Shown: piece by piece, positions 1-64,000 of the stretch
Layout: the number at the start of each line of letters is the position of its first letter
How positions within the stretch are numbered: the stretch's first letter is position 1
Assembly (NCBI RefSeq): GCF_041886205.1
Contig: NZ_CP169029.1
DNA length: 64,000 bases
DNA from: Escherichia coli
Lineage (GTDB): Bacteria > Pseudomonadota > Gammaproteobacteria > Enterobacterales > Enterobacteriaceae
Strand: one strand, 5' to 3'
Notes under the pieces: model-generated
Databases searched by the model: none
The model's input: the letters and a program-made list of their open reading frames with translations, nothing else
What the model was told of the DNA's origin: nothing
Translations under genes and position numbers: made by a program

Positions 1-670
1 ACTCGCCAAGGATTTCTACGTTTAATCCCTGGGAGTTAAACCAGTTAAGCAATTTGCGCCCTAACATTGAACGTCGCCCAGGAATCAAAAGCCGCCGTTC
101 TTCCAGACAAGCCGGGAACGGTTTTTCCGGTGGTGGATTTGTACACCAGAAACTCACGCCACATTCGCCAATTCTCACGGAGAACAGGCCTTCCTGCTGC
201 GTAGAATCTATCGGACAGTCGGAAATGATCATATCCAGTTTATGCTGGCTTAATTGCTCCAGCAGCATTTCGTGGGTGGATTCGAAGCAGCGAAGATGAA
301 TCGGCTCGCCTTCTACTACTGCAGCATTCAGCACGCTACTGACCAGACGTTTGGAAAGTGCATCAGCCACGCCAACGTCAAACAATAAATTGGATTCTTT
401 GCGATAGTTCACGATATCCAGCATTTCCTGGCTTAAGGTGAACATTTTATCGGCATAGCGATAGACCAGCTCTCCCAGCTCGCTGGGTTCGAGACCACGT
501 CCCTTGCGCTTAAATAATTTGCCTTGCAGGCGCTCTTCCAGAGCCCGGATCTGTCCGGTAATGGTTTGTGGTGTCAAATAAAGCGCCTCCGCTGCGCCAA
601 CCACGGAACCTTCTTTATAAACATGCCAGAAGTAATACAAGTGGTTGTAATTGATATGAGACATGCTCAT
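1..670 (-). CDS. nhaR: NhaR, LysR-family activator of nhaA (3' end cut by window edge)
   Basis: Minus-strand ATG at 670 reads [49 protein letters not shown]... and runs off the window start; lies 59 bp downstream of nhaA. Confidence 0.9.
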
Positions 671-729
671 TTCTCTCCCTGATAACAATGAAAAGGGAGC
701 CGTTTATGGCTCCCCGGTAAACCGTCCTG

Positions 730-1896
730 TCACACTGATGGACGCAAACGAACGCGTAACCAGCTGTATCCAATTACCGCCGAAGAGATAGAACCGACCA
801 GGATACCGAGTTTCGCCCAGTTAATCAGTTCTGGATCTACGCTACCAAAGGCCAGGCTGGCAATAAAGATAGACATAGTAAAACCGATACCGCACAGGAT
901 CCCCACCGCCATAATTTGCTGATAAGTCGTTCCCTCAGGCAGATGCGCCAGTTTCAAACGCAGCGCCAACCAGCAGAACAGACTAATCCCCAGCGGTTTG
1001 CCAATCAGCAAACCAGCGATGATCCCCAATGGCAGAATGGAGGTCAAGCCATCCAGCGTGACACCTTGCAGTGAAACGCCAGCATTAGCAAATGCAAACA
1101 GTGGCAAAATCAAATATGCCACCCACGGGTGCAACACATGCTCCAGTCGCTTCGCTGGAGAACGCCCATGCTTCTCTTTCAAAGGAATAAAGAAGCCGAC
1201 AATTACCCCAGCCAGGGTTGCGTGAACCCCCGATTTCAACACTGCAGTCCACAACACCACGCCAACCAGAATATAGACGCCCGTGCGGCGTACACCACAC
1301 AGATTCAATACCGCGAGTACCGCAATTGCTACAGCCGCGACGCCAAGAGAGGCCATCGATAAGTCATTAGTGTAGAACAATGCGATGATAATGATGGCCC
1401 CAAGATCGTCGATAATAGCCAGAGCCATCAAAAAGATCTTCAGCGCTAACGGAACACGACTTCCCAATAGCGCCAGCACACCAAGTGCAAAAGCAATGTC
1501 AGTCGCCGCCGGGATCGCCCACCCTTCGCGGGTAATCGGATCGGCATAGTTAAAAGCCAGATAGAGTAATGCCGGCACAATCATCCCACCAATAGCGGCG
1601 ATAACTGGAAATGCGGCCTGGCGTAAGCTGGCTAGCGATCCTTGCATCAGTTCACGTTTAACTTCCAGACCGACTAACAGGAAAAATACCGCCATCAGCG
1701 CGTCATTTATCCATAACAGCATGTTTTTGTTGATTTCGAGTGAACCAACCCGGAGCTGAACCGGCGTCTCCAGAAAGTCGTGATACCATCCACTGGTTGC
1801 GCCGCTGTTGGCCATCATCATCGCCAGGATAGCGGCAATGATAAGAATAATGCCTCCCGAGGCATCACTGCTAAAGAATCGATGCAGATGTTTCAC
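730..1896 (-). CDS. nhaA: Na+/H+ antiporter NhaA
   Basis: 388-aa [44 protein letters not shown]...; initiator at 1896 is GTG on the minus strand; polytopic membrane protein. Confidence 0.96.
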
Positions 1897-2147
1897 TTTT
1901 TATTTCTCTTTCAGGTGAATAGATCGTTTTTACTATTTTACCCCGCACGAATCATCGTTAAAATCAGATTATAGTGTAGGAATAATTCGTTTTTTACGAA
2001 CCAATGAAGGATTTGTGCCATCAGCGATGAGATGAGTTTTTGACGGCTGTAAGCGCTAACGGGTGACCCTAAGCCCTGATAATCATAGCTTAAGGTCAGG
2101 ATTTCTGAGGGATTAATTAGGAAAAGTAATAATAAAATCGCACTATG

Positions 2148-3392
2148 CTATAGCTGTTTATTCCAGAGATGCTTGAAAATATCTAATGTTGAGACAACAT
2201 TGGCAGGCGACATTCGGTTTAATGAGGGTAGAAAGGGATGAGCCTCCAGGAAGTTGATAAAACGAGTCGCGCTTGCCAACGTCGAATTCCGCATTTCATT
2301 TGCTTTCTTGTTTCCTGTAAGGTTACAAACAGCCATTGAATAATCACGGGCGGAAAATGCACGCCAGACATTATTTCTCACGCCACCACTCAAAAATAAC
2401 CGCGGCGGCGTATCATAATGAGTCGTTTTCTCGCCGCGCTCTTTCACAAAGGAAATATGGCACCGGCCTTGATGAATATGCTGCAAATTAGCCATCAGAC
2501 AACCGCCTAATATAAAGCACTCGTTATCAAGGTAGTGTTGAATATTTATAGAATATCCTTCAGTCAGTACTCTAACCAGTTCAAAATGGCGATACGCCGG
2601 AAGAACCGGTTTCACCAGCATCCCCGGATCGTTTTGATGTAATATCGCCCGACCATAATCAATATCAAATAAGGTATCACGCCGCATAGTAAGTAACTCC
2701 TTGCGTTGTACGTGATGCGCCAGTGTACCTGGAGACAAACGCTCTTCATAACTTGATGCATACTGATAATGCGACTCTACCGCTGATGGAGAATAATTTG
2801 TTGAAATAGCGACAACTCTACCGCTTTGTTCTTCTGTGGTAACAAGACTATAAAGATAGTTATTACTACCGTTAAACTTTACGCGAAAAGCACGGGTAGC
2901 TAGAGAAATATCAGAAGCAGAAGAGTACTGGCGACTTTCTTTATAGTTTACTTCCCGGGCTAGTTTTATCAATTCACGGTTAAGCCCTGTGCTATTAAGA
3001 AGTAATAATTTACGGATATCAGCAAGTGAAGCACCTTGCTCAATCATCAATGCTAACTGTGTTCTTCGCGGCGTTGTATTTACATGATCCAGAGTGATAA
3101 ATGTTCTGGAACAATGATGACAATACATTCTCCTCTGCCCTTGAGCTGAATAACCATACTTTTTCAGAGATGTGCTTCCGCAAGCTGAACATTGTGGAAC
3201 CAACCCTCGCCATGAATGATTAACACGATTACGATAAATATTAAGAGATCGTTCAGATATCACAGGAAAAAAGTAACCGCATTCCCGACATAAAATATTT
3301 TTGCCTTGTGCAATATAATCCTGGCTATTCAACAATCCCAAGTTTTTGCATCCTGGTGTTTTGCAACAATCAACATTTACGTTGGTAAACAT
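2148..3392 (-). CDS. Cys-rich hypothetical protein with N-terminal zinc-ribbon motifs (C-x2-C...C-x2-C, InsA/IS1595-like) and a possible HTH; function unknown
   Basis: ORF track 2148..3428 (426 aa); internal ATG at 3392 (MFTNVNVDCCKTPGC...) has a GGGAG Shine-Dalgarno 5 nt upstream so is the preferred start; motifs CRECG and CSACG-x20-CHHCSRTF; AT-rich codon usage. Confidence 0.6.
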   Translation of the reverse strand: MFTNVNVDCCKTPGCKNLGLLNSQDYIAQGKNILCRECGYFFPVISERSLNIYRNRVNHSWRGLVPQCSACGSTSLKKYGYSAQGQRRMYCHHCSRTFITLDHVNTTPRRTQLALMIEQGASLADIRKLLLLNSTGLNRELIKLAREVNYKESRQYSSASDISLATRAFRVKFNGSNNYLYSLVTTEEQSGRVVAISTNYSPSAVESHYQYASSYEERLSPGTLAHHVQRKELLTMRRDTLFDIDYGRAILHQNDPGMLVKPVLPAYRHFELVRVLTEGYSINIQHYLDNECFILGGCLMANLQHIHQGRCHISFVKERGEKTTHYDTPPRLFLSGGVRNNVWRAFSARDYSMAVCNLTGNKKANEMRNSTLASATRFINFLEAHPFLPSLNRMSPANVVSTLDIFKHLWNKQL

Positions 3393-3429
3393 ATTCACTC
3401 CCTGCGAATATCCGGATATTATCGTCATA

Positions 3430-3473
3430 CGTCAAAGAAAAGAACCTGATTCAATGTGTAACATTGAATCAGG
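3430..3473 (-). terminator. Probable intrinsic terminator downstream of the sulfatase gene
   Basis: Perfect 12-bp inverted repeat cctgattcaatg/cattgaatcagg (3445-3473) with 5-nt loop, followed on the minus strand by TTCTTTTCTTT. Confidence 0.5.
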
Positions 3474-3521
3474 CGGGCATAGCCCTGAAAGGCATACATT
3501 ACATTTATTATGGTTATCAGA

Positions 3522-5015
3522 TTAGCCCCAGGTTACCGCTTCCGGTTTATCACCTCTGGCTTTCATTAATGAATCATTATCAATATCGGCTTTATATTTT
3601 AAGAACTTACCATACATTTGTTTTTCAATGTCTGGATTTTTACCTATCTGATTAATAGTCTCAAAACGATCGGTTTTGAGGTTATATAGGTACTTTGGCT
3701 TATTGTTACGATCGATGATCATTTTCCAGTCACCATCACGTATCGCCCATTCGTCGGTTGGATCATCCTGGAATGGCATGTCAATTCCGAAGATTAATGG
3801 CTTTTCACGTTTTAGCGCTTTGTTCTCAAGGACAGGAACCAACGATTCGCCATCAAAAGTGCGGTCCGTCGGTAATTTGAAGTTCATCATTTTCGCCAGC
3901 GTAGGCATCCAGTCCAGACCATAAACTGGCGTATCTGAAACCATTCCCTTTGGAAGATGTTTACCGTATTTAATAATTGCCGGAACACGGATGCCGCCTT
4001 CCCAAAGATTATCCTTGCGACCACGTAATCCATCAGTTTCACCTGCCAAATTCAGTTCATAAACTTTGCGTGCTTCACGCGTTACTGGGCCGTTGTCACT
4101 GGTAAAAATTATGATGGTGTTATCTTCTTCACCCATCGCTTTAATTTTATCCAGCACTTTTCCAACCTGAGCATCCAGATAACTGATGTTGGCATAATAT
4201 TCTCCTGTACCACGCCAGGGTTTATCCGCCCAGTCGCCATAAAATAAATCAGGATGCTGCTTCTGATATTCGCTCATATATTGTGAGTACATGTCGAGGT
4301 ATTTTTTGGGCGAAGCCAGGGGACTATGTACTTCGGTAAAAGCGACATAAAGGAAGAAAGGCTTACTGTCCTTTTTGTTATCCAACCAGTTAACAACTTC
4401 CGAACTGACATACTCACCACTCATTTTATCGGAACGTGGCGTTGGTTGCCCGTTACGCAACCAACCCGTTGGATAGACCATGCCAAAACGGGGACGCTCC
4501 TTCGCATTATCCAGAGTAGCGTCGGTAACAAAACCCGCCGTATTAACCAGTGAGTAATCAAAGCCCATATCTTTTGCCTGCGGCTGATCGGTGCGATCGC
4601 CGCCTGCATTCAGATGCAGCTTACCCATCATGGCCGTGTCGTACCCTTGCGCTTTGAGTAGATTAGCAATCGTGAGTTCATTACGCCCTAATGCCACATC
4701 TTTTCCCGTTGGGATCCATGAGCGTATGCCAGTACGAAATGGCATCCGCCCTGTTAATAGTCCCGCCCGTGAAGGAGAACTTAAGGGGGCAGGTGCATAG
4801 TAGTCGGTAAATTTGACGCCTTCCCGGGCAAGCCTGTCTATATTGGGCGTTTTAACGATCTGATGTCCATATGTTGCCAAATCACCATACCCTAAATCAT
4901 CCGCCATAATGATGACTAAATTGGGTTGTTTAGTCTCGGCGGCTACGGCTGGATTAAAAGCATTCCCTGTGCAAACTGCAAGGCCGATCAAACTGGCCAT
5001 TAATGTTTTCTGCAT
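3522..5015 (-). CDS. Secreted sulfatase (arylsulfatase family), Ser-type active-site motif
   Basis: ORF track 3522..5051; ATG at 5015 with AGGA 6 nt upstream gives MQKTLMASLIGLAVCTGNAFNPAVAAE signal peptide; N-terminal DDLGYGD metal-binding motif and SSPSRAGLLTGR formylglycine signature with Ser in the modified position. Confidence 0.85.
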   Translation of the reverse strand: MQKTLMASLIGLAVCTGNAFNPAVAAETKQPNLVIIMADDLGYGDLATYGHQIVKTPNIDRLAREGVKFTDYYAPAPLSSPSRAGLLTGRMPFRTGIRSWIPTGKDVALGRNELTIANLLKAQGYDTAMMGKLHLNAGGDRTDQPQAKDMGFDYSLVNTAGFVTDATLDNAKERPRFGMVYPTGWLRNGQPTPRSDKMSGEYVSSEVVNWLDNKKDSKPFFLYVAFTEVHSPLASPKKYLDMYSQYMSEYQKQHPDLFYGDWADKPWRGTGEYYANISYLDAQVGKVLDKIKAMGEEDNTIIIFTSDNGPVTREARKVYELNLAGETDGLRGRKDNLWEGGIRVPAIIKYGKHLPKGMVSDTPVYGLDWMPTLAKMMNFKLPTDRTFDGESLVPVLENKALKREKPLIFGIDMPFQDDPTDEWAIRDGDWKMIIDRNNKPKYLYNLKTDRFETINQIGKNPDIEKQMYGKFLKYKADIDNDSLMKARGDKPEAVTWG

Positions 5016-5034
5016 AATTATTCCTTTATGAAAA

Positions 5035-5796
5035 TTAGAAATCATAACCAAGCATATAAATCATTTGATCGCCAAAACCATCGTAGCCTAACTTATTATC
5101 GAAATAACGCCACGTCACACTGGCTTTCCAGCGAGGACAGAACTTCCAGGCAACTGTTAAACCGCCATTTAGCCCATTCCGACCAAATTGTTGTTCCGCA
5201 TAGGCATCATTTCTGTCCAGTTCTATTTCATTCCAGTTAGATAAAACAAATTTTTCGTCAAATAACGTAAAAGGTAATACTGCTGTCCAACCAACAACAT
5301 AACCATTCCAGCCATTTGTTTGACCATATTTGGCTGAGACATAGTCTCCAGATTGATTATGTAATCCTATATACGGTTTAAAAAATCCCCACGAACCATT
5401 CCAGCCGAGGTAGCCCAAGCCATAAAACATATCAAGATCGTCACCCCATGAGTTATCCCATTGACCATAGATCTTGCCAAAGAAAGTCATATCGGAGTCA
5501 AAAAGTCTGACATGTGTCATAGCAGAAACGGTATGATTACGCCCCGCTACGGCATGGTTAAGCACATTGCTTTCATAAAATGAGTAAAACTCGGCTTCTT
5601 TAAAATTCACACCAAAGTCCGCAGTCACTTTCCATACTTCACCACGGTGAGTGTTAACGAAGCCACTATTCCAGTCAGCATAACCTGCATTTATTGAGCC
5701 AAAGGAACCTTTATATTCTAATGAAGAATATGCAGGAAGATGATAGATAATCGTTGTCAGGGCACACGCAATAAGAAGCCGTCTTTTGGCAGACAT
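5035..5796 (-). CDS. Tsx/OmpK-family outer-membrane channel (nucleoside-channel-like beta-barrel)
   Basis: 253-aa ORF with signal peptide MSAKRRLLIACALTTIIYHLPAYS, aromatic-rich alternating beta-strand pattern, C-terminal ...MLGYDF resembling the Tsx C-terminus; GGAGA RBS upstream of ATG at 5796. Confidence 0.75.
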   Translation of the reverse strand: MSAKRRLLIACALTTIIYHLPAYSSLEYKGSFGSINAGYADWNSGFVNTHRGEVWKVTADFGVNFKEAEFYSFYESNVLNHAVAGRNHTVSAMTHVRLFDSDMTFFGKIYGQWDNSWGDDLDMFYGLGYLGWNGSWGFFKPYIGLHNQSGDYVSAKYGQTNGWNGYVVGWTAVLPFTLFDEKFVLSNWNEIELDRNDAYAEQQFGRNGLNGGLTVAWKFCPRWKASVTWRYFDNKLGYDGFGDQMIYMLGYDF

Positions 5797-6304
5797 ATAA
5801 TATGCTCTCCATTCATTGTTTTTATGTTTCCATAGTATTCAATACATCAGATAATTCATTTTGATTAAGAACGACCCAGAAAGTATATTTAAAGGTGAAT
5901 AGCAAAGCGTGATGAAGATCGCATATTACTTTTACACCAGGGTGTGGAGGTATCGTGTTTCAAAAAGTGTGTCTATTTTAAATATCACTCATTGATTTAT
6001 AGACATTTTTTCCTTATAAAAAACACTAAATTCTGTACAAGAATATTTTGTATCTTCTATTACTTTCTCCAGTAATAACTCACCATCCAGTCATAACTTA
6101 AATCTGCTTGTTCATAATCTTAATTTTTGTAAATGAAAAGGCACATAAGAGTTAAAATAAACAATGAACTAAAGATTAATTATGCAAAAATGCGAGGCGT
6201 CTTCAGGATTAGAATCGATAAAACAGAATGGGTTAAAAAGAGCGATATAATAGCGGCGGGTGCTTGAGGCTATCTGTCTCAGGCATTAGCTGAACGGCAG
6301 ATAG

Positions 6305-6359
6305 AGAAAAGCCCCGAGTGATATTTTACTATCAACCCGAGGCCCCCTATATGCTGAAC
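6305..6359 (-). ncRNA. sokC: sokC antisense RNA of the hokC/mokC type I toxin-antitoxin locus (approximate)
   Basis: Placed by position: antisense to the mokC translation-initiation region as in hok/sok loci; not independently delimited from sequence. Confidence 0.4.
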
Positions 6360-6560
6360 ACATGTAGAGTGCCTCTTACTGACCGTAAGGTCAAGGAGAA
6401 GAGAGCAATGAAGCAGCATAAGGCGATGATTGTCGCCCTGATCGTCATCTGTATCACCGCCGTAGTGGCGGCGCTGGTAACGAGAAAAGACCTCTGTGAG
6501 GTTCACATCCGAACTGGCCAGACGGAGGTTGCTGTTTTCACGGCTTACGAATCCGAGTAA
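6351..6560 (+). CDS. mokC: MokC, overlapping regulatory reading frame of hokC
   Basis: MLNTCRVPLTDRKVKEKRAMKQHKAM... within ORF 6318..6560; shares its stop with hokC. Confidence 0.85.
   Translation: MLNTCRVPLTDRKVKEKRAMKQHKAMIVALIVICITAVVAALVTRKDLCEVHIRTGQTEVAVFTAYESE
6408..6560 (+). CDS. hokC: HokC (Gef) small membrane toxin, type I TA
   Basis: 50-aa MKQHKAMIVALIVICITAVVAALVTRKDLCEVHIRTGQTEVAVFTAYESE. Confidence 0.92.
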   Translation: MKQHKAMIVALIVICITAVVAALVTRKDLCEVHIRTGQTEVAVFTAYESE

Positions 6561-6571
6561 GAGCAACGGCG

Positions 6572-6583
6572 GGGAGTGATCCC
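6572..6583. repeat. Target-site duplication flanking IS186 (left copy)
   Basis: gggagtgatccc immediately outside the left IS end; identical 12-mer at 7921..7932; joined flanks give GGGG-N6-CCCC. Confidence 0.75.
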
Positions 6584-7920
6584 ATAAGCGCTAACTTAAG
6601 GGTTGTGGTATTACGCCTGATATGATTTAACGTGCCGATGAATTACTCTCACGATAACTGGTCAGCAATTCTGGCCCATATTGGTAAGCCCGAAGAACTG
6701 GATACTTCGGCACGTAATGCCGGGGCTCTAACCCGCCGCCGCGAAATTCGTGATGCTGCAACTCTGCTACGTCTGGGGCTGGCTTACGGCCCCGGGGGGA
6801 TGTCATTACGTGAAGTCACTGCATGGGCTCAGCTCCATGACGTTGCAACATTATCTGACGTGGCTCTCCTGAAGCGGCTGCGGAATGCCGCCGACTGGTT
6901 TGGCATACTTGCCGCACAAACACTTGCTGTACGCGCCGCAGTTACGGGTTGTACAAGCGGAAAGAGATTGCGTCTTGTCGATGGAACAGCAATCAGTGCG
7001 CCCGGGGGCGGCAGCGCTGAATGGCGACTACATATGGGATATGATCCTCATACCTGTCAGTTCACTGATTTTGAGCTAACCGACAGCAGAGACGCTGAAC
7101 GGCTGGACCGATTTGCGCAAACGGCAGACGAGATACGCATTGCTGACCGGGGATTCGGTTCGCGTCCCGAATGTATCCGCTCACTTGCTTTTGGAGAAGC
7201 TGATTATATCGTCCGGGTTCACTGGCGAGGATTGCGCTGGTTAACTGCAGAAGGAATGCGCTTTGACATGATGGGTTTTCTGCGCGGGCTGGATTGCGGT
7301 AAGAACGGTGAAACCACTGTAATGATAGGCAATTCAGGTAATAAAAAAGCCGGAGCTCCCTTTCCGGCACGTCTCATTGCCGTATCACTTCCTCCCGAAA
7401 AAGCATTAATCAGTAAAACCCGACTGCTCAGCGAGAATCGTCGAAAAGGACGAGTAGTTCAGGCGGAAACGCTGGAAGCAGCGGGCCATGTGCTATTGCT
7501 AACATCATTACCGGAAGATGAATATTCAGCAGAGCAAGTGGCTGATTGTTACCGTCTGCGATGGCAAATTGAACTGGCTTTTAAGCGGCTCAAAAGTTTG
7601 CTGCACCTGGATGCTTTGCGTGCAAAGGAACCTGAACTCGCGAAAGCGTGGATATTTGCTAATCTACTCGCCGCATTTTTAATTGACGACATAATCCAGC
7701 CATCGCTGGATTTCCCCCCCAGAAGTGCCGGATCCGAAAAGAAGAACTAACTCGTTGTGGAGAATAACAAAAATGGTCATCTGGAGCTTACAGGTGGCCA
7801 TTCGTGGGACAGTATCCCTGACAGCCTACAAAACGCAATTGAAGAACGCGAGGCATCGTCTTAACGAGGCACCGAGGCGTCGCATTCTTCAGATGGTTCA
7901 ACCCTTAAGTTAGCGCTTAT
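6584..7920 (+). mobile_element. IS186 insertion sequence (IS4 family)
   Basis: Terminal inverted repeats ataagcgctaacttaagggttg (left) / caacccttaagttagcgcttat (right); about 1337 bp; encodes InsL; ends uncertain by 1-2 bp. Confidence 0.9.
6638..7750 (+). CDS. insL: IS186 transposase InsL
   Basis: ORF 6632..7750; MNYSHDNWSAILAHIGKPEELDTSARNAGALTRRREIRDAATLLRLG... about 370 aa. Confidence 0.93.
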   Translation: MNYSHDNWSAILAHIGKPEELDTSARNAGALTRRREIRDAATLLRLGLAYGPGGMSLREVTAWAQLHDVATLSDVALLKRLRNAADWFGILAAQTLAVRAAVTGCTSGKRLRLVDGTAISAPGGGSAEWRLHMGYDPHTCQFTDFELTDSRDAERLDRFAQTADEIRIADRGFGSRPECIRSLAFGEADYIVRVHWRGLRWLTAEGMRFDMMGFLRGLDCGKNGETTVMIGNSGNKKAGAPFPARLIAVSLPPEKALISKTRLLSENRRKGRVVQAETLEAAGHVLLLTSLPEDEYSAEQVADCYRLRWQIELAFKRLKSLLHLDALRAKEPELAKAWIFANLLAAFLIDDIIQPSLDFPPRSAGSEKKN

Positions 7921-7932
7921 GGGAGTGATCCC
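7921..7932. repeat. Target-site duplication flanking IS186 (right copy)
   Basis: gggagtgatccc identical to 6572..6583. Confidence 0.75.
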
Positions 7933-7983
7933 CGCCACTTTTCAGGTGCTCGCATATCTTCAACGCACCCTAATTTTACCCAA

Positions 7984-8009
7984 GCCTGCCCACGGGCAGG
8001 CTTTTGGGG
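7984..8009. terminator. GC-rich hairpin between IS186 and dnaJ, probable terminator
   Basis: gcctgcc-cac-gggcaggc stem-loop followed by TTTT on the plus strand; just downstream of the dnaJ stop on the minus strand. Confidence 0.4.
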
Positions 8010-8012
8010 AGG

Positions 8013-9143
8013 TTAGCGGGTCAGGTCGTCAAAAAACTTCTTCACACCATCAAAGAAGCTCTTTGAGCGCGGGCTGTTGTGCTCACCGGTTGGGCCACCG
8101 AAGCTTTCTTGCAGCTCTTGCAGCAACTGTTTCTGCTTCTCGTTCAGGCCTACCGGTGTTTCGACGACAACGCGGCACAGCAAATCACCCTGTGCGCCAC
8201 CGCGGACAGACTTGACGCCTTTACCGCGCATACGGAAAAGCTTACCGGTCTGGGTTTCGCCAGGCACTTTCAGTTTGACGCGACCATCAAGGGTCGGTAC
8301 TTCGATTTCGCCACCCAGCGCCGCCATAGCGAAGTTGATCGGGACTTCGCAATAGAGGTTGTTGCCTTCACGCTCGAAAATCGGGTGCTGTTTAACCTGA
8401 ACCTGAACGTACAGATCGCCTGCCGGTGCGCCATGCTCGCCCGCTTCACCTTCGCCCGCAAGACGGATGCGGTCTCCAGTGTCCACCCCTGCCGGGATTT
8501 TAACGGACAGCGTTTTGCTGCGCTCAACACGACCATGACCATGACATTTGTTGCACGGATCTTTGATCAGCGTACCGCGGCCCTGACAGTGTGGACAGGT
8601 CTGCTGTACAGCGAAGAATCCCTGGCGCATCTGCACCTGACCAGAACCATGACAGGTCGGACAGGTCTGCGGCTGTGTACCTGGTTTTGCACCGCTACCG
8701 TGGCAAACGTCACACTCTTCCAGAGTCGGAATGCGGATCTCTTTGGTCACGCCACGTACAGCTTCTTCGAGGGTGAGCTCCATGTTATAGCGTAAATCAG
8801 CACCGCGCGCCGCACGTTGACGACCACGTCCGCCGCCAAAAATATCGCCGAAAACGTCACCAAAAATATCGCTGAAGTCTGCGCCGCCGCCAAAACCGCC
8901 GCCGCCCATGCCACCTTGCTCAAACGCAGCATGACCATACTGATCGTATGCCGCACGTTTTTGCGAGTCGGTCAGAACTTCATAAGCTTCCTTGATCTCT
9001 TTAAATTTCGCCTCGGCCTCTTTGTCACCCTGGTTACGGTCCGGGTGGTATTTCATGGCCAGGCGTTTGTAGGCCTTTTTGATTTCACGCTCTTCCGCTG
9101 TTTTGGAAACGCCTAAAATCTCGTAATAATCTTGCTTAGCCAT
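8013..9143 (-). CDS. dnaJ: Chaperone DnaJ (Hsp40)
   Basis: [40 protein letters not shown]..., J domain, G/F region, four CxxCxGxG zinc repeats; track ORF extended upstream to 9173. Confidence 0.97.
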
Positions 9144-9231
9144 CTTTTTTAAATTGCCCCTAGATGAATGCACGGGCGGAGAGGAAATTCCCCTTCGCCC
9201 GTGTCAGTATAATTACCCGTTTATAGGGCGA

Positions 9232-11148
9232 TTATTTTTTGTCTTTGACTTCTTCAAATTCAGCGTCGACAACATCGTCATCTTTCGCGTTGTTTGCAGA
9301 AGCATCAGCACCGGCAGTCTGCTGCTGGGCATGTTGCTGCTGGGCGATTTCCATCAGTTTCTGGGAAACCTGTGCCAGTTCCTGCATTTTCGCTTCGATA
9401 GCGGCTTTGTCTTCACCTTTCAGAGCAGTTTCCAGTGCAGTCAGCGCAGACTCGATAGCAGTTTTGTCGTCAGCCGGCAGTTTGTCGCCTGCTTCTTCAA
9501 CCTGCTTACGGGTGCTGTGCAGCAGATGGTCGCCCTGGTTGCGAGTCTGTACCAGCTCTTCAAACTTACGGTCAGCTTCGGCGTTAGCTTCTGCGTCGCG
9601 TACCATTTTCTGGATTTCATCTTCGTTCAGACCAGAAGACGCCTTGATGGTGATCTTCTGCTCTTTACCGCTGTTTTTATCTTTCGCGGAAACGTGCAGG
9701 ATACCGTCAGCATCGATATCGAAGGTAACTTCGATCTGCGGCATGCCGCGCGGTGCCGGGTTGATACCATCCAGGTTGAACTGACCCAGAGATTTGTTAT
9801 CAGCCGCACGTTTACGTTCACCCTGCAGCACATGGATGGTTACCGCAGACTGGTTGTCTTCAGCGGTAGAGAACACCTGGCTGTGCTTGGTCGGGATAGT
9901 GGTGTTTTTCGCGATCAGCGTCGTCATCACACCGCCCATGGTTTCGATACCCAGAGACAGAGGGGTAACGTCCAGCAGCAGTACGTCTTTTACGTCACCA
10001 GTCAGAACACCACCCTGAACAGCAGCACCGATTGCTACAGCTTCGTCCGGGTTAACGTCTTTACGCGGCTCTTTACCAAAGAACTCAGCAACTTTCTTCT
10101 GAACCATTGGCATACGAGTCTGACCACCCACGAGGATAACGTCGTCGATATCAGATACGGACAGGCCAGCGTCCTGCAGTGCAACTTTCAGCGGCTCAAT
10201 GGAACGGTTTACCAGATCTTCAACCAGGCTTTCCAGTTTCGCACGAGTCACTTTGATGTTCATGTGTTTCGGACCGGTCGCGTCTGCAGTGATGTACGGC
10301 AGGTTAACGTCGGTCTGCTGAGCGGAAGACAGCTCGATTTTCGCTTTTTCTGCCGCTTCTTTCAGGCGCTGCATTGCCAGCGGATCGTTGCGCAGGTCAA
10401 TGCCCTGATCTTTCTTGAATTCTTCAACCAGGTAGTTGATCAGACGGCTGTCGAAGTCTTCACCACCCAGGTGGGTATCACCGTTGGTTGCCAGAACTTC
10501 GAAGGTTTTTTCGCCGTCAACTTCGTCGATTTCGATAATAGAAATATCGAAAGTACCACCACCCAGGTCATAAACCGCGATAGTACGGTTGCCAGTACCT
10601 TTGTCCAGACCGTAAGCCAGCGCAGCTGCGGTTGGTTCGTTAATGATACGTTTTACTTCCAGACCAGCGATACGGCCTGCGTCTTTCGTTGCCTGACGCT
10701 GAGCATCGTTAAAGTATGCCGGTACGGTGATAACAGCTTCAGTTACCGGTTCACCCAGGTAATCTTCAGCGGTTTTCTTCATTTTTTTCAGCACTTCAGC
10801 AGAGATCTGCGGCGGTGCCATTTTCTGGCCTTTAACTTCGACCCAAGCGTCGCCGTTATCAGCAGCAATAATTTTGAACGGCATGATGGAAACATCACGC
10901 TGTACTTCTTCGTCCTGGAAGCGGCGGCCAATCAGGCGTTTAATCGCAAACAGGGTGTTTTGCGGGTTCGTCACTGCCTGACGTTTAGCCGGCTGACCAA
11001 CCAGAGTTTCACCATCCTGGGTATAGGCAATGATAGAAGGCGTGGTGCGATCGCCTTCGGCGTTCTCCAGCACGCGAGGAGTGGTGCCATCCATAATCGC
11101 TACACAAGAGTTGGTAGTACCCAGGTCGATACCAATTATTTTACCCAT
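9232..11148 (-). CDS. dnaK: Chaperone DnaK (Hsp70)
   Basis: 638-aa [43 protein letters not shown]... Confidence 0.98.
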
Positions 11149-11267
11149 CTAAACGTCTCCACTATATATTCGGTCATCATGTGGTTGTGAGTCTGTAATA
11201 GGGGCGAAACGTCTGGTTTCAACTGCCCAATTTCATTTTTTTGCAGACTCACTCACTGCGGTTGACT

Positions 11268-11300
11268 ACTAAATGGGGTCGTAACCCACGTCATCAAGGG
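11268..11300 (-). promoter_or_regulatory. Sigma-32 heat-shock promoter of dnaK (P1-like)
   Basis: Minus strand reads CTTGATG-N13-CCCCATTTA about 120-150 nt upstream of the dnaK ATG, matching the sigma-32 -35/-10 consensus. Confidence 0.55.
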
Positions 11301-11524
11301 GGAGATGCAAAAATTTTTTGTGCTTTTGCGCAGAAATTTCGCGATATAGCAGGACAAGACGTGAAACTGACAGCAATTTTATTCATATAAAGAATGAATC
11401 GCAGCCAAGGCATTCATCAAAAAATTGTAATAAAAAGAAATCATTACGCACCTGAATCTTCTCTTTATCAGCAGTAAACTAGTGGGTATCCATCCCCCTA
11501 CCTCTCCCCACTAAGAGAAGCCTT

Positions 11525-11929
11525 ATGAAATCCGTTTTTACGATTTCCGCCAGCCTGGCGATTAGTCTGATGCTGTGCTGCACGGCGCAGGCAAACGACC
11601 ATAAAATCCTCGGCGTCATTGCAATGCCACGTAACGAAACCAACGATCTGGCGCTGAAACTTCCTGTTTGCCGAATTGTTAAACGCATACAACTCTCAGC
11701 CGACCATGGCGATTTGCAGTTAAGCGGTGCATCGGTTTATTTCAAAGCCGCCCGTAGCGCCAGTCAGAGCCTGAATATTCCTTCAGAAATAAAAGAAGGG
11801 CAAACCACTGACTGGATCAACATTAACAGCGATAACGACAATAAACGCTGCGTCTCAAAAATCACCTTTTCCGGTCATACGGTGAACTCATCGGATATGG
11901 CCACGCTGAAAATTATCGGCGACGACTAA
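11525..11929 (+). CDS. yaaI: YaaI, DUF2541 periplasmic protein
   Basis: 134-aa [42 protein letters not shown]... Confidence 0.9.
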
Positions 11930-11954
11930 CGCCAGAATATAGAAGCCACAAAAA

Positions 11955-12668
11955 ATGAATGTTAATTACCTGAATGATTCAGATCTGGATTTTCTCCAGC
12001 ATTGCAGTGAGGAACAGTTGGCAAATTTCGCCCGGCTGCTCACCCATAATGAAAAAGGCAAAACTCGCCTCTCCAGCGTACTGATGCGCAACGAACTGTT
12101 TAAATCGATGGAAGGACATCCCGAGCAACATCGCCGCAATTGGCAGCTGATTGCCGGAGAATTACAACATTTTGGTGGCGATAGTATCGCCAACAAACTG
12201 CGCGGACACGGTAAATTGTATCGGGCCATTTTGCTCGATGTTTCAAAAAGATTAAAGCTGAAAGCCGACAAAGAGATGTCTACGTTTGAAATTGAGCAAC
12301 AGTTACTGGAGCAATTTCTGCGTAATACCTGGAAGAAAATGGACGAGGAACATAAGCAGGAGTTTCTGCACGCGGTCGATGCCAGGGTGAATGAGCTGGA
12401 AGAGCTGCTGCCGCTGCTGATGAAAGACAAATTATTGGCAAAAGGCGTGTCGCATTTGCTTTCCAGCCAACTGACCCGCATTTTACGCACCCACGCAGCA
12501 ATGAGCGTACTTGGGCATGGTTTGCTGCGCGGCGCGGGGCTGGGAGGCCCTGTAGGTGCGGCACTAAATGGGGTTAAAGCGGTCAGCGGCAGCGCCTATC
12601 GCGTGACGATTCCAGCCGTACTGCAAATCGCCTGCCTGCGTCGGATGGTTAGCGCCACTCAGGTCTGA
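11955..12668 (+). CDS. yaaW: YaaW, DUF3944 protein
   Basis: 237-aa MNVNYLNDSDLDFLQHCSEEQLANFARLLTHNEKGKTRLSSVLMRNELF... Confidence 0.9.
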   Translation: MNVNYLNDSDLDFLQHCSEEQLANFARLLTHNEKGKTRLSSVLMRNELFKSMEGHPEQHRRNWQLIAGELQHFGGDSIANKLRGHGKLYRAILLDVSKRLKLKADKEMSTFEIEQQLLEQFLRNTWKKMDEEHKQEFLHAVDARVNELEELLPLLMKDKLLAKGVSHLLSSQLTRILRTHAAMSVLGHGLLRGAGLGGPVGAALNGVKAVSGSAYRVTIPAVLQIACLRRMVSATQV

Positions 12669-12816
12669 TACCGGAAACCGGGGAAAATTTTCATTTTCCC
12701 CTCAAAAGATCGTAGACACTGCCCCACTGGCTGATTATTATGCCGCGCCCTGAAAACACTACAGTTATTCAGGGAAATTATTTCACCATTCATTCGATGA
12801 TGATTTTTGAGGAATT

Positions 12817-13383
12817 ATGGGCAACACTAAGTTGGCTAATCCGGCACCGCTGGGCCTGATGGGCTTCGGCATGACCACCATTCTGCTTAACCTGCACAAC
12901 GTGGGTTATTTCGCTCTGGACGGTATTATTCTTGCCATGGGCATTTTCTACGGCGGCATCGCGCAAATTTTTGCTGGTCTGCTGGAGTACAAAAAAGGCA
13001 ACACTTTCGGTTTAACCGCATTCACCTCTTACGGTTCTTTCTGGCTGACGCTGGTTGCGATTCTGCTGATGCCGAAACTGGGTCTGACCGATGCGCCAAA
13101 TGCACAGTTCCTTGGTGTCTACCTGGGTCTGTGGGGCGTATTTACGCTGTTTATGTTCTTCGGCACGCTGAAAGGCGCACGCGTTCTGCAATTCGTTTTC
13201 TTTAGCCTGACCGTGCTGTTTGCCCTGCTGGCGATCGGTAACATTGCCGGTAACGCCGCAATCATCCACTTTGCCGGCTGGATTGGTCTGATCTGCGGTG
13301 CCAGCGCAATCTATCTGGCGATGGGTGAAGTTCTGAACGAGCAGTTTGGTCGCACCGTTCTGCCGATTGGTGAATCCCACTAA
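12817..13383 (+). CDS. satP: Succinate-acetate/proton symporter SatP (YaaH)
   Basis: 188-aa MGNTKLANPAPLGLMGFGMTTILLNLHNVGYFALDGIILAMGIFYGG... Confidence 0.95.
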   Translation: MGNTKLANPAPLGLMGFGMTTILLNLHNVGYFALDGIILAMGIFYGGIAQIFAGLLEYKKGNTFGLTAFTSYGSFWLTLVAILLMPKLGLTDAPNAQFLGVYLGLWGVFTLFMFFGTLKGARVLQFVFFSLTVLFALLAIGNIAGNAAIIHFAGWIGLICGASAIYLAMGEVLNEQFGRTVLPIGESH

Positions 13384-13393
13384 TTGTTTTGAG

Positions 13394-13420
13394 ATCCCCC
13401 CGCTCGGGGGGATTTTTTTA
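13394..13420 (+). terminator. Intrinsic terminator after satP
   Basis: cccccc-gctc-gggggg hairpin followed by attttttta; overlaps the mog stop codon on the opposite strand. Confidence 0.7.
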
Positions 13421-14005
13421 TTCGCTAACGTCGCGTCTTGCACTCTTTGGTCTGAATGCAGCAACCACTTCTGGTGCCGTTTCAACGTATGGCCCTTCCA
13501 GCAACTGAATGCAGTACGGTACGCTGGCAAAAATACCGTGTACCACAACGTTACCCTCAGCGTCCTTCACACCTTCCAGCGTCTCTTTAATAGACTTCGG
13601 CTGACCGGGTAAGTTAAGGATCAGCGCCTGTTTGCGAATCACGCCCACCTGACGCGAAAGGATCGCAGTTGGTACAAAATGCAGGCTGATCTGGCGCATC
13701 TGTTCACCAAAGCCAGGCATCTCGCGGTCCGCTACTGCCAGCGTAGCATCGGGCGTTACGTCACGACGCGCCGGGCCAGTTCCGCCCGTGGTGAGCACCA
13801 GATGGCAACTCATTTCATCCACCAGCTCACACAACGTTTGCTCGATGATCGCCTGCTCATCGGGGATTAAGCGGGTTTCCAGTTCAAACGGCGTGGTTAG
13901 CGCCGATGTCAGCCATTCTTCCAGTGCAGGGATACCTTTATCCTGATAAACGCCGCTGGATGCGCGATCAGAGATGGAAACTAAGCCAATACGTAAAGTA
14001 TTCAT
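13418..14005 (-). CDS. mog: Molybdopterin adenylyltransferase Mog
   Basis: MNTLRIGLVSISDRASSGVYQDKGIPALEEWLTSALTTPFELETRLIPDEQ...; start at second Met of track ORF. Confidence 0.95.
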   Translation of the reverse strand: MNTLRIGLVSISDRASSGVYQDKGIPALEEWLTSALTTPFELETRLIPDEQAIIEQTLCELVDEMSCHLVLTTGGTGPARRDVTPDATLAVADREMPGFGEQMRQISLHFVPTAILSRQVGVIRKQALILNLPGQPKSIKETLEGVKDAEGNVVVHGIFASVPYCIQLLEGPYVETAPEVVAAFRPKSARRDVSE

Positions 14006-14119
14006 CAAGATTTTTCCGTTTAAACAGTCTCGTTAAACAGAATGATACACTGCGAAGGGAGTGACAGACAGGCTTCAGAAGAGGTAGCGTGACCGACTTC
14101 CCGGTCACGCTAAGAATGA

Positions 14120-15073
14120 TTACAGCAGATCGCCGATCATTTTTTCCAGTTTTTCCTGGTCAATAGCAAACTTACGGATACCTTCCGCCAGTTTATCTAC
14201 TGCCATTGGATCCTGGTTGTGCTGCCACAGGAACTCGGACTCAGTGATACGCGCCGGACGCGCTTTCACTTCGCCGGTGTAAGACAGTTTACGTTCGATA
14301 GCCCCTTCGCTCTCCGCCAGCTCTTTCAGCAGTGCCGGTGCGATGGTCAGACGGTCGCAGCCTGCCAGTTCCAGAATTTCGCCGATGTTACGGAAGCTTG
14401 CGCCCATAACCACGGTTTCATAACCGTGCTCTTTGTAGTACTGGTAGATTTCAGATACAGAAACCACGCCCGGATCTTCTGCCGGCGCGTACTCTTTCTT
14501 ATCGGTATTCGCTTTATACCAGTCAAGAATACGGCCAACAAACGGCGAGATCAGGAACACGCCCGCTTCCGCACAAGCACGAGCCTGAGCGAAGGAGAAC
14601 AGCAGGGTCAGGTTACAGTTGATGCCTTCTTTTTCCAGCTGTTCTGCAGCACGGATACCCTGCCAGGTAGAAGCCAGTTTGATCAGAATACGATCGTTGC
14701 TAATACCAGCATCGTTGTAGAGTTTGATCAGGCGTTTTGCTTTCGCAATTGACGCTTCGGTGTCATAGGAAAGACGCGCATCAACTTCAGTTGAGATACG
14801 GCCCGGAACCAGTTTCAGGATTTCCAGACCAATATTTACTGCCAGTTTGTCGGTCGCGTCCACGATCTGCTGCGCGCGATCGTTGCTCTGCTGTTTCGCC
14901 CAGGCGACAGCATCATCAATCAACTTACGGTATTCCGGAATCTGCGCTGCGTTAAGAATGAGAGAAGGGTTGGTTGTGGCATCCTGCGGTTGATACAGCT
15001 TCATTGCCGCGATGTCCCCAGTGTCGGCCACTACGGTGGTGTACTGACGAAGGGAGGTCAATTTGTCCGTCAT
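14120..15073 (-). CDS. talB: Transaldolase B
   Basis: [51 protein letters not shown]...; track ORF 14120..15136 has a 21-codon upstream extension. Confidence 0.96.
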
Positions 15074-15351
15074 GATAGTATTTCTCTTTAAACAGCTTGT
15101 TAGGGGGATGTAACCGGTCTGCCCTGATGATATCACGACGCAACGTCAGCGCAACCGCCGACAAGACGGTTATCGCCAGGCGAGACTGTTTCGGATTTCT
15201 GACACTGCGTTGATATCGCCCGCCATTTTTATACAAAACCTCATGTATGCTACGCAGAAGTTATCAAGTACCTCGTAGCGTATATACTTCTTAAACAATT
15301 GGTAACGTTTACACAGGAAAGTCATCGCGACCGGCAATAAGAGGGATATGC

Positions 15352-16782
15352 ATGCCAGATTTTTTCTCCTTTATTAACAGCGTCCTTTGGGGATCGGTAA
15401 TGATTTACCTGCTCTTCGGCGCAGGTTGTTGGTTCACTTTTCGCACCGGATTTGTGCAGTTTCGCTACATCCGCCAGTTTGGCAAAAGTCTTAAAAATAG
15501 CATTCATCCACAGCCAGGCGGTTTAACCTCATTTCAGTCATTGTGTACCAGTCTTGCGGCGCGCGTGGGTAGCGGCAACCTGGCCGGCGTTGCGCTGGCA
15601 ATTACCGCCGGTGGACCTGGAGCCGTCTTCTGGATGTGGGTTGCCGCGTTTATCGGCATGGCGACCTCGTTTGCCGAATGTTCCCTCGCACAGCTTTATA
15701 AAGAACGTGATGCCAATGGGCAGTTTCGTGGCGGACCGGCATGGTATATGGCGCGCGGGCTGGGGATGCGCTGGATGGGCGTTCTGTTCGCCGTCTTTTT
15801 GCTCATCGCCTACGGCATAATTTTCAGCGGAATTCAGGCGAACGCCGTTGCGCGAGCCCTGAGTTTTTCTTTTGATTTTCCCCCGCTGGTGACAGGTATT
15901 ATTCTCGCTGTCTTTGCTCTGCTGGCGATCACTCGCGGTCTTCATGGCGTCGCCCGGCTCATGCAGGGGTTTGTCCCGTTGATGGCGATAATCTGGGTAC
16001 TGACCAGCCTGGTGATTTGCGTAATGAATATCGGGCAACTTCCCCACGTCATTTGGTCTATTTTTGAGAGTGCTTTTGGCTGGCAGGAAGCGGCAGGCGG
16101 CGCGGCGGGATATACCTTAAGCCAGGCGATTACTAACGGTTTTCAGCGCAGTATGTTTTCCAATGAGGCGGGAATGGGGTCGACGCCAAACGCGGCAGCG
16201 GCAGCGGCGTCCTGGCCTCCGCATCCGGCAGCGCAAGGGATTGTCCAGATGATTGGCATTTTTATCGACACCCTGGTCATCTGTACGGCAAGCGCCATGC
16301 TGATATTACTGGCGGGTAACGGCACAACCTACATGCCGCTGGAAGGTATTCAGCTTATCCAGAAGGCGATGCGGGTGCTAATGGGTTCCTGGGGTGCTGA
16401 GTTTGTTACCCTCGTGGTTATTCTGTTTGCCTTCAGCTCCATCGTTGCCAACTACATTTACGCCGAAAACAATCTCTTCTTTTTACGCCTGAACAACCCT
16501 AAAGCGATCTGGTGTTTGCGGATCTGCACCTTCGCAACGGTCATCGGCGGCACCTTGCTAAGTCTTCCGCTGATGTGGCAACTGGCAGATATCATAATGG
16601 CCTGCATGGCTATTACCAATTTGACCGCCATTTTACTGCTCTCGCCTGTGGTTCATACCATTGCCAGTGATTATCTACGCCAGCGTAAACTCGGCGTGCG
16701 CCCGGTGTTTGATCCGTTGCGTTATCCGGATATCGGCCGCCAGCTTTCTCCGGACGCGTGGGATGATGTTTCGCAGGAGTAA
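15352..16782 (+). CDS. yaaJ: Alanine/sodium symporter family transporter YaaJ
   Basis: 476-aa polytopic membrane protein MPDFFSFINSVLWGSVMIYLLFGAGCWFTFRTGFVQFRYIRQFGKSL... Confidence 0.93.
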   Translation: MPDFFSFINSVLWGSVMIYLLFGAGCWFTFRTGFVQFRYIRQFGKSLKNSIHPQPGGLTSFQSLCTSLAARVGSGNLAGVALAITAGGPGAVFWMWVAAFIGMATSFAECSLAQLYKERDANGQFRGGPAWYMARGLGMRWMGVLFAVFLLIAYGIIFSGIQANAVARALSFSFDFPPLVTGIILAVFALLAITRGLHGVARLMQGFVPLMAIIWVLTSLVICVMNIGQLPHVIWSIFESAFGWQEAAGGAAGYTLSQAITNGFQRSMFSNEAGMGSTPNAAAAAASWPPHPAAQGIVQMIGIFIDTLVICTASAMLILLAGNGTTYMPLEGIQLIQKAMRVLMGSWGAEFVTLVVILFAFSSIVANYIYAENNLFFLRLNNPKAIWCLRICTFATVIGGTLLSLPLMWQLADIIMACMAITNLTAILLLSPVVHTIASDYLRQRKLGVRPVFDPLRYPDIGRQLSPDAWDDVSQE

Positions 16783-16851
16783 TCACAACTATCGATCAAC
16801 TCATTCTCTTTTTTTGCTAAAGTCGGCATAAATTTCCTGCAAGGACTGGAT

Positions 16852-17628
16852 ATGCTGATTCTTATTTCACCTGCGAAAACGCTTGATTACCAAAGCCTGT
16901 TGACCACCACGCGCTATACGCTGCCGGAGCTGTTAGACAATTCCCAGCAGTTGATCCATGAAGCGCGGAAACTGACGCCTCCGCAGATTAGCACGCTGAT
17001 GCGCATCAGCGACAAACTGGCGGGTATCAACGCCGCTCGCTTTCATGACTGGCAGCCAGATTTCACGCCGGAGAATGCTCGCCAGGCGATTCTGGCGTTT
17101 AAAGGTGATGTCTACACCGGCTTGCAGGCCGAAACCTTCAGCGAAGACGATTTCGATTTTGCCCAACAGCATTTGCGAATGCTTTCCGGCTTGTATGGCG
17201 TACTGCGCCCGCTCGATTTAATGCAGCCTTATCGTCTGGAAATGGGGATCCGTCTTGAGAATGCCCGAGGGAAAGATCTGTATCAATTCTGGGGAGATAT
17301 CATCACCAACAAGCTGAACGAGGCGCTCGCAGCACAAGGCGATAATGTGGTGATTAATCTGGCGTCAGATGAGTATTTTAAATCGGTGAAGCCGAAGAAA
17401 TTGAATGCCGAGATTATCAAGCCGGTGTTCCTCGATGAGAAGAACGGCAAATTTAAGATAATCAGCTTCTACGCTAAGAAAGCACGCGGTCTGATGAGTC
17501 GTTTTATTATTGAAAATCGGCTGACCAAACCAGAGCAACTGACTGGTTTTAATAGCGAAGGTTACTTCTTTGATGAAGCTTCCTCCAGCAATGGCGAACT
17601 GGTGTTTAAACGCTACGAGCAGCGTTAA
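16852..17628 (+). CDS. yaaA: Peroxide stress protein YaaA (DUF328)
   Basis: 258-aa [45 protein letters not shown]... Confidence 0.94.
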
Positions 17629-17640
17629 GTTTGCAGTCAA

Positions 17641-17765
17641 TGCCGGATGCGGCGTGAACGCCTTATCCGGCCTACAAAAGCATGCAGATTCAATATATTG
17701 CAGAATTCACGTAGGCCTGATAAGACGCGCCAGCGTCGCATCAGGCGCTGAATGCCGGATTGTTA
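17641..17765. repeat. REP (repetitive extragenic palindromic) cluster
   Basis: gccggatgcggcgtgaacgccttatccggcctac ... gtaggcctgataagacgcgccagcgtcgcatcaggcg in inverted arrangement. Confidence 0.8.
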
Positions 17766-17780
17766 CCCGGCATTTGTCAT

Positions 17781-18077
17781 TTAGCGGTGATGTTTGCCTG
17801 GACCATGACCGCCGTGATGATCATGATGAGCTTTCTTATGGTGACGCGGCGGTGGCGGCGGTCCGTGTGGGTGCCAGCGATTGCCTCGCCATTCATAATG
17901 TTGTTTCCACCAGCCGTGGTCGCGCCAGTGACCGCCATCCCAGTAATAACCGCGATTATCACGATCGCCTATCTGTAATTTTACTGACGGGACTAACGTA
18001 ATTTCCGCAGCCTGCGCTGCCATGGGAGCGACCAGAACCAGGGAAAGTGCGAGTACGATAGATTGCATCTTTTTCAC
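17781..18077 (-). CDS. yaaX: YaaX (DUF2502), secreted His/Pro-rich small protein
   Basis: 98-aa [57 protein letters not shown]...[28 protein letters not shown]. Confidence 0.88.
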
Positions 18078-18232
18078 AGGTTACTCCTTTTATCATTGCC
18101 CGTTATGGGTCGATATCCGGAGATTACGCGATGAGAACGGCGGTTGTTATTCTCCGCAATCCTAATCTCTAACTTACCGCATTTATTGAGAATTTCTCCT
18201 TTTTCCCTGTCGTTTCTCTCCATATTTTCTTC

Positions 18233-18268
18233 ACAAAAAAGCCGGGCTGCATAAAAGCAAACCCGGCC
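18233..18268 (-). terminator. thr operon intrinsic terminator after thrC
   Basis: Minus strand GCCGGGTTTGCTTTTATGCAGCCCGGC hairpin followed by TTTTTTGTG, 23 nt past the thrC stop. Confidence 0.75.
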
Positions 18269-18290
18269 TGATTGAGATAATGAATAGATG

Positions 18291-19577
18291 TTACTGATGA
18301 TTCATCATCAATTTACGCAACGCAGCAAAATCGGCGGGCAGATTATGTGAAAGCAAGGGTAAATCAGCACGTTCTGCCAGCTCTTTTGGCAGATCCAACG
18401 TTTCACCGAGAATCGCTTCCACGCTCTCTTTAAATTTCGCCGGATGCGCGGTGCCGAGGAACAAGCCATATTCGCCTGGATTCAACTGGTCACGCAGCGC
18501 ACGATACGCTACGGCAGCGTGCGGCTCCGAGGTGTAGCCCAGTTCTTTTAACTCACGCATTGTCTGTTGCGTGGTTTCATCATCCACGGCTGCATAACCC
18601 AGCTCTTTCAGTTGCCAGATTTTGCGGCGGAACAACTCTTCCACACGCGGCCAGTTGTTCGGCTGACTCACGTCCATCGCGTTGGATAACGTCGCCTGAG
18701 TCGCTTTGGGGGACCACTGACCGTCGTGCAGGAAACGTGGCACGGTATCGTTCACGTTGGTCGCAGCAATAAAACGTTTCACCGGCAGACCGAGTGACTT
18801 CGCCAGCAGACCCGCCGTCAAATCGCCGAAGTTTCCGCTTGGTACCGAAACAACCAGCTGGTTGCGCGCCTCCTGCGGCAGCTGCGCAACAGCTTCAAAG
18901 TAGTAGCAAATCTGCGCCAGCAAACGGCTGATGTTAATCGAGTTAGCTGAGTTTAACCCCAGCGCCACTTTCAGTTCTTCATCATCAAACGCCTGCTTCA
19001 CCAGCGCCTGACAGGCATCGAAATCGCCGTCGATGGCAACAGTTTCGATATTGCCGCCCAATGTACAGAACAGTTTTTCTTGCAGTGGACTGATTTTGCC
19101 TCGTGGATAGAGGATAACCACTTTCACATTCGGCAAACCGTAGAAAGCATGAGCCACTGCCGCTCCGGTATCACCGGAGGTCGCGGTCAGAATGGTCACT
19201 GGCTTATCACCCGCAATATGGGTCAGCATTTGTGCCATAAAGCGACCGCCGAAATCTTTAAATGCCAGCGTTGGCCCGTGGAACAATTCCAGACAACCGA
19301 CATCGCTTTCAACATTGGCGACCGGAGCCGGGAAGGCAAACGCCGCGCGCACGCGCTCTTCCAGGATTTCCTGCGGGATTTCATCACCAATAAACGCCGA
19401 GAGGATCTTCGCACTGCGGGTGACAAAATCCAGCTTCAGCATCTCATCAATTTCAGTCAGGCTGAATTCCGGCAGGTCATGCGGAAAAAACAGCCCCTGA
19501 TTTTTGCCCAACCCCTGGGTTACGGCTTGCGCAAAGCTGACCTGCTCGTTGTGATCTTTCAGATTGTAGAGTTTCAT
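18291..19577 (-). CDS. thrC: Threonine synthase
   Basis: 428-aa MKLYNLKDHNEQVSFAQAVTQGLGKNQGLFFPHDLPEFSLTEIDEML... Confidence 0.98.
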   Translation of the reverse strand: MKLYNLKDHNEQVSFAQAVTQGLGKNQGLFFPHDLPEFSLTEIDEMLKLDFVTRSAKILSAFIGDEIPQEILEERVRAAFAFPAPVANVESDVGCLELFHGPTLAFKDFGGRFMAQMLTHIAGDKPVTILTATSGDTGAAVAHAFYGLPNVKVVILYPRGKISPLQEKLFCTLGGNIETVAIDGDFDACQALVKQAFDDEELKVALGLNSANSINISRLLAQICYYFEAVAQLPQEARNQLVVSVPSGNFGDLTAGLLAKSLGLPVKRFIAATNVNDTVPRFLHDGQWSPKATQATLSNAMDVSQPNNWPRVEELFRRKIWQLKELGYAAVDDETTQQTMRELKELGYTSEPHAAVAYRALRDQLNPGEYGLFLGTAHPAKFKESVEAILGETLDLPKELAERADLPLLSHNLPADFAALRKLMMNHQ

Positions 19578-20510
19578 TTAGTTTTCCAGTACTCGTGCGC
19601 CCGCCGTATCCAGCCGGCAAATATGAACAAAACCTTCCTGATTTTGCAGGTAGTTCTTACCCAACCAGTCGGCAACGCGCTGGGCGGTATCCGGCTTGTC
19701 ACACAGAGCGAACAAGGTCGGGCCGGAGCCGGAGATACCGCTCGCTACCGCGCCGATTTCCGCGACCGCCTGCCGCGCCTGCCGGAAGCCTGGCAGTAAT
19801 CGTTCACGGTAGGGTTCAGCGATAACATCTTTCATCAGCTTCGCGGCAAGCTCAGGCTGACGGGAATAGCAGGCGTGAATGAAGCCTGCCAGATGTCGCC
19901 CGTGCGCAATGCAATCCTGGCGGCGATACTGCGCCGGTAAAATAGCCCGGGCTTCTGCCGTCGAGACTTTAATCCCCGGATACGCCAGCACCCACAGCCA
20001 CTCATCAAACCCAGGCACTTGCTGGCTGATGATGTCGTTTTCTTCGATCATCAACTGCATACCACCTAGAAAACACGGTGCCACGTTGTCGTAATGAATG
20101 CTGCCGGAGATACGTCCTTCCAGCTCGCCCATCAAAGCCAGCAAACGAGTGTCATTAAGCGGCTTGCCGCAGTGTTCATTCATCGCCATCAGCGCCGCGA
20201 CCACCGAACAGGCGCTGGAGCCTAAGCCCGAACCGATCGGCATATTCTTTTCCAGAGTCATCGCCACTGGAATTTGCTTGCCAAGCTCCTGGCAAAAACG
20301 CTCCCAGCACTGATAAACGATATTTTCCCGTGGTTCTGACGGCAGCTTATCGGCAAAGCGCCCGAGGTTGTTGAGACTGAATATCTCTGCCGCCTCAACC
20401 GTAACTACATCTCCGAGCAATGCACCATCAACGGGTGTCACCGCCGCCCCGAGCACATCAAACCCGACGCTCATATTGGCACTGGAAGCCGGAGCATAAA
20501 CTTTAACCAT
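19578..20510 (-). CDS. thrB: Homoserine kinase
   Basis: 310-aa [42 protein letters not shown]...; abuts thrC. Confidence 0.98.
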
Positions 20511-20511
20511 G

Positions 20512-22974
20512 TCAGACTCCTAACTTCCATGAGAGGGTACGTAGCAGATCGGCAAAGACACCGGCAGCGGTAACGTCATTGCCCGCACCATATCCGCGCA
20601 GCACCAACGGCAGCGGCTGATAATAGTGGCTATAGAAGGCCAGGGCGTTTTCGCCATTTTTCACTTTGAACAGCGGATCATTACCATCCACTTCGGCAAT
20701 CTTCACGCGGCAGACGCCATCTTCATCAATATTGCCAACATAGCGCAAAACTTTTCCTTCATCACGGGCCTTCGCCACGCGCGCGGCAAAGAGATCGTCG
20801 AGCTGTGACAGATTCGCCATAAAAGCGGCAACATCACCCTCGGCGTTAAACTCTGCGGGCAGCACTGGTTCAATTTCAATATCCGCCAACTCCAGTTCAC
20901 GTCCCGTTTCACGAGCGAGAATCAATAGCTTACGCGCCACATCCATACCAGAAAGATCATCTCGCGGATCCGGTTCGGTATAACCCATTTCCCGCGCCAG
21001 CGTAGTCGCCTCGGAGAAACTCATGCCTTCGTCTAACTTGCCGAAGATATAAGAAAGCGAACCTGAAAGAATGCCGGAGAACTTCATCAATTCATCACCA
21101 GCATTGAGCAGATTTTGCAGGTTCTCAATAACCGGTAATCCAGCCCCAACGTTAGTGTCATAGAGGAATTTACGCCGCGATTTTTCCGCCGCATGACGCA
21201 ACAGATGGTAGTAATCCATCGACGAGGTGTTGGCCTTTTTGTTCGGCGTGACAACGTGGAAACCTTCGCGCAGGAAGTCGGCATATTGATCCGCCACTGC
21301 CTGGCTGGAGGTGCAGTCAACAATGACCGGGTTCAGCAGATGATATTCTTTCACGAGGCGAATTAAGCGCCCGAGATTAAACGGCTCTTTGGCTTGCGCC
21401 AGTTCTTCCTGCCAGTTTTCCAGATTTAGGCCATGCACATTGGTGAGCAGTGCCTTCGAGTTGGCAACACCGCAGACACGTAAGTCGATATGTTTATTCT
21501 TCAGCCAGCTTTGTTGACGCTTCAGTTGCTCCAGCAGCGCACCGCCAACGCCACCGACGCCAATCACAAATACTTCGATAACCTGATCGGTATTGAACAG
21601 CATCTGATGAGTAACGCGCACGCCAGTGGTCGCATCATCGTTATTTACCACGACAGAGATTGAGCGTTCAGAAGATCCCTGAGCAATGGCGACAATGTTG
21701 ATATTGGCGCGGGCCAGCGCGGCAAAGAATTTCGCCGAGATCCCACGCAAGGTGCGCATACCATCACCTACCACCGAGATAATGGCCAGCCGTTCCGTCA
21801 CCGCCAGCGGCTCCAGTAAGCCTTCTTTCAGTTCCAGGTAGAACTCTTCCTGCATTGCCCGTTCAGCTCGCACACAGTCGCTTTGTGGAACGCAGAAACT
21901 GATACTGTATTCGGAAGATGATTGCGTGATCAGCACCACAGAAATACGGGCGCGTGACATCGCTGCAAAGACGCGCGCCGCCATGCCGACCATTCCTTTC
22001 ATCCCCGGGCCGGAAACGCTGAACATTGCCATGTTATTCAGATTGGAAATGCCCTTGACCGGTAATTCGTCTTCATCACGGCTGGCACCAATGAGCGTAC
22101 CTGGTGCTTGAGGATTTCCGGTATTTTTAATCAGGCAAGGGATCTGGAACTGGGCGATGGGGGTAATTGTGCGGGGGTGAAGAACTTTAGCGCCGAAGTA
22201 GGAAAGCTCCATCGCTTCCTGGTAGGACATCGACTTCAACAACCTCGCATCGGGCACCTGACGCGGGTCGCAGGTATAGACCCCGTCAACGTCCGTCCAA
22301 ATCTCGCAACAATCGGCGCGTAAACAGGCAGCCAGCACCGCCGCGGAGTAGTCGGAACCGTTACGTCCAAGCACCACCAGTTCGCCTTTTTCATTACCGG
22401 CGGTGAAACCTGCCATCAACACCATGTGATCAGCCGGAATGCGGCTTGCCGCAATACGGCGGGTGGACTCAGCAATATCGACGGTAGATTCGAGGTAATG
22501 CCCCACTGCCAGCAGTTTTTCGACCGGATCGATAACGGTAACGTTGTGACCGCGCGCTTCTAATACGCCGGCCATAATGGCGATCGACATTTTCTCGCCA
22601 CGGCAAATCAGCGCAGCGTTGATGCTATCCGGGCACTGCCCCAACAAACTAATGCCATGCAGGACATGTTTTATTTGGGCAAATTCCTGATCGACGAAAG
22701 TTTTCAATTGCGCCAGCGGGAACCCCGGCTGGGCGGCGGCGAGTCCCGTCAAAAGTTCGGCAAAAATACGTTCGGCATCGCTGATATTGGGTAAAGCATC
22801 CTGGCCGCTAATGGTTTTTTCAATCATCGCCACCAGGTGGTTGGTGATTTTGGCGGGGGCAGAGAGGACGGTGGCCACCTGCCCCTGCCTGGCATTGCTT
22901 TCCAGAATATCGGCAACACGCAGAAAACGTTCTGCATTTGCCACTGATGTACCGCCGAACTTCAACACTCGCAT
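20512..22974 (-). CDS. thrA: Bifunctional aspartokinase I / homoserine dehydrogenase I
   Basis: [47 protein letters not shown]...; track ORF 20512..23016 extends through the attenuator, true start at 22974. Confidence 0.98.
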
Positions 22975-23000
22975 GGTTGTTACCTCGTTACCTTTGGTCG

Positions 23001-23036
23001 AAAAAAAAGCCCGCACTGTCAGGTGCGGGCTTTTTT
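23001..23036 (-). terminator. thr attenuator
   Basis: Minus strand GCCCGCACCTGACAGTGCGGGC hairpin followed by a run of 8 T, between thrL and thrA. Confidence 0.9.
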
Positions 23037-23054
23037 CTGTGTTTCCTGTACGCG

Positions 23055-23123
<69 letters not shown>

Positions 23124-23333
23124 TGTTGTGTACTCTGTAATTTTTATCTGTCTGTGCGCTATGCCTATATTGGTTAAAGTATTTAGTGACCTAAGTCAAT
23201 AAAATTTTAATTTACTCACGGCAGGTAACCAGTTCAGAAGCTGCTATCAGACACTCTTTTTTTAATCCACACAGAGACATATTGCCCGTTGCAGTCAGAA
23301 TGAAAAGCTGAAAAATACTTACTAAGGCGTTTT

Positions 23334-24020
23334 TTATTTGGTGATATTTTTTTCAATATCATGCAGCAAACGGTGCAACATTGCCGTGTCTCGTTGCTCT
23401 AAAAGCCCCAGGCGTTGTTGTAACCAGTCGACCAGTTTTATGTCATCTGCCACTGCCAGAGTCGTCAGCAATGCCATGACTCGTTCGCGTAAAGCTTGCA
23501 GTTGATGTTGGTCTGCCGTTGTGTCACTTTTCGTCGGTTGTTGTATTAATGTTGCTAATTGATAGCAATAGACCATCACTGCCTGCCCCAGATTGAGCGA
23601 AGGATAATCCGCCACCATCGGCACACCAGTAAGAACGTCAGCCAACGCTAACTCTTCGTTAGTCAACCCGGAATCTTCGCGACCAAACACCAGCGCGGCA
23701 TGGCTCATCCATGAAGATTTTTCCTCTAACAGCGGCACCAGTTCAACTGGCGTGGCGTAGTAATGATATTTCGCCCGACTGCGCGCAGTGGTGGCGACAG
23801 TGAAATCGACATCGTGTAACGATTCAACCAGTGTCGGGAAAACTTTAATATTATCAATAATATCACCAGATCCATGTGCGACCCAGCGAGTGGCTGGCTC
23901 CAGATGTGCCTGACTATCGACAATCCGCAGTTCGCTAAACCCCATCGTTTTCATTGCCCGCGCCGCTGCCCCAATATTTTCTGCTCTGGCGGGTGCGACC
24001 AGAATAATCGTTATACGCAT
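23334..24020 (-). CDS. lasT: SpoU-family tRNA/rRNA 2'-O-methyltransferase LasT (YjtD)
   Basis: MRITIILVAPARAENIGAAARAMKTMGFSELRIVDSQAHLEPATRWVAHGSGD...; track ORF 23334..24041 has a 7-codon extension. Confidence 0.9.
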   Translation of the reverse strand: MRITIILVAPARAENIGAAARAMKTMGFSELRIVDSQAHLEPATRWVAHGSGDIIDNIKVFPTLVESLHDVDFTVATTARSRAKYHYYATPVELVPLLEEKSSWMSHAALVFGREDSGLTNEELALADVLTGVPMVADYPSLNLGQAVMVYCYQLATLIQQPTKSDTTADQHQLQALRERVMALLTTLAVADDIKLVDWLQQRLGLLEQRDTAMLHRLLHDIEKNITK

Positions 24021-24419
24021 ATTGCCACTCTTCTTGACCAAATGACCGCGAACAGGGTGATCACTGTCAACTTATTACGCGGTGCGAATTTACAAATCCT
24101 TAACGCAAGTCGCAGAAAAAGCCCTTTACTTAGCTTAAAAAAGGCTAAACTATTTCCTGACTGTACTAACGGTTGAATTGTTAAAAAATGCTACATATCC
24201 TTCTGTTTACTTAGGATAATTTTATAAAAAATAAATCTCGACAATTGGATTCACCACGTTTATTAGTTGTATGATGCAACTAGTTGGATTATTAAAATAA
24301 TGTGACGAAAGCTAGCATTTAGATACGATGATTTCATCAAACTGTTAACGTGCTACAATTGAACTTGATATATGTCAACGAAGCGTAGTTTTATTGGGTG
24401 TCCGGCCCCTCTTAGCCTG

Positions 24420-24560
24420 TTATGTTGCTGTTAAAATGGTTAGGATGACAGCCGTTTTTGACACTGTCGGGTCCTGAGGGAAAGTACCCACGACCAAGCT
24501 AATGATGTTGTTGACGTTGATGGAAAGTGCATCAAGAACGCAATTACGTACTTTAGTCAT
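24420..24560 (-). CDS. yjjY: Small protein YjjY
   Basis: 46-aa minus-strand ORF MTKVRNCVLDALSINVNNIISLVVGTFPQDPTVSKTAVILTILTAT translated by hand; below the track's length cutoff. Confidence 0.7.
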   Translation of the reverse strand: MTKVRNCVLDALSINVNNIISLVVGTFPQDPTVSKTAVILTILTAT

Positions 24561-24655
24561 GTTACGCCGATCATGTTAATTTGCAGCATGCATCAGGCAG
24601 GTCAGGGACTTTTGTACTTCCTGTTTCGATTTAGTTGGCAATTTAGGTAGCAAAC

Positions 24656-25372
24656 ATGCAGACCCCGCACATTCTTATCGTTGAAGACGAGTTGGTAACA
24701 CGCAACACGTTGAAAAGTATTTTCGAAGCGGAAGGCTATGATGTTTTCGAAGCGACAGATGGCGCGGAAATGCATCAGATCCTCTCTGAATATGACATCA
24801 ACCTGGTGATCATGGATATCAATCTGCCGGGTAAGAACGGTCTTCTGTTAGCGCGTGAACTGCGCGAGCAGGCGAATGTTGCGTTGATGTTCCTGACTGG
24901 CCGTGACAACGAAGTCGATAAAATTCTCGGCCTCGAAATCGGTGCAGATGACTACATCACCAAACCGTTCAACCCGCGTGAACTGACGATTCGTGCACGC
25001 AACCTGCTGTCCCGTACCATGAATCTGGGTACTGTCAGCGAAGAACGTCGTAGCGTTGAAAGCTACAAGTTCAATGGTTGGGAACTGGACATCAACAGCC
25101 GTTCGTTGATCGGCCCTGATGGCGAGCAGTACAAGCTGCCGCGCAGCGAGTTCCGCGCCATGCTTCACTTCTGTGAAAACCCAGGCAAAATTCAGTCCCG
25201 TGCTGAACTGCTGAAGAAAATGACCGGCCGTGAGCTGAAACCACACGACCGTACTGTAGACGTGACGATCCGCCGTATTCGTAAACATTTCGAATCTACG
25301 CCGGATACGCCGGAAATCATCGCCACCATCCACGGTGAAGGTTATCGCTTCTGCGGTGATCTGGAAGATTAA
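24656..25372 (+). CDS. arcA: Aerobic respiration control response regulator ArcA
   Basis: 238-aa [69 protein letters not shown]... Confidence 0.98.
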
Positions 25373-25390
25373 TCGGCGTTACCACCGTCA

Positions 25391-25426
25391 AAAAAAATGG
25401 CGCTTTTTAGCGCCGTTTTTATTTTT
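25391..25426. terminator. Bidirectional intrinsic terminator between convergent arcA and creD
   Basis: aaaaaaaat-GGCGC-ttttta-GCGCC-gtttttatttttc: hairpin flanked by an A-run and a T-run. Confidence 0.7.
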
Positions 25427-25431
25427 CAACC

Positions 25432-26784
25432 TTATTTCCAGATACGTAATTGATCGTCCATTGTAACTTCTTTACTGGCTTTCATTTTCGGCAGTGAAAA
25501 CGCATACCAGTCGATATTACGAGTCACAAACATCATGCCGGCCAGCGCCACCACCAGCACACTGGTTCCCAACAACAGCGCGCTATCGGCAGAGTTGAGC
25601 AGTCCCCACATCACACCATCCAGCAACAACAGCGCGAGGGTAAACAACATGCTGTTGCGCCAGCCTTTCAATACCGCCTGCAAATAAATACCGTTCATTA
25701 ACGCCCCAATCAGACTGGCGATTATCCATGCCACGGTAAAACCGATATGTTCAGAAAGCGCCAGCAAGAGCAAATAAAACATCACCAATGAAAGCCCCAC
25801 CAGCAAATATTGCATTGGGTGTAAACGTTGCGCGGTGAGCGTTTCAAAAACAAAGAACGCCATAAAAGTCAGTGCAATCAGCAGAATGGCGTACTTAGTC
25901 GCCCGGTCCGTTAATTGGTATTGATCGGCTGGCGTCGTCACTGCGACGCTAAACGCGGGGAAGTTTTCCCAGCCGGTATCATTGCCTGAAGCAAAACGCT
26001 CACCGAGATTATTAGCAAACCAGCTGCTTTGCCATTGCGCCTGAAAACCTGACTCGCTAACTTCCCGTTTGGCTGGCAAAAAATCACCTAAAAAACTGGG
26101 ATGCGGCCAGTTGCTGGTTAAGGTCATTTCGCTATTACGCCCGGCAGGCACCACAGAAAGATCGCCGGTACCGCTTAAATTCAGGGCCATATTCAGCTTC
26201 AGGTTCTGCTTCCGCCAGTCCCCTTCGGGTAAAGGGATATGCACGCCCTGCCCGCCTTGCTCTAACCCGGTGCCGGGTTCAATGGTCAGCGCCGTTCCGT
26301 TAACTTCAGGCGCTTTCACCACACCAATACCACGCGCATCCCCGACGCTAATCACAATAAAGGGCTTGCCTAAGATGATATTTGGCGCGTTGAGCTCGCT
26401 AAGACGCGAAACATCGAAATCGGCTTTTAGCGTTAAATCACTGTGCCAGACCTGACCGGTATAAATCCCTATCTTGCGTTCTTCCACGTTCTGATTGCCA
26501 TCAACCATCAATGACTCAGGTAACCAAAAATGGATAAAACTTCGTTTCCGCTCCACGGTTTTATCCTCTTCCTGCACCGTATAAAGCTCGGTCACAGGAA
26601 TAGCGATAAGCGGCCCAACGAGTTTTTGCGGCCCGCTGGTACTTTGGCGAATCGCATCTTCCACATCGCTACGGTAATCGGCACGTTCGACAATCACTTG
26701 CCGAATCAGCATTATCGGAATCAACAACAGCAATACTGCACCAAACAAGGTGGTCATTTTCCAGAACAGGGGGGATTTCAACAT
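25432..26784 (-). CDS. creD: Inner membrane protein CreD
   Basis: 450-aa MLKSPLFWKMTTLFGAVLLLLIPIMLIRQVIVERADYRSDVEDAIRQS... Confidence 0.95.
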   Translation of the reverse strand: MLKSPLFWKMTTLFGAVLLLLIPIMLIRQVIVERADYRSDVEDAIRQSTSGPQKLVGPLIAIPVTELYTVQEEDKTVERKRSFIHFWLPESLMVDGNQNVEERKIGIYTGQVWHSDLTLKADFDVSRLSELNAPNIILGKPFIVISVGDARGIGVVKAPEVNGTALTIEPGTGLEQGGQGVHIPLPEGDWRKQNLKLNMALNLSGTGDLSVVPAGRNSEMTLTSNWPHPSFLGDFLPAKREVSESGFQAQWQSSWFANNLGERFASGNDTGWENFPAFSVAVTTPADQYQLTDRATKYAILLIALTFMAFFVFETLTAQRLHPMQYLLVGLSLVMFYLLLLALSEHIGFTVAWIIASLIGALMNGIYLQAVLKGWRNSMLFTLALLLLDGVMWGLLNSADSALLLGTSVLVVALAGMMFVTRNIDWYAFSLPKMKASKEVTMDDQLRIWK

Positions 26785-26841
26785 AGTCTTCTCCTTTGCA
26801 ATGGCAGCAGGATACGAAGGCTATGTGGGAAGAATTTGAAG

Positions 26842-28266
26842 CTATGTGAAGTGACGGTGAAGTCGAAGCGAGGCCAGCACGCCACCTTCCTGCACGTTGC
26901 GCAGCGTGACTTCGCCGTTAAACAAACGGGCAACCTCACTGACGAACGCCAACCCCAGACCGCTGCTTTTTTGCCCATTTGCACGCGGCAAAGAGTAAAA
27001 GCGTTCAAAAATACGTGACAGCGCGTAGTCAGGAATACCACTACCGGTATCCAGCACCTTAAGGGCGACGTGTTCCTGATCCACTTCGGCGCTTAGCGTT
27101 ATGCGACCGCTCTCGGGGGTAAAATCGATGGCGTTATCCAGTAAATTCCCCAGCGCCTGCTCCAGTAACGCCGGTTCAGCAGCAACATTAACCTCAGTGG
27201 GCATAACATGTAGAGTGATGTTTTTTTCTGCCAACTGCACGGTGCGCGCTTCGCTGACGCGGCGAAATAATGCCGCCACATCAACAACAGTCAGAACGAC
27301 TTCCTGACGATTCTCCAGTCTTGCCTGGCGTAGTAACGTTTCTACCAATGCCTGCATACGCGCATTTTGCGTCAGAATGTTGTCGGTAAAACGAGCCACC
27401 ACTTCCGGTGGCGGACCTTCGCGTAAAATTTCCGCCGCGCCACGAATCGCCGCCAGTGGGCTTTTTAGCTCATGGGTTAACGCATAAACATACTGCTCAA
27501 TATAGTTTTTCCCTTCCAGCTTCACGCGCATACTTTCCAGCGCCTGCGCAAGCTTACGCAACTCGCTACTGCCGAGTTCAGGAAGAGGAACGGGCTTATT
27601 GTCAGTGACGGAATCGGCATAGCGAGTGAGCCGGGCAATGGAGCGGTTGATCCACCAAACCATGCCTGCGCCAATCACCAGTGCAATCCCCAGCAAAATG
27701 GCGCTGGCCCATAAAATTCGCCGCTCGCTACGCTTAATGACCGGAGCCATCGCCGCGTTCGGTTTGCCTACGCTCAAAACGCCAATAAGCCGCGAGCCGT
27801 CCATAATCGGCGCGGCAACATACATCACCGAACTTTCGGGATCGGCAGGATTTTGCAACGTGCTGCGCGCACCATACTGACCACGCAACGTTAGCCAGAC
27901 GTCATTCCAGCGCGAATAATCCTGCCCAACGGCTTTATTTGCCGAATCGAACAATACTTTACCCTGCGAATCGGTCATATAGACATGATATTCATTGCGC
28001 ACTTTGTTAATGCCACCGATATTGGCGCGAAACGGGCGATGTTGTAGCTGATTAAACGCCTGCGCCAGTTGCCCATGCGTTGGGTCCCCAGAGAGCAAAT
28101 CGGGACGCGCCAGCTCCGCCAGCAACGTTGCGGTATCGATTAACGTCCCCTCCGTTGCTCTTCGCACGCCCGGTTTAACTTCTTTGACAAAAATAGCCAG
28201 TACGAACCAGGCCGCCACCGCCACCAGTAAAAAATAGCCCAGCAGCAACCGCATGCCGATACGCAT
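26842..28266 (-). CDS. creC: Sensor histidine kinase CreC
   Basis: 474-aa MRIGMRLLLGYFLLVAVAAWFVLAIFVKEVKPGVRRATEG...; HisKA/HATPase motifs. Confidence 0.96.
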   Translation of the reverse strand: MRIGMRLLLGYFLLVAVAAWFVLAIFVKEVKPGVRRATEGTLIDTATLLAELARPDLLSGDPTHGQLAQAFNQLQHRPFRANIGGINKVRNEYHVYMTDSQGKVLFDSANKAVGQDYSRWNDVWLTLRGQYGARSTLQNPADPESSVMYVAAPIMDGSRLIGVLSVGKPNAAMAPVIKRSERRILWASAILLGIALVIGAGMVWWINRSIARLTRYADSVTDNKPVPLPELGSSELRKLAQALESMRVKLEGKNYIEQYVYALTHELKSPLAAIRGAAEILREGPPPEVVARFTDNILTQNARMQALVETLLRQARLENRQEVVLTVVDVAALFRRVSEARTVQLAEKNITLHVMPTEVNVAAEPALLEQALGNLLDNAIDFTPESGRITLSAEVDQEHVALKVLDTGSGIPDYALSRIFERFYSLPRANGQKSSGLGLAFVSEVARLFNGEVTLRNVQEGGVLASLRLHRHFT

Positions 28267-28955
28267 TACAGGCCCCTCAGGCTATATCCCATGCCGCGAT
28301 GAGTATTAATCGGTGAAAGATCGGGGTTGATGGCGCGCAGCTTGGCACGCAACGTTTTAATGTGGGTATCAATGGTGCGATCGTAGGTGTCCTGCGCATC
28401 TTCCCACACGCTATCCATTAGTTGCTGGCGGGACCAGACGCGGCCTGGCGACTTGAGTAACGTCTTCAGCAATAAAAACTCATACCGCGTCAGCGTTAAT
28501 GGCGTGTCAAACCAGCTGATCTGCGCCGCGGGTTCATTCAATTCAAAATGACCAATACGGATGACGGGAGACGGCGACGAGAACTTCTTCACCCGACGCA
28601 GTAAGGTGCGCACCCTGGCGCACACTTCGCGGGGTGAAAACGGTTTAGCCACATAGTCGTCAGCGCCAATTTCCAGCCCAAGCAGGCGATCGACCTCTTC
28701 ACTTCGGGCCGTCAGGAACAGTACAGGTAACGCCGGATGGAGCGCCAGTAACTGGCGGCATAATTCAAAGCCGCTGATATCAGGCAAACCAACATCGAGA
28801 ATCATGACGTCGGGAGCCTGCTGGCGAGCTTTATCCAGCACCGGCAAGCCTCGCTCAAAGACCTCGACGGCAAAACCTTCCTGCTGCAACATGTAGACCA
28901 GCGTGTCGGCTATCCCTTGCTCATCTTCCACTAACCAGACCGTTTCCCGTTGCAT
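28266..28955 (-). CDS. creB: Response regulator CreB
   Basis: 229-aa MQRETVWLVEDEQGIADTLVYMLQQEGFAVEVFERGLPVLDKARQQAPDVMILDVGLPD...; stop overlaps creC start by 1 nt. Confidence 0.96.
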   Translation of the reverse strand: MQRETVWLVEDEQGIADTLVYMLQQEGFAVEVFERGLPVLDKARQQAPDVMILDVGLPDISGFELCRQLLALHPALPVLFLTARSEEVDRLLGLEIGADDYVAKPFSPREVCARVRTLLRRVKKFSSPSPVIRIGHFELNEPAAQISWFDTPLTLTRYEFLLLKTLLKSPGRVWSRQQLMDSVWEDAQDTYDRTIDTHIKTLRAKLRAINPDLSPINTHRGMGYSLRGL

Positions 28956-28967
28956 AAATCGCCTCTG

Positions 28968-29441
28968 TTATTGCCGCCACGGCATGACAGGAACCGCGCT
29001 AATCGCGTTTTTCGGCGAACCTTCTACAACTTTGTCGGAGTAAGCCAGATAAGCGAGCGCGTTGCGTTTGGCGTCATAAAAGCGCACGACCTGTAACGAC
29101 TTAAAGACCAGGGACGTGCGTTTTTTGAATACTACCTCGCCCTGAGCTTTGCCGTTTTTAATACGATCCGACAGTTCAATCGGCCCGACTTGCTGACAAG
29201 AAATAGCCGCATCGGAGGTATCTTCCGCCAGACCCAATCCCCCTTTAATACCCCCGGTTTTCGCCCGGCTCACATAACAGGTGACATTTTTCACATCGGG
29301 ATCGTCAAAGGCTTCCACAACAATTTTGTGATCCGGGCCGATCATTTTAAATACGGTGTCGACCGAACCAATCTCTTCTGCATGAGCCAATGGCCCCAGC
29401 ATTATCAGGCTTAAAGACAGGATCAAATGCTTGTATTTCAT
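28968..29441 (-). CDS. creA: CreA periplasmic protein
   Basis: 157-aa [57 protein letters not shown]... Confidence 0.93.
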
Positions 29442-29651
29442 ATTGTTACCATTTTTATCTATTACACGAGCAATTAGTTCGTCACGGTAAATAACATATT
29501 GATTAAGAACAAAATCTCAATACTTTTATTTCCGTCAAGACCTAAAACATACTCTACTAAGAAAAAAACACTGAATGCTAAAACAGCAAAAAATGCTATT
29601 ATCCAATTACCTGATGTCAGGTGCTCGTTGTTGAAAGGATGAGGATATTTT

Positions 29652-30521
29652 ATGGATCAGGCCGGCATTATTCGCGACCTTTTAATCTGGCTGGAAGGTC
29701 ATCTGGATCAGCCCCTGTCGCTCGACAATGTAGCGGCGAAAGCAGGTTATTCCAAGTGGCACTTACAGAGAATGTTTAAAGATGTCACTGGCCATGCTAT
29801 TGGCGCGTATATTCGTGCTCGTCGTTTGTCGAAATCGGCGGTCGCACTACGCCTGACTGCGCGTCCGATTCTGGACATCGCGCTGCAATACCGCTTCGAC
29901 TCTCAACAGACATTTACCCGCGCATTCAAGAAGCAGTTTGCCCAGACTCCTGCACTTTACCGCCGTTCTCCTGAATGGAGCGCCTTTGGTATTCGCCCGC
30001 CGCTGCGTCTGGGTGAATTCACTATGCCAGAGCATAAATTTGTCACCCTGGAAGATACGCCGCTGATTGGTGTTACCCAGAGCTACTCCTGTTCGCTGGA
30101 GCAAATCTCTGATTTCCGCCATGAAATGCGTTATCAGTTCTGGCACGATTTTCTCGGCAACGCGCCGACCATTCCGCCGGTGCTCTACGGCCTGAATGAA
30201 ACGCGTCCGAGTCAGGATAAAGACGACGAACAAGAAGTATTCTATACCACCGCGTTAGCCCAGGATCAGGCAGATGGCTATGTACTGACGGGGCATCCGG
30301 TGATGCTGCAGGGCGGCGAATATGTGATGTTTACCTATGAAGGTCTGGGAACCGGCGTGCAGGAGTTTATCCTGACGGTATATGGAACATGCATGCCAAT
30401 GCTTAACCTGACGCGCCGTAAAGGTCAGGATATTGAGCGATACTACCCGGCAGAAGATGCCAAAGCAGGAGATCGCCCAATTAATCTGCGCTGTGAACTG
30501 CTGATTCCGATCCGTCGTTAA
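29652..30521 (+). CDS. rob: Right-origin-binding protein Rob (AraC/XylS family)
   Basis: 289-aa MDQAGIIRDLLIWLEGHLDQPLSLDNVAAKAGYSKWHLQRMFKDVTGHAIGAYIRARRL... Confidence 0.97.
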   Translation: MDQAGIIRDLLIWLEGHLDQPLSLDNVAAKAGYSKWHLQRMFKDVTGHAIGAYIRARRLSKSAVALRLTARPILDIALQYRFDSQQTFTRAFKKQFAQTPALYRRSPEWSAFGIRPPLRLGEFTMPEHKFVTLEDTPLIGVTQSYSCSLEQISDFRHEMRYQFWHDFLGNAPTIPPVLYGLNETRPSQDKDDEQEVFYTTALAQDQADGYVLTGHPVMLQGGEYVMFTYEGLGTGVQEFILTVYGTCMPMLNLTRRKGQDIERYYPAEDAKAGDRPINLRCELLIPIRR

Positions 30522-31165
30522 CGCTGCAACTCATCTAATGCAGGGGCGTCCAGATGCGAGATGTCCCCTGCGGTTTCAACAACCCAGCCAGACGCCAGCC
30601 ACAGGCTTTCCTGATAATCCACGCGCGAAATAGAACAGTTACGCAGACGTAAGCGGCGCTCTGCCCATGCTGGTAATCCGAGAATCGTACTCACCAGGCA
30701 TCCCAGTGCAATACCATGACTCACCAGCAGCGGTCGGCTTCCCTGCGGTAAGTCCCGGCAAGATTCCAGTGCCGCATTGACGCGATCGCTGAGCTCCTGC
30801 ATTGACTCGCCTTCAGGAATACGCCCGTCAACGGTGCCATTGACCAGCTGCCGACGCCAGTTCTCTTCTTCTTCGGTCAGAGAATCGATATGTCTTTTTT
30901 CCAGCACACCCATGTTTAATTCACGCAGGCGAGAATCAAAGATGATGTCACAGCCGCAGGCCTGGGCGATGATTTCCGCCGTACGCCGGGTGCGTCCTAA
31001 ATCGCTACTGATGATATGCGTAATGCCAAGCTCTTTGGCACGGGTTGCCACCTGCATCGCCTGTTGCTCACCTTTGGCGGTCAGCGGGCTGTCAGACTGG
31101 CCCTGAATACGTCGCTCGGCGTTCCACTGCGTTTCACCGTGGCGGACTAGGTATACCTGTAACAT
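30518..31165 (-). CDS. gpmB: Phosphoglycerate mutase family protein GpmB (YtjC)
   Basis: 215-aa MLQVYLVRHGETQWNAERRIQGQSDSPLTAKGEQQAMQVATRAKELGITHIISSDLGRTRRTAEII...; convergent 4-nt overlap with rob. Confidence 0.96.
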   Translation of the reverse strand: MLQVYLVRHGETQWNAERRIQGQSDSPLTAKGEQQAMQVATRAKELGITHIISSDLGRTRRTAEIIAQACGCDIIFDSRLRELNMGVLEKRHIDSLTEEEENWRRQLVNGTVDGRIPEGESMQELSDRVNAALESCRDLPQGSRPLLVSHGIALGCLVSTILGLPAWAERRLRLRNCSISRVDYQESLWLASGWVVETAGDISHLDAPALDELQR

Positions 31166-31204
31166 GCTTTTTTTCCGTATACTGCTGTAACGTTAATTTT
31201 CTGA

Positions 31205-31738
<534 letters not shown>

Positions 31739-31740
31739 GA

Positions 31741-31818
31741 CGGATAAGGCGTTCACGCCGCATCCGGCATTCGGTGCACGATGCCTGATGCGACGCTGCC
31801 GCGTCTTATCAGGCCTAC
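31741..31818. repeat. REP element pair
   Basis: ggcgttcacgccgcatccggca ... gcctgatgcgacgctgccgcgtcttatcaggcctac. Confidence 0.8.
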
Positions 31819-31822
31819 AAAA

Positions 31823-32164
<342 letters not shown>

Positions 32165-32238
32165 TTAGCGGGGGAAGCAAAATGCCTCCCCCGGTTGTAC
32201 TCGCTAAAGAGTACGATAGCATATCATAAACGTGCGGA

Positions 32239-34176
32239 TCAGTAACGACGTCCCCATTCCGTGGCGCTCATCAACGTCGGTTTATCCCCCATGAAATAGC
32301 GGTAGTAAGCGTCATAAGCCAGCACGTTCTTCACATAACCGCGCGTCTCGGAGAACGGAATACTCTCGACAAATGCCACAGCGTCGATACGCCCGGCGCT
32401 GTTGCCAAGCCAGGTTCGCACCCGTCCAGGTCCGGCGTTATAAGCTGCTGAGGAGAAAATACGGTTATTGCCAAACTGCTGATAAACATATTGCAGGTAA
32501 CTGGTGCCAATGTTGATATTCGTTTCCGGATCCAGCAATTGCCCAGGGCTGCTATAACCAGGAATAGAGAACATCTTCACCGTATGGGTCGCTGTACCAG
32601 GCATAATCTGCATCAGGCCGCTGGCCCCTACCGGTGATTTCACTTTCGGATTCCAGGCGCTCTCCTGACGGGCAATCGCCATCACATAGCTTTGCGGGAT
32701 CTCTTTCCCACTGGTGTAACGTTTGAAAAGATCGTTGTAAGCCAGCGGGAATCGCTCTTCCAGATGATCCCAAAGCTTCCCGGCGATCGTTGCCTGAACG
32801 CTAAGATCCCACCATTGGTTATTGAAAGCATACCGAGCCAGTTGAGCCTGCTCTGTTTTTGACTTGCTCTTCACCAGATTGGCCCACTCGCTACGCGCGG
32901 TGTTATCAAGATTCCAGTACATCAACTCGCGCACGCGCGCCATCTCCGGCCCCTGAGTCAGGGCGCTGTCAACATTCTGCGGCGCTTTATCAATCTTCAG
33001 CTCATACTCTTCTCCGATGCGTTGTGCTGCAACCATCGGGTAGAAACCACGCTGTTGCATGAGTTGATGCAAAATCTCTTTCGCTTCAGCTTCACGTCCG
33101 CGTTCCAGCAATAAATCCGCCTGCCAGTAACGCCATTCATCTTTCTCTTTTGCTTCCATCGGCAGACGCGCCAGCCAGGTATTCAGGCCGCGACGATCGC
33201 CGGTGCCAAGTGCCATTCGCACACGGCGTTCAATCAACGACGTGGATTGCGAGCGCATAATGGCGTCATCGCGCCATTTCGCCTGCTCGTCGGTGACATC
33301 GTTGCCCATCAAACGCCAGGCGACGATATCGCGCAGCTCCTGAATATGATCTTCATTAAGCTGCTGCGCCTGGGCAAGCGACGGGATCATCAGCCGTGCA
33401 TTTTCAGCATCCTGCCGCGCCACACTGGCAAACGCCACCGCCGCCATTTGACGGGTAAAATCGGTCGCTCCGGTTGTACGCGCGAAGGTCAGTACCGTAT
33501 TAGGGTTGTTCGCCAGTGAAATGATTGCCGAGGCGATAGTCTGGTAATCGGCAGGCATCTGCCCTGCCAGCACTGTTACCAGGCCAGTGTTACCCGCTTT
33601 CATCGCCAGACGGATACGCTCTAAATAAGCCAGCGGATCTTGTTTACCTGACGCACGCCAGACGCTAAATAACTTGTCACAGGCGTTAGGCTGGCTCTTG
33701 CCGGTTAGCCACAGCTCTTTCGCCCCTTGCCAGGCTTCTTCACTCTGCCCGGTGTTCCATTTCGCATAGTAGTAATTACATTGCGCTTCGGTAGTTCCGG
33801 GCTTTTCCGGGCTAAAGGCTAACAAGCCACGCCAGTCTTCACGCCGCGCCAGTTCATTGACGAAACGAGATTGCAGCGTGCGAGCGGGAGGAAGCGTGGG
33901 GTTAGCGCGAACAAAGTTAGTGACCGTCACCGCCGGTTGATTCATCAGATCATCGGTGATCTGGCGGTATTCCAGGTAGGGATAAAGCGGATAATCCTTC
34001 AGTCCAGGCATCATTTGTTCGACCACATCCATTTGTCGATTATCCCAGGCCTGCTTGATTTGCGCGTAACGGCTACGCTGCTCATCCAGTGAGTCGGCTC
34101 GCGCCACGCTGCTGACCGTCAGCAGACAGACACCGGCAGCCAACAGCCGCCAGGTAACTTGTTTGGCTTTTTCCAC
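32239..34176 (-). CDS. slt: Soluble lytic murein transglycosylase Slt70
   Basis: ...EKAKQVTWRLLAAGVCLLTVSSVARADSLDEQRSRYAQIKQAWDNRQ...; start set at GTG 34176 by comparison with the known N-terminus (track ORF begins 34206). Confidence 0.93.
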   Translation of the reverse strand: MEKAKQVTWRLLAAGVCLLTVSSVARADSLDEQRSRYAQIKQAWDNRQMDVVEQMMPGLKDYPLYPYLEYRQITDDLMNQPAVTVTNFVRANPTLPPARTLQSRFVNELARREDWRGLLAFSPEKPGTTEAQCNYYYAKWNTGQSEEAWQGAKELWLTGKSQPNACDKLFSVWRASGKQDPLAYLERIRLAMKAGNTGLVTVLAGQMPADYQTIASAIISLANNPNTVLTFARTTGATDFTRQMAAVAFASVARQDAENARLMIPSLAQAQQLNEDHIQELRDIVAWRLMGNDVTDEQAKWRDDAIMRSQSTSLIERRVRMALGTGDRRGLNTWLARLPMEAKEKDEWRYWQADLLLERGREAEAKEILHQLMQQRGFYPMVAAQRIGEEYELKIDKAPQNVDSALTQGPEMARVRELMYWNLDNTARSEWANLVKSKSKTEQAQLARYAFNNQWWDLSVQATIAGKLWDHLEERFPLAYNDLFKRYTSGKEIPQSYVMAIARQESAWNPKVKSPVGASGLMQIMPGTATHTVKMFSIPGYSSPGQLLDPETNINIGTSYLQYVYQQFGNNRIFSSAAYNAGPGRVRTWLGNSAGRIDAVAFVESIPFSETRGYVKNVLAYDAYYRYFMGDKPTLMSATEWGRRY

Positions 34177-34511
34177 AAGCGCATCCTCTAAGTGTAAATA
34201 CATCAATGCAGCGTCATGCCGCGTAATAGATTTATGCTAACCAGTCATTGCCGTTTACGCCACGTTACGGACACTTTTTTACTTTTATACTCTAAATAAT
34301 TCGAGTTGCAGGAAGGCGATAAGTGAGTGAGTCCCCAGGAGCTTACAGAAGTAAGTGACTGGGGTGAGCGAGCGTAAGCGCAGCACATGCAACTTGAAGT
34401 ATGACGAGTATACTGCGAGGGTGATCGACCGGCTGGGATTAGATAAGGAAACAGGCTACACTTCGCCTTTGAAAACTCATCATCACGATAAACATAGAGG
34501 CGAAGTCCAAC

Positions 34512-36179
34512 GTGGCTCAATTCGTTTATACCATGCATCGTGTCGGCAAAGTTGTTCCGCCGAAACGTCATATTTTGAAAAACATCTCTCTGAGTTTCTT
34601 CCCTGGGGCAAAAATTGGTGTCCTGGGTCTGAACGGCGCGGGTAAGTCTACCCTGCTGCGCATTATGGCGGGCATTGATAAAGACATCGAAGGTGAAGCA
34701 CGTCCGCAGCCAGACATCAAGATTGGTTATCTGCCGCAGGAACCGCAGCTGAACCCGGAACACACCGTGCGTGAGTCCATTGAAGAAGCGGTTTCTGAAG
34801 TGGTTAACGCCCTGAAACGCCTGGATGAAGTGTATGCGCTGTACGCCGATCCGGATGCCGATTTTGACAAGCTGGCCGCTGAACAAGGCCGTCTGGAAGA
34901 GATCATTCAGGCTCACGACGGTCATAACCTGAACGTACAGCTGGAGCGTGCGGCGGATGCGCTGCGTCTGCCAGATTGGGACGCGAAAATCGCTAACCTC
35001 TCCGGTGGTGAGCGTCGTCGCGTGGCGTTGTGCCGCCTGCTGCTGGAAAAACCAGACATGCTGCTGCTCGACGAACCGACCAACCACCTGGATGCCGAAT
35101 CCGTGGCGTGGCTGGAACGCTTCCTGCACGACTTCGAAGGCACCGTGGTGGCGATTACTCACGACCGTTACTTCCTCGATAACGTTGCAGGCTGGATCCT
35201 CGAACTGGACCGCGGTGAAGGTATTCCGTGGGAAGGTAACTACTCCTCCTGGCTGGAGCAGAAAGATCAGCGTCTGGCGCAGGAAGCTTCACAAGAAGCG
35301 GCGCGTCGTAAGTCGATCGAGAAAGAGCTGGAGTGGGTACGTCAGGGAACTAAAGGCCGCCAGTCGAAAGGTAAAGCACGTCTGGCACGCTTTGAAGAGC
35401 TGAACAGCACCGAATATCAGAAACGTAACGAAACCAACGAACTGTTTATTCCACCTGGACCGCGTCTGGGCGATAAAGTGCTGGAAGTCAGCAACCTGCG
35501 TAAATCCTACGGTGATCGCCTGCTGATTGATGACCTGAGCTTCTCGATCCCGAAAGGGGCAATCGTCGGGATCATCGGTCCGAACGGCGCGGGTAAATCG
35601 ACCCTGTTCCGTATGATCTCTGGTCAGGAACAGCCGGACAGCGGCACCATCACTTTAGGTGAAACGGTGAAACTGGCATCGGTTGATCAGTTCCGTGACT
35701 CAATGGATAACAGCAAAACCGTTTGGGAAGAAGTTTCCGGCGGGCTGGATATTATGAAGATCGGCAACACCGAGATGCCAAGCCGCGCCTACGTTGGCCG
35801 CTTTAACTTTAAAGGGGTTGATCAGGGTAAACGCGTTGGTGAACTTTCCGGTGGTGAGCGCGGTCGTCTGCATCTGGCGAAGCTGCTGCAGGTTGGCGGC
35901 AACATGCTGCTGCTCGACGAACCAACCAACGACCTGGATATCGAAACCCTGCGCGCGCTGGAAAACGCCCTGCTGGAGTTCCCGGGCTGCGCGATGGTTA
36001 TCTCGCACGACCGTTGGTTCCTCGACCGTATCGCCACGCACATTCTGGACTACCAGGATGAAGGTAAAGTTGAGTTCTTCGAAGGTAACTTTACCGAGTA
36101 CGAAGAGTACAAAAAACGCACGCTGGGCGCAGACGCGCTGGAGCCGAAGCGTATCAAGTACAAGCGTATTGCGAAGTAA
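34512..36179 (+). CDS. ettA: Energy-dependent translational throttle EttA (YjjK), ABC-F ATPase
   Basis: 555-aa MAQFVYTMHRVGKVVPPKRHILKNISLSFFPGAKIGVLGLNGAGKSTLLRIMAG..., two Walker A/ABC signature sets. Confidence 0.98.
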   Translation: MAQFVYTMHRVGKVVPPKRHILKNISLSFFPGAKIGVLGLNGAGKSTLLRIMAGIDKDIEGEARPQPDIKIGYLPQEPQLNPEHTVRESIEEAVSEVVNALKRLDEVYALYADPDADFDKLAAEQGRLEEIIQAHDGHNLNVQLERAADALRLPDWDAKIANLSGGERRRVALCRLLLEKPDMLLLDEPTNHLDAESVAWLERFLHDFEGTVVAITHDRYFLDNVAGWILELDRGEGIPWEGNYSSWLEQKDQRLAQEASQEAARRKSIEKELEWVRQGTKGRQSKGKARLARFEELNSTEYQKRNETNELFIPPGPRLGDKVLEVSNLRKSYGDRLLIDDLSFSIPKGAIVGIIGPNGAGKSTLFRMISGQEQPDSGTITLGETVKLASVDQFRDSMDNSKTVWEEVSGGLDIMKIGNTEMPSRAYVGRFNFKGVDQGKRVGELSGGERGRLHLAKLLQVGGNMLLLDEPTNDLDIETLRALENALLEFPGCAMVISHDRWFLDRIATHILDYQDEGKVEFFEGNFTEYEEYKKRTLGADALEPKRIKYKRIAK

Positions 36180-36186
36180 TGCGTAA

Positions 36187-36350
36187 AATGCCGGATGCGG
36201 CGCGAACGCCTTATCCGGCCTACAAAACCAGCAATTTCAATACGTTGTAAAACTGTAGGCCTGATAAGACGCGGTAAGCGTCGCATCAGGCATTGAGCAC
36301 CGAATGCCGGATACGGCGTGAACGCCTTTTCCGGCCTACAACAGCCTTAG
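36187..36350. repeat. REP cluster (BIME-like) downstream of ettA
   Basis: Three REP units: gccggatgcggcgcgaacgccttatccggcctac, gtaggcctgataagacgcggtaagcgtcgcatcaggc, gccggatacggcgtgaacgccttttccggcctac. Confidence 0.85.
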
Positions 36351-36486
36351 TATCCGCAATTTCGTAGCGGGTCACCCGTGCTGATTCTTTTAAACCTTGT
36401 TTAATCTCGACAGCCTCTTCCAGAGAGGTTTTCAACTCATCAAAAAAACTCATTTTATACCTCGCCTTTGAGCAGTTTCGTCACGG

Positions 36487-37719
36487 TTACCTCTGCTCCC
36501 CCATCATCTCCCGCACCAGCTCCACGCAGCGCAGGAAACGGCTGTCATAATCGTCCTCTTCAACCCGCACGAATTCGATATTGTTCTCTTCCAGCATCTC
36601 CACCAGCAAGTTCTGGAACTCTTTGCGATCCACCGAACTGCCGAGACTGCGTAAACCATCCGCCACCCACGGCGTGTTGTTCTCCAGCAGGATCACCAGA
36701 TCGAAACGGTATTCATCAATCAGCGCCTGCACGAACGGATGCTCACGCCCTTCGTACTTTTTGCAGAACGCCTGGGTAGTGACAAAATCAGTGTCAATAA
36801 ACGCCACTTTATTGGCGTATTTCACTGCAAAATCAATGTATTGTGCGTGGCCCAGCGCGATTTTATCGTAATCGGAATACTGCAATGCGATCTCATCACC
36901 GCCGAGGTGTGAAAAGACATAATCGCGACCATATTCCCACGCACTGGTGGTATTGAAGATATTGGCAAGTTTGTTTACCAGGGTGGATTTACCGCTCGAC
37001 TCGCCGCCAAGGATCGCCACGGTACGCACAAAGAAAGGCTTCACTTCCGTAGGAATATATTCCCAGTAGCGGAACGGGTTTTCGCGGATCTGCGCACCGC
37101 TGATACTCATAAAGGTACGCTTCGGATCGACCAGCACCGTCTCGATCCCCAGATGTTCCATATACTGTGACGCATCGGCTTCTTCCGAGGTGTAGATCAG
37201 ATCCGGCAGGATCCCCTTTTCAGCCATAAACTTTTTGATGCCGTTGCTCCACACATCCCAGCCGTGTGGATACGGCTCCATGCCCTCTTCGTTGAAGGCA
37301 TGAATGCGAATATTTTTCTGATATTTAAAGGTTTGTAATAACCAGCGCAAACGATCCGGCACCGTGGGCTGCTGCGACATGGCACTGTCTTCGAACAACG
37401 CGCGGTCACGGGTATCGTCAAAACCCATAATGATATGCAGCTCGTCAACCTGACTACAGGCGCGCTGGATAAGGTAGATATGTCCGGTATGCAGCGGGTA
37501 AAACTTACCGAATACGATGCCGATCGTTTTCTTCTGCCGGGGAAATTCAAGCCCCAAAAAACGGTGCAATGCCTCCAGCTTTTGTGCGCTGGGGCTTTTA
37601 ATTTTGGCGTTCAGTAACTGGCTTAAATACCCTTTGGTCATACCGCTGGCATCAGCTACCTGCTGTAGCGTGCAGCCCTGTTGCTTGATGGCAGTTTTCA
37701 GGTAATCAAATGACGACAT
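36487..37719 (-). CDS. nadR: NadR: NMN adenylyltransferase / ribosylnicotinamide kinase / transcriptional regulator
   Basis: MSSFDYLKTAIKQQGCTLQQVADASGMTKGYLSQLLNAKIKSPSAQKLEALHRFLGLEFPRQKKTIGIVFGKFYPLHTGH...; track ORF 36487..37740 has a 7-codon extension. Confidence 0.95.
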   Translation of the reverse strand: MSSFDYLKTAIKQQGCTLQQVADASGMTKGYLSQLLNAKIKSPSAQKLEALHRFLGLEFPRQKKTIGIVFGKFYPLHTGHIYLIQRACSQVDELHIIMGFDDTRDRALFEDSAMSQQPTVPDRLRWLLQTFKYQKNIRIHAFNEEGMEPYPHGWDVWSNGIKKFMAEKGILPDLIYTSEEADASQYMEHLGIETVLVDPKRTFMSISGAQIRENPFRYWEYIPTEVKPFFVRTVAILGGESSGKSTLVNKLANIFNTTSAWEYGRDYVFSHLGGDEIALQYSDYDKIALGHAQYIDFAVKYANKVAFIDTDFVTTQAFCKKYEGREHPFVQALIDEYRFDLVILLENNTPWVADGLRSLGSSVDRKEFQNLLVEMLEENNIEFVRVEEDDYDSRFLRCVELVREMMGEQR

Positions 37720-37739
37720 ATCTCCCTCCGTATCTCTCA

Positions 37740-39122
37740 TTATAAGTCGTCGAACACGCTAAGCGCGTCGGAGAGTTTTTTAACGCCAAAAATCTGCATC
37801 CCTTCCGGCGCTTTTTTCGGCACATTAGCCGCCGGAACAATCGCCCGGCGAAAACCGTGTTTCGCCGCTTCAGAGATTCGTTCCTGACCGCTGGGCACCG
37901 GGCGGATCTCCCCTGCCAGCCCGACTTCACCAAACACCACCAGATCCTGCGGCAGCGGTCTGTCGCGCAGGCTGGAAACCATCGCCAGCAGTAACGCTAA
38001 GTCGGCACTGGTTTCGGTTACCTTCACGCCGCCGACCACGTTCACAAACACATCCTGATCGGCCATTTGCAGACCACCGTGACGGTGCAACACAGCCAGC
38101 AGGATTGCCAGACGGTTTTGTTCCAGCCCCACTGCCACGCGGCGTGGGTTCGCCATCATCGAGTGATCGACCAGCGCCTGAATCTCCACCAGCAGTGGAC
38201 GCGTTCCTTCCCATACCACCATCACTGAGCTACCGGAGGTCACTTCATCGCCGCGACTTAAGAAAATTGCCGAAGGGTTGCTGACTTCACGCAGCCCCTG
38301 TTCGGTCATCGCGAATACGCCCAGCTCATTCACCGCGCCGAAGCGGTTTTTATGGCTGCGTAAAGTGCGAAAACGGGAGTCGGCATCACCATCCAAAAGC
38401 ACCGAACAGTCGATACAGTGTTCCAGCACTTTAGGGCCAGCCAGTGAGCCATCTTTGGTTACGTGCCCAACCATGACAATCGCCACACCGCGCGTTTTGG
38501 CGAAGCGCGTCAGATAAGCCGCTGTTTCACGCACCTGCGCCACGCTGCCTGGCGATGATTGTACATCCGCCATATGCATCACCTGGATCGAGTCAATTAC
38601 CATCAGCTTCGGTTGCTCTTCTTCGGCAATCAGGCAGATCTGTTCGATGCTGGTTTCCGACAACATATTGAGATTGTCAGTCGGCAGGCCAAGGCGATGA
38701 GCGCGCATTGCCACCTGTTGCAGCGACTCTTCGCCAGTGACATACAGCGTTTTCATCTGCTGGGCCAGTTTGCACAGCGTTTGCAGCAACAGCGTGGATT
38801 TCCCGGCACCTGGGTTACCGCCAATCAGAATGGCGCTTCCCGGCACCACACCGCCGCCTAGTACGCGGTCGAACTCTTTAAATCCGGTGGAAAAACGCGG
38901 CAGCTCTTCAAGGCTGATATCGGAAAGTTTCTGGACTTTTGCCACCCCTGCGCTACCGGCATAGCCACTGAGACGCTCGTTACGCGCCACCGTTGGCGAC
39001 GCTGCAAGACGCACCTCGGTGATGGTGTTCCAGGCATGACAGGCGCTGCACTGCCCCTGCCAGCGCGGATAATCGGCCCCGCATTCATTACAAACAAAGG
39101 CGCGTTTTGGAGCTTTTGCCAC
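37740..39122 (-). CDS. radA: DNA repair protein RadA (Sms)
   Basis: ...AKAPKRAFVCNECGADYPRWQGQCSACHAWNTITEVRL..., Walker A GNPGAGKST; start placed at GTG 39122 by comparison with the known N-terminus (track ORF begins 39170). Confidence 0.93.
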   Translation of the reverse strand: MAKAPKRAFVCNECGADYPRWQGQCSACHAWNTITEVRLAASPTVARNERLSGYAGSAGVAKVQKLSDISLEELPRFSTGFKEFDRVLGGGVVPGSAILIGGNPGAGKSTLLLQTLCKLAQQMKTLYVTGEESLQQVAMRAHRLGLPTDNLNMLSETSIEQICLIAEEEQPKLMVIDSIQVMHMADVQSSPGSVAQVRETAAYLTRFAKTRGVAIVMVGHVTKDGSLAGPKVLEHCIDCSVLLDGDADSRFRTLRSHKNRFGAVNELGVFAMTEQGLREVSNPSAIFLSRGDEVTSGSSVMVVWEGTRPLLVEIQALVDHSMMANPRRVAVGLEQNRLAILLAVLHRHGGLQMADQDVFVNVVGGVKVTETSADLALLLAMVSSLRDRPLPQDLVVFGEVGLAGEIRPVPSGQERISEAAKHGFRRAIVPAANVPKKAPEGMQIFGVKKLSDALSVFDDL

Positions 39123-39170
39123 GGTGTACCTCGTTAATGCTATGCCGCCCGCAGGATGACGGGCGAGCAA

Positions 39171-40139
39171 TTACTTCTGATTCAGGCTGCCAGAGAGGAT
39201 GCAGAATACCCCCATCAGGTCAGCGTGACGGATGGTGACTTCCGTCTTTTCATTCACTTTTGGCTTGGCATGGTAGGCAATCCCCAGCCCTGCCGCTTTG
39301 ATCATCGGCAGGTCATTGGCTCCATCGCCAATCGCCACGGTCTGCGCCAGCGGGATTTCATACTCCTGCGCGAGGCGCGTCAGGGTTTTCGCTTTATATT
39401 GCGCGTCTACGATGTCGCCGATCACATTGCCGGTAAATTTACCGTCCATGATCTCCAGTTCATTGGCTACCACGGCGGTCAGGCGCAGCTTGTCGCGCAG
39501 GTATTCAGCAAAGAAAGTAAAGCCGCCGGAGGCAATCGCCACTTTCCAGCCCAGCGTTTCCAGCTTGAGCACCAGTTGCGTTAAGCCTGGCATCAGCGGC
39601 AGATTTTCACGCACCTGTTGCAGAATATTGGCGTCAGCGCCTTTCAGCGTCGCCACGCGGCTGCGCAGGCTGGCGGTAAAATCGAGTTCGCCGCGCATCG
39701 CCCGTTCGGTTACTTCCGCCACCATCTCGCCCGTTCCGGCCAGTTTGGCAATTTCATCAATACATTCAATCTGGATGGCGGTGGAGTCCATATCCATCAC
39801 CAGCAAACCCGGCGTGCGCAGATGCGGGATTTTCCCCAGCGGCGCGACATCCAGTTGCGCTTCATGGGCCAGGCGCGTAGCCCGCGCGGTGAGTGAACCT
39901 GCCAGACGAATCACCTGATAATCTTCCACGCACCAGGCGGCAACAATCACCATCGCCGCGCCCAGTTTGCTCTGGTATTGGGTCAGACGTTGTTTATCCA
40001 GCCCACGACCATACAGCAGCCAGCCGCTACGACCTGCGTGGTAATCCAGTGGCATCACTTCATCACCACTTAATGAAAGAGGCAGACCCGGCCATAAAGA
40101 GACATCTTCAGGCAGGTCGCACCAGGTAATGTTAGGCAT
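39171..40139 (-). CDS. serB: Phosphoserine phosphatase SerB
   Basis: MPNITWCDLPEDVSLWPGLPLSLSGDEVMPLDYHAGRSGWLLYGRGLDKQ..., DMDST HAD motif; track ORF 39171..40277 has a 46-codon extension. Confidence 0.95.
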   Translation of the reverse strand: MPNITWCDLPEDVSLWPGLPLSLSGDEVMPLDYHAGRSGWLLYGRGLDKQRLTQYQSKLGAAMVIVAAWCVEDYQVIRLAGSLTARATRLAHEAQLDVAPLGKIPHLRTPGLLVMDMDSTAIQIECIDEIAKLAGTGEMVAEVTERAMRGELDFTASLRSRVATLKGADANILQQVRENLPLMPGLTQLVLKLETLGWKVAIASGGFTFFAEYLRDKLRLTAVVANELEIMDGKFTGNVIGDIVDAQYKAKTLTRLAQEYEIPLAQTVAIGDGANDLPMIKAAGLGIAYHAKPKVNEKTEVTIRHADLMGVFCILSGSLNQK

Positions 40140-40244
40140 TAAGGCTCCTGTAAAATCGTTCGAAGCAGGGAAAATAACGCATGAGGCTACCTTGTATCCA
40201 TTGCTTCTGGCAACATTAAGTCTCAAATTTTCAAAGGGTGGAAG

Positions 40245-40889
40245 ATGGCTCGCACAAAACTGAAATTCCGGCTGCATCGGGCAGTGATTGTCCTGTTCTG
40301 TCTTGCCTTGTTAGTGGCGCTGATGCAGGGGGCGTCATGGTTTAGTCAAAACCACCAGCGACAGCGTAATCCACAGCTGGAAGAACTGGCCCGCACCCTG
40401 GCGCGTCAGGTGACGCTGAACGTTGCACCGCTGATGCGTACCGACTCACCGGATGAAAAACGCATTCAGGCGATCCTCGATCAGTTAACGGATGAAAGCC
40501 GTATCCTCGACGCGGGCGTGTATGACGAACAAGGCGATCTTATCGCCCGTTCTGGCGAAAGCGTCGAAGTGCGCGACCGGCTGGCGCTCGACGGTAAAAA
40601 AGCGGGCGGTTATTTTAACCAGCAGATTGTCGAGCCAATTGCGGGGAAAAACGGACCGCTCGGCTATCTACGCCTGACGCTCGACACTCACACGCTCGCC
40701 ACCGAAGCCCAACAGGTGGATAACACCACTAACATTTTACGCCTGATGTTGCTGCTCTCGCTTGCAATCGGCGTAGTGCTGACCCGCACGCTGCTACAGG
40801 GTAAACGTACCCGCTGGCAGCAATCGCCCTTCCTGTTAACCGCCAGCAAACCGGTGCCGGAAGAGGAAGAAAGCGAGAAAAAAGAGTGA
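40245..40889 (+). CDS. ytjB: Smp (YtjB) membrane protein
   Basis: 214-aa MARTKLKFRLHRAVIVLFCLALLVALMQGASWFSQNHQRQRNPQLEELARTLARQVTLNV... Confidence 0.9.
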   Translation: MARTKLKFRLHRAVIVLFCLALLVALMQGASWFSQNHQRQRNPQLEELARTLARQVTLNVAPLMRTDSPDEKRIQAILDQLTDESRILDAGVYDEQGDLIARSGESVEVRDRLALDGKKAGGYFNQQIVEPIAGKNGPLGYLRLTLDTHTLATEAQQVDNTTNILRLMLLLSLAIGVVLTRTLLQGKRTRWQQSPFLLTASKPVPEEEESEKKE

Positions 40890-40916
40890 CCCATTACTAC
40901 AAGAAAGGAAATCGTT

Positions 40917-41933
40917 ATGTCCACATTACGCCTGCTCATCTCTGACTCTTACGACCCGTGGTTTAACCTGGCGGTGGAGGAGTGTATTTTTCGCCAGATG
41001 CCCGCCACGCAGCGCGTTCTGTTTCTCTGGCGCAATGCCGACACGGTAGTGATTGGTCGCGCGCAGAACCCGTGGAAAGAGTGTAATACCCGGCGGATGG
41101 AAGAAGATAACGTCCGCATGGCGCGGCGCAGTAGCGGTGGCGGCGCGGTGTTCCACGATCTCGGCAATACCTGCTTTACCTTTATGGCTGGCAAGCCGGA
41201 GTACGATAAAACCATCTCCACGTCGATTGTGCTCAATGCGCTGAACGCGCTTGGCGTCAGCGCCGAAGCGTCCGGACGTAACGATCTGGTGGTGAAAACC
41301 GTCGAAGGCGACCGCAAAGTCTCAGGCTCGGCCTATCGCGAAACCAAAGATCGTGGCTTCCACCACGGCACTTTGCTGCTCAATGCCGACCTTAGCCGCC
41401 TGGCAAACTATCTCAATCCGGATAAAAAGAAACTGGCGGCGAAAGGCATTACGTCGGTACGTTCCCGCGTGACCAACCTCACCGAGCTGTTGCCGGGGAT
41501 CACCCATGAGCAGGTTTGCGAGGCCATAACCGAGGCCTTTTTCGCTCATTATGGCGAGCGTGTAGAAGCGGAAATCATCTCCCCGGACAAAACGCCAGAC
41601 TTGCCGAACTTCGCCGAAACCTTTGCCCGCCAGAGTAGCTGGGAATGGAACTTCGGTCAGGCTCCGGCATTCTCGCATCTGCTGGATGAACGCTTTACCT
41701 GGGGCGGCGTGGAACTGCATTTCGACGTTGAAAAAGGCCATATCACCCGCGCCCAGGTGTTTACCGATAGCCTCAACCCCGCGCCGCTGGAAGCCCTCGC
41801 CGGACGACTGCAAGGCTGCCTGTACCGCGCAGATATGCTGCAACAAGAGTGCGAAGCGCTGTTGGTTGACTTCCCGGAACAGGAAAAAGAGCTACGGGAG
41901 TTGTCGACGTGGATAGCGGGGGCGGTGCGGTAA
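40917..41933 (+). CDS. lplA: Lipoate-protein ligase A
   Basis: 338-aa [64 protein letters not shown]... Confidence 0.97.
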
Positions 41934-41964
41934 CTCGCTGATTAAAATATCCAAGGAAGGAAAT

Positions 41965-42228
41965 ATGATCGATCTGGAGAACCAGGAACGGGAGATTATC
42001 AATTTAATGTTCAGCCAGGGTATATCCTGGCTAGCCGCCGTGCGTATCAGGCATAAATTATCGCTTGCTGAAGTAAGTAAAATGTTAGGTATCTCGATTA
42101 ATTCTCTAAAACAGATCGAAAAGACGGAACGGCTTAGCTCAAACATCAAAAGCAAAATGGCAGAAATTTATGGTTGTCCATCAGAGTTGCTGATATGCCC
42201 TTCCTGGATGACGGCTGAACATAAATGA
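41965..42228 (+). CDS. Small XRE-like helix-turn-helix protein occupying the position of yjjJ (possibly a remnant or replacement gene)
   Basis: 87-aa MIDLENQEREIINLMFSQGISWLAAVRIRHKLSLAEVSKMLGISINSLKQIEKTERL...; AGGAAGG RBS upstream; HTH-like LSLAEVSKMLGISINSLKQIE. Confidence 0.5.
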   Translation: MIDLENQEREIINLMFSQGISWLAAVRIRHKLSLAEVSKMLGISINSLKQIEKTERLSSNIKSKMAEIYGCPSELLICPSWMTAEHK

Positions 42229-42326
42229 ATAGATTCGTGAATAGATACTTGAATGGATTTTATTTTCTATCCATATGAAAAATAATAGTAAATCTATAAA
42301 TCAGTTGCTATTGATGAATAGATACT
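42226..42326. repeat. Three direct copies of TGAATAGAT(ACT) in the AT-rich spacer before deoD
   Basis: tgaatagat at 42226-42234, tgaatagatact at 42238-42249 and 42315-42326. Confidence 0.6.
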
Positions 42327-42356
42327 AAAAAGCCGGAGCAGTCTCCCACTCCGGCT
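42322..42356 (-). terminator. Intrinsic terminator after deoD
   Basis: gccggag-cagtctcccact-ctccggc hairpin followed by TTTTT on the minus strand, about 30 nt past the deoD stop. Confidence 0.8.
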
Positions 42357-42388
42357 TCACACGACAATCGCCTTTCAGCGAAACACAA

Positions 42389-43108
42389 TTACTCTTTATC
42401 GCCCAGCAGAACGGATTCCAGTGCGATTTTGATCATGTCGTTGAAGGTGGTCTGACGCTCAGCGGCAGTGGTCTGCTCGTGAGTGCGGATGTGGTCAGAC
42501 ACGGTACAGATGGTCAGGGCTTTCGCGCCAAATTCTGCAGCGACGCCGTAGATACCAGCCGCTTCCATTTCCACGCCGAGGATGCCGTATTTTTCCATCA
42601 CGTCGAACATTTCGCCGTCCGGAGAGTAGAACAGGTCAGCGGAGAACAGGTTACCCACGCGAGCATCAACGCCCAGTGCTTTAGCCGCGTCTACCGCGTT
42701 ACGCACCATGTCAAAGTCAGCGATAGCGGCAAAGTCATGGTCTTTAAAACGGATGCGGTTAACTTTGGAATCGGTGCAGGCACCCATACCGATAACGACG
42801 TCGCGTAGTTTTACGTGCGGCAGAACTGCGCCACAGGAACCCACGCGGATAATTTTCTTCACGCCGAAATCGGTGATCAGTTCTTTGGTGTAGATGGAGC
42901 AGGACGGGATACCCATACCGTGACCCATTACGGAAATTTTGCGGCCTTTGTAAGTACCGGTGAAGCCCAGCATACCGCGAACGTTGTTCACTTCACGGGC
43001 ATCTTCAAGGAAAGTTTCAGCAATATACTTCGCACGCAGCGGGTCGCCTGGCATCAAAACTACGTCAGCGAAATCGCCCATTTCTGCATTAATGTGTGGG
43101 GTAGCCAT
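42389..43108 (-). CDS. deoD: Purine nucleoside phosphorylase DeoD
   Basis: [57 protein letters not shown]...; track ORF 42389..43165 has a 19-codon extension. Confidence 0.97.
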
Positions 43109-43164
43109 TGTTTTATCCTTTTTGTGACATAACAAAGGCGGAGTCAACGCTCCGCCCAAATCCA

Positions 43165-44409
<1,245 letters not shown>

Positions 44410-44439
44410 TCAAATTTAAATGATCAGATCAGTATACCG

Positions 44440-45762
44440 TTATTCGCTGATACGGCGATAGACAGTTGGTGTGCTTTCCGGTGCTTTATCGGCAAGTTTA
44501 ATTGCCGCTTTCACCGCTTTCGCCGCTTCCTGCCAGCTGTTTTCGTCTTTCGCGTGGATAACCGCCAGCGGACGCTGACCGTCTACCTGGTCGCCCAAAC
44601 GCGCCATATCAGTAAAGCCGACGCTGTAATCGATGGTGTCAGATGCCTGACGACGACCGCCGCCCATTGCAACCACTGCCATCCCCAGCGCGCGGGTATC
44701 CATTTCACTGACAAAACCTTCGGTATCAGCATAGACTGCTTTCGTCAGCATCGCTGTCGGCAGATACTTCGCGTAGTTCTCAACGAAGTCGGTCGGGCCT
44801 TTTTGTGCCGCTACCATACGACCAAAGACTTCTGCCGCTTTACCGTTGTCCAGCACCGCCTGCAATTTCGCGCGCGCTTCGGCGTCATCTTTCGCCAGTT
44901 TGCCGGAGATCAGCATCTCCACACACAGCGCCATTGTGACATCAAACAGACGCGGGTTACGATATTCACCCGTCAGGAACTGCACCGCTTCACGAACTTC
45001 AACCGCGTTACCGGCACTGGAGGCCAGCACCTGATTCATATCGGTGAGCAGCGCGGTGGTGCGCACGCCAGCGCCGTTAGCCACGCCAACAATCGCTTCA
45101 GCAAGGGCTTCAGAGAGTTCGTAGGTCGGCATAAATGCACCGCTACCCACTTTCACGTCCATCACCAGCGCATCCAGACCTTCCGCCAGTTTCTTCGCCA
45201 GGATCGAGGCAGTGATCAGCGGGATGGAGTCCACGGTTGCGGTAATATCACGGGTCGCGTAGAAACGTTTATCCGCCGGAGCCAGTGAGCTGGTCTGACC
45301 GATAATCGCCACGCCGACGTCTTTAATAATTTCGCGGAAACGGTTGTCATCCGGGAAAATGTCGAAGCCAGGGATGGATTCCAGTTTGTCGAGCGTACCG
45401 CCAGTATGACCGAGGCCGCGACCGGAGATCATCGGAATATAGCCGCCGCAGGCAGCGACCATCGGCCCCAACATCAGCGAAGTGACGTCGCCGACGCCAC
45501 CAGTGGAATGTTTATCAACAATCGGGCCATTCAGATGCAGGCTTTTCCAGTCGAGAACGGTTCCTGAATCTCGCATCGCCATGGTCAGCGAGACACGCTC
45601 AGGCATTGTCATATCGTGGAAGAAAATGGTCATCGCGAGGGCGGCAATCTGCCCTTCGGAGATAGTGTTGTCGCGAATACCGTTGATAAAGAAACGAATT
45701 TCTTCATCGCTCAGCGCATGACCATCACGTTTTTTACGAATAATTTCTTGTGCGAGAAACAA
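44440..45762 (-). CDS. deoA: Thymidine phosphorylase DeoA
   Basis: 440-aa [57 protein letters not shown]... Confidence 0.98.
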
Positions 45763-45796
45763 GGTAACCTCCCGTGGAAAAGAGTATGAGGCGGCT

Positions 45797-45876
45797 TTTG
45801 CCGGATGCGTCTACGCCTTATCCGGCCTACGGGTAGATACGTCTCGTAGGCCTGATAAGCGCAGCGCATCAGGCGT
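45797..45876. repeat. REP element pair between deoC and deoA
   Basis: gccggatgcgtctacgccttatccggcctac ... gtaggcctgataagcgcagcgcatcaggcg. Confidence 0.8.
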
Positions 45877-45888
45877 AAAGCATCTTAC

Positions 45889-46668
45889 TTAGTAGCTGCT
45901 GGCGCTCTTACCGTCGCCGTGGCCCAGCGCTTTCAACAGGCTTGCCAGCAGGCTGGAAGCGCCAAAGCGGTAGTGACGCGCATCTGCCCAGTCAGCACCG
46001 AACAGTTCATCTGCAATCGCGAGATATTTCTGCGCATCTTCCGCAGTACGCACGCCGCCCGCTGGTTTGAAACCAACGGTTTTTTCTACGCCCATATCAC
46101 GGATCACTTCCATCATGATGCGCGCGCTTTCCGGCGTCGCGTTCACAGCCACTTTACCGGTAGAGGTTTTGATGAAGTCCGCACCCGCTTTGATGGAGAT
46201 TTCAGACGCTTTACGGATCAGCGCTTCGTCTTTTAGTTCGCCGGTTTCGATGATCACTTTCAGCAGTACATTCGCTGCCGCGCAAGCCTCTTTACAGGCT
46301 TTCACCAGGTCAAAACCAACCTGCTCGTTACCCGCCATCAGCGCGCGGTACGGGAACACCACGTCAACTTCATCGGCACCGTAGGCGATTGCCGCACGGG
46401 TTTCTGCCAGCGCGATTTCGATGTCGTCGTTACCGTGTGGGAAGTTGGTTACCGTAGCAATACGGATTTCCGGGGTGCCCTGCTCTTTCAGTGTTTTGCG
46501 AGCAATCGGGATAAAGCGAGGATAGATACAGATAGCGGCGGTATTGCCGACCGGAGTTTTGGCCTGATGACACAGAGCAATTACTTTCTCGTCGGTGTCG
46601 TCGTCATTCAGGGTGGTCAGGTCCATCAATTTCAGTGCACGCAGGCTGCTTGCTTTCAGATCAGTCAT
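45889..46668 (-). CDS. deoC: Deoxyribose-phosphate aldolase DeoC
   Basis: [58 protein letters not shown]...; track ORF 45889..46692 has an 8-codon extension. Confidence 0.97.
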
Positions 46669-46925
46669 TTCATTCTCCTGGCTTGTCGCCAATAAAATTC
46701 ACCTTGCGAGTTTGTTAGTATTCTAACATCTACTCCGCAACACACTTCGATATACATCACAATTAAGGAAATCTACTTACAAGTTTGCATCACTGTAATG
46801 CGATCTGGTTCAAATAATTCACTTTCAAATGAATGCGTCAGTGGTGGCAAACGCATCAGGATCAAAGTGAACATCACGAAACTTCTTACAATGGCGCATC
46901 ACCTTCGGCATAAAAGGAAAAGAAG

Positions 46926-48476
46926 ATGCCCACTTCTCATGAAAATGCACTGCAACAACGTTGCCAGCAAATTGTCACCAGCCCAGTGCTTAGCCCGGAG
47001 CAGAAGCGCCATTTTCTGGCTCTGGAAGCAGAAAACAATCTGCCTTATCCGCAGCTTCCTGCCGAAGCCCGCCGCGCGCTGGATGAGGGTGTAATCTGCG
47101 ATATGTTTGAAGGTCATGCGCCGTACAAACCGCGCTATGTCTTACCCGATTACGCCCGTTTTCTGGCGAACGGTTCCGAATGGCTGGAGCTGGAAGGCGC
47201 GAAAGATCTTGATGACGCACTCTCTCTGCTGACCATTCTTTACCACCACGTACCGTCGGTCACATCGATGCCGGTCTACCTGGGGCAACTGGATGCGTTG
47301 TTGCAACCGTATGTTAGAATTATAACACAAGACGAGATCGATGTTCGAATAAAACGTTTCTGGCGTTACCTCGACAGAACCCTGCCAGACGCCTTTATGC
47401 ACGCCAATATCGGCCCGTCTGATTCGCCCATTACCCGCGCGATCTTACGTGCAGACGCAGAGTTGAAGCAGGTTTCACCGAACCTGACCTTTATCTACGA
47501 TCCTGAAATCACCCCTGATGACCTGCTGCTGGAAGTGGCGAAGAACATCTGTGAATGTAGCAAACCGCACATCGCCAACGGTCCGGTGCATGATAAAATT
47601 TTCACAAAAGGGGGCTACGGGATTGTGAGCTGTTACAACTCACTGCCGCTGGCGGGTGGTGGCAGCACGCTGGTACGCCTTAACCTGAAAGCCATTGCCG
47701 AGCGCAGCGAATCGCTGGATGACTTCTTTACGCGCACTCTACCGCACTACTGCCAGCAGCAGATCGCCATCATCGATGCGCGGTGTGAATTCCTCTATCA
47801 ACAATCACACTTCTTTGAGAATAGCTTCCTGGTGAAAGAAGGGCTGATTAACCCTGAACGTTTTGTGCCAATGTTTGGCATGTATGGGCTGGCGGAAGCG
47901 GTTAACTTGCTGTGTAAGAAAGAAGGGATTGCCGCGCGCTACGGTAAAGAAGCCGCCGCAAATGAAGTGGGTTATCGCATCAGCGCGCAACTGGCGGAGT
48001 TTGTCGCCAATACCCCCGTGAAATATGGCTGGCAAAAACGCGCCATGTTACACGCACAGTCGGGGATCAGTTCCGATATCGGCACCACGCCGGGCGCGCG
48101 TTTACCCTATGGCGATGAGCCAGATCCGATCACCCATCTGCAAACTGTCGCCCCGCATCATGCTTATTATTATTCCGGCATCAGCGACATTCTGACGCTC
48201 GACGAAACCATCAAACGTAACCCGCAGGCGCTGGTACAGCTTTGCCTCGGTGCCTTTAAAGCCGGAATGCGTGAATTTACTGCCAATGTCAGCGGTAACG
48301 ATCTGGTTCGCGTTACCGGTTATATGGTGCGTTTGTCGGATTTAGAAAAATATCGCGCCGAAGGTTCACGCACCAACACCACCTGGCTGGGCGAAGAAGC
48401 CGCACGCAACACTCGTATTCTGGAACGCCAGCCGCGCGTGATAAGCCATGAACAGCAGATGCGCTTTAGTCAGTAA
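46926..48476 (+). CDS. yjjI: YjjI, putative glycyl-radical enzyme (DUF3029), function unknown
   Basis: 516-aa [79 protein letters not shown]... Confidence 0.92.
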
Positions 48477-49311
48477 GATTATCCCCTTCTCCTGCGTTGA
48501 CGGGCCAGGCAGTCGTCTGGCTCTGTTTTTGCAGGGCTGCAATCTGCGCTGCAAAAACTGTCACAATCCGTGGACGATGGGACGTTGCAATGACTGTGGG
48601 GAGTGCGTGCCACAGTGTCCGCATCAGGCATTGCAGATTGTTGACGGCAAAGTGGTGTGGAACGCTGTGGTTTGCGAGCAGTGTGATACCTGCCTGAAGA
48701 GGTGTCCGCAACATGCCACGCCAATGGCGCAATCCATGAGCGTGGACGAAGTGCTTAGCCATGTCCGCAAAGCGGTGCTGTTTATTGAAGGGATAACGGT
48801 AAGCGGCGGCGAAGCCACGACCCAACTGCCGTTTGTAGTGGCGCTGTTTACTGCTATCAAAAACGATCCGCAACTGCGCCACCTCACCTGCCTGGTGGAT
48901 AGTAACGGCATGTTGAGCGAAACCGGCTGGGAAAAATTACTCCCGGTGTGTGACGGCGCAATGCTCGATCTCAAAGCGTGGGGGAGCGAATGTCATCAGC
49001 AATTAACCGGACGCGATAATCAGCAGATTAAGCGCAGCATCTGTTTGCTGGCAGAGCGCGGTAAGCTGGCGGAACTGCGTTTGCTGGTGATCCCTGGCCA
49101 GGTGGATTATTTGCAACACATCGAAGAACTGGCGGCGTTTATCAAGGGACTCGGCGATGTTCCGGCACGCCTGAACGCGTTTCATGCCCACGGCGTGTAT
49201 GGCGAGGCGCAAAGCTGGGCGAGCGCCACGCCGGAAGACGTTGAGCCGTTGGCTGATGCGTTAAAGGTGCGCGGGGTGAGCCGGTTGATATTTCCGGCGC
49301 TCTATTTGTGA
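48448..49311 (+). CDS. yjjW: YjjW, radical-SAM glycyl-radical-enzyme activase
   Basis: 287-aa [42 protein letters not shown]... (CxxxCxxC) plus ferredoxin-like Cys clusters; overlaps yjjI by 29 nt. Confidence 0.92.
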
Positions 49312-49312
49312 C

Positions 49313-49528
49313 ATGCCGGATACGGCCTACGGTTCGGCACAGACTTGTAGGCATGATAAGACGCGACAAGCGTCGCATCAGGCATTGTGCGCCAACTGCC
49401 GGATGCGGCGTGAACGCCTTATCCGGCCTACGGTTCGGCACAAACCTGTAGGCATGATAAGACGCGACAAGCGTCGCATCAGGCATTATGCGCCGACTGC
49501 CGGATGCTGCCTACGAAGGGTAAACTAC
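49313..49528. repeat. Tandemly duplicated REP/BIME unit (about 101-bp period, 2 copies)
   Basis: ctacggttcggcac...gtaggcatgataagacgcgacaagcgtcgcatcaggcatt...gccggatgc at 49327 repeats at 49428 with a few substitutions; fills the spacer between convergent yjjW and yjjV. Confidence 0.85.
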
Positions 49529-50307
49529 CCACTAACGCTAAACACCGCATACGTATTATTAAGCAACACTTCGGCAATCTCATCTTCTGGTTCCGGGCGC
49601 AACTCGCAAAGCACGTCAAACACCCGCGCAGCCTGTTCCGGGCGGTTAGGCTGCCCCTGAAAGCCGTTGAGCGGCATATCCGGCGCGTCGGTTTCCAGCA
49701 ACAACGATGCCAGCGGTAATTTTGCGATGACATCGCGGGTTTTACTGGCGCGTGGATAGGTGATAGTACCGCCTACGCCGATTTTGTAGCCCAGCTGTAA
49801 AAACCGCTCGGCCTGTTGCAGGCTGCCGGAAAAACCGTGAACCACGCCAGTGCGCGATAAATCGTGGCGTTTAAGATGCATCGCCAGTTTGTCGTGTGTG
49901 CGCCGTGAATGCAGGATCACCGGCAGATCGTAGCGTTTCGCCAGTTTCAGTTGTTCGTCGAGTAACCACTGCTGCCTCTCAAATTGCGGATCGTCGCCGA
50001 AGAGATCCAGACCGATCTCCCCCACCGCCACCACCTTCGCCGGACGCCTTTCCAGCGCCTGCTGTAGCTGATCAAGAGACACATCGCTATGTTTTTCCAA
50101 CATACCAGGATGCAAGCCCAATGCGGCATACAGCGGTTGATATTTTTCCGCTAACGCCTGCACGCGGGCAAAATTTTCCGCCTCGGTTGCCGGAACAATG
50201 ATCTTGCCTACGCCCGCTTGTGCCGCGCGTTGCAGGCTGGCCTCTTCATCGCCACTAAACGGCGGAAAATCAAAATGGCAGTGGGTGTCGATAAAACGGC
50301 AAATCAA
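49525..50307 (-). CDS. yjjV: TatD-family metal-dependent hydrolase YjjV
   Basis: 260-aa MICRFIDTHCHFDFPPFSGDEEASLQRAAQAGVGKIIVPATEAENFARVQALAEKYQPLYAALGLHP... Confidence 0.93.
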   Translation of the reverse strand: MICRFIDTHCHFDFPPFSGDEEASLQRAAQAGVGKIIVPATEAENFARVQALAEKYQPLYAALGLHPGMLEKHSDVSLDQLQQALERRPAKVVAVGEIGLDLFGDDPQFERQQWLLDEQLKLAKRYDLPVILHSRRTHDKLAMHLKRHDLSRTGVVHGFSGSLQQAERFLQLGYKIGVGGTITYPRASKTRDVIAKLPLASLLLETDAPDMPLNGFQGQPNRPEQAARVFDVLCELRPEPEDEIAEVLLNNTYAVFSVSG

Positions 50308-51413
50308 GCCAGATCCTCATTGTTAAATGTCGGGTCGTTCGCCTGCGGAGCATCGCTCACTTCGGCAACCAGCGTATCGTTGGCGACTGGCGCAGGCGGA
50401 ATAACGATCGATTCCGGCGTCACCACTGGCACCAGATGGCGGGTAAGCGGCGCTTTTTCAGTTAATAGCTTGCCAACCGTGGCGAGGAAATATCGCCCGC
50501 ATAAACGCCCAAGTTTATAGTCTTCACGCAGCGCCGGAATCCGACTGCCAAGCGCGATACTATGTAATGGCTTCGGTGGATAAATTTCGAATATCCGCAG
50601 CTTGCCCGGTGGTTTCTCAATAAATTGCTGGATGTCACGATAGCTGGTTTCATGATGCTGCACCAGATTGACCAGCGGCTGCAGGCTACTGTCACCCAGC
50701 CAGCGTTCCATGCGTTTGAACCACTGCGGCGTGTAGTACATTTGTGACGGCACAGTGCGAATGACGACCAACGTTTTAGCGCCCTGCCTTGCCGCCTCTT
50801 TAACCGGAATCGCATCACTGATCCCGCCATCCAGGTAGTTAATGCCTTCCAGCGACACTCCGCTACGATAAAAGCCAGGTATCGCACTGGAGGCGCGAAT
50901 CACATCCAGCCAGTTTTGTTTGGTTGGTAAAAAGTAATTCGGCGCATAGTCATCCTGACGACAGGCGCACATATAAAACGATTTGCCGCTGTCAAACAAC
51001 CGCGCGGCGGTATCCATTTGCAACGGCATCTGACTTGCGGTGGCCTCCACCAGCCAGTCGAGATCGATAAGATTTCCTCCACGCACAAAGCGCAATGGAT
51101 CGAAAAATTCGCGTTTTGTGGTATAGCGCATGATGACTTTGCGCGCGTAACCGGGCTGATTGCAGATATACGCCGAGAGGTTCTGCGCCCCGGCAGATGT
51201 GCCGAGATAAAGATCGAAAGGATTAAACTGCGCGCGCATAAACTCATCCAGCACGCCAGCCGTGAAAATTCCACGCTGTCCGCCGCCTTCGCACACCAGA
51301 GCTATTCGTCCAGGCTGGAACGGCCTTAGCGACAACGGCGCAATATTACCAAGCGTTACAGGTATTCGCTGCCCCACCTCTGCCTTCCTGTTTTTGTTGT
51401 GAAAGAATGACAA
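50304..51413 (-). CDS. yjjU: Patatin-like phospholipase YjjU
   Basis: ORF with CEGGGQRGIFTAG oxyanion motif and GTSAGA (GxSxG) nucleophile motif; start codon uncertain (track start 51413); stop overlaps yjjV start by 4 nt. Confidence 0.85.
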   Translation of the reverse strand: MSFFHNKNRKAEVGQRIPVTLGNIAPLSLRPFQPGRIALVCEGGGQRGIFTAGVLDEFMRAQFNPFDLYLGTSAGAQNLSAYICNQPGYARKVIMRYTTKREFFDPLRFVRGGNLIDLDWLVEATASQMPLQMDTAARLFDSGKSFYMCACRQDDYAPNYFLPTKQNWLDVIRASSAIPGFYRSGVSLEGINYLDGGISDAIPVKEAARQGAKTLVVIRTVPSQMYYTPQWFKRMERWLGDSSLQPLVNLVQHHETSYRDIQQFIEKPPGKLRIFEIYPPKPLHSIALGSRIPALREDYKLGRLCGRYFLATVGKLLTEKAPLTRHLVPVVTPESIVIPPAPVANDTLVAEVSDAPQANDPTFNNEDLA

Positions 51414-51498
51414 AGTAACGCAATTTATTATTCGCTAAAACCGCAAAAGCCAGTCCGCTGGACTGGCTTTGGATAAAATTTTCTTAATGGTCTGAAAT

Positions 51499-51660
51499 CT
51501 AGGGTCGTTTTCGGCCCATGAACAAACTCACCAGGAACAGAATAATCCCGACGACAAAGACAATTTTAGCTGCGCCTGCAGCGGTACCGGCCAGACCACC
51601 AAACCCAAGTGCGGCGGCGATTAACGCGATAACCAGAAATATGATGCCCCAACGAAACAT
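51499..51660 (-). CDS. ytjA: Small membrane protein YtjA (DUF1328)
   Basis: [53 protein letters not shown]; track ORF 51499..51690 has a 10-codon extension. Confidence 0.85.
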
Positions 51661-51786
51661 AAGCGTCTCCTTTACCATAGTTAATGTCACCGCTTGATAT
51701 GAGCGTGAAAATCACTCAATGCGATATTTTTAGTGTGGTGCACATCGCGCCTCCCGACAAAGTTCGGGAGGACGAATTACGACGAA

Positions 51787-52392
51787 TTACTTAGTTTTCA
51801 GATCATTTTTAACGCTTTTCACACCATCTACCGCTTTGGCGATACTTTCAGCACGGTCGCTCTGTGCCTGGGAATCGACGGTACCGGAGAGCTGAACCAC
51901 GCCGTCGGTGGTTTCAACTTTCACATGACGGGAAGGGACGATATCGTCCGCCAGCAGTTTGGCTTTGATTTCACTGGTGGTGGCGGTGTCACCCGCGTAG
52001 CCCTTCACCGAGCCTTCTTTAGCGTCGCGAACGTGCAGTTTGTCGCTGACAGAGGTCACCCCTTCAACGCCTTTCGCCACTTTCACTGCCTCTTCGGCCT
52101 GGGCCTGGCTTTCAACGAAACCGCTCAGGGTCACGACTTTTTGATCGGTTTTTACAGAGATATCGGTGCTCTTGATGTTGTCATGATCCACCAGGGCCGC
52201 CTTCACTTTCGCGGTGATGGCGCTGTCATCCATGAAATTACCGACTTTATTCATAGAGCTATCGACTTTTTGCCCTGCGCTTTCATTGGTAGTCTGTGCG
52301 TTGTTTTCCGCGTAGGCAGAGCCGGTCGCGACGGCAGAGGTCAACATTACAGCCAGCAGAGTTTTCGAAATCTTCAGTCTTGTCATAGTCAT
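51787..52392 (-). CDS. osmY: Osmotically inducible periplasmic protein OsmY (two BON domains)
   Basis: [98 protein letters not shown]...; track ORF 51787..52470 has a 26-codon extension. Confidence 0.95.
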
Positions 52393-52784
52393 CGATTTAT
52401 TCCTGTATGTTTGCTCGTAATTTGAGCCTGGCAACACGAGGTTGCATTGCTGAATAGGGAGAGACTTCACCCTCTACAGAAGTCAATGGTCGCCATCACA
52501 AAAGCGATGGGTGATGAATAACGACCATTACAGCCTCTGAATCAGTTATTAATATCGGTAGAATGACAATCGACGGCTTTAGATACTGATATCTACGCAT
52601 TGAACGGTATTTAACGCCGTCAGAAATGTCATTACTTTGTTAAATATAGATCACAATTTTGAAACCGCTCGGGATATCAGCGAAAACATAAGCAAAAGTG
52701 AATGTTTTAAGAACATTCCGTAAGCGGCTAATAAGGAAGGGAAATTGACAGGGCGCAGCGGCTACCGCGCCCTGGAGGCAAGAA

Positions 52785-54374
52785 TTAATGCTCGCGGGTC
52801 TGGTGGAACTGAACGTCCGGATAACGTTCCTGCGCCAGGCGCAGGTTGACCATGCTGGTAGCGATGTAAGCGAGGTTATCGCCGCCATCAAGCGCCAGTT
52901 GGCTTTCGTTCTTACGCTTGAACTCTTCGAATTTCTTCGCGTCCGCACATTCTACCCAGCGGGCAGTGGCAACGTTGACTGATTCATATACTGCTTCAAC
53001 GTTGTATTCGCTCTTCAGGCGCGATACCACCACATCAAACTGCAGCACACCAACAGCACCAACGATCAAATCGTTGTTGGAGATCGGACGGAACACCTGC
53101 ACCGCGCCCTCTTCGGAAAGCTGTACCAGCCCTTTGAGCAGCTGTTTTTGCTTCAGCGGATCTTTCAGGCGGATACGACGGAACAGTTCTGGTGCGAAGT
53201 TCGGAATACCGGTGAACTTCATCATCTCACCCTGGGTAAAGGTGTCGCCGATCTGAATAGTGCCGTGGTTGTGCAGGCCGAGGATATCGCCCGGATACGC
53301 TTCTTCAACGTGCGAACGGTCGCCCGCCATAAAGGTCAGCGCGTCGGAGATAACCACATCTTTCGCAGTACGCACCTGGCGCAGCTTCATGCCTTTTTCA
53401 TATTTACCGGATACTACGCGCATAAACGCCACGCGGTCGCGGTGTTTCGGGTCCATGTTGGCCTGAATTTTAAATACGAAGCCGGTAAATTTGTCTTCGC
53501 TCGCCTCTACGGTACGGGTATCAGTCTGACGCGGCATCGGCGCAGGGGCCCACTCCACCAGGCCATCCAGCATATGATCAACGCCGAAGTTACCCAGCGC
53601 AGTACCGAAGAATACCGGAGTGATTTCGCCCGCAAGGAACAATTCTTTGTCGAACTCGTTAGACGCGCCTTTCACCAGTTCCAGTTCGTCACGTAGCTGC
53701 TGTGCCAGATCTTCACCAACCGCAGCGTCGAGATCCGGGTTATTCAGCCCTTTAACAATACGGACTTCCTGAATCGTGTGGCCTTTACCGCTCTGATAGA
53801 GATAGGTTTCGTCTTTATAAAGGTGGTAAACGCCTTTAAACAGCTTGCCGCAGCCAATCGGCCAGGTGATCGGTGCGCAGCCGATTTTCAGCTCGTTCTC
53901 AACTTCATCGAGCAGTTCCATCGGGTCGCGGATATCACGGTCAAGTTTGTTCATAAAGGTGAGGATCGGCGTGTCGCGCAGACGGGTAACTTCCATCAGC
54001 TTACGGGTACGATCTTCAACACCTTTTGCGGCGTCGATAACCATCAGGCAGCAGTCCACCGCCGTCAGGGTACGATAGGTATCTTCCGAGAAGTCTTCGT
54101 GCCCCGGGGTGTCTAGCAGGTTAACCAGGCAATCGTGATACGGAAACTGCATCACAGACGTAGTAATGGAGATCCCACGCTGCTTTTCCATCTCCATCCA
54201 GTCCGACTTAGCGTGCTGGTTGGAACCACGGCCTTTTACTGTACCGGCGGTCTGAATGGCCTGTCCGAACAGCAGCACCTTCTCGGTGATGGTAGTCTTA
54301 CCGGCGTCCGGGTGAGAAATAATGGCAAAAGTGCGGCGCTTCGCCACCTCTTGCAAATAAGGAGACAACGTCAT
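52785..54374 (-). CDS. prfC: Peptide chain release factor 3 (RF3)
   Basis: [72 protein letters not shown]...; GTPase motifs; track ORF 52785..54401 has a 9-codon extension. Confidence 0.97.
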
Positions 54375-54464
54375 AATTCTTTCTTCTTGAGTAAGCGGCA
54401 TCGCGCCGCGCTTGTTGAAAACGAAAAATTGCGGCTATTTTACCCATCAACGGGGGGGAGGCAA

Positions 54465-55142
54465 TCAGTGTTTACACAGGAGCTGCTCCAGTTCGTGCAA
54501 CGAAGAAACGGTCCAGGTGGGCGCGATGCCTTCTGGTTGCTCGCGATGGTGCGCATTCAGCCAGCAGGTCGCAAGCCCGGCGTTGATGCCACCGAGAATA
54601 TCGGACTCGGCAGTGTCGCCAACCATCAGCACGCGTGAACGGTCAGGATTGCCCGCCTGTTCCAGCGCATAATCGAAAATTTTCTTATTCGGTTTGGCAA
54701 CGCCAACTTCTTCGGAAATCACCAGCAAATCGAAGTAATCACGCAGGCCCGTGCGTTCCAGACGCACTTGCTGCAAGGCGCTAAAGCCGTTGGTGATGAT
54801 GCCGATTTTAGCGTTGCCACGAATGGCGTTAAGCAGGGAAACCGCCCCCGGAAGCGGCGTGCAGATTTCCGCCATCGCATTAATAAAGGCATCGTTAAGC
54901 AAGCCTGCTTCAACTTTCAGCCGTTCGGCCCAGCTCTCAAAACGCCCGTGCTGAAGCTGTAATGAAGTGATCGCGCCGTTTTGATAATCCACCCACAGTG
55001 GCTTGTTAACGGCCTGATAGTCCTGAAAATCTTCAGCGGTAAAGGTGACGCTGTAATCAAGAAACATCCGCTGCAGGCCGGTGAATGAGTCAAATGTAAA
55101 CAGCGTTTCATCGGCATCAAAGAAAATCCAGTCCCACTTCAT
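54465..55142 (-). CDS. yjjG: HAD-family pyrimidine 5'-nucleotidase YjjG
   Basis: 225-aa [68 protein letters not shown]... Confidence 0.95.
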
Positions 55143-55156
55143 TATTCCACCTTGTC

Positions 55157-55603
55157 TTACATACTGATTGGCAACGCCATGATGATGGCGTCTTCGCGAC
55201 CGTCCGTGGTGGGGTAGTAATTGCGGCGAATCGTCGCCTCGTTAAAGCCTAAACTTTCGTACAGGGCAATGGCGGCAGCGTTTGAAGCACGGACTTCCAG
55301 CCATAGTGTCGCCACGCCGCGTTTTTCCAGTTCGTCGATCAGATGTTCCAGCAGCGCCCTTCCCAATCCCTGACGCTGATAGTCAGGATCGACCGCAATA
55401 TTGAACAATGTAGCTTCATCCAGCACCACTTGCGTAATCGCAAACGCCGCCATTTTGCCGTTTTGCGTTAACTGAAAGTTGAGATAACGCTCGCCCTGGT
55501 TGCTGGCAAAGGTTTTTTCACTCCACGGAAAGGCGTGGGCGCGTTGTTCAATGTGGTAAGCCGCTGGTAAATCAGTCGTTTCGAGGGAAGAAATCGTGTT
55601 CAT
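55157..55603 (-). CDS. rimI: Ribosomal protein S18 alanine N-acetyltransferase RimI
   Basis: 148-aa [96 protein letters not shown]... Confidence 0.96.
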
Positions 55604-55985
55604 ATGTGCAAATTTGTTGCCATAACGCGGCGCGTGCCGTTGGGTTTGCCCGTAATTCGGTGAGCGCCGGTGATGCCACCTGAGCGCCTTCCAGTGATAG
55701 CGGTTCGTCAGTACCCAACCGCCAGCTGTTGCAGCGACTGCCTTGCGGCAGCATCGCGATTTTTTCTGGCGTCAGTTGCAGCACTTGATCGGGGCTGACG
55801 GTTAATGCGCGCAGAACATCGCTCACTAAAGGATCAGTCAGGGCGGGAAGATCGTTTGCCACCATCACCAGACGGACGTGTGCCGGGATCGCAATGGCAA
55901 TCTCCCCCTGCAACGCGCCAGGGCGACGCAGCGACCACTGGGTAATGCCCAGTTGCTGTAACTGCCAGTCTCGTCGGGATGTCAT
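55572..55985 (-). CDS. holD: DNA polymerase III psi subunit HolD
   Basis: 137-aa MTSRRDWQLQQLGITQWSLRRPGALQGEIAIAIPAHVRLVMVANDLPALTDPLVSDVLRALTVSPDQVLQLTPEK...; 32-nt overlap with rimI. Confidence 0.95.
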   Translation of the reverse strand: MTSRRDWQLQQLGITQWSLRRPGALQGEIAIAIPAHVRLVMVANDLPALTDPLVSDVLRALTVSPDQVLQLTPEKIAMLPQGSRCNSWRLGTDEPLSLEGAQVASPALTELRANPTARAALWQQICTYEHDFFPRND

Positions 55986-56087
55986 AGCGAATCGCTCCTG
56001 TTGTCAGGGGCGCAAATATAGCAAATTCGTCGATACCGCGCCAACATATGGCTATAATCGCCGCCAGTATCAATTGAGGAGCATTCC

Positions 56088-57119
56088 ATGTCTGCATTTA
56101 CCCCGGCAAGTGAAGTCTTGCTGCGTCACAGTGATGATTTCGAACAAAGCCGTATTCTGTTTGCCGGAGACTTACAGGATGACCTGCCCGCGCGTTTAGA
56201 TACCGCGGCCAGCCGTGCTCATACCCAGCAATTCCACCACTGGCAGGTATTAAGCCGCCAGATGGGGGATAACGCCCGTTTCAGTCTGGTCGCCACGGCG
56301 GATGACGTCGCAGATTGCGATACGCTGATTTACTACTGGCCGAAGAACAAACCGGAAGCCCAGTTCCAGTTGATGAATTTACTTTCTCTGCTGCCGGTGG
56401 GGACGGATATTTTTGTCGTTGGCGAGAACCGCAGCGGCGTGCGCAGCGCCGAGCAGATGCTGGCAGATTATGCGCCGTTGAATAAAGTCGACAGCGCTCG
56501 TCGCTGTGGCCTCTATTTTGGTCGTCTGGAAAAACAGCCGGTATTTGATGCCGATAAATTCTGGGGCGAATACAGCGTCGATGGCCTGACAGTCAAAACG
56601 CTGCCTGGCGTGTTTAGCCGCGACGGTCTGGATGTCGGTAGCCAGTTGCTACTCTCGACGTTAACCCCGCACACGAAAGGTAAAGTGCTGGATGTCGGCT
56701 GTGGCGCGGGTGTGCTTTCAGTTGCCTTTGCGCGCCATTCACCGAAAATTCATCTCACCTTGTGCGATGTCTCTGCCCCGGCGGTAGAAGCCAGCCGTGC
56801 GACGCTTGCGGCCAACGGTGTTGAAGGTGAAGTCTTTGCCAGCAACGTCTTTTCCGAGGTGAAAGGTCGTTTTGATATGATCATCTCCAACCCGCCGTTC
56901 CACGATGGGATGCAAACCAGCCTGGATGCGGCGCAAACGCTGATTCGCGGCGCGGTGCGTCATCTTAATAGCGGCGGCGAGCTGCGAATTGTAGCGAACG
57001 CCTTCCTGCCTTATCCGGACGTGCTGGATGAGACATTTGGCTTCCACGAAGTGATCGCGCAAACAGGGCGCTTCAAGGTGTATCGCGCCATTATGACCCG
57101 CCAGGCGAAGAAAGGTTAA
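56088..57119 (+). CDS. rsmC: 16S rRNA (guanine1207-N2)-methyltransferase RsmC
   Basis: 343-aa [62 protein letters not shown]...; [15 protein letters not shown] motif. Confidence 0.96.
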
Positions 57120-57137
57120 TTATCTCGCCGAATACCG

Positions 57138-57172
<35 letters not shown>

Positions 57173-57308
57173 AAAACCTGCACGTTAGTTTCCTGATGGA
57201 CATTTTTCCAGCAATTACACCTCCGGCGATAATTAACTATTGACGAAAAGCTGAAAACCACTAGAATGCGCCTCCGTGGTAGCAATTCTTTTTAAGAATT
57301 GATGGTAT

Positions 57309-57395
57309 GCGAAGGTGGCGGAATTGGTAGACGCGCTAGCTTCAGGTGTTAGTGTCCTTACGGACGTGGGGGTTCAAGTCCCCCCCCTCGCACCA
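57309..57395 (+). tRNA. leuQ: tRNA-Leu (anticodon CAG), copy 1
   Basis: GCGAAGGTGGCGGAATTGGTAGACGCGCTAGCTTCAGGTGTTAGTGTCCTTACGGACGTGGGGGTTCAAGTCCCCCCCCTCGCACCA, 87 nt, long variable arm, encoded CCA. Confidence 0.95.
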
Positions 57396-57423
57396 AAAAC
57401 CACGTTGATATTGCTCGCACTGG

Positions 57424-57510
57424 GCGAAGGTGGCGGAATTGGTAGACGCGCTAGCTTCAGGTGTTAGTGTTCTTACGGACGTGGGGGTTCAAGTCCCCCC
57501 CCTCGCACCA
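57424..57510 (+). tRNA. leuP: tRNA-Leu (anticodon CAG), copy 2; one substitution (C to T) in the variable arm versus copies 1 and 3
   Basis: Same 87-nt sequence except GTTAGTGTTCTTACGGAC in place of GTTAGTGTCCTTACGGAC. Confidence 0.95.
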
Positions 57511-57544
57511 AACGAGGCGATATCAAAAAAAGTAAGATGACTGT

Positions 57545-57631
57545 GCGAAGGTGGCGGAATTGGTAGACGCGCTAGCTTCAGGTGTTAGTGTCCTTACGGA
57601 CGTGGGGGTTCAAGTCCCCCCCCTCGCACCA
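57545..57631 (+). tRNA. leuV: tRNA-Leu (anticodon CAG), copy 3
   Basis: Identical to copy 1; ends ...CCCCCCCCTCGCACCA. Confidence 0.95.
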
Positions 57632-57669
57632 ATTATCTTTACTTCCTTTCTTGTTTCTTCCTTGATTTT

Positions 57670-57906
57670 TCATCCCTGATTCAAATTCATTATCATCAGC
57701 ATGATGCCAGCAATAAGCGCCAGGCACGATGGTAGCAAAACGTAATGCCGTAACTGTTTGTGATACAGCATCACCGGCGTCAATACTAATCCCATCAGAA
57801 TGACAATCCGCCATTGATCAGGCGATAAATCCGCATACATCAGCCCTGCAATCAGCAATCCTGGCAGCAACACTCCCCAGCCACTGCCCAGCGTACGTTG
57901 CAACAT
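57670..57906 (-). CDS. yjjZ: Small inner-membrane protein YjjZ (DUF1435)
   Basis: MLQRTLGSGWGVLLPGLLIAGLMYADLSPDQWRIVILMGLVLTPVMLYHKQLRHYVLLPSCLALIAGIMLMIMNLNQG; track ORF 57670..58017 has a 37-codon extension. Confidence 0.8.
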   Translation of the reverse strand: MLQRTLGSGWGVLLPGLLIAGLMYADLSPDQWRIVILMGLVLTPVMLYHKQLRHYVLLPSCLALIAGIMLMIMNLNQG

Positions 57907-58046
57907 GGTTTCATCTCTTTCATTGATAATGATAACCAATATCATATGATAATTTTTATCATTTGCAAGCCAGAGAAATCCCTTGCTATCGGATAAACCT
58001 ATCGCTAGGATTAGCAATCATTATCATTTAGATTACTATCCCGATT

Positions 58047-58835
58047 ATGGCCTATCGTTCCGCACCGCTCTATGAAGATGTTATCTGGCGAACGCATCTC
58101 CAGCCACAGGATGCTGGGCTTGCACAAGCCGTACGTGCGACGATCGCCAAACATCGTGAACATTTGCTCGAGTTTATCCGCCTGGATGAACCCGCTCCGC
58201 TTAACGCCATGACGCTGGCGCAATGGTCATCACCGAATGCGCTAAGTTCTCTACTCGCGGTCTATTCCGATCATATCTATCGCAACCAACCAACGATGAT
58301 CCGCGAGAACAAACCGCTGATCTCACTATGGGCACAATGGTATATCGGCCTGATGGTGCCACCATTAATGCTGGCGCTACTGACGCAGGAAAAGGCATTA
58401 GATGTGTCGCCGGAACATTTCCACGTTGAGTTTCACGAAACCGGCCGTGCCGCCTGTTTCTGGGTCGATGTGTGTGAAGATAAAAACGCAACACCACATT
58501 CGCCGCAGCAGCGAATGGAAACGTTAATCAGCCAGGCGCTGGTTCCGGTTGTGCAGGCACTAGAAGCGACCGGAGAGATCAACGGCAAACTTATCTGGAG
58601 TAATACCGGTTATTTGATCAACTGGTATCTCACTGAGATGAAGCAACTGCTCGGCGAGGCGACGGTTGAATCGCTGCGCCATGCCCTCTTTTTTGAGAAA
58701 ACGCTCACGAACGGTGAAGATAATCCACTCTGGCGTACCGTGGTACTGCGCGACGGCCTGCTGGTGCGCCGCACTTGCTGCCAGCGTTATCGCTTACCGG
58801 ATGTGCAGCAATGTGGCGATTGTACGCTGAAATGA
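58047..58835 (+). CDS. fhuF: Ferric-siderophore reductase FhuF (2Fe-2S)
   Basis: 262-aa MAYRSAPLYEDVIWRTHLQPQDAGLAQAVRATIAKHREHLLEFIRLDEPAPLN...; C-terminal CCQRYRLPDVQQCGDC cluster motif. Confidence 0.96.
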   Translation: MAYRSAPLYEDVIWRTHLQPQDAGLAQAVRATIAKHREHLLEFIRLDEPAPLNAMTLAQWSSPNALSSLLAVYSDHIYRNQPTMIRENKPLISLWAQWYIGLMVPPLMLALLTQEKALDVSPEHFHVEFHETGRAACFWVDVCEDKNATPHSPQQRMETLISQALVPVVQALEATGEINGKLIWSNTGYLINWYLTEMKQLLGEATVESLRHALFFEKTLTNGEDNPLWRTVVLRDGLLVRRTCCQRYRLPDVQQCGDCTLK

Positions 58836-58842
58836 AAGCACT

Positions 58843-58862
58843 GCCGGGGAAGTAAACCCGGC
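58843..58862. terminator. Hairpin between convergent fhuF and bglJ
   Basis: gccgggg-aagtaaa-cccggc stem-loop; no strong T-run, so terminator assignment is tentative. Confidence 0.35.
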
Positions 58863-58872
58863 ATAATGCGGA

Positions 58873-59550
58873 TTAATAGGGATGCAACACATTACTTGCT
58901 TCGCAATGCCGCATACATAACAGAATATCTGCGGCCTCCAACAACCCTGCATCAGAACTGACGCCCAGTTTCGACATCACATTAAATTTATGTGCACGGA
59001 TCGTTTTGATATTGCGTTTAAGCTGCTCGGCAATTTGTGTCATTGAGTAGCCACGCGACATAAAGCGCAATATTTCTCTCTCCGTCGGGCTTAACGTCCG
59101 GCTTTGGTTAATGTACCACTGATTGTTCAGTCGGTCGGTCGCCTGACGTACACCATTTAATGACAAAAAGAGTTCCTGATGAAAAATCTCCAGCGTTGAC
59201 GCTTTACTTAATACACCGTCCAGCGGTGATGGCGACAATGAACCAATCAGCCGAGCTTCAATATCATCATCCGCAATAACTAAACGCCGGGTACGCGGAA
59301 ACTTAATCGCCAGTTCAGTCAGGCAAGATAATCCCTCTCTGCGCTCACTTCTCATGGCAGAAAAAGAAAAAATGACCGCCGCAAATGAGATCCGCGACAT
59401 GGCATCCTGAAATGACTCCTGACTGGTATAGGTATGGAGCTTATAAGGGTTACCCGCAAACTTTCTGAATAAACTCTCAATACCGATACTGCTCATGACG
59501 CATTTTTCTATGAGTGCGACATTTCTCTTCTTAATTCGGCTGTGTTCCAT
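58873..59550 (-). CDS. bglJ: LuxR-family transcriptional activator BglJ
   Basis: 225-aa [63 protein letters not shown]...; C-terminal LuxR HTH. Confidence 0.93.
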
Positions 59551-60233
59551 TCTGCGGCATCTCCATAAACAGAAGGCAAGTTAAGTTCTCTTGCACCCTG
59601 CGCGCTATTTATCCATGCATACATTTCAGCGTTGCTGTGAATTGCCAGTCGACGCATCGCACTGTTTTTTTGGGCGCTGATAGTTTTATTACTTTTCTTA
59701 AGCAACGAAGCTATCTGGTTGATGCCCCATCCTTTACCTAATAGCCGCAGTACCTTGCGCTCTGAAAGAGTGAGAATGACGGAGCGATAGCTAAAATCAT
59801 GAGTTTCAGTCATTGCCGGAGAGGTCAGCATGGCGCTGATACGCTCTGCGTGCGTATTGCCGGAACGTACGGTCTTGACCAGATTCTCAATGGGTTCAAC
59901 ATCAGACAATAACGTCGCCGTAGGGCACATGAGCAATTCTACTGCCTGGGAATACCAGGAGCGTGACACCATGAAAACCCAGTGAATTTCCCGATATTGT
60001 GAAATTAAAGAATAATAATGCTCACAAACAGAACGTGGATCTTCACTTTCACCGGCTAAATCAGCAATGACTAATCCGGAACGACGTAATTGTAATAAGG
60101 TAAGGTCCTCCGCAGAGGCGCTGGATATTATTTCATATTCAGGGAAGTGAGTCCTCATGACCTCTTTTAACCCTGCTTGCATAACAGGTATTTTACTGAT
60201 AACAATTCCATTTTTGCAGCATCCTGGCAACAT
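59508..60233 (-). CDS. yjjQ: LuxR-family transcriptional regulator YjjQ
   Basis: 241-aa [69 protein letters not shown]...; overlaps bglJ start. Confidence 0.93.
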
Positions 60234-60851
60234 ATTTCCTCCACATCCACTGTCTAAAAATCATGATGGTTTATTCAGGATATTCATTCCTTAAATGTTT
60301 CCAGCAAATTAATAGATTAAGCGAATAAATTATCCTTAGCATTCACTTTCATATCAGCATACTCCTGCTGCACAACAACTCCACTGCATGTGTCAGAAGG
60401 TTAGCATCAAATGATAACCTGGTGAAATAGCCTGGAGACATTTAAAATATCTACATTAAGTTGTTAGGAATACTTAATGAAAAACAGAAATCACATTCAT
60501 TTAATTTATAATTAAATGATATCCCTTCCCGCAGAATGAAAAATCACACAACCAATATTTATTCAATGAAATCTGATGGTTTTAACTTGTTAACATTAAA
60601 AAACGTGCCCGGTTATCTATAATCCTGATTCGTAAAGGCCAAACAATAAATTCATTATAGTGATAATATTCATGTGATAGTTTGTTTGCGGCGAGAGATA
60701 ATTCGCTTTTTATCACCGAGCTTGTCCCGATAACCAGGATTAATCAGCGCAATTTTGATCTTAACCTACCGCAAAACAACCGTGCTTCATGATACAAATG
60801 GATTCTCATTATCTGAACAATACGCAGCACGTCTATGACAAAGGGCGAGTT
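60234..60851. promoter_or_regulatory. About 600-bp AT-rich divergent control region between yjjQ-bglJ and yjjP
   Basis: Markedly AT-rich, non-coding in all frames, with curved-DNA-like A/T tracts; typical of nucleoid-protein-silenced promoter regions. Confidence 0.5.
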
Positions 60852-62086
<1,235 letters not shown>

Positions 62087-62192
62087 AATTGCCTCGCTTA
62101 AGCACACGGATGAGAGACAGCCTCCTCTCCTCCGTGTGTTACTATAAAAGTTATCTCCCTTCTCGTTCATCGTTCCATATTTGAGAAACAGT

Positions 62193-62732
62193 ATGTCTTC
62201 CAGAGTTTTGACCCCGGACGTCGTTGGTATTGACGCCCTGGTACACGATCACCAAACCGTTCTGGCAAAAGCTGAAGGCGGTGTGGTTGCCGTATTTGCT
62301 AACAATGCCCCGGCGTTTTATGCCGTCACGCCTGCACGCCTGGCTGAACTGCTGGCGCTGGAAGAAAAGCTGGCGCGTCCGGGAAGCGATGTCGCTCTGG
62401 ACGATCAACTCTATCAGGAACCGCAAGCCGCTCCCGTTGCTGTACCCATGGGGAAATTCGCCATGTATCCGGACTGGCAACCCGATGCCGACTTTATCCG
62501 CCTGGCGGCGCTATGGGGCGTGGCACTAAGAGAGCCGGTGACCACCGAAGAACTGGCCTCATTCATTGCCTACTGGCAGGCGGAAGGTAAAGTCTTTCAC
62601 CATGTACAGTGGCAACAAAAACTGGCGCGCAGCCTGCAAATCGGTCGTGCCAGCAACGGCGGACTGCCGAAACGAGATGTGAATACGGTCAGCGAACCTG
62701 ACAGCCAAATTCCACCAGGATTCAGAGGGTAA
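62193..62732 (+). CDS. dnaT: Primosomal protein DnaT
   Basis: [81 protein letters not shown]...; track ORF begins 62181. Confidence 0.95.
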
Positions 62733-62734
62733 CG

Positions 62735-63472
62735 ATGAAAAACGTTGGCGACCTGATGCAACGCCTGCAAAAAATGATGCCTGCCCATATCAAACCTGCT
62801 TTCAAAACGGGTGAAGAACTACTGGCCTGGCAGAAAGAACAAGGGGCGATCCGCTCCGCCGCTCTCGAACGTGAAAATCGGGCGATGAAAATGCAGCGCA
62901 CCTTTAACCGCTCCGGTATTCGTCCACTGCATCAGAACTGCTCCTTTGAGAACTATCGCGTTGAGTGTGAAGGGCAAATGAATGCGTTAAGCAAAGCGCG
63001 CCAGTATGTCGAAGAGTTTGACGGCAACATCGCCAGCTTCATCTTTTCTGGTAAGCCAGGAACCGGCAAAAACCATCTGGCGGCAGCAATCTGCAACGAG
63101 CTGCTGCTACGCGGTAAATCCGTATTGATCATCACCGTGGCCGATATTATGTCGGCGATGAAAGATACCTTCAGGAATAGCGGTACCAGCGAAGAACAAC
63201 TGCTTAACGATCTGAGCAACGTTGATCTGCTGGTGATCGATGAGATCGGCGTGCAGACCGAATCGAAATACGAAAAAGTGATCATCAACCAGATCGTCGA
63301 TCGCCGCTCTTCTTCCAAACGCCCAACCGGGATGCTGACCAACAGTAATATGGAAGAGATGACCAAGTTGCTGGGCGAACGCGTGATGGACCGTATGCGC
63401 CTGGGTAACAGTTTGTGGGTGATCTTCAACTGGGATAGCTACCGTAGCCGGGTAACGGGTAAAGAGTATTAA
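62735..63472 (+). CDS. dnaC: Helicase loader DnaC
   Basis: 245-aa MKNVGDLMQRLQKMMPAHIKPAFKTGEELLAWQKEQGAIRSAALERENRAMKMQRTFNRSG...; Walker A GKPGTGKNHLAAA; 2-nt spacer after dnaT. Confidence 0.97.
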   Translation: MKNVGDLMQRLQKMMPAHIKPAFKTGEELLAWQKEQGAIRSAALERENRAMKMQRTFNRSGIRPLHQNCSFENYRVECEGQMNALSKARQYVEEFDGNIASFIFSGKPGTGKNHLAAAICNELLLRGKSVLIITVADIMSAMKDTFRNSGTSEEQLLNDLSNVDLLVIDEIGVQTESKYEKVIINQIVDRRSSSKRPTGMLTNSNMEEMTKLLGERVMDRMRLGNSLWVIFNWDSYRSRVTGKEY

Positions 63473-63520
63473 TCCCCGTTTCTGGCGGTATACTGCGACA
63501 CAATTCCACCTTGAGTAATG

Positions 63521-64000
63521 ATGATGAAAACTGTTAAACATCTTCTGTGCTGTGCCATTGCCGCCAGCGCATTAATTTCCACCGGGGTGCATGCTGCGTC
63601 CCGGAAAGATGCGCTCTCCAGCGCCGCCAGCGAACTTGGCAACCAAAACAGCACGACACAGGAAGGCGGTTGGTCGCTCGCGTCATTAACTAACTTGCTT
63701 AGCAGCGGGAACCAGGCCTTAAGCGCAGATAACATGAACAACGCCGCAGGCATTCTGCAATACTGCGCGAAGCAAAAGCTGGCTTCGGTAACCGATGCCG
63801 AAAACATCAAGAATCAGGTACTGGAAAAACTGGGCCTGAACAGTGAAGAGCAAAAAGAAGACACCAACTATCTGGATGGCATTCAGGGTTTGCTGAAAAC
63901 TAAAGATGGTCAGCAACTCAATCTGGATAATATCGGAACGACTCCGCTGGCAGAAAAGGTGAAAACCAAAGCCTGCGATCTGGTGTTAAAGCAGGGGCTG
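63521..64000 (+). CDS. yjjA: YjjA (DUF2501) secreted protein, 3' end cut by window edge
   Basis: Hand translation MMKTVKHLLCCAIAASALISTGVHAASRKDALSSAASELGNQNSTTQEGGWSLASLTNLLSSGNQALSADNMNNAAGILQYCAKQKLASV... runs to window end; start may be one codon earlier (63518). Confidence 0.8.
   Translation, partial: MMKTVKHLLCCAIAASALISTGVHAASRKDALSSAASELGNQNSTTQEGGWSLASLTNLLSSGNQALSADNMNNAAGILQYCAKQKLASVTDAENIKNQVLEKLGLNSEEQKEDTNYLDGIQGLLKTKDGQQLNLDNIGTTPLAEKVKTKACDLVLKQGL

Follow-up and report, generated by a model that had tools for sequence, protein, structure and literature searches.

Results

Three genes between nhaA and hokC

The window, by which we mean the whole 64-kb stretch of Escherichia coli DNA analysed here (contig NZ_CP169029.1), carries three intact minus-strand genes between nhaA (730..1896, minus strand), the left core flank, and the hokC/mokC/sokC locus (6258..6561, plus strand), the right flank. 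The genes run from 5796 to 5035 (253 aa), 5015 to 3522 (497 aa) and 3392 to 2148 (414 aa), as an earlier note made from the sequence had read them, and encode a Tsx-fold outer-membrane channel, an S1 sulfatase and a Cys-rich protein, hereafter P3. The RefSeq annotation of a 99.8% identical strain contains these same genes. The right flank was recognised by an Rfam sok match (122 bits at 6258-6410), and mokC is a 153-nt CDS in the RefSeq annotation, the equivalent of 6408-6560.

Alignment by blastn showed BL21 to be colinear with the window over 1-2133 and again over 6185-6605. The segment between these junctions (2134..6184, 4051 bp, unstranded) is replaced in K-12/BL21-type DNA by ~125 bp of unrelated AT-rich sequence, for a net gain over BL21 of 3.9 kb. 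This is the excess that the earlier note had estimated relative to K-12, and K-12-type DNA indeed fails to align through the interval. The segment is also AT-richer than its surroundings, as had been judged by eye: in 500-bp windows, GC is 0.31-0.45 across most of 2000-6250, compared to 0.50-0.57 in the flanks, with an internal peak of 0.49 midway through the sulfatase gene. The 4051 bp themselves are mostly 37-45% GC. The segment and the core yjjQ-bglJ region have the lowest GC in the window.

The hallmarks of a horizontally acquired island were not seen. There is no integrase or active transposase in the region and no tRNA gene nearby to serve as a target, and no inverted repeats were found flanking either the segment or P3. 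The sole repeat at the junctions is a 13/15 AT-rich direct match (2111-2125 and 6174-6188), which we judge to be a chance match or, at most, microhomology. A remnant of the island in the 125-bp filler of K-12 was looked for and rejected: none of the island-bearing loci contains a match to the filler. A defence or phage reading was rejected, since PADLOC defence models gave 0 families for all three proteins and PHROGs returned only a zinc-ribbon 'transposase' at E 5e-4.

The channel gene

The first gene (5035..5796, minus strand) encodes a 253-aa member of the Tsx/OmpK family of 12-stranded outer-membrane channels and is named OmpK by RefSeq. Pfam Channel_Tsx (PF03502) matches at 5.8e-14, over residues 105-253 only, and the single NCBIfam model that matches scores 123 bits against a cutoff of 282. 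A search of the PDB by sequence gave no match. Fold comparison recovered a 12-stranded beta-barrel whose nearest structure is the nucleoside channel Tsx, and the 12-stranded relatives also include NanC and KdgM, which carry sugars and acids. No inner-membrane transporter is encoded in the module.

A sulfatase with an Escherichia-specific serine

The second gene (3522..5015, minus strand) encodes a 497-aa periplasmic S1 (formylglycine-type) sulfatase that, by inspection, carries a signal peptide at its N-terminus. Pfam Sulfatase (PF00884) matches residues 31-378 at 2.1e-58; the family assignments proposed in the earlier note for this protein and for the channel thus both hold. The sulfatase signature, (C/S)-x-P-x-R followed by LTG, is present as S79-S-P-S-R-AGLLTGR, and the motif SSPSR agrees with that note's call of a Ser-type enzyme. 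The best-scoring substrate-defined NCBIfam equivalogs gave 187 bits (arylsulfatase, cutoff 481), 168 bits (choline-sulfatase, cutoff 433) and 95 bits (PehA, cutoff 900). We dropped any substrate assignment, as these scores are far below cutoff and the PDB neighbours other than 3ED4, which are steroid, GalNAc-6, carrageenan and arylsulfatase A enzymes, are equally distant. The entry 3ED4 itself ('putative arylsulfatase from Escherichia coli', New York SGX, unpublished) is the same protein: it aligns over residues 6-497 (492 residues, 1109 bits) at ~95% identity by eye, with SSPSR in both, and represents the other allele class, presumably the B2 type.

Ser79, the formylglycine precursor within APLSSPSR, is encoded by AGT (4779..4781, minus strand). 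Every Escherichia copy has Ser (AGT) as the precursor, compared to Cys (TGT/TGC) in 15 orthologues outside the genus, and Ser79 is one of only 2 changes at 267 columns that are otherwise invariant. As judged from this alignment, the replacement of Cys by Ser at the formylglycine precursor is an Escherichia-specific switch. Ser-type sulfatases are reportedly handled poorly by E. coli.

A maturase gene missing from Escherichia

In other genera a fourth gene separates the sulfatase gene from P3 and encodes an anaerobic sulfatase maturase of the radical-SAM/SPASM type (TIGR03942, 512-528 bits). The gap between these two genes is accordingly ~1.3 kb in 12 loci of other genera, compared to a spacer of 129 bp in the window. 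The pairing of a sulfatase with an adjacent maturase is therefore seen in orthologous loci and is missing from the window, as it is from all Escherichia copies. Neither the ancestral fourth gene nor the Cys-to-Ser change had been noticed in the earlier note. The maturase gene is also absent from the clusters of Klebsiella, Kluyvera and P. massiliensis, indicating that it is dispensable in cis. A cognate maturase elsewhere in E. coli was rejected as well: no orthologue was found in any of 5426 genomes (0/5426), and the only match, ydeM, is 69% identical over just 16% of the query. According to Szameit 1999, as cited in PMC5066984, Ser-type sulfatases require an anaerobic maturase. Given this requirement and the lack of an orthologue in the 5426 genomes, sulfatase activity in Escherichia is uncertain.

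P3 resembles an IS1-type transposase

The product of the third gene (2148..3392, minus strand) is 414 aa long and derived from a transposase; it combines two Cys4 zinc ribbons with a helix-turn-helix and an RNase H-like domain. The zinc ribbons had been recognised from the sequence; the derivation from a transposase had been overlooked. The N-terminus matches the IS1/IS1595 zinc-binding domain NF050000 (30.7 bits, cutoff 28), and P3 also matches the IS1 transposase model NF033558. Its best sequence match in the PDB was not significant (E 0.11); fold comparison assigned the core to the RNase H-like transposase/integrase fold, which completes the IS1/IS1595-type architecture of zinc ribbon and helix-turn-helix followed by an RNase H-like core.

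The DDE triad is not conserved in P3. An alignment of 28 family members contains no invariant Asp or Glu; E/D291 is the only universally acidic column, the position on beta-1 is hydrophobic, and Arg, His and Trp residues are invariant in the family, which also keeps that one acidic residue. P3 likewise lacks the marks of a mobile element, having no terminal inverted repeats and being present in one copy per genome in 1282 genomes. The P3 family counts at least 479 members, and many relatives are auto-named 'IS1 family transposase'. A paralogue at metF-metL goes with a 5'-nucleotidase. Eleven non-orthologous family members adjoin genes for 5'-nucleotidases, purine-nucleoside phosphorylases or nucleoside transporters, and relatives are divergent from, or adjacent to, catabolic genes. 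This recurrent placement beside scavenging and catabolic genes, which is classic for a regulator, together with the fold, suggests that P3 may be a regulator.

Conserved noncoding elements

An intrinsic-terminator hairpin with a 14-bp stem and T-run lies 3' of the sulfatase gene (3434..3474, minus strand), in the 129-bp spacer before P3 where other genera have the maturase gene. It is kept across Escherichia spacers, with a compensatory change of T-A to C-G. A generic promoter scan showed no enrichment over shuffled sequence, and the promoter-like TTGACG-17-GATATT that the consensus scan placed 5' of P3 (3407..3435, minus strand) is not above chance. After this null result, regulatory candidates were taken from conservation between genera.

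Upstream of the channel gene, several noncoding blocks are conserved between genera whose synonymous sites are saturated. A palindrome, TGCGATCTTCATCACG (5908..5923, minus strand), lies in a block kept from Escherichia to Kosakonia and Phytobacter (TGTGATATCTCTATCACA); by eye it resembles the CRP consensus, and we regard it as a candidate site. A candidate -10 hexamer, TATACT (5882..5887, minus strand), falls in a second conserved block (TTTAAATATACT / TTTTTAATAAACT), from which we infer that the centre of the palindrome would lie ~41 nt upstream of the predicted transcription start. A third block, ACA(C/T)TTT(T/C)TGA(A/C)AC (5952..5970, minus strand), is a candidate operator. It lies 5' of the channel gene at 9 loci, among them that of Salmonella arizonae, in which the gene is inverted, and a similar TTCTGAAAG stands beside a perfect TGTGA-N6-TCACA in the intergenic region of a paralogue locus.

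Distribution, synteny and selection

Among 5426 complete E. coli genomes, 1282 (24%) carry the segment, always in one copy and on the chromosome; it was never found on true plasmids or phages. Some copies contain IS insertions. A single, identical K-12-type empty junction is present in 4116 of the 5426. Outside E. coli, the order dnaJ-channel-sulfatase-(maturase)-P3-nhaA-nhaR recurs in E. albertii, E. whittamii, Salmonella arizonae, Citrobacter, Klebsiella, Kluyvera, Kosakonia and Phytobacter, and the genes occupy the same dnaJ-nhaA site in more than 10 genera. The orthologous site is thus filled in other genera, rather than empty as expected for an island. Identities of the cluster proteins rank as those of NhaA do.

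These data strongly support the conclusion that the region is a vertically inherited enterobacterial module and not a new acquisition. The earlier note had called it an insert, a word that the synteny overturns: the module is ancestral and the K-12-type lineage deleted it. The same note's hedge, that this might be ancestral DNA lost from K-12, is borne out strongly by the synteny in more than 10 genera and the one deletion junction in 4116 genomes.

Island alleles of E. coli differ from one another at dS 0.5-0.9, compared to 0.09 for dnaJ. The corresponding dN/dS values across the three genes are 0.03, 0.04 and 0.10, with 0.03 for the sulfatase and 0.10 for P3; within Escherichia, the sulfatase and channel have values of 0.02-0.04. 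Ratios this low at a dS of 0.5-0.9 point to retained function. By this measure, all three genes are kept under purifying selection, which is strong for the sulfatase. The reading frames are intact in the E. coli alleles, in E. whittamii and, for the sulfatase and P3, in E. albertii. The low GC of the cluster persists in every genus and, taken with the deep divergence of the alleles, suggests an unusual history of the locus that may include recombination between lineages.

Discussion

A channel, a sulfatase and a candidate regulator

The anatomy of the locus fits a putative uptake-and-desulfation module. In the model that we favour, the dnaJ-nhaA module is ancestral and was lost, by one 4.05-kb deletion/replacement, in the E. 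coli lineage from which K-12, B, O157 and the majority of other strains descend. Where the module persists, a catabolite-controlled (CRP-type) promoter near 5880 would drive a channel-sulfatase operon ending at the hairpin 3474-3434. A small sulfated solute would enter the periplasm through the Tsx-fold channel, and the Sec-exported S1 sulfatase would take off the sulfate there. P3 would be a domesticated, catalytically degenerate IS1-like transposase that acts as a DNA-binding regulator or sensor of the module. The ancestral operon had its own anaerobic radical-SAM maturase between the sulfatase gene and P3; in the genus Escherichia this gene has gone, and Ser has taken the place of Cys at the precursor. 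The Escherichia enzyme would therefore be either matured in trans, by a paralogous maturase (AslB or YdeM), or independent of formylglycine. We consider this combination of ancestry, one deletion, a CRP-type two-gene operon, a P3 regulator and a lost maturase with Cys-to-Ser replacement to be probable, by a modest measure.

Two alternatives concern the history of the segment. The window's lineage might have acquired it horizontally, as an island landing between nhaA and hokC, which would suit its GC of 41-45% against ~51-55% in the flanks, its patchy presence in E. coli and the multiple gains and losses proposed in PMC4182557; the excess of allele dS over that of dnaJ also fits recombinational import of divergent alleles. 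Against this account, more than 10 genera have these genes at this very site, low GC is a property of the cluster in every genus, and neither integrase, tRNA gene, terminal repeats nor occurrence on true plasmids or phages speaks for it. Moreover, genomes without the island all have a single junction in common, with its own unique 125-bp filler; this is the signature of one deletion and not of many empty sites. We regard acquisition as very unlikely. Only slightly less doubtful is the proposal that the cluster is a decaying remnant in Escherichia, its maturase lost, its sulfatase inactivated by the Cys-to-Ser change and the whole on its way out, as in 76% of E. coli. The change does strike the catalytic precursor, the cognate maturase is absent from 5426 genomes, most E. 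coli lack the region and some copies carry IS insertions. Decay is nevertheless difficult to reconcile with dN/dS of 0.02-0.04 for the sulfatase and channel at such high dS, with intact reading frames in three Escherichia species and with conserved promoter blocks and terminator; clusters of Klebsiella, Kluyvera and P. massiliensis are likewise without the maturase gene. We think it unlikely.

Other alternatives address what the proteins do. A Tsx-type channel could admit a nucleoside- or nucleotide-like ester, which the S1 enzyme would desulfate or attack as a promiscuous phosphoesterase, under a P3-family regulator dedicated to nucleoside scavenging. The resemblance of the channel to Tsx, the 11 P3 relatives beside 5'-nucleotidase, phosphorylase or nucleoside-transporter genes and an UshA-like gene that abuts the channel gene of the Salmonella arizonae cluster are consistent with this idea. 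These are matters of context only: there is no established natural sulfated nucleoside substrate in enterobacteria, the UshA-like neighbours score equally against SoxB and UshA, and the 12-stranded NanC and KdgM carry sugars and acids. We hold nucleoside scavenging to be a minor possibility, one that merits some weight. That P3 is an active transposase, so that the segment or P3 alone is mobile, is in our view extremely improbable. Its N-terminal matches to the IS1/IS1595 zinc-binding domain and IS1 transposase model, its transposase/integrase fold and the names given to its relatives would be expected of such an enzyme, but a conserved DDE triad and terminal inverted repeats would be expected too and are missing. 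A single copy per genome, a syntenic position fixed across genera, a dN/dS of 0.10 and absence from true plasmids and phages also argue against mobility.

Returning to the favoured model, a bolder extension of it is that P3 founds an unrecognised Gammaproteobacteria family of domesticated IS1-like transposases that regulate or sense for periplasmic scavenging genes, and that the rewired Escherichia sulfatase, through cross-maturation by AslB/YdeM or formylglycine-independent action, works on a nucleoside-like sulfate or phosphate ester. We offer this tentatively, and it may well be wrong. If P3 is as proposed, a DDE-fold transposase would here have been domesticated into a host gene, a rare case in bacteria, and its regulon could be tested; our literature search found no precedent for a bacterial domesticated DDE transposase as a regulator. 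A genus-wide Ser-type enzyme that lacks its own maturase would provide a direct handle on which E. coli system makes formylglycine. The locus is also a clean two-haplotype polymorphism, pairing one deletion junction with deeply diverged intact alleles. Around nhaA, these haplotypes mark the division of B2 from non-B2 strains, which PMC4182557 links to extra-intestinal virulence.

Relation to known systems

The island itself is already known, a point missed in the earlier note: over 1200 genomes have it annotated, its sulfatase has a crystal structure (PDB 3ED4), and its variability is on record in the literature. Lescat et al. 2014 (PLoS One, PMC4182557) reported a low-GC 'putative cerebroside sulfatase' module, variable among E. 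coli phylogroups, and proposed horizontal acquisition. Theirs is the same segment, between the hokC module and nhaAR. That study contains no gene analysis and favours acquisition, whereas cross-genus synteny and one empty junction lead us to ancestry plus one deletion. Literature on the locus tags STM0035-38 and c0020-22 yielded nothing on function, and that on acid-inducible sulfatase yielded no usable link to the module.

Tsx (PDB 1TLW) and Vibrio OmpK are the closest counterparts of the channel, which is only 15% identical to Tsx. Tsx stands alone, in contrast to the window channel, which is grouped with a sulfatase in a proposed co-transcribed unit. P3 shares with the IS1-family transposases (InsAB') a zinc ribbon and helix-turn-helix followed by an RNase H-like core; within that family we take the long single-ORF ISMhu11-like group as its comparison group. 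P3 differs from IS1 transposases in its extra N-terminal zinc ribbon, its lack of a conserved DDE triad and of inverted repeats, and its single copy, fixed position and purifying selection. Finally, Klebsiella atsBA and E. coli aslA-aslB and ydeN-ydeM each pair a periplasmic S1 sulfatase with a radical-SAM/SPASM enzyme that converts Cys or Ser to formylglycine. The orthologous clusters of Salmonella, Citrobacter, Kosakonia and other genera have this same pairing. The Escherichia module departs from it in having the Ser form without a maturase gene, accompanied by a Tsx-type channel and a transposase-derived protein.

A chromosomal three-gene module between nhaA and hokC

The interval between nhaA and hokC carries three co-oriented genes on the minus strand, encoding a Tsx/OmpK-type channel (5796..5035), a sulfatase (5015..3522) and a third protein, P3 (3392..2148). 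The open reading frames lie where the earlier note had placed them and agree with the gene models that RefSeq gives for a strain of 99.8% identity. Its family calls were also upheld: the channel matches Channel_Tsx (5.8e-14) and the sulfatase matches Sulfatase PF00884 (2.1e-58) and SGSH_C, both in Pfam. P3, described there as a zinc-ribbon protein, contains an IS1/IS1595 N-terminal zinc-binding domain that scores just over the curated cutoff; it has no significant match in Pfam. As proposed, the segment is AT-richer than its flanks, with a GC content of 0.31-0.45 over most of 2000-6250 versus 0.50-0.57 (500-bp windows).

BL21 aligns colinearly with window positions 1-2133 and again with 6185-6605. 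Between these blocks, 4051 bp in the window replace approximately 125 bp of AT-rich BL21 DNA, so the predicted excess over a K-12-type strain is real. In comparisons with island-bearing loci, this 125-bp filler showed no similarity to any of them. The flanks of the cluster lack a tRNA gene, an integrase and terminal repeats. A 15-nt AT-rich direct repeat (GATTAATTAGGAAAA / GATTAATTATGCAAA, 13/15 matching, positions 2111-2125 and 6174-6188) lies just inside or at both deletion junctions; it may have served as microhomology for the deletion or may simply have arisen by chance.

Elsewhere in the window, an IS186/IS421 element between hokC and dnaJ (6568-7936) occupies the same site as in BL21 in the opposite orientation (BL21 locus L001, 4012-2644); strains lacking the island include both orientations. 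Rfam matches comprise three naRNA4 elements (CssrE, REP-type; 77 bits each; 31738-31815, 36258-36336, 49350-49428), tpke11 just upstream of dnaJ (9144-9221) and ES036 (17676-17718). Three tandem tRNA-Leu(CAG) genes are located at 57309-57631. The second low-GC stretch of the window (0.42; 59000-61000) is the core yjjQ-bglJ region, which was rejected as an island because it is present in 5327 of 5426 genomes.

Synteny points to ancestral DNA

Scanning an alignment of P3 proteins against one genome per species yielded 20 loci, whose gene order was established by tblastn with the window's proteins. The order dnaJ-channel-sulfatase-P3-nhaA-nhaR is found in E. albertii, E. whittamii, a cryptic Escherichia, Kosakonia, three Phytobacter species and an uncultured enterobacterium, and the sulfatase-P3-nhaA-nhaR portion is also kept in Salmonella arizonae, four Citrobacter and two Klebsiella. 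Of these, the Salmonella, three Citrobacter and one Klebsiella locus have a channel gene in inverted orientation and with greater divergence (~56-58% identity). The ranking of loci by cluster-protein identity follows that by NhaA identity. Close P3 relatives occur on chromosomes only, the "plasmid" matches being records of 0.8-4.9 Mb. In every genus the GC3 of the cluster is 10-25 points below that of its flanks; low GC thus characterises the locus throughout and does not signal a recent arrival. Conserved dnaJ-nhaA synteny across genera and a single shared empty junction bear out the alternative raised in the earlier note, that this is ancestral DNA lost from K-12 rather than a new acquisition. 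The note's reading was otherwise essentially right too.

Two ORFs of 580 and 572 aa (L008, 11348-13090 and 2404-4122) flank the Salmonella arizonae version of the cluster and have no NCBIfam match. The former lies between P3 and nhaA, and two Citrobacter loci (L009 and L011) have a similar 2-kb gap. The Citrobacter amalonaticus cluster (L022, 6484-11224) sits ~4 kb upstream of dnaJ, not between dnaJ and nhaA. Its P3 is only 34% identical, and its channel and sulfatase genes, each matching in two tblastn pieces, may be frameshifted. This cluster is possibly a second copy, decaying or transferred.

A lost maturase and a Cys-to-Ser switch

In 12 non-Escherichia loci, the sulfatase gene and P3 lie ~1.3 kb apart. 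In the two examined, this gap contains an anaerobic sulfatase maturase (TIGR03942, 528 and 512 bits; cutoff 349) whose gene ends 18-21 nt before P3. The spacer is only 129-154 bp in all Escherichia loci, and holds a strong terminator hairpin that is conserved across the genus with a compensatory stem change. No orthologue of this maturase was found anywhere in complete E. coli genomes, where only ydeM matches (~69% over 16% of the query).

At the formylglycine precursor position, all six Escherichia copies encode Ser (AGT), as against Cys (TGT or TGC) in 15/15 other orthologues. Those 15 share 267 invariant columns, of which Escherichia has fixed a change at just two, C79S and G193P. Since Klebsiella, Kluyvera and Phytobacter massiliensis lack the maturase gene yet keep Cys, gene loss is recurrent and the Ser switch is unique to Escherichia. 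A Klebsiella Ser-type sulfatase needs AtsB for formylglycine formation (Szameit 1999, as cited in PMC5066984). The Escherichia sulfatase might be matured in trans by AslB or YdeM.

P3, a probable domesticated transposase

A profile search over 1.84 billion representatives recovered 479 P3 relatives, 110 of them at E 1e-10 or better and some full-length (400-520 aa). AFDB relatives belong to Vibrio, Photobacterium, Proteus, Serratia and Atlantibacter, and frequently carry the automatic name "IS1 family transposase". The zinc-ribbon cysteines, Y26, G80, R238, H269 and W343 are invariant in a set of 28 diverse members. The only always-acidic column is E/D291, just after beta-4, and the beta-1 position expected to hold the first catalytic Asp is hydrophobic. 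Its single copy, fixed genomic position, lack of terminal repeats and dN/dS of 0.10 mark P3 as a domesticated transposase and not an insertion sequence.

Non-orthologous family members in 12 contexts have one of three types of gene directly beside them, often in divergent orientation: a UshA/SoxB-type 5'-nucleotidase (P0067, P0078, P0098, P0099, and one paralogue each in Salmonella and in E. coli, the latter between metF and metL), a purine-nucleoside phosphorylase (P0072, P0085, P0119, P0126 and a locus of Vibrio campbellii, where the 236-aa neighbour is assigned by size and position only) or a sulfatase maturase (P0063). NupC, a NupG-like transporter or DeoB is close by in two phosphorylase loci, and in Salmonella arizonae a UshA-like gene adjoins the channel gene of the nhaA-side cluster. 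The UshA-like neighbours (L025, L036, L008) match the SoxB thiosulfohydrolase model at 136-156 bits (cutoff 550), about equal to their UshA match, so a nucleotide may not be what they act on. Nucleoside-related neighbours and the Tsx-type channel make a nucleoside-like ester a possible substrate of the module.

The metF-metL locus (L036, 4315-7131, E. coli KE47 chromosome; also L035, Salmonella) is a second variable locus, carried by 1700/5426 E. coli genomes; K-12-type strains lack it. Its P3 paralogue (376 aa, ~25% identical, no NCBIfam family) is transcribed divergently from the UshA-like 5'-nucleotidase gene.

Two non-coding blocks 5' of the channel gene are conserved from Escherichia to Kosakonia and Phytobacter: ACA(C/T)TTT(T/C)TGA(A/C)AC (5970..5952), and a CRP-like palindrome (5923..5908) whose centre lies ~41 nt 5' of the start that a conserved TATACT predicts. 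The former also precedes the inverted channel gene in Salmonella. In the 133-bp intergenic region of the metF-metL locus, which contains a perfect TGTGAGAGTAATCACA, a similar TTCTGAAAG adjoins a perfect TGTGA-N6-TCACA. Given these blocks and the family's neighbours, we propose that P3 could regulate this scavenging module as a transcription factor and that the operon may be under catabolite control.

Two old alleles and two haplotypes

In a comparison of the window allele with the B2 allele, dN/dS is 0.03 for the sulfatase (dS 0.62), 0.04 for the channel (dS 0.53) and 0.10 for P3 (dS 0.89), with 0.017 for nhaA (dS 0.34); dnaJ has a dN of 0 and a dS of 0.09. Low dN/dS across such deep dS indicates that all three island genes are maintained by selection. 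Because island dS values are close to those between E. coli and E. albertii (0.87-0.98), the age of the two alleles is roughly that of splits between species.

The island is present, in single copy and always chromosomal, in 1282/5426 complete E. coli genomes, at identities of >=99% (n=49), 95-99% (n=172), 90-95% (n=10) and 80-90% (n=1051, including ST131, clone D i2 and APEC O2:K1). CFT073 is a carrier, and strain 6EVA is 100% identical to the window. The sulfatase aligns with PDB 3ED4, an unpublished structural-genomics entry ("putative arylsulfatase from E. coli"), over 492 residues (1109 bits, ~95% identity by eye). As a known, annotated and structurally sampled variable module, the island is of low novelty. 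Modest follow-up is warranted for the Cys-to-Ser change that the whole genus carries in the absence of a maturase, for the split into two haplotypes and for the family of domesticated transposases that includes P3.

Lescat et al. (2014; PMC4182557) depicted this stretch, lying between the hokC module and nhaAR, as a module named "putative cerebroside sulfatase"; they noted the region's low GC and inferred repeated gains and losses. The depth of the island alleles extends the nhaA anomaly that they reported. Our reading of the losses differs. A 241-bp query of the K-12-type junction (filler plus both borders) matched 4116 genomes, nearly all at >=95% identity, so that essentially every genome (4116 + 1282 = 5398/5426) has one of two haplotypes. 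This points to one deletion or replacement event, with its product and the intact locus now both segregating, and speaks against numerous independent losses, in contrast to the repeated gains and losses of PMC4182557.

Follow-up and report, generated by a model that had tools for sequence, protein, structure and literature searches.

A cysteine-rich protein of an enterobacterial sulfatase operon is a probable exapted IS1-type transposase with a proposed role in transcription control

Directly downstream of a sulfatase-family gene on a chromosome of Escherichia coli lies a gene for a cysteine-rich protein, here termed X. Its position and its cysteine motifs raise the question of whether X belongs to an insertion sequence, is a host protein derived from one, or serves the sulfatase. 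All three possibilities had been put forward in an initial annotation of the window, by which we mean the whole 64,000-nucleotide stretch of DNA that was analyzed. The genes of interest are arranged in the window in the order dnaJ, IS186, mokC/hokC, tsx/ompK-like, sulfatase, X and nhaA, and the location of X directly behind the sulfatase on the same strand was confirmed. X is encoded by an uninterrupted minus-strand open reading frame (2148..3428), which yields 426 amino acids if counted from the first ATG. An intact frame of 414 to 426 amino acids had been claimed before, and the shorter version is now favored. Translation almost certainly begins with the ATG at 3392, judging from comparison of the sequences, because all 25 of the 25 orthologues have a Met-Phe start at this position, the PGAP annotation begins there and a GGGAG Shine-Dalgarno sequence precedes it. 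The start that gives 426 amino acids is unlikely. No Shine-Dalgarno sequence was found before the ATG at 3428, and none of the orthologues compared carries the additional 12 residues. A scan for sigma-70 promoters around X returned no more sites than in shuffled sequence, and therefore no separate promoter is claimed for this gene. The features discussed below are listed in Table 1.

Table 1. Location of gene X, its predicted domains and the associated operon elements in the window.
Feature	Position	Strand	Basis or remark
Gene X, 414-aa exapted IS1-like protein	2148..3392	-	Stop codon 2148-2150; PGAP CDS in identical locus
In-frame 5' extension giving the 426-aa reading; probably untranslated	3393..3428	-	No Shine-Dalgarno sequence; absent from orthologues
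First zinc ribbon, residues 9-38 (CC-x4-C ... C-x2-C)	3279..3368	-	Cysteine conservation; short beta hairpins in the model
InsA-type module, residues 65-146: second zinc ribbon (C68, C71, C91, C94) and predicted three-helix HTH	2955..3200	-	hhalign, NF050000, Pfam
Predicted RNase H-like transposase/integrase-fold core, residues ~158-310, without DDE triad	2463..2921	-	
Predicted C-terminal extension, residues 311-414: four strands and helices; conserved W343, N411	2151..2462	-	Secondary structure of the model; conservation
Hairpin and T-tract between the sulfatase gene and X, terminator/attenuator-like	3444..3474	-	Conserved in other genera
Sulfatase-family gene (motif SSPSR), upstream partner of X	3522..5015	-	
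Tsx/OmpK-like outer-membrane channel, first operon gene	5035..5796	-	Pfam Channel_Tsx in orthologous loci
-10-like hexamer TATACT	5882-5887	-	~31 bp downstream of the CRP-like site (centre)
CRP-like site TGCGATCTTCATCACG	5908..5923	-	Perfect TGTGA-N6-TCACA in several orthologous promoters
Conserved upstream motif ACACACTTTTTGAAAC, candidate operator	5957..5972	-	Consensus AAAAC[AC][AC]CA-N5-TG..AC

The N-terminus is the only part of X that is detected by sequence profiles. In the numbering of the 414-aa protein it harbors the motifs C9-C10-x4-C15, C35-x2-C38 and C68-x2-C71-x19-C91-x2-C94, the last of which is followed by SRTF. All cysteine motifs named in the initial annotation are thus present, but the spacer between C71 and C91 comprises 19 residues and not 20. 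Eight of the cysteines (C10, C15, C35, C38, C68, C71, C91 and C94) are kept in at least 93% of the 42 family members, which is far above chance, and make up two four-cysteine ribbons. The similarity of this region to the zinc ribbon of InsA, which had been suggested earlier, was recovered by two approaches. The NCBIfam model NF050000 (IS1_IS1595_Zn) matched X with 30.6 bits at a cut-off of 28, and hhalign aligned residues 65-146 with residues 5-89 of IS1 InsA/InsAB' at a probability of 95.6-96%. In both proteins the aligned segment consists of a C-x2-C...C-x2-C zinc ribbon followed by an HTH, which in X is predicted. For this alignment the family profile was compared first with one IS1 sequence and then with 12 genuine IS1 transposases. 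A homologue search for IS1 proteins returned only near-identical IS1 copies. The stretch proposed as HTH, TQLALMIEQGASLADIRKLL, corresponds to residues 111-130 and falls within the helices predicted at 108-118, 123-130 and 134-153 in the AlphaFold2 model.

Matches to complete transposase models were poor. With NCBIfam NF033558 (IS1 transposase) the score was 28.8 bits (cut-off 100) and the match was confined to profile positions 1-88, and the IS1249 model reached 18 bits against a cut-off of 300. Pfam searches with X and the 42 family members gave only weak zinc-ribbon matches, including Zn_ribbon_InsA in seven of the 42. Zn_ribbon_IS1595 (PF12760) had an E-value of 0.42 for X and matched no member at 0.001, and DDE_Tnp_IS1595 matched neither X nor the members in Pfam. 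The PHROGs search likewise returned a weak zinc-ribbon 'transposase' match and nothing else. Matches to C2H2 zinc fingers, the only ones obtained among PDB sequences, follow the cysteine pattern and were dismissed.

The remainder of the protein became interpretable through structure prediction. AlphaFold2, run with the alignment of 42 sequences, produced a confident model (pLDDT 92, pTM 0.92). The predicted architecture of X is a zinc ribbon, a helix, an InsA-type zinc ribbon with HTH, an RNase H-like core and a C-terminal extension of about 100 residues. A DDE or RNase H-like fold had been considered in the initial annotation, and the model contains the beta1-beta2-beta3-alpha-beta4-alpha-beta5-alpha core of the RNase H-like fold of DDE transposases and retroviral integrases. 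However, a conserved DDE triad is missing. Among the 42 members, whose identity goes down to 18%, only the column of E291 is acidic in at least 80%. The positions of the first two catalytic aspartates appear to be occupied by T166, a conserved Thr/Ser, and by the nearly invariant P262, an assignment made from secondary structure and pattern matching and not from structural superposition. Of the three acidic residues that bind metal in this fold, those on beta1 and after beta4 would thus be gone, and only E291 on alpha4 would remain. Other polar residues of the core are strongly conserved: R238 and H269 occur in every member, and at least 90% of the members have Y246 and E291. No DDE Pfam domain was found in any of the 42 members, nor was PF03400 (DDE_Tnp_IS1). 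Profile-profile alignments to IS1 never extended past residue 146, and therefore the homology of the catalytic domain to that of IS1 is supported by the fold only. From reading of the IS1 sequence, X and IS1 are alike in that the presumed second and third catalytic positions lie close together (P262 and E291 are 29 residues apart in X, versus about 25 in IS1). ISCth4 (IS256/Mutator family, PDB 6xg8) differs from X, with which it shares 6% sequence identity and no conservation of the catalytic residues.

These results leave the question of whether X is still a mobile element. Among 5426 complete E. coli genomes, 1280 carry the gene, i.e. about a quarter, including UTI89 and O121 STEC. Each has a single copy, which is always chromosomal, and none was found on E. 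coli plasmids. The three-gene island is entirely absent from E. coli K-12. No terminal inverted repeats bracket X, as no inverted pair has one arm on either side of the open reading frame. A 21-nt direct repeat of 76% identity (2072-2092 and 3481-3501) is probably due to chance. Database matches labeled 'plasmid' or 'phage' were rejected as evidence for mobility. The records examined are Mb-scale, chromids or chromosomal fragments, and the two loci filed as plasmids (L041 and L042) proved to be chromosomal DNA on inspection. Interruption of the frame by stop codons in homologous genomes, which the initial annotation had named as an observation that would speak against its reading, was not seen: the frame is intact in 13 loci from 10 genera. 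The closest pair (dS 0.13) has a dN/dS ratio of 0.30, and at a dS of about 0.9-1.2 the ratio is 0.08-0.12. X is thus a host gene under purifying selection, because the triad and DDE Pfam domains are missing, inverted repeats are absent, the gene is single-copy and chromosomal, and dN/dS is low. It is, in contrast, highly improbable that X serves as the transposase of an IS1/IS1595-type insertion sequence, whether intact or only recently decayed. The N-terminal zinc ribbon does match the IS1, IS1595 and IS1249 models, the fold is that of a transposase, and many database records name the relatives 'IS1 family transposase'. But the IS1 transposase model falls far below its cut-off and aligns with the N-terminal part alone, and the gene occupies a constant operon position in 20 species. 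The earlier suggestion of a complete or decayed insertion sequence is therefore refuted by single copy number, chromosomal location, lack of terminal repeats, synteny across genera and a dN/dS of about 0.1.

The operon to which X belongs shows this synteny. In 20 species of Enterobacteriaceae X directly follows the sulfatase or a gene for a radical-SAM/SPASM sulfatase-maturating enzyme (anSME) and is always the last gene of the operon. The order is Tsx-like channel, sulfatase, anSME where present, and X. The species belong to Escherichia, Salmonella, Citrobacter, Klebsiella, Kluyvera, Kosakonia, Phytobacter, Buttiauxella, Franconibacter and 'Enterobacter' pulveris, and contigs of Scandinavium and Atlantibacter show the same arrangement. 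The operon resides at three or more unrelated chromosomal sites, often near a gene for an arylsulfotransferase or a 5'-nucleotidase. In other genera anSME is a separate gene that ends 24-34 bp before X. In four lineages it is missing and X is kept (Escherichia, Phytobacter massiliensis, Klebsiella oxytoca and K. spallanzanii, and Kluyvera intermedia). Genomes without anSME contain no remnants of it between sulfatase and X, where only a hairpin and the ribosome-binding region of X are found. The deletion in E. coli is clean and joins the hairpin behind the sulfatase almost directly to this region. The hairpin comprises 14 pairs followed by a T-tract, has a folding z-score of -5.0, and none of 200 shuffled sequences folded as well. 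Other genera have retained it with compensatory changes, and there it lies in front of anSME. By this comparison the hairpin is an ancestral intra-operon element. The hairpin reported in the initial annotation is thus real, but its reading as a separator of X from the sulfatase did not hold. In the literature, STM0034-STM0038, which we take to be the tags of the Salmonella X locus, yielded nothing relevant except an SsrB ChIP peak listed at STM0036.

Outside this operon the family has a different company. Members occur in Enterobacteriaceae, Morganellaceae, Vibrionaceae and Alteromonadales-like genera, under database names such as 'IS1 family transposase', 'cytoplasmic protein' and even 'lactate dehydrogenase', and no paper on the family was found in the literature. 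Relatives with 20-33% identity from Vibrio aquaticus, Thaumasiovibrio and metagenome contigs have no adjoining sulfatase. Seven of the eight contexts outside the sulfatase operon contain genes for nucleoside or nucleotide scavenging: a 5'-nucleotidase (L008, L034), deoC-A-B-D with add and a Bmp-type nucleoside ABC transporter (L009), deoB-deoD with a nucleoside:H+ symporter (L033), nupC and deoD/udp (L035), or deoD, encoding a purine nucleoside phosphorylase (L037). The seventh is that of another enterobacterial paralogue, which Klebsiella pneumoniae and Salmonella (L039/L041) carry between metF and metL, transcribed divergently from a UshA-type 5'-nucleotidase gene. The eighth context, a 2.7-kb metagenome contig (L007), carries anSME next to a relative with 28% identity. 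In five of the seven scavenging contexts (L008, L009, L033, L035 and L039/L041) the relative forms a divergent pair with the nucleoside or nucleotide genes, which is the classic layout of a regulator and its target. In the other two, L034 and L037, it lies just downstream on the same strand. Tsx belongs to a family of nucleoside channels. Because of these seven contexts and of Tsx, the gene neighborhoods indicate that nucleoside and nucleotide scavenging is the common denominator of the family and that the sulfatase module is an enterobacterial addition. The idea of a sulfatase-associated factor thus stands for the Enterobacteriaceae, throughout which the link is found, but the link is lineage-specific and the wider family resides beside nucleoside and nucleotide genes.

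The promoter of the operon was compared among the orthologous loci. The aligned regions share a CRP site, a -10-like hexamer and an upstream motif. For most loci the centre of the motif and the CRP site are 49 bp apart; two loci have a distance of 38 bp, which is shorter by one helical turn. In Salmonella and Citrobacter the sulfatase-anSME-X operon is divergent from a tsx-5'-nucleotidase operon. There a second copy of the motif occurs on the other strand, facing tsx-5'-nucleotidase, with scores of 17.5-21.2. These second copies had been excluded when the matrix was built, and in shuffled sequence about 0.5 hits with a score of at least 12 are expected per 20 kb by chance. In Salmonella (L002) the second copy also lies 49 bp from a CRP-like site, as read directly from the sequence. 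This duplication at divergent operons points to a dedicated factor that would act with CRP at both promoters, and X is the sole conserved gene of the locus with a recognizable module predicted to bind DNA. The position weight matrix gave nothing convincing beside distant family members, and therefore an operator shared by the whole family is unsupported. Alternatively, the motif could be recognized by a different factor, or it could represent a second, weak CRP site as in CytR-type promoters.

Taken together, it is moderately likely that X is an exapted IS1-family transposase that acts as a locus-specific transcription factor. InsA binds the terminal repeats of IS1 and represses transcription. 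X would have kept the DNA-binding front end of the transposase, with an extra zinc ribbon preceding the InsA-type zinc ribbon and HTH, and would bind DNA sequence-specifically and control transcription as InsA does in IS1. Its RNase H-like core appears to be retained without the conserved acidic triad, and catalysis would be lost. The target would be one or more promoters of its own locus, probably via the upstream motif at 49 bp from the CRP site, where X might act together with CRP. The dead RNase H-like domain and the C-terminal domain might serve oligomerization, sensing of a nucleoside- or nucleotide-related ligand, or both, and a sensing function would fit the conservation of R238, Y246, H269, E291 and W343. 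The domesticated transposase with a regulatory role that had been proposed initially is thus favored by the InsA-type homology, the RNase H-like fold and the missing DDE triad, with the regulatory role itself inferred. Several observations argue against this interpretation. The motif is not assignable to X from sequence, and its matrix lacks convincing matches beside distant members. The position of X at the 3' end of the operon, tight to anSME, would suit an enzyme partner equally well. The conserved polar residues of the RNase H-like domain also suit a new catalytic site, and the placement of T166 and P262 follows secondary structure and patterns rather than superposed structures.

The last points would fit X being an enzyme or nucleic-acid-processing protein of nucleoside and nucleotide salvage, with a new active site formed by H269, E291, R238 and Y246 and with the zinc ribbon and HTH only targeting it to nucleic acid. 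The strong conservation of these four residues inside the core and the consistent proximity of the family to nucleoside and nucleotide catabolic genes are in line with this, as is the location of the relative right behind an enzyme gene on the same strand in two contexts, one with a 5'-nucleotidase and one with a purine nucleoside phosphorylase. However, no enzyme family was matched in Pfam, NCBIfam, PHROGs or PDB sequences, only one of the three acidic residues that bind metal in this fold is left, and the divergent pairing with target genes seen in most contexts is more typical of regulators. We consider such an enzyme unlikely.

A role of X as an accessory factor for maturation or export of the sulfatase appears quite unlikely as well. 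X might act as a cytoplasmic chaperone or escort that presents unfolded sulfatase to anSME, or be part of a new formylglycine-generating route. This would explain why X in Enterobacteriaceae is invariably part of the sulfatase operon, closely behind anSME where that gene is present, why the relative on the short contig L007 adjoins anSME, and why X is rich in cysteines and predicted to bind metal. But X itself has neither a radical-SAM nor an FGE signature. The CxxxCxxC motif is absent upon direct reading of the sequence and Radical_SAM/SPASM has no Pfam match, in agreement with the earlier statement that X is not a canonical sulfatase maturase, and an FGE-sulfatase domain was matched neither in Pfam nor in NCBIfam. 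By homology its N-terminus is a predicted DNA-binding module. The explanation is further weakened because X outlives the loss of anSME in Escherichia, P. massiliensis, K. oxytoca, K. spallanzanii and Kluyvera, because most of the distant relatives and the enterobacterial paralogues reside by 5'-nucleotidase, deo and nup genes with neither sulfatase nor anSME nearby, and because K-12 lacks the island. E. coli K-12 reportedly matures Cys-type sulfatases; as it does so without X, X cannot be that maturation system.

The reading of X as an exapted transposase with a regulatory function can be compared with known systems. Like InsAB' of IS1, X has an RNase H-like domain behind a putative DNA-binding module. 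Unlike IS1, it is encoded by a single frame of 414 codons without a frameshift, is extended by a zinc ribbon at the N-terminus and by a C-terminal domain of some 100 residues, shows no detectable sequence similarity to DDE_Tnp_IS1 in its catalytic domain, and lacks the DDE triad, inverted repeats and mobility. TldR proteins derive from TnpB and were repurposed for transcription control via their DNA-targeting part. X shares with them and with TnpA-REP/RAYT proteins an origin in a transposon and fixation in the host as one gene copy on which purifying selection acts. Its ancestry is the IS1 type with DDE/RNase H fold whereas theirs is HUH or RuvC-type, it is not associated with REP sequences or guide RNAs, and the catalytic residues it has lost are retained in those proteins. 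TnpA-REP has been described as the first prokaryotic domesticated transposase (PMC8266576). A purely functional analogy exists to CytR and DeoR, which together with CRP control tsx, deo, cdd and nupG in E. coli. The promoters compared here likewise serve a Tsx-type channel and nucleotide or nucleoside genes; their CRP site lies near -41, and about 50 bp farther upstream, on the same face of the helix, comes another conserved element. X differs in having no LacI- or DeoR-family domain, and the upstream motif is presumably unlike the operators of CytR and DeoR.

X belongs to the small class of exapted transposon proteins in prokaryotes, where few cases of the recruitment of a transposase as a host gene are documented. 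Inconsistent naming in databases inflates the counts of insertion sequences and hides a conserved host gene. A broader proposal is possible but doubtful: the family of X might comprise unrecognized gammaproteobacterial exapted IS1-type transposases that act as transcription factors devoted to scavenging modules (5'-nucleotidase, deo, nup and Tsx) and perhaps sense nucleosides, with the sulfatase operon as part of the regulon and with a formylglycine enzyme that acts on a nucleoside- or nucleotide-related ester instead of a classical aryl or glycan sulfate. Should the regulatory reading hold, X would be a concrete bacterial case of the conversion of a DDE transposase into a transcription factor. 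It would also be the missing regulator of an uncharacterized sulfatase locus present in about a quarter of E. coli and in Salmonella, and it would tie this locus to nucleoside scavenging, a connection that was not expected.

The conserved upstream motif of the operon promoters is part of a composite promoter, in which it is followed, after a spacing of 49 bp (or 38 bp), by the CRP site and then by the -10 hexamer. In Salmonella and Citrobacter this composite promoter is doubled, with the copies in opposite orientation, where the tsx-5'-nucleotidase operon and the sulfatase operon diverge. The positions of the promoter and of the other features analyzed are listed in the following table.

Positions of features in the window and in comparison loci (L002, Salmonella; L011-L026, L039 and L041, further loci with X or members of its family)
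Feature	Position	Strand	Remarks
Post-sulfatase hairpin and upstream element	3444-3501	(-)	same position in L002 and L011-L026
Sulfatase	3522-5015	(-)	active-site motif compared with L002-L031
Composite operon promoter	window 5882-5972; L002 4720-4980	(-) in window	conserved motif, CRP site and -10
IS186-type region	6318-7750	(+)	transposase ORF 6632-7750
Shorter X paralogue	L039 8001-9137; L041 5986-7110		also H54 in an E. coli record

The hairpin between the sulfatase gene and X, the last gene of the operon, follows a conserved element, TATGCCACTTAGGGC..GCCC, and its pairing is preserved by compensatory changes across genera, as in CCTGATTCAATG, CCTGATCCGGTC and CCCGATCTCTC. Outside Escherichia, it is located between the genes for the sulfatase and the anaerobic sulfatase-maturating enzyme (anSME). 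Because of this position in the other genera, the hairpin appears, on sequence comparison, to be an ancestral element within the operon that serves for attenuation or RNA stability. A 21-nt direct repeat with 76% identity flanks X (2072-2092 and 3481-3501) and is probably due to chance; of its two copies, the right-hand one overlaps with the conserved element in front of the hairpin. On the other side of the operon, the IS186-type transposase ORF adjoins mokC/hokC. The element apparently occupies the same dnaJ-mokC interval as does IS186A in K-12; the strain analyzed here also has the sulfatase island, and K-12 is without it.

A second paralogue of X, about 375 aa long and with about 23% identity, occurs in Klebsiella pneumoniae and Salmonella, where it lies between metF and metL and is divergent from a UshA-type 5'-nucleotidase. 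The K. pneumoniae cluster of this paralogue comprises 2053 members. E. coli strain KE47 harbors, at a different chromosomal location, a relative with 25.6% identity. Several records in PLSDB and INPHARED that place family members on plasmids or phages (e.g. NZ_CP092913.1, NZ_CP141089.1 and AFYI01000001.1) are wrongly labelled chromosomal DNA; one is an 80-kb linear "plasmid" with katG, metF and metL, another a "plasmid" of 4.9 Mb.

Among the AFDB matches, entries below full length were found in the host-restricted Salmonella serovars Typhi (327 aa), Paratyphi C (247 aa) and Dublin (375 aa), which may be the result of pseudogenisation in these serovars or of incomplete gene predictions. Provided that the locus tags are assigned correctly, the STM0036 region would correspond to anSME and X in the Salmonella operon. 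An SsrB ChIP peak table contains a bound region at the 5' end of STM0036 (SL0037-SL0038), for which 4-fold lower expression is reported (PMC2837388).

Within E. coli, a genome survey, with locus L038, revealed two deeply diverged alleles of X, which lies at 2148-3392 in the window. The gene shares at least 95% identity with the window copy in 229 genomes and about 82% in 1050 others, among them UTI89. As the dS of 0.91 between the alleles equals in size that between E. coli and E. albertii, this divergence suggests ancient allelic lineages or recombinational replacement.

The sulfatase itself also differs among the loci compared. In the Citrobacter amalonaticus locus L029 (7244-8763) the tblastn match to it is split into two separate pieces, so that the gene may be frameshifted or a pseudogene; anSME and X are seemingly intact beside it. 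The active-site motif is the Cys-type CSPSR in every non-Escherichia genus examined and the Ser-type SSPSR in all four Escherichia loci. The Ser-type motif of Escherichia coincides with the loss of the adjacent anSME in the same lineages. Since Ser-type sulfatases are known to require an anSME, the Escherichia enzyme may rely on AslB or YdeM, may stay unmodified, or may have changed its chemistry.

Follow-up and report, generated by a model that had tools for sequence, protein, structure and literature searches.

A covarying hairpin behind an enterobacterial sulfatase gene is probably a leaky intrinsic terminator inside its operon

Partial terminators inside operons can set the stoichiometry of the encoded products; examples are the rplL-rpoB attenuator and the terminators after papA and fimA. 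Leader-peptide attenuators are represented by pyrBI and trp, and small RNAs (sRNAs) derived from 3'UTRs by CpxQ, SroC and DapZ. In Klebsiella, the atsBA operon combines a sulfatase gene with that of its maturase, the latter coming first, and to our knowledge no terminator has been described inside it. Here, we report on a palindrome that follows a sulfatase gene of Escherichia coli. A literature search covering the Salmonella locus tags, sulfatase/nhaA islands and maturase operons returned nothing on this hairpin element. When scanning the window and the S. arizonae locus against Rfam 15 with a permissive E-value, we obtained chance-level matches only; the best of them reach 16.4 and 15.5 bits where the families have gathering scores of 80 and 45, with E-values no lower than 2.

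The window, i.e., the whole 64-kb stretch of E. coli DNA that was analysed, carries the palindrome in the gap (3393-3521) between the genes of a periplasmic sulfatase and of a Cys-rich protein. All features are summarized in Table 1. For the Cys-rich gene we use the ATG at 3392-3390, which is preceded by GGGAG and was assigned by PGAP in an identical strain (MFTNVNV...); the start at 3428 used in the preliminary description is probably too far upstream. Beyond the channel gene, the plus strand shows hokC/mokC and an IS186-like ORF. This IS186-like transposase ORF (6318-6560 (+), 6632-7750 (+)) lies beside hokC/mokC in the window strain, and in the otherwise identical strain 6EVA dnaJ directly follows mokC with no IS between them.

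Table 1. Features of the sulfatase locus in the window, ordered along the minus strand.
Feature	Coordinates	Strand	Remarks
Tsx/OmpK-like outer-membrane channel gene	5035..5796	(-)	Pfam Channel_Tsx, E 5.8e-14; annotated OmpK; the E. coli island starts with this gene
Periplasmic sulfatase gene	3522..5015	(-)	Stop codon 3524-3522; Pfam Sulfatase, E 1.5e-58; PGAP coordinates
A/U-rich spacer past the sulfatase stop	3497..3521	(-)	Sequence drifts in alignments
Near-invariant motif TATGCCTTTCAGGGCTATGCCCGCC	3472..3496	(-)	Directly 5' of the hairpin; conserved in 15/17 loci picked independently of the motif
Possible mini-ORF, 8 codons, MPFRAMPA*	ATG 3495-3493 to TGA 3471-3469	(-)	Stop within the 5' arm of the hairpin
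Small 4-bp hairpin GGGC-UAU-GCCC	3475..3485	(-)	Abuts the main hairpin; RNAfold, RNAalifold
Main terminator hairpin	3444..3474	(-)	G.U + 12 perfect pairs + U-A, UAC loop; core palindrome 3445-3473; covariation, strand asymmetry
U-tract UUCUUUUCUUU	3434..3444	(-)	Directly 3' of the hairpin; four invariant T columns, rest T-rich, in 24 versions
Variable spacer	3411..3433	(-)	Differs between E. coli alleles; loose similarity to maturase 3' ends
Ribosome-binding block TATTCGCAGGGAGTGAATATG	3390..3410	(-)	Strongly conserved; includes the start codon of the Cys-rich gene
Cys-rich gene, 414-aa protein	2148..3392	(-)	IS1/IS1595-type zinc-ribbon; NCBIfam NF050000, E 3.4e-7
nhaA	730-1896	(-)	

The palindrome consists of cctgattcaatg (3445-3456), the spacer tgtaa (3457-3461) and cattgaatcagg (3462-3473). 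It had been described as a perfect inverted repeat with 12-bp arms, and this is borne out, with both shuffles and folding energy placing it above chance. The outer bases of the 5-nt spacer pair as well, which yields 13 bp with a loop of 3 nt, and an additional G.U pair (G3474/U3444) extends the stem to 14 pairs in total. The hairpin starts 48 nt past the sulfatase stop codon (UAA) on the same strand. That is, a stable stem with a short loop, in the range of about 5-14 bp accepted for terminators, is located on the transcribed strand and 3' of a stop codon along the direction of transcription. Its folding energy, which the preliminary description had proposed as a check, turned out to be strong, i.e., -16.8 kcal/mol (z -6.2) for the 29-mer alone, with values for the hairpin ranging from -16.8 to -18.9, and -25.7 kcal/mol (z -6.7) for the 61-mer. 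None of 200 shuffles folded as well as the palindrome. The G+C content of the stem is only moderate (5/14 pairs are G-C according to the consensus scan). The search for the same palindrome elsewhere, also proposed beforehand, found a single occurrence in the 64-kb window with up to 3 mismatches allowed, and 100 shuffles yielded no copy.

Directly 3' of the stem, the minus strand continues with TTCTTTTCTTT (3444-3434), i.e., with a U-rich tract that is broken by C. The plus-strand sequence following the palindrome, CGGGCATAGCCC, has no T-tract, such that the U-tract is present on the transcribed strand only. The consensus scan calls a minus-strand terminator with 14 pairs and the tail TCTTTTCTTT. 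When all hairpin and T-tract candidates on both strands of the window are ranked by energy, the palindrome comes 3rd among 227. A score that combines hairpin and T-tract, with a formula after d'Aubenton-Carafa and Lesnik, amounts to about 16 for the palindrome and about 18 for the terminator after nhaA, i.e., it is comparable to obvious gene-end terminators within the window.

The island of channel, sulfatase and Cys-rich gene is found between nhaA and hokC in about a quarter of the complete E. coli genomes (1,271-1,275 of 5,426). The window-type allele accounts for about 220 genomes, including O121 and SMS-3-5, and the B2/UPEC-type allele, which is 86-89% identical to it, for about 1,050, including Nissle 1917, 536 and ST131. 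The hairpin is present in each of the 1,275 complete E. coli genomes that bear the island and only in these, the median being one copy. For the comparison across species, we fetched 20 loci from about 15 species with the Cys-rich protein as handle and took 13 further loci from a metagenome scan, where they were chosen by an exact match to the motif listed in Table 1. This resulted in 24 distinct versions.

The same element is seen behind the sulfatase gene in Escherichia, Salmonella, Citrobacter, Klebsiella, Kluyvera, Phytobacter, Kosakonia and others. Both the homologous hairpin and its U-tract follow the sulfatase gene in Salmonella, Citrobacter, Kosakonia, Phytobacter and another enterobacterium that bear a gene for a maturase, as well as in all lineages in which this gene is missing, namely Escherichia (coli, albertii, whittamii and a MOD1 isolate), Phytobacter massiliensis, Klebsiella spallanzanii, K. 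oxytoca and Kluyvera intermedia. At the same position, Franconibacter and Enterobacter pulveris show a non-homologous hairpin with a U-tract, and C. amalonaticus a hairpin without U-tract. The element is not universal, since Buttiauxella has a gap of 13 nt and no hairpin.

All 24 versions fold into a hairpin (-13 to -25 kcal/mol) that is followed by the U-tract. The stem sequences vary (e.g., CCUGAUUCAAUG, CCUGAUCCGG, CCUGGCUCAG, CCCGAUCUCUC) and the pairing is retained. For the 17 genome-derived sequences, 96.5% of the cells are paired compared to 25-43% after sliding the partner by 1-3 columns. Of the stem pairs, 8/13 are changed on both sides. With all 24 sequences, the respective values are 95.8% and 27-42%, with double changes in 9/14 pairs, and the covariation score was matched by 0/500 shuffles. 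RNAalifold predicts the same helix without guidance. The two E. coli alleles already show such changes: relative to the window, the loop-closing U-A is swapped to C-G in the B2 allele and an A-U pair has become G.U, and the B2 palindrome is imperfect as DNA. Over the outer 11 pairs, we counted 235 Watson-Crick, 24 G.U and 4 A.C pairs and 1 other, and the summed hairpin energy is -448 kcal/mol for the sense strand compared to -368 for the antisense strand. Since the G.U pairs form in the sense RNA only, selection preserves the hairpin in the operon's own transcript, i.e., it acts on sense-RNA pairing rather than on the sequence itself.

The gene order of the other species puts the hairpin into a different context than the window does. 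Commonly, the order is channel, sulfatase, radical-SAM maturase, Cys-rich gene and nhaA, with the hairpin between sulfatase and maturase; in Salmonella the maturase is identified by Pfam Radical_SAM and SPASM matches. In every maturase-bearing locus that shares the hairpin (8+ genera), the U-tract is followed by the start of the maturase gene after 13-15 nt. The maturase stop codon and the Cys-rich gene are about 25 nt apart, with no hairpin between them. Given that only 13-15 nt are available for a promoter, transcripts of the maturase and Cys-rich genes presumably pass through the hairpin. For Escherichia, a loose alignment places the deletion of the maturase ORF between the U-tract and the final few nucleotides of that ORF; the deletion brought the hairpin next to the Cys-rich gene, and the variable spacer is probably what is left of the gene's 3' end. 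The spacers of the maturase-less lineages differ in length, which suggests that the maturase was lost several times independently.

Further observations concern the surroundings of the hairpin. The ribosome-binding block in front of the Cys-rich gene is nearly identical over its 21 nt from E. coli to Klebsiella and Citrobacter, which is far beyond what ribosome binding needs. The Tsx-like channel gene is inverted and thus divergent from the sulfatase gene in Salmonella, some Citrobacter and K. spallanzanii, such that the sulfatase gene is the first of the operon there. In Salmonella, arylsulfotransferase genes flank the locus on both sides.

We consider it likely that the palindrome is an intrinsic terminator at the 3' end of the sulfatase gene but inside the operon, and that it is leaky. 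The preliminary description had read it as a terminator that ends the channel-sulfatase transcript and thus makes the Cys-rich gene a separate unit. Of this, the terminator is well supported by the strong hairpin, the strand-specific U-tract, the compensatory changes and the G.U pairs, and the separate unit is not supported, given the gene order of the maturase-bearing loci. An attenuator had been named there as another option, and it is in its passive, i.e., leaky, form that we favour it. RNA polymerase would transcribe the 13-14-bp stem followed by the U-tract, the hairpin would form in the exit channel, and a fraction of the transcripts would be released at about 3434-3440. In the usual operon, the ribosome-binding site of the maturase gene is located directly past the U-tract, which makes a partial terminator most likely. 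The sulfatase would be strongly expressed in this way, and the maturase and the Cys-rich protein would be produced at lower levels via read-through. In Escherichia, where the maturase gene was deleted, the same element sits 42 nt upstream of the start of the Cys-rich gene.

Among the alternatives, an efficient terminator at the end of the operon, with the Cys-rich gene as a separate unit under its own promoter, survives best, even though we regard it as unlikely. In its favour, hairpin and U-tract match the gene-end terminators of the window in strength, and the window allele contains a promoter-like match, TTGACG-17-GATATT, between the hairpin and the Cys-rich gene, which agrees with the consensus in 9/12 positions and could make the gene independent in the window strain. 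However, matches of this quality are at chance level (12 found vs 12.0 expected), the start site of this one would fall within the Shine-Dalgarno sequence, and the B2-type allele with its about 1,050 genomes does not have it. In the E. coli alleles, no conserved promoter was found between the hairpin and the start of the Cys-rich gene. The short distance of U-tract and start codon in the maturase-bearing species also speaks against a separate unit.

A passive terminator alone leaves one observation unaccounted for, i.e., the near-invariance of the 24 nt located 5' of the hairpin. Their consensus is UAUGCCACUUAGGGC-NNU-GCCC(G/A)CC. The A/U-rich spacer before the motif drifts, and the stem after it covaries. 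Within the motif, the GGGC/GCCC stem of the small hairpin is invariant and its loop (NNU) variable, such that covariation speaks neither for nor against this hairpin. The 13 metagenome sequences carry no evidence for the conservation of the motif, given their selection by exact match. Degenerate forms of the motif are restricted to maturase-less lineages, namely K. oxytoca, P. massiliensis and, mildly, Escherichia, which hints, at small numbers, at a link between the motif and maturase expression. When compared by eye with the consensus sequences, the motif does not fit a sigma-70, sigma-54 or sigma-E promoter. The motif may belong to an attenuator based on a mini-ORF, may be bound by a protein or an RNA, or may be the seed of a 3'UTR-derived sRNA. 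It is rather unlikely, though conceivable, that the hairpin is no passive terminator but the output of a small cis-regulatory device conserved in Enterobacteriaceae. The motif would then control read-through into the maturase gene, either as a mini-ORF of 8 codons that is coupled to translation of the sulfatase and stops within the terminator arm, or by binding a protein or RNA; a seed of an sRNA from the 3'UTR would be the alternative.

A regulated attenuator is in our view doubtful in its specific form, where a ribosome on the mini-ORF, possibly one that has re-initiated after translating the sulfatase ORF, would cover the hairpin's 5' arm and thereby allow read-through into the maturase gene. 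The mini-ORF has the consensus ATG CCN YTN MGG GCN NTG CCC RCC TGA, i.e., MP[L/F]RA[M/L/V]P[A/T]-stop. Its start codon is always present (TTG in Kosakonia), sequence conservation begins at this ATG, and the UGA is located inside the 5' arm in 14/24 versions. Furthermore, none of the second codon positions varies, and the changes seen at other sites are synonymous or conservative (e.g., AGG/CGG). The degeneration of the motif only where the maturase was lost would also fit. On the other hand, the pN/pS ratio is 0.39 in the frame of the mini-ORF and 0.27 in the +1 frame, i.e., the frames are not discriminated, and the coding-like appearance is therefore no evidence. The variable sites coincide with unpaired positions of the RNA, and the 13 metagenome loci were picked by the motif. 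No Shine-Dalgarno sequence was found ahead of the mini-ORF, and in P. massiliensis a 1-nt deletion breaks its frame and keeps GGGC..TGCCC. The stop codon is lost in the other 10 of the 24 versions because it sits in covarying stem positions, and the ORF then extends to 12-44 codons without a consistent frame. Thus, with ORF lengths between 8 and 44 codons, a fixed ribosome position is missing, and so is an antiterminator helix: RNAfold and RNAalifold predict no pairing between the 5' arm of the hairpin and the sequence upstream, and no conserved complement was seen in the alignments by eye. RNAalifold does predict pairing of the sequence around the start codon with the final codons of the sulfatase ORF, but this long-range helix, which involves GCCAC of the motif, shows no compensatory changes and is unsupported. 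A mini-ORF ending in '...LPA-stop' in Franconibacter was judged by eye to be a coincidence, since its geometry is different and it is absent from E. pulveris.

More doubtful still is a small regulatory RNA from the sulfatase 3'UTR, for which the motif would provide the seed and the hairpin the terminator. The conserved single-stranded stretch directly 5' of the terminator and the A-rich tract (AAU/AAG) upstream of it are in accordance with this idea. Evidence against it comes from the missing Rfam match, from the motif varying at three positions within Escherichia and from the interrupted U-tail, which is less typical of Hfq-binding sRNAs.

It is improbable that the hairpin acts without termination, i.e., as a 3' element or processing site that stabilises the sulfatase message by shielding it from exonucleases. 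Its long A/U-rich stem as well as the U-tract-free hairpin of C. amalonaticus at this position would be compatible with such a role, but a pure stabiliser would need no U-tract, and one is present in all 24 homologous versions and behind the hairpins of Franconibacter and E. pulveris.

An operator for a dimeric regulator, which the preliminary description had considered, is disfavoured to such an extent by covariation and strand-specific wobbles that it can be ruled out for practical purposes. The palindrome is perfect in the window strain and the product of the neighbouring gene, a Cys-rich zinc-ribbon protein and as such a candidate regulator, probably binds DNA. However, half-sites are not conserved as DNA, i.e., the arms change freely between genera with the pairing kept and the 24 G.U pairs are mismatches in DNA, and the site is located 3' of a gene instead of at a promoter, with no second copy in the window. 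Least credible is a dispersed repeat (REP/BIME, MITE or IS end), which the palindromic sequence and the transposase-related neighbour might suggest, since such an element requires many copies per genome, whereas the palindrome occurs once in the window, has a median of one copy per genome and keeps its syntenic position from genus to genus.

The Cys-rich protein, which according to our reading would be expressed via read-through, belongs to a family that a homologue search finds restricted to Enterobacteriaceae, and its gene adjoins nhaA in many genera. The AF2 model is of medium confidence (pLDDT 68.6), and its Foldseek matches in the PDB are weak (best E 4e-3) and all RNase H-like transposase/integrase folds. 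The gene is single-copy, and the C-terminal half of the protein contains invariant Cys and His residues. These data suggest a transposase-derived and probably DNA-binding protein at a fixed site next to nhaA, which looks like a domesticated transposase. We speculate that low expression via read-through would suit such a protein.

The sulfatase itself shows the formylglycine motif S-S-P-S-R in every Escherichia locus and C-S-P-S-R in every other locus; the four other maturase-less lineages keep the Cys. Ser-type sulfatases require a maturase of the AtsB type. The Escherichia enzyme would therefore either depend on another maturase (AslB or YdeM) or have changed its function.

Taken alone, the palindrome looks like routine operon punctuation, i.e., like an ordinary intrinsic terminator of a well-known kind. 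Its context corrects the picture of the operon, since the transposase-derived Cys-rich gene is probably transcribed through the hairpin and not independently, and it suggests how sulfatase operons hold the maturase and an accessory protein low relative to the enzyme. In addition, a short non-coding motif that at least ten genera share and that has no counterpart in Rfam is flagged as a candidate for a regulatory function. Given the presence of the island in B2/UPEC strains, Nissle 1917 and Salmonella, any such regulation would reach gut and urinary-tract strains.

Compared to the described systems, the locus shares with the 3'UTR-derived sRNAs CpxQ, SroC and DapZ a conserved stretch immediately 5' of the mRNA's own terminator, but differs from them in having no match to an Rfam family. 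A parallel to pyrBI and trp would be the possible mini-ORF, which reaches into the terminator's 5' arm such that a ribosome could block the hairpin. In contrast to these attenuators, there are neither a Shine-Dalgarno sequence nor diagnostic regulatory codons, the fold predictions and alignments show no antiterminator helix, the stop codon changes its position between versions, and the site is intergenic instead of in a 5' leader. With Klebsiella atsBA, the locus probably has in common that a sulfatase gene is co-transcribed with that of its radical-SAM maturase, the order of the two genes being reversed in atsBA.

The canonical Rho-independent terminators of E. coli are closer. Like them, the palindrome combines a stem-loop with an immediate U-rich tract a few tens of nt past a stop codon, and both its energy and its U-tract score are within the range of the other terminators of the window. 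It differs by a longer (13-14 bp) and A/U-richer stem, by the U-tract being interrupted by C, and by the start of the next gene within 13-15 nt in most species. This last property leads back to the partial terminators of rplL-rpoB, papA and fimA. For the palindrome, read-through is what we infer from the gene order, and no regulator of it is known. What it probably shares with these systems is an intrinsic terminator between co-oriented genes that leaves apparently no room for a promoter, with an abundant product encoded upstream and a catalytic or regulatory product of low amount downstream.

Follow-up and report, generated by a model that had tools for sequence, protein, structure and literature searches.

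Within the window, the 64,000-nucleotide stretch of an Escherichia coli chromosome analyzed here, the gene at positions 5035..5796 (minus strand) encodes a 253-residue outer-membrane β-barrel protein of the Tsx/OmpK family, and falls in a sub-branch of that family that is strictly linked to sulfatase genes. The gene itself is already annotated, its PGAP counterpart in other E. coli genomes being WP_001274825.1 ('outer membrane protein OmpK'). What is new here is the sulfatase-linked sub-branch, which appears to be undescribed; a literature search (OmpK/Tsx with sulfatase, the dnaJ-nhaA sulfatase, Salmonella STM0034-38) found nothing describing the link. Tsx-family channels pass nucleosides and related small molecules. 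Given its constant sulfatase neighbor, the channel described here most likely admits a small sulfated compound, and we favor, with some reserve, a role as a passive, substrate-selective pore through which a small sulfate ester reaches the periplasmic sulfatase. If true, this would extend the range of the Tsx family beyond nucleosides.

The island gene encodes a Tsx/OmpK-family channel

The open reading frame, which begins with an ATG located 8 nt downstream of a ribosome-binding site read directly in the sequence (GGAGAG, 5805..5810, minus strand), agrees in every detail with what had first been noticed in the DNA. The original prediction spoke of a signal peptide, an aromatic-rich, barrel-like protein and a Tsx-like YDF end, and all three are borne out. 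The N-terminus, MSAKRRLLIACALTTIIYHLPAYS/SLEYKG, presents a basic n-region, a hydrophobic core and an A-x-S cleavage site, with cleavage predicted after A-Y-S24. The Sec signal peptide (codons 1-24; 5725..5796, minus strand) contains a helix at residues 3-18 of the structural model, ahead of the first strand, and its cleavage site aligns with AQA/LE and VHA/LE in relatives. Phenylalanine, tryptophan and tyrosine make up 21% of the mature channel, as compared with 19.5% of Tsx and 4-9% of cytoplasmic or inner-membrane neighbors, and the C-terminus (...MLGYDF, for ...VGYNF in Tsx) supplies the aromatic outer-membrane insertion signal that, with the signal peptide, is found among the sequence features of the protein. 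The gene is far beyond what chance would produce, as judged from its Pfam E-value (5.8e-14), its full-length homologues in many genera and a dN/dS of 0.076.

Two further features of the protein sequence deserve mention. A lipobox-like L-I-A-C occurs at residues 8-11, but a lipoprotein was rejected on the grounds that the preceding hydrophobic stretch comprises merely four residues, that the Cys is not conserved and that relatives align to the signal peptidase I site. In addition, the window allele carries Cys221 (KFCPRWK; codon 5134-5136) where Tyr is present in the other E. coli alleles read and in most relatives overall. Truncated, frameshifted channel alleles are also present in E. coli and Salmonella protein clusters (P0049, P0052, P0060, P0062), all of them broken at about codons 136-139; the equivalent region of the window (~5376-5384, codons 137-139) is a T6A3 run on the minus strand, and at least P0052 fits the loss of one T. 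These alleles could be due to homopolymer sequencing error, or to recurrent inactivation or phase variation.

Assignment to the Tsx/OmpK channel family (Pfam PF03502, TC 1.B.10) comes first from the Pfam Channel_Tsx model, which scores 52.9 bits against a gathering threshold of 27.2 and aligns to residues 105-253 only. In the precomputed hits, all full-length homologues carry PF03502, and the same model scores YfeN at 150 bits and Tsx at 292 bits. By BLASTP, the channel aligns end to end with YfeN (MG1655 b2408) at 31% identity (E-value 2e-31, 248 columns). The sole NCBIfam match is PRK11528 (NF008574), a 254-position 'hypothetical protein' equivalog model that we infer to represent YfeN because the lengths match. 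The channel scores 123.1 bits against its cutoff of 282 and is therefore a paralogue, not an orthologue, of YfeN; the K-12 yfeN gene, moreover, sits elsewhere.

Direct sequence routes to Tsx failed. A phmmer search of the PDB with the channel returned no match, a profile of 33 homologues recovered no Tsx at E-values up to 1 and only NanC (E-value 0.12), and hhalign against the verified Tsx gave a probability of 1.2%. What ties the channel to Tsx is hence the family HMM, together with YfeN and the fold, and the missing sequence match reflects divergence within the family and does not exclude membership. The AlphaFold2 model (pLDDT 94, pTM 0.83) shows the signal-peptide helix followed by 12 strands, and its top structural match is Tsx, as befits a predicted monomeric 12-stranded barrel with the Tsx fold. 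Membership in the KdgM/NanC family was rejected, for want of a Pfam KdgM/NanC match and with structural scores below those of Tsx. The HMM search and barrel topology analysis proposed along with the prediction of a Tsx/OmpK-like channel thus both uphold it, with a Pfam score above the curated threshold, 31% identity to YfeN, a 12-stranded model closest to Tsx and a predicted location that is not cytoplasmic. We regard the identification of a real Tsx/OmpK-family outer-membrane barrel as sound, and it is already public in RefSeq/PGAP.

A sub-branch of the family paired with sulfatases

The distribution of sulfatase genes around this channel was surveyed in a collection with one genome per species, in which channel loci were scored by tblastn for neighboring genes. 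A sulfatase lies at most 2.2 kb from the channel in 21 of 21 loci at 56% identity or above, and in none of 30 loci at 47% or below. The usual module comprises the channel, the sulfatase, an anaerobic sulfatase maturase (anSME, radical-SAM/SPASM) and a zinc-ribbon protein of about 415 residues; the maturase is present in 15 of the 21 linked loci and the zinc-ribbon protein in 20, the single locus without it being a truncated contig. The sulfatase is likewise next door in all the close relatives read, namely those of an Escherichia-like lineage (82%), Citrobacter (79%), a food-metagenome enterobacterium (70%), Salmonella Poona (56%) and a Vibrio (50%), and a sulfatase gene also comes after the channel in two deep relatives (41 and 37% identity). 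One apparent exception, a Vibrio gene without sulfatase (L067, 47% best-segment identity), was set aside as a frameshifted Vibrio-type gene in an MFS-ApbA-DJ-1 context.

The linked loci follow two layouts. In type A, the channel gene lies ahead of the sulfatase with a spacer of 18-21 nt; in type B, channel and sulfatase operon are divergently oriented, and a gene for a UshA-like 5'-nucleotidase comes after the channel. The persistence of the pairing through this rearrangement is good evidence of functional coupling. In a neighbor-joining tree, 13 sulfatase-linked sequences form one split with a bootstrap of 1.00. Several residues are fixed in the linked clade and different elsewhere, among them K29, R51, K56, R97, K218 and N77, the last being Glu in most other members; the window channel has K29, R51, K56, N77 and R97 and belongs to the clade, and the 37% relative has many of the clade residues. 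With side-chain orientation inferred from hydrophobic alternation in the sequence, the five basic residues and the E-to-N change at position 77 raise the inferred lumen charge by about +3 over that of the rest of the family. The core of the linked clade has an inferred net lumen charge of about -1 to +2, and the 41 and 37% relatives have +3 and +6, respectively, against mostly -1 to -6 elsewhere in the family, where two non-linked relatives are positive as well. As weak evidence, these charges would fit an anionic substrate.

Several relatives outside the linked branch adjoin genes of nucleoside catabolism, such as nucleoside hydrolase and CNT transporter genes, PNP, deoA or xapAB. In Klebsiella, the genes around a 36%-identical relative encode PNP, a nucleoside hydrolase and a CNT nucleoside transporter; in six enterobacterial loci at 35-37%, a nucleoside hydrolase and a CNT transporter come directly downstream; and four marine or Campylobacteraceae loci have deoA or PNP within about 4.4 kb, a fifth (Ferrimonas) having a CNT transporter. 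These contexts, together with membership in the Tsx family itself, the deo operon adjoining one Vibrio locus (L009) and the UshA-like 5'-nucleotidase genes that follow the channel in type B loci and occur in a 37% metagenomic locus (L018), are what would be expected of a plain nucleoside channel of the Tsx or YfeN kind, with adjacency to the sulfatase a historical accident of the island. We consider this fairly unlikely. An accident of one island would not readily account for a pairing maintained across all 21 species-level loci, two deep branches and two gene arrangements, nor for the single clade, with its own conserved residues, that the linked sequences form. The 21 linked census loci yielded no nucleoside transporter, phosphorylase or hydrolase, and E. 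coli already has tsx and yfeN. The original prediction of a dedicated entry route for the substrate of the sulfatase hence gains strong, if indirect, support from a channel-sulfatase pairing strictly conserved across genera.

A UshA-like metallophosphatase/5'-nucleotidase follows the channel in the type B loci L007 (6861-8432), L034, L035, L037 and L039, and another follows the sulfatase in the 37% locus L018 (3375-4910), with 32% identity between the two branches. This partner hints at a nucleotide-like or phosphosulfate substrate.

Operon organization and accessory island

The channel stop codon (TAA, 5037-5035) and the sulfatase start codon (ATG, 5015-5013) are separated by an intercistronic spacer (5016..5034, minus strand; TTTTCATAAAGGAATAATT) with an AAGGA ribosome-binding site at 5022-5026. 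The 19-bp spacer with a ribosome-binding site noted at the outset is therefore exact to the nucleotide, and spacers of 18-21 nt are kept in relatives. A terminator scan revealed no terminator-like site between the two genes. Directly 3' of the sulfatase stop codon, by contrast, a hairpin with a 14-bp stem followed by a U-rich tract (3444..3474, minus strand; RNA fold z = -4.5) is a candidate terminator or attenuator, and is kept in Citrobacter (L002, 8326-8356), where the upper stem shows compensatory changes and the next gene is a different one, anSME. Because no terminator separates channel and sulfatase and the hairpin lies only past the latter, the main transcription unit is probably the channel-sulfatase pair. 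Upstream of the channel, a scan of the coding strand for promoters detected no consensus sigma-70 promoter, and a repeat search disclosed nothing more than a single weak inverted repeat. The leader (388 bp, 5797-6184) is AT-rich and may depend on an activator.

A candidate for regulating the module is the 414-residue zinc-ribbon/HTH protein encoded at 2148..3392 (minus strand; PGAP coordinates), which matches the NCBIfam IS1/IS1595 Zn-binding domain and has a pair of zinc ribbons at its N-terminus, an HTH resembling that of IS1 InsA and a conserved domain at its C-terminus. Its AlphaFold2 model (pLDDT 78) had no significant match among PDB folds and showed weak RNase-H-like/transposase similarity. 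These weak similarities suggest a domesticated transposase or a regulator.

The window covers the E. coli chromosome around dnaK-dnaJ, in reverse orientation with respect to MG1655, and the gene order runs from nhaA (730-1896, minus strand) through three extra genes to the hokC/mokC-sok locus, IS186, dnaJ and dnaK. As delimited by alignment to MG1655 and by GC content, the extra genes occupy a 4,048-bp accessory island (2137..6184) between nhaA and hokC/sokC, which has a GC content of 41%, against 51% for the window, and stands in place of 122 bp of K-12. In transcription order, the channel leads the three island genes, and was rightly called the first gene of the insert. At the right edge, the island adjoins the hokC/mokC type I toxin-antitoxin locus, with its Rfam sok antitoxin RNA (6258-6410, plus strand, 122 bits); the nearby IS186 (~6568-7936) is inserted at the dnaJ-hokC site, as it is in MG1655, but in the opposite orientation.

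The complete island was found in 1,271 of 5,426 complete E. coli genomes, among them the B2 strains IHE3034, LF82 and ABU 83972. The channel gene occurs in 1,273 genomes, with identities of at least 99% in 40, 95-99% in 297, 90-95% in 844 and 80-90% in 92. Synonymous divergence between the window (730-9173) and IHE3034 (L016) is uneven, with dS values of 0.09 for the channel, 0.48 for the sulfatase, 0.91 for the zinc-ribbon protein, 0.30 for nhaA and 0.09 for dnaJ. This unevenness suggests that the island is a recombination mosaic of old, divergent alleles.

The Escherichia sulfatase and its missing maturase

The second gene of the island (3522..5015, minus strand) encodes a 497-residue periplasmic S1 sulfatase with a Sec signal peptide (Pfam Sulfatase, 199 bits). 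It is near-identical to PDB 3ED4 (1109 bits), an unpublished structural-genomics entry described as 'putative arylsulfatase from E. coli'. The enzyme had been described as secreted, but it is periplasmic. Its nearest characterized relatives of solved structure are steryl-sulfatase, GalNAc-6-sulfatases, carrageenan sulfatases and arylsulfatase A, with E-values of ~1e-48 to 1e-54, and homology does not disclose the substrate.

In the relatives, the sulfatase is accompanied by a gene of about 1.2 kb for a maturase of the TIGR03942 sulfatase_rSAM family (521 bits against a cutoff of 349). In the window, this gene is missing at a junction located at 3413..3434 (minus strand), and the blastn alignment to Citrobacter skips exactly the maturase, passing from 3435 to 3412 in the window and from 8365 to 9584 in L002. 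Complete E. coli genomes contain no copy of this maturase, their only match being aslB, with 66% identity over 27% of the query. The catalytic position of the sulfatase has changed as well. Every non-Escherichia locus has Cys (TGT) at the formylglycine position, within a C-S-P-S-R motif, whereas all the Escherichia versions (E. coli, E. albertii, E. whittamii and Escherichia sp. MOD1) have Ser (AGT), which in the window is Ser79 (4779-4781, minus strand) in an S-S-P-S-R motif. Four non-Escherichia loci without anSME (L025, L034 and L040 in the census and the metagenomic L018) keep Cys. The window hence holds not the complete module, with cognate anSME and Cys-type motif, but a reduced, Escherichia-specific form of it.

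The clean deletion of anSME and the Cys79Ser change, both confined to Escherichia, might be read as the marks of a decaying remnant, with a dead sulfatase and a channel that has no current substrate role and persists as a surface protein or phage receptor. The island is absent from K-12 and from ~77% of complete E. coli genomes, frameshifted channel alleles occur at the T6A3 run, and both Tsx and OmpK are known phage receptors. Nonetheless, decay appears distinctly unlikely. All three genes are whole and annotated as functional in the listed E. coli genomes, and 1,271 genomes have a full-length copy. Furthermore, when two E. coli alleles that both lack anSME and carry Ser79 are compared, dN/dS comes to 0.076 (channel), 0.031 (sulfatase) and 0.10 (zinc-ribbon protein), with dS of up to 0.9, so that all three genes have been constrained since the change. 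Lastly, sulfatase maturation in E. coli is incompletely understood, with aslB, ydeM and a suspected third system to be considered, and active Ser-type sulfatases are reported to have been obtained from E. coli without an added maturase (PMC8379841). We infer that the E. coli module, though reduced, still functions.

Proposed function

In the proposed mechanism, the channel would be exported by Sec, with its signal peptide cut after residue 24, and inserted by BAM through the C-terminal aromatic signal (...GYDF), to form a monomeric, 12-stranded diffusion barrel with a narrow pore. Channel and sulfatase, the latter starting 19 nt downstream, would be translated from one mRNA. The Sec signal peptide of the sulfatase implies that its substrate must cross the outer membrane, and the pore would let in a small sulfate ester for hydrolysis in the periplasm by the sulfatase. 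The most likely substrate would be a flat aryl or steroid-type sulfate. The link of the sub-branch to sulfatases predates the split between Enterobacteriaceae and Vibrio; its sister branches are linked to nucleoside catabolism. Channel activity, co-transcription and the nature of the substrate are all deduced here from genomic and predicted structural data.

Host aryl or steroid sulfates are candidate substrates; alternatively, the UshA-like partner suggests a sulfated nucleoside or nucleotide, and the arylsulfotransferase genes found near some of the channels hint at phenolic sulfates. Those arylsulfotransferase genes (PF05935), which flank the module in 6 of the 21 census loci and in L004, L007 and L009, would fit a channel serving a wider periplasmic sulfo-conjugate module, for the phenolic acceptors or donors of an arylsulfotransferase or for product release, and not the sulfatase in particular. 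We consider this very improbable, given that the arylsulfotransferase is missing from most loci, including the window, while the sulfatase is always there. Beyond the favored role as a pore for the substrate of the sulfatase, we advance more tentatively, and as a possibility that falls somewhat short of an even chance, that the sub-branch represents a new substrate class of the Tsx family devoted to small sulfate esters and that the Ser-type sulfatase of Escherichia is matured by a non-cognate host system.

To our knowledge, the outer-membrane route by which phenol, steroid and bile-acid sulfates enter gut Enterobacteriaceae is not established. A channel gene within a sulfatase operon, on an island carried by roughly a quarter of complete E. 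coli genomes, provides a concrete candidate for the entry of sulfated host or dietary metabolites. On the other hand, specialists will find little surprise in a channel gene beside catabolic genes, which is a familiar pattern, or in a family that is already annotated. The Escherichia sulfatase, with its maturase deleted, Ser at the catalytic position and strong purifying selection, offers a natural test case for maturation without a cognate enzyme.

Comparison with known systems

Among known channels, E. coli Tsx (PDB 1TLW, 1TLY and 1TLZ) shares about 14-15% identity with the channel in structural alignments, without detectable sequence similarity. The mature channel is about 40 residues shorter than Tsx, and its genomic partner is a sulfatase rather than nucleoside genes. 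The closest K-12 paralogue is YfeN, a putative outer membrane porin of nearly equal length, but its neighbors are the xanthosine genes xapA-xapB, as opposed to the sulfatase, and YfeN falls outside the sulfatase-linked clade, as judged from the position of a YfeN-like sequence (P0098) in the tree. With the OmpK of Vibrio, the channel shares a RefSeq product name and a Pfam family, the name being a family label and not a statement of orthology; the Vibrio-type relatives that were found reach only 32-36% identity and have unrelated surroundings, with the gene order MFS, channel, ApbA and DJ-1. Vibrio OmpK is the receptor of vibriophage KVP40, and Tsx that of phage T6 and colicin K. NanC and KdgM, which are also 12-stranded channels, for acidic sugars, constitute a separate family, with no Pfam match to the channel and with structural scores lower than that of Tsx.

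Among known sulfatase systems, the closest analogy is with the enterobacterial pairs atsA/atsB of Klebsiella and aslA/aslB and ydeN/ydeM of E. coli, which resemble the arrangement in the relatives of the island module, where a radical-SAM anSME gene comes after that of a periplasmic S1 sulfatase. We know of no dedicated outer-membrane channel gene in any of these pairs. The module described here departs from the atsA/atsB type in that Escherichia has dispensed with the maturase, and in that a channel gene and a zinc-ribbon protein of about 415 residues are constant partners of the sulfatase.

Follow-up and report, generated by a model that had tools for sequence, protein, structure and literature searches.

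The locus analysed here raises the question of whether a hok-family toxin-antitoxin module can still work when an insertion sequence lies directly behind its toxin gene, and of how the insertion sequence came to be there. Pairing of the 5' tac element with the 3' fbi element locks the full-length hok mRNA in a form that is untranslatable and refractory to Sok, and slow trimming of the 3' end frees it (PMC9841398). The hokC locus described below is probably a chromosomal type I toxin-antitoxin locus of the hok family whose mRNA has had its 3' regulatory domain cut off by IS186, with the loss of delayed killing. The loss of function is argued by analogy with hok of plasmid R1 and with hokC of K-12, and the 5' end and promoter of the hokC mRNA are inferred ones.

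The hokC locus

The window (the whole stretch of 64,000 nucleotides that was analysed) contains the dnaK-dnaJ-hokC-nhaA region of the E. coli chromosome, in reverse orientation to the numbering of K-12 (Table 1). A single open frame (6318-6560) holds both mokC, with its ATG at 6351, and hokC, with its ATG at 6408, and the two share the stop codon at 6558-6560. The preliminary description had reported an intact 50-aa Hok frame and an overlapping mok frame, and both are indeed present, with products identical to those of K-12. HokC is also identical to WP_000809168.1, which occurs at uninterrupted hokC loci as well, and residues 6-47 match Pfam HOK_GEF (PF01848; E=1.8e-24); the Pfam match and the K-12 identity mark hokC as a membrane toxin gene of the Hok/Gef type, of about 50 aa. 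As is typical of the hok family, the mok frame is in frame with hokC and covers it. An antisense ORF of 95 aa (6279-6566) was treated as a spurious frame opposite hokC.

Table 1. Features of the interrupted hokC locus, in window coordinates
Feature	Position	Strand	Remarks
Putative -10 box TATAAT, hokC/mokC mRNA promoter	6246-6251	+	Read from the sequence; 7 nt 5' of the inferred 5' end at 6258
Inferred 5' end of hokC mRNA with tac element GGGUGCUUGAGG	6258-6269	+	Rfam sok/hok-leader model starts at 6258
sokC antisense RNA gene	6301-6359	-	K-12 annotation b4413 mapped by ungapped alignment; overlaps mokC start and ribosome-binding region
mokC reading frame	6351-6560	+	69 aa; overlaps hokC; ORF with translation identical to K-12 MokC
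hokC toxin gene	6408-6560	+	50 aa, intact; Pfam HOK_GEF match
Left part of split 3'-UTR hairpin, GGCGGGGA GUGA UCC	6568-6582	+	Includes left duplication, 6573-6582
IS186 (also annotated IS421, by PGAP)	6583-7921	+	1339 bp, complete; IRL 6583-6605, IRR 7899-7921
insL transposase	6638-7750	+	DDE_Tnp_1 (PF01609) match, 1.6e-26
Right duplication (7922-7931) and remainder of hairpin 3' arm (CCGCC, 7932-7936)	7922-7936	+	
fbi (fold-back inhibition) element CUUCAACGCACCC	7958-7970	+	Pairs with mRNA nt 1-12; displaced by the IS
Terminator, hairpin and U-tract	7982-8003	both	Perfect 10-bp inverted repeat AAGCCUGCCC/GGGCAGGCUU, then UUUU

At the sequence level, a cis-encoded antisense Sok RNA lies over the mok start, as judged from the mapping of the K-12 annotation, a predicted terminator-like hairpin and an Rfam match. 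For the SokC RNA, a long hairpin with CUUUUCU behind it is predicted (-28.5 kcal/mol), and a -35-like TTGACC for sokC can be read from the minus strand at 6394-6389. The Rfam model 'sok' (RF01794) matches 6258-6410 on the plus strand (122 bits, E=1.9e-28). This match sits on the strand of the hokC mRNA and ends at the hokC AUG, and so it describes the leader, SokC itself being antisense; the strand given by Rfam is not to be taken as that of the antitoxin, which K-12 annotates on the other strand. A sigma-70 consensus scan of 6100-8100 returned no promoter at the thresholds used, the -35 region of hokC being weak, and the hokC and sokC promoters are inferred from sequence reading and K-12 homology only. 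Chance is not a plausible source of the hokC, sok and IS186 matches.

Two neighbouring features may be recorded. The dnaK-dnaJ spacer holds a match to the known tpke11 sRNA (9144-9221, minus strand; Rfam, 69.6 bits, E=2.7e-14). Between hokC and nhaA lies a three-gene island (2148-5796, minus strand) that encodes a protein with an IS1/IS1595 zinc-binding domain (2148-3392), a sulfatase (3522-5015) and a Tsx/OmpK-like porin (5035-5796; Pfam Channel_Tsx, 5.8e-14). The island is missing from K-12, HS and O157:H7 and present in several other lineages; similarity to K-12 picks up again at 6185, 73 bp ahead of the start inferred for the hokC mRNA.

The IS186 insertion and its target

The insertion sequence is 100% identical to K-12 IS186A across its 1339 bp and has the features of the IS4-family element IS186, namely a DDE transposase, 23-bp terminal inverted repeats (CATAAGCGCTAACTTAAGGGTTG) and a length of about 1.34 kb. 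It is bounded by a 10-bp direct duplication of the target, GGAGTGATCC, at 6573-6582 and 7922-7931. The target consensus of IS186, reportedly described by SaiSree et al. in 2001, is a GC-rich G4-N6-C4 palindrome; this consensus, like the figure of 22 bp, is taken from secondary sources. The duplication at hokC lies within just such a palindrome, GGGGAGTGATCCCC.

The end of IS186 that adjoins hokC is the transposase-proximal (left) end, as had been proposed in the preliminary description, which placed it 23 bp past the shared stop. The gap between stop and IS186 is 22 nt if the element begins at CATAAGCG. Because the palindromic target overlaps the ends of the repeats, the gap is ambiguous between 19 and 23 nt, a range that includes the earlier figure; the K-12 annotation has 19.

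The palindrome is a structural element of the hokC transcript. In the hokC 3' UTR it forms a GC-rich hairpin, GGCGGGGA-GTGA-TCCCCGCC, which begins 8 nt past the stop and has IS186 in its loop. When the flanks are joined with one copy of the duplication, the hairpin is rebuilt as GGCGGGGA-GUGA-UCCCCGCC (-18.5 kcal/mol), the whole reconstituted sequence being GGCGGGGAGUGAUCCCCGCC.

Comparison with K-12 and other hok loci

The closest described counterpart is the K-12 locus hokC (gef)/mokC/sokC (sof) with IS186A (b4412, b0018, b4413 and b0016), at the same chromosomal position between dnaJ and nhaA. Here IS186 occupies the same site in the 3' hairpin with the same duplication, and the junctions are identical through the inverted repeat; the reconstituted mRNA sequences of the two loci show 6 differences, and the three-gene island between hokC and nhaA is present in the window and absent from K-12. 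The element itself is inverted. Direct alignment to K-12 matches the body of the IS to the plus strand and both flanks to the minus strand. In K-12, insL1 shares its strand with dnaJ and lies opposite hokC; the transposase-distal end adjoins hokC, and insL is antisense to it. In the window insL lies on the hokC strand, and the transposase-proximal end of the element is next to the toxin gene. Transcription of hokC therefore enters the element at the end where the transposase gene starts, in sense with insL.

In K-12, IS186 is described as disrupting fbi and mRNA processing, and gef/hokC is reported to be still transcribed and regulated by antisense RNA, with termination within the IS (PMC3562002). 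Since the orientation differs, these transcript data should not be carried over uncritically to the locus in the window. They do bear on two statements of the preliminary description. Its expectation of an insertion "as described for K-12" was right for the site and the duplication and wrong for the orientation. It had also held that the toxin remains coding but is probably silent: the frame is intact, but "probably silent" overstates the case, and does so for K-12 as well.

A second K-12 locus, hokE/sokE with IS186B, has the insertion in the loop of a homologous post-ORF hairpin, GCGGGGAGTAATCCCCGC, again with a 10-bp duplication; the IS has the same orientation relative to hok as in the window, and an fbi-like GGCACC lies past it. 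This is a different hok paralogue with a different toxin sequence, located between ybdK and entD. A compensatory change between tac and fbi was suggested in hokE and was not counted as covariation, end-pairing of hokE being found at one of four 3' lengths.

The hok/mok/sok (parB) locus of plasmid R1 shows the uninterrupted arrangement. It belongs to the same family (PF01848) and has an overlapping mok frame, an antisense RNA that covers the start of mok, a 5' tac, a GC-rich post-ORF hairpin, a 3' fbi complementary to the 5' end and a terminal terminator (PMC9841398). R1 hok is experimentally active in post-segregational killing, whereas in the window locus 1349 bp separate the gene from its fbi and terminator.

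Distribution and probable recurrence of the insertion

The site was surveyed in 5426 complete E. coli genomes. It is uninterrupted in 3815 (about 70%), has the arrangement of the window in 898 (about 17%) and has the K-12 arrangement in 678 (about 12%), a class that is inflated by laboratory K-12 derivatives and in which one match is a plasmid hok locus. The three classes sum to 5391. Among the strains with the window arrangement are E. coli HS, C and ATCC 8739. Both interrupted classes were counted with whole-structure queries of about 2 kb. Junction-only queries of 180 bp were rejected, as their 939 and 823 matches, together with the 3815 empty sites, exceed 5426; the overcount probably comes from other hok::IS186 junctions that match at coverage of at least 80%, although the K-12 hokE junction covers only 72%.

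Fifteen loci, nine of them with the IS, were sampled for detailed comparison. It is possible, if on balance unlikely, that the insertions at this site have no functional consequence, chromosomal hokC being no toxin-antitoxin module in any case and the pattern reflecting only the target preference of IS186. The fit of the hairpin to G4-N6-C4 and the occurrence of hits at several hok loci in both orientations are in keeping with this idea, and the roughly equal numbers of the two orientations at hokC (898 vs 678) suggest that there is no orientation-specific selection. Moreover, in the uninterrupted allele of AVS0970 a nonsense mutation (CAG to TAG) has struck the third codon of hokC. Apart from this stop codon, the 15 diverged loci show no variation in tac, in fbi, in the hairpin or in the frame of the toxin. 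The roughly 70% of genomes with an uninterrupted site likewise suggest that the intact architecture is maintained. In addition, hok homologues lie near insertion hot spots, and a preprint reads their disruption as possibly adaptive (10.1101/527788). These points weigh against an insertion without consequence.

Several details of the sampled loci deserve mention. In AVS0970, for which PGAP annotates a shorter Hok/Gef protein, hokC has decayed by point mutation and not by an IS. Two positions of the mRNA, nt 15 (A/G, window 6272) and nt 73 (U/C, 6330), co-vary in 14 of the 15 loci, the exception being LT883142; they do not pair with each other in the predicted fold, and linkage may be the sole reason. 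Some genomes have a further IS (ISEc52, IS150 or IS1A) in the hokC/IS186 region besides IS186.

The hairpin is also hit elsewhere. Three more hok loci carry IS186, in both orientations: K-12 hokE, an MB30 hok beside cysH/cas3, and 'hokD' of plasmid p65COLEC-2. Each has a 1339-bp IS and a 10-bp duplication 21-22 nt past the stop; the loop that holds the IS belongs to a GCGGGG-N6-CCCCGC hairpin, and on the far side of the IS there is a GCACC(C) motif resembling fbi. This shared geometry argues that the conserved hok 3'-UTR hairpin is a general target of IS186. The presence of IS186 beside a CRISPR-adjacent hok/sok has been remarked on (PMC3903273). Outside the hok family, IS186 inserts spontaneously and recurrently at a single GC-rich palindromic site in the lon promoter, in either orientation, much as at the hokC hairpin (PMC3045373). 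At lon the element strikes a promoter and causes Lon deficiency, whereas the hokC target is the mRNA 3'-UTR hairpin of a toxin gene.

A single ancestral insertion that recombination between its inverted repeats later turned round on the spot, and that homologous recombination distributed, is an improbable source of the two arrangements at hokC. All nine IS-bearing loci in the sample have the identical 10-bp duplication, whichever the orientation, and some local haplotypes are found with either orientation (HS vs B-JRPT-4119, and LT883142 vs K-12); the arms that would recombine, including their flanks, are 38 nt long and 89% complementary. On the other hand, IS186 is 99.9-100% identical in either orientation, whereas the flanks differ by 2-4%. 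The flank tree mixes the three states of the site, and for every lineage with the IS there is an IS-free relative that stands closer, such as W2-5, which differs from HS at 1 of about 1630 positions of the flanks. Haplotypes diverge as near as 6 nt from the end of the IS, which leaves almost no room for spread by recombination. The spontaneous insertions at lon in either orientation, and the repetition of the geometry at three unrelated hok loci, also count against a single origin. Nearly identical copies of IS186 between flanks with as much as 4% divergence instead point to recurrent insertion at a hot spot that is common to other hok loci. On these sequence comparisons, the most economical reading is that IS186 has recently and repeatedly inserted at the hot spot, either way round, and that some copies have perhaps been inverted in place.

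Folding of the hokC mRNA with and without IS186

A 400-nt mRNA was reconstituted by removing the IS in silico, running from 6258 to the terminator at 7982-8003, which is common to the ancestral hokC mRNA on the plus strand and the convergent dnaJ on the minus strand. Its MFE is -165.5 kcal/mol (z -6.8), and none of 100 shuffled sequences folds as well. In the unconstrained MFE structure, nt 1-12 (tac) pair with fbi, with ensemble probabilities of 0.94-1.0. In the actual sequence, the IS and the duplication shift fbi and the terminator 1349 bp from the gene, and the partner of tac now lies about 1.35 kb away, past the IS. No intrinsic terminator was predicted on the plus strand between the hokC stop at 6560 and position 7638.

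Folds were computed for 11 transcripts whose 3' ends lie within the IS or at its borders, with the full read-through transcript of 1749 nt as the twelfth. The 5' end lacks a distal partner in the MFE of nine of the 11; the two exceptions are weak and IS-internal, and consist of a G.U-rich pairing with the IS repeat (end at 6600) and of four pairs (end at 6700). Base-pair probabilities were obtained for the reconstituted mRNA and for three IS-internal ends (6650, 6783 and 6900), and for each of the latter the probabilities that nt 1-12 pair distally add up to no more than 0.02. Pairing of tac with fbi returns only in the 1749-nt read-through, which was folded by MFE only. End-pairing of tac and fbi within one transcript, the trait that defines hok mRNAs, is predicted after in silico removal of the IS; in the actual sequence the two elements lie on either side of it, and transcripts that end in the IS do not show the pairing.

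There is also partial complementarity between the terminal repeat of IS186, CAUAAGCGCU (6583-6592), and the hokC tac, which is probably a coincidence. Only the MFE structure of the transcript ending at 6600 has the repeat paired with mRNA nt 2-12, and three of these pairs are G.U. The interrupted 400-nt transcript has an MFE structure in which the mok ribosome-binding site (6339-6343) pairs with a complementary box downstream (6371-6375). MFE folds were rejected as a judge of whether the interrupted mRNA is open or closed, for they are unreliable in this respect; the partner of the mok ribosome-binding site shifts between constructs. On these models, the interrupted mRNA could be translationally closed even without fbi, or it could be open.

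These results bear out the central proposal of the preliminary description: the fold-back element of the hokC mRNA is severed by the IS. It had set beforehand what would speak for an unaffected locus, namely termination ahead of the IS with the fold-back elements retained; what is found is an fbi past the IS and no predicted terminator in front of it.

It is highly improbable that the locus is still a working hok/sok, with regulation and delayed activation preserved because the IS supplies a substitute fbi or because read-through restores tac-fbi pairing: the terminal repeat UAAGCGCU does resemble fbi and pairs 6582-6592 with nt 2-12 in the fold ending at 6600, the read-through regains tac-fbi in its MFE, and the toxin, mok and sokC sequences are the same as in uninterrupted alleles, but the repeat pairs at only one of the 11 ends, ensemble pairing is negligible at the IS-internal ends, end-to-end folding of a 1.7-kb transcript over a translated transposase gene is implausible, and in the K-12 literature the IS disrupts fbi and processing.

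Consequences for the module

The preferred reading, in which IS186 disables the 3' regulatory domain, can be put together as follows. The palindrome that forms the post-stop hairpin of hokC is a G4-N6-C4 site of the kind that IS186 targets, and the element inserted into the loop with a 10-bp duplication. The ancestral mRNA of about 400 nt is predicted to close through pairing of its first 12 nt with fbi, and transcripts that end inside the IS would be unable to form this closure. If R1 hok is a guide, there would then be no stable, translationally inert pool of full-length mRNA from which slow 3' trimming could yield the active form, and because such a locked pool would be missing, the delayed-killing behaviour would be lost. 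By analogy with the hok literature, what disappears would be this pool and not necessarily expression. The toxin, the mok frame and SokC are intact, and any hokC mRNA is probably held in check directly by SokC. The insertion in the window would be one of many recurrent hits of IS186 on this hot spot across E. coli.

The inverted orientation adds a more speculative prospect, which must be rated quite improbable: hokC and insL may be co-transcribed, or an IS-derived 3' end may leave the hokC mRNA permanently open and dependent on SokC. Co-transcription may occur because no terminator lies between the hokC promoter and insL in the orientation of the window. If it does, transposase expression would come under the hokC promoter and under mRNA decay triggered by SokC; if the mRNA is instead permanently open, cells would be dependent on SokC. 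In that event the two natural orientations would be functionally different alleles and not equivalent knock-outs.

Significance

The hokC::IS186 arrangement is a classical feature that has already been described, and the window has the non-K-12 orientation of a common polymorphism. Its importance beyond correct annotation is slight, the locus being a textbook case of how an insertion sequence disables a hok gene of the chromosome. The present analysis adds the precise position of the displaced fold-back element and of the split hairpin, the inverted orientation relative to K-12, and the finding that about 30% of complete E. coli genomes have IS186 at the hokC hairpin in one orientation or the other. 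The G4-N6-C4 target preference of the IS coincides with a conserved structural element of the hok RNA, and would in this way repeatedly disable a toxin module.

Follow-up and report, generated by a model that had tools for sequence, protein, structure and literature searches.

In the K-12 strain MG1655, a copy of IS186 lies between hokC and dnaJ. The window analyzed here, a 64,000-nucleotide stretch of Escherichia coli DNA, also carries an IS186 between these two genes, and a preliminary description of it suggested, without certainty, that insL is annotated on the opposite strand in MG1655. We therefore asked whether one site has received the same element in two orientations and, if so, how the two arrangements arose.

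A complete IS186 copy inverted relative to K-12

We found that the segment enclosed by the direct repeats (Table 1) is identical at 1337 of 1337 nt to each of the three MG1655 copies, IS186A, IS186B, and IS186C. As the preliminary description had proposed, it is bounded by terminal inverted repeats of 22 to 23 bp: 22 nt are perfect, and a 23rd base, C at 6583 and G at 7921, extends the motif to (C)ATAAGCGCTAACTTAAGGGTTG. Because the target is itself quasi-palindromic, the inverted repeat stretches to 38 nt at 89% identity. Within the 64-kb window, the 22-mer end is confined to these two sites, and shuffled sequences are expected to contain none. The two copies of GGGAGTGATCCC that flank the segment are 100% identical over 12 nt at a spacing of 1349. 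Since the bases bordering them differ on both sides (g versus t before, a versus c after), the repeats extend no further than 12 bp and enclose 1337 bp. The probability that a 12-bp match abuts both IS186 ends by chance is ~4^-12. When joined, the flanks reconstruct GGGGAGTGATCCCC, the GGGG-N6-CCCC target with duplication that had been claimed for this element, and a natural empty allele is identical to the joined flanks over 812 bp. Together, these data identify the window element as a complete and intact IS186 copy of the IS4 family (IS421 family in PGAP annotation).

IS copies are a classic source of misassembly, and an assembly artefact or a chance repeat, with no real insertion at the hokC site, could in principle produce such a picture. 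We give this reading a negligible probability, as the same junctions recur in ~900 independent complete genomes and the combination of 22-mer ends with a 12-mer repeat is far beyond chance.

Table 1. Positions of the IS186 copy and of the surrounding hokC–dnaJ features in the window
Feature	Coordinates	Strand	Basis or remark
hokC mRNA 5′ leader and overlapping sokC antisense region	6258..6410	+	Rfam RF01794 'sok'
hokC toxin CDS, 50 aa (MKQHKAMIVAL...)	6408..6560	+	ORF list; annotation in LZSFT34 and MG1655
Left direct repeat GGGAGTGATCCC	6572..6583	.	Repeat finder
IS186 core	6584..7920	+ (set by insL)	1337 bp; 0 differences from MG1655 IS186A/B/C
Left terminal inverted repeat ATAAGCGCTAACTTAAGGGTTG	6584..6605	+	Repeat finder
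insL transposase gene, 370 aa	6638..7750	+	ORF list, domain matches
Right terminal inverted repeat	7899..7920	-	Perfect complement of left repeat
Right direct repeat GGGAGTGATCCC	7921..7932	.	Repeat finder
Fold-back (fbi-like) element, hokC mRNA 3′ UTR	7958..7970	+	Predicted to pair with mRNA 5′ end in empty allele
GC-rich hairpin AAGCCTGCCC-ACG-GGGCAGGCTT, then TTTTGG	7982..8003	.	Inverted repeat I9; terminal hairpin in fold
dnaJ, right-hand neighbor	8013..9143	-	ORF list; fixes locus and relative orientation

The only long open reading frame of the element (6632–7750, plus strand) holds the ATG at 6638 and runs without interruption to a stop codon at 7748–7750, in agreement with the intact 370-aa InsL described earlier. 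The product matched Pfam DDE_Tnp_1 (PF01609, E=1.6e-26) and NCBIfam transpos_IS4_1 (NF033592, 133.3 bits against a cutoff of 115), both above cutoff. Residues 305 to 319 (YRLRWQIELAFKRLK) retain an intact Y-2-R-3-E-6-K (YREK) signature, and the catalytic residues are D117 (LVDGT), D170 (IADRGF), and E312. The element thus has a single DDE transposase with the IS4-type signature, and PGAP labels the identical gene in other genomes 'IS4-like element IS421 family transposase'. A Pfam match was also sought for a 62-aa frame at 7725–7913, and none was found.

Cut-and-paste elements of the IS4 family, such as IS10, IS50/Tn5, and IS231, have short terminal inverted repeats and generate 9–12-bp duplications. 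IS186 resembles them in its inverted repeats and in its DDE transposase with the Y-2-R-3-E-6-K motif, but differs in a target that is unusually strict, GC-rich, and symmetric. Transposition through a hairpin intermediate has been demonstrated for IS10 and IS50 but, to our knowledge, not for IS186. The portion of the IS4 family survey accessible to us makes no mention of IS186 or IS421 (PMC2266710).

Judged by its sequence, the window copy is fully functional, and its identity to the K-12 copies, whose transposition rate is ~0.4e-4 per genome per generation (PMC5009759), suggests that it can still transpose. A 14-nt imperfect inverted repeat within the element (6630–6643 and 6702–6715) spans the insL start (GTG 6632/ATG 6638) and could block the start of translation on read-through transcripts, as happens in IS10 and IS50. 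Since the predicted fold of 6584–6730 around this start is not significantly stable (z = -1.7), we make no claim for a sequestered start codon.

Comparison with MG1655 shows that the insertion, between hokC and dnaJ, occupies the known site of IS186A. The hokC gene of the window lies within an 80-aa mokC frame (6318–6560), and mokC/hokC are annotated both in the identical region of LZSFT34 and in MG1655. When the MG1655 locus is read in the window orientation, IS186A (insL1, b0016) shares with the window element its identical 1337 bp, the neighboring genes, the flanks, the duplicated target GGGAGTGATCCC (plus strand), and the insertion point, but lies the other way round with respect to hokC and dnaJ. 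In MG1655, insL1 is codirectional with dnaJ and converges on hokC, while in the window insL is codirectional with hokC and converges on dnaJ. When stated with respect to these flanking genes, the suggested opposite strand was thus correct; the insertion point is the same to the base pair, and the difference is real rather than an artefact of the displayed strand.

The window also differs from K-12 by an ompK-sulfatase island between hokC and nhaA. This island (~2148–5796) encodes OmpK (5035–5796, minus strand), a sulfatase-family protein, and a protein labeled 'IS1/IS1595 N-terminal zinc-binding domain'. It is missing from K-12, BL21, and several other strains, in which nhaA adjoins hokC.

The ends of IS186 and the length of the duplication

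Several conventions exist for the ends of IS186. The maximal direct repeat gives an element of 1337 bp with a 12-bp duplication. The duplication has also been given as '6-7 core nucleotides' (PMC5009759), and by our reckoning a 6-bp core would imply an element of 1343 bp. The MG1655 annotation takes in four extra bases per side (1345 bp), for which we calculate a 4-bp duplication. All four copies examined, that of the window and the three of K-12, read ...CCC|ATAAG...CTTAT|GGG..., lie in G4-N6-C4 targets, and have a maximal repeat of 12 bp. At such targets, the bases of the element and of the target are inseparable.

A scan of viral contigs yielded 42 loci with the IS186 left end. None of these had a base other than C at position -1, and only one copy had a base other than C at position -2. 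This copy (L028, contig IMGVR_UViG_2718217885_000014) is identical to that of the window and lies in a prophage rusA gene, as does match H165. Its target, GGGGGTGTGGGAAGAC, is noncanonical and has no C run, and its junctions read ...GGGGGTGTGGGA-C|ATAAG...CTTAT|GGGGTGTGGGA-AGAC. Removal of the element, the C, and one GGGGTGTGGGA leaves a sequence that is present uninterrupted in strain N96 (RusA), with 100% identity over 500 bp. The terminal C is therefore borne by the element, which makes the inverted repeat 23 bp long, and the duplication in rusA measures 10–11 bp.

C6583 thus belongs to the terminus of IS186, and by symmetry G7921 probably does as well. The window element is best delimited as 6583–7920/7921, which with these terminal bases amounts to 1338–1339 bp. 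The target duplication proper is then probably 10–11 bp and not 12, its left copy probably spanning 6572/6573–6582. The 12-bp repeats are identical because the terminal C and G of the element match the target. A published length of 1338 bp, as quoted in a later paper, agrees with an element-borne C (Sengstag et al. 1986, cited in PMC3562002). With any of these delimitations, the two flanking repeats are still identical, so this part of the preliminary description is unaffected by the choice of ends. We rejected the 6-bp and 4-bp readings, as L028 reads ...GGGA-C|ATAAG and not ...CCC|ATAAG and duplicates at least 10 bp.

A scan of genome contigs for ends with a base other than C at position -2 returned a single odd contig, JAAENC010000225.1, from a metagenome-assembled genome labeled Chloroflexi. 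At 1437–1460, it has a G10 run followed by an exact 23-bp IS186 end, CATAAGCGCTAACTTAAGGGTTG. The 1.5-kb contig is unrelated to IS186 in its interior and may come from a relative with the same inverted repeat, from a chimera, or from contamination; it agrees, if weakly, with C being part of the inverted repeat.

The target is a hairpin of the hokC mRNA

The hokC locus belongs with the hok/sok type I toxin-antitoxin loci by its 50-aa Hok-family frame, the overlapping mokC frame, and a sok region scoring 122.4 bits with Rfam RF01794 (gathering score 59). The GGGG-N6-CCCC motif is the stem of a hairpin at the 3′ side of hokC (GGCGGGG-AGTGAT-CCCCGCC), 23 nt beyond the stop codon. In the empty allele, an 8-bp-stem hairpin, GGCGGGGA-GUGA-UCCCCGCC, is predicted just past the hokC stop codon. 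The 405-nt region of the hokC transcript from this allele has a predicted fold of -170 kcal/mol (z = -5.7 versus shuffled sequences), and in the minimum free energy structure, a single-sequence prediction, 12 pairs join the 5′ element at 6258–6269 to the fold-back element. By analogy with hok of plasmid R1, we regard the latter as a putative fbi and the predicted pairing as consistent with the tac/fbi architecture. The hairpin at 7982–8003 is likely to be a terminator common to the converging hokC and dnaJ transcripts, as judged from the fold. A scan of 6100–8200 found no sigma-70 promoter sites, and terminator-like sites in the same interval were at chance level.

The insertion sets the fbi-like element 1349 bp away from hokC. 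It likely splits the hairpin and takes both the fold-back element and the terminator off the hokC transcript. Disruption of fbi by IS186 has been described for gef/hokC of K-12 (PMC3562002), and, as proposed for that case, the insertion should disable the normal folding and processing of the hokC mRNA. In the window orientation, transcription reading through hokC would enter insL in the sense direction.

The target rule at other IS186 sites

Nearly all of 59 de novo IS186 insertions were located at GGGG(N6/N7)CCCC, and single sites were hit up to 16 times, 'in either orientation' (Lee et al. 2016, PMC5009759). A new insertion in the lon promoter was likewise reported 'at the same position ... 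in the opposite orientation' (Lyons et al. 2011, PMC3045373). The lon promoter and the other hotspots thus share with the hokC site the target rule, repeated independent hits, and both orientations; they differ in that those events were seen in laboratory lineages, whereas the recurrence at the hokC hairpin described below extends across natural isolates. Such hotspot insertions of IS186 are reportedly also the subject of an article by SaiSree et al. (2001).

The same rule is apparent in other IS186 copies. In viral contigs, 22 of 27 distinct left flanks of IS186 end in GGGG-N6/7-CCC, and a plasmid-type hok site and another G4-N6-C4 site are each occupied there in both orientations. In MG1655, the identical element IS186B (insL2) lies downstream of hokE, in the homologous 3′ hairpin of this paralogous hok gene (GGGGAGTAATCCCC). 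As in the window, its insL is codirectional with the hok gene, but the locus is another one (hokE–entD) and one base of the N6 core differs. IS186 also lies in the homologous hairpin, GGGGAGAGATCCCC, of a hok homologue from a phage-like plasmid of 93 kb. The attraction of hok loci for IS186 is explained by their conserved 3′ hairpin, a perfect GGGG-N6-CCCC target.

The only GGGG-N7-CCCC motifs in the window lie in three tandem tRNA-Leu(CAG) genes (57309–57631), each of which has GGGGGTTCAAGTCCCCCCCC in its T arm; none of the three is occupied, and the window holds no unoccupied N6 motif. In two viral contigs (L033 and L034), IS186 lies beside T-arm-like flanks (GGGTTCAAGTCCCC), and tRNA T arms may be natural IS186 targets. 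A further viral contig (L016, 2388–3750) carries IS186 with the left flank of the hokC site and the right flank of another G4-N6-C4 site, GGGAGAAATCCCCGCAACCTCTGA. It has no matching duplication, and either an IS-mediated rearrangement or an assembly chimera could account for it.

Three states of the hokC site and their origin

We surveyed the site in 5,426 complete E. coli genomes. It was empty in 3,816 (end-to-end match to an 812-bp query of joined flanks), occupied in the window orientation in ~916 (905 with a junction-only query), occupied in the K-12 orientation in ~670, and in another state in ~23; the genome set is redundant and includes many K-12 and B laboratory derivatives, so that neither these counts nor the resulting occupancy of ~29% are natural frequencies. 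Empty sites in related strains, which the preliminary description suggested looking for, were found; in strain KSC207, the site reads GGGGAGTGATCCCC and matches the joined flanks of the window at 100% over 812 bp.

Among the other states is that of strain EC-16-35 (NZ_CP093226.1, 1800–4200), in which the hokC left flank is followed by IS186 and then by the entD right flank of the hokE site. The half-duplications do not match (GGGAGTGATCCC versus GGGAGTAATCCC). This junction bears the mark of recombination between the hokC and hokE copies of IS186 and probably reflects a large inversion. EC-16-35 also has an IS150 just upstream of hokC, as do matches H6 to H14 of the search with the window orientation.

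The intactness of the window copy, its identity to the K-12 copies, and the exact empty twin of its flanks would fit a young and active element, as had been proposed. 'Recent' holds only in a relative sense, however: the window-type allele is not strain-specific but common to ~900 complete genomes with several flank haplotypes. Decayed versions of IS186 were also found, with a 2-bp frameshift in strain 2014EL-1343-2 and a 25-bp deletion in strain G5.

Next, we compared flank haplotypes among ~10 sampled alleles. Over 420 bp on the left and 1300 bp on the right, the window differs from MG1655 at 28 of 1720 positions (17 left, 11 right) and from BL21 at 14 left and 7 right positions, while MG1655 and BL21 differ at 5 left and 16 right positions. 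The SNPs that separate the haplotypes W (window), K (MG1655), and B (BL21) come as close as ~6 bp to the left and ~10 bp to the right of the duplicated target. Each of the three haplotypes has a 100% identical empty twin, in KSC207 (W), in JP538 (K), and in at least 12 strains (B). The window orientation was found on further haplotypes as well, in strains 98202 and 2014EL-1343-2. Strain G5 (NZ_CP060065.1) has the flanks of MG1655 (0/330 differences left, 0/700 right), but its IS186 lies in the window orientation, with the deletion corresponding to window 7757–7781, just past the insL stop codon. The K-12 flank haplotype is thus known in the empty, forward, and reverse states. To move occupied alleles between haplotypes by recombination, crossovers in very short intervals would be needed, and separate insertions are the simpler reading. 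With an exact empty counterpart for each of three haplotypes, and with both orientations on the K-12 haplotype, these alleles point to at least four separate insertion events at the hokC hotspot, a minimum from the ~10 alleles sampled.

The flank haplotypes also bear on two other histories. In the first, a single K-12-oriented insertion was later flipped in place by recombination or template switching between the terminal inverted repeats. The position, the duplication, and the IS sequence are the same in both orientations, the inverted repeat reaches 38 nt at 89%, and G5 combines the exact K-12 flank haplotype with the opposite orientation, all of which speak for such a flip. Perfect homology of 22–23 bp is, however, a poor substrate for RecA recombination. 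In addition, an exactly matching empty allele exists for the W haplotype, which is set apart from K and B by SNPs within 6–10 bp of the target, so that deriving it from occupied K or B alleles would require crossovers confined to implausibly short stretches. De novo insertions have been recorded in both orientations at one and the same site (PMC5009759, PMC3045373), which makes a flip unnecessary; a flip would also be much rarer a priori. We therefore regard in-place inversion as improbable.

In the second history, one ancient insertion per orientation was followed by repeated precise excision, and the empty sites are revertants. Direct repeats around an IS can mediate precise excision, and every occupied haplotype does have its empty twin. 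Yet empty sites are the majority (3,816 of 5,426) and include the most divergent flanks (95–97% identity), while the sampled occupied alleles are all at least 99% identical. Excision was also ~750-fold rarer than insertion in mutation-accumulation lines (1 versus 758; PMC5009759). This second history appears more doubtful still, and we consider it very unlikely.

The orientation difference from K-12 is therefore best read as the result of independent hits on one hotspot and not of a rearrangement. In the sequence of events that we propose, the InsL DDE transposase would have inserted IS186 by cut-and-paste into the GGGG-N6-CCCC motif of the hairpin in the hokC mRNA 3′ UTR, and staggered cleavage followed by repair would have duplicated 10–12 bp of the target. 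The symmetry of this motif would let IS186 enter either way round; the window copy presumably entered with insL codirectional with hokC, and those of K-12 and B went into that position in reverse. Insertion would have split the hairpin and moved the 3′ fold-back element and the terminator of the hokC mRNA 1.35 kb off. As a whole, this account, which combines an intact IS186, an independent hotspot insertion in the hokC hairpin, and a consequent effect on the hokC mRNA, is in our judgment very likely to be right, its mechanism and its effect on the mRNA being the inferred parts.

In view of the ~29% occupancy, the minimum of four events in both orientations, and the hits at paralogous hok loci, there is a slight chance that occupancy of the hokC hairpin is not neutral, either because recurrent silencing or rewiring of the toxin is selected, because orientation matters through read-through from hokC into insL, or because an in-place flip acts as a switch.

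IS186, its target motif, the hokC neighborhood, and entry in either orientation are already known, and the case, in which element, site, and rules are all familiar, carries little weight in itself. The present analysis adds the confirmed inversion relative to K-12, a three-state polymorphism with counts, evidence for at least four independent events, the connection of the target motif with the 3′ hairpin of hok, and refined ends of the element. Our literature search (IS186, opposite orientation, dnaJ) found no paper describing an orientation polymorphism at the natural hokC–dnaJ site. The locus provides a clean natural example of recurrent two-way insertion at one hotspot in wild E. coli, and annotators should be aware that it is polymorphic, with empty, forward, and reverse states.

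The remaining Rfam matches in the window are ordinary E. coli content and confirm the thr-dnaKJ-hokC region. They comprise tpke11 in the dnaK–dnaJ intergenic region (9144–9221, minus strand), the thr operon leader (23000–23119, minus strand), and three REP-type naRNA4 elements (31738–31815, 36258–36336, and 49350–49428).
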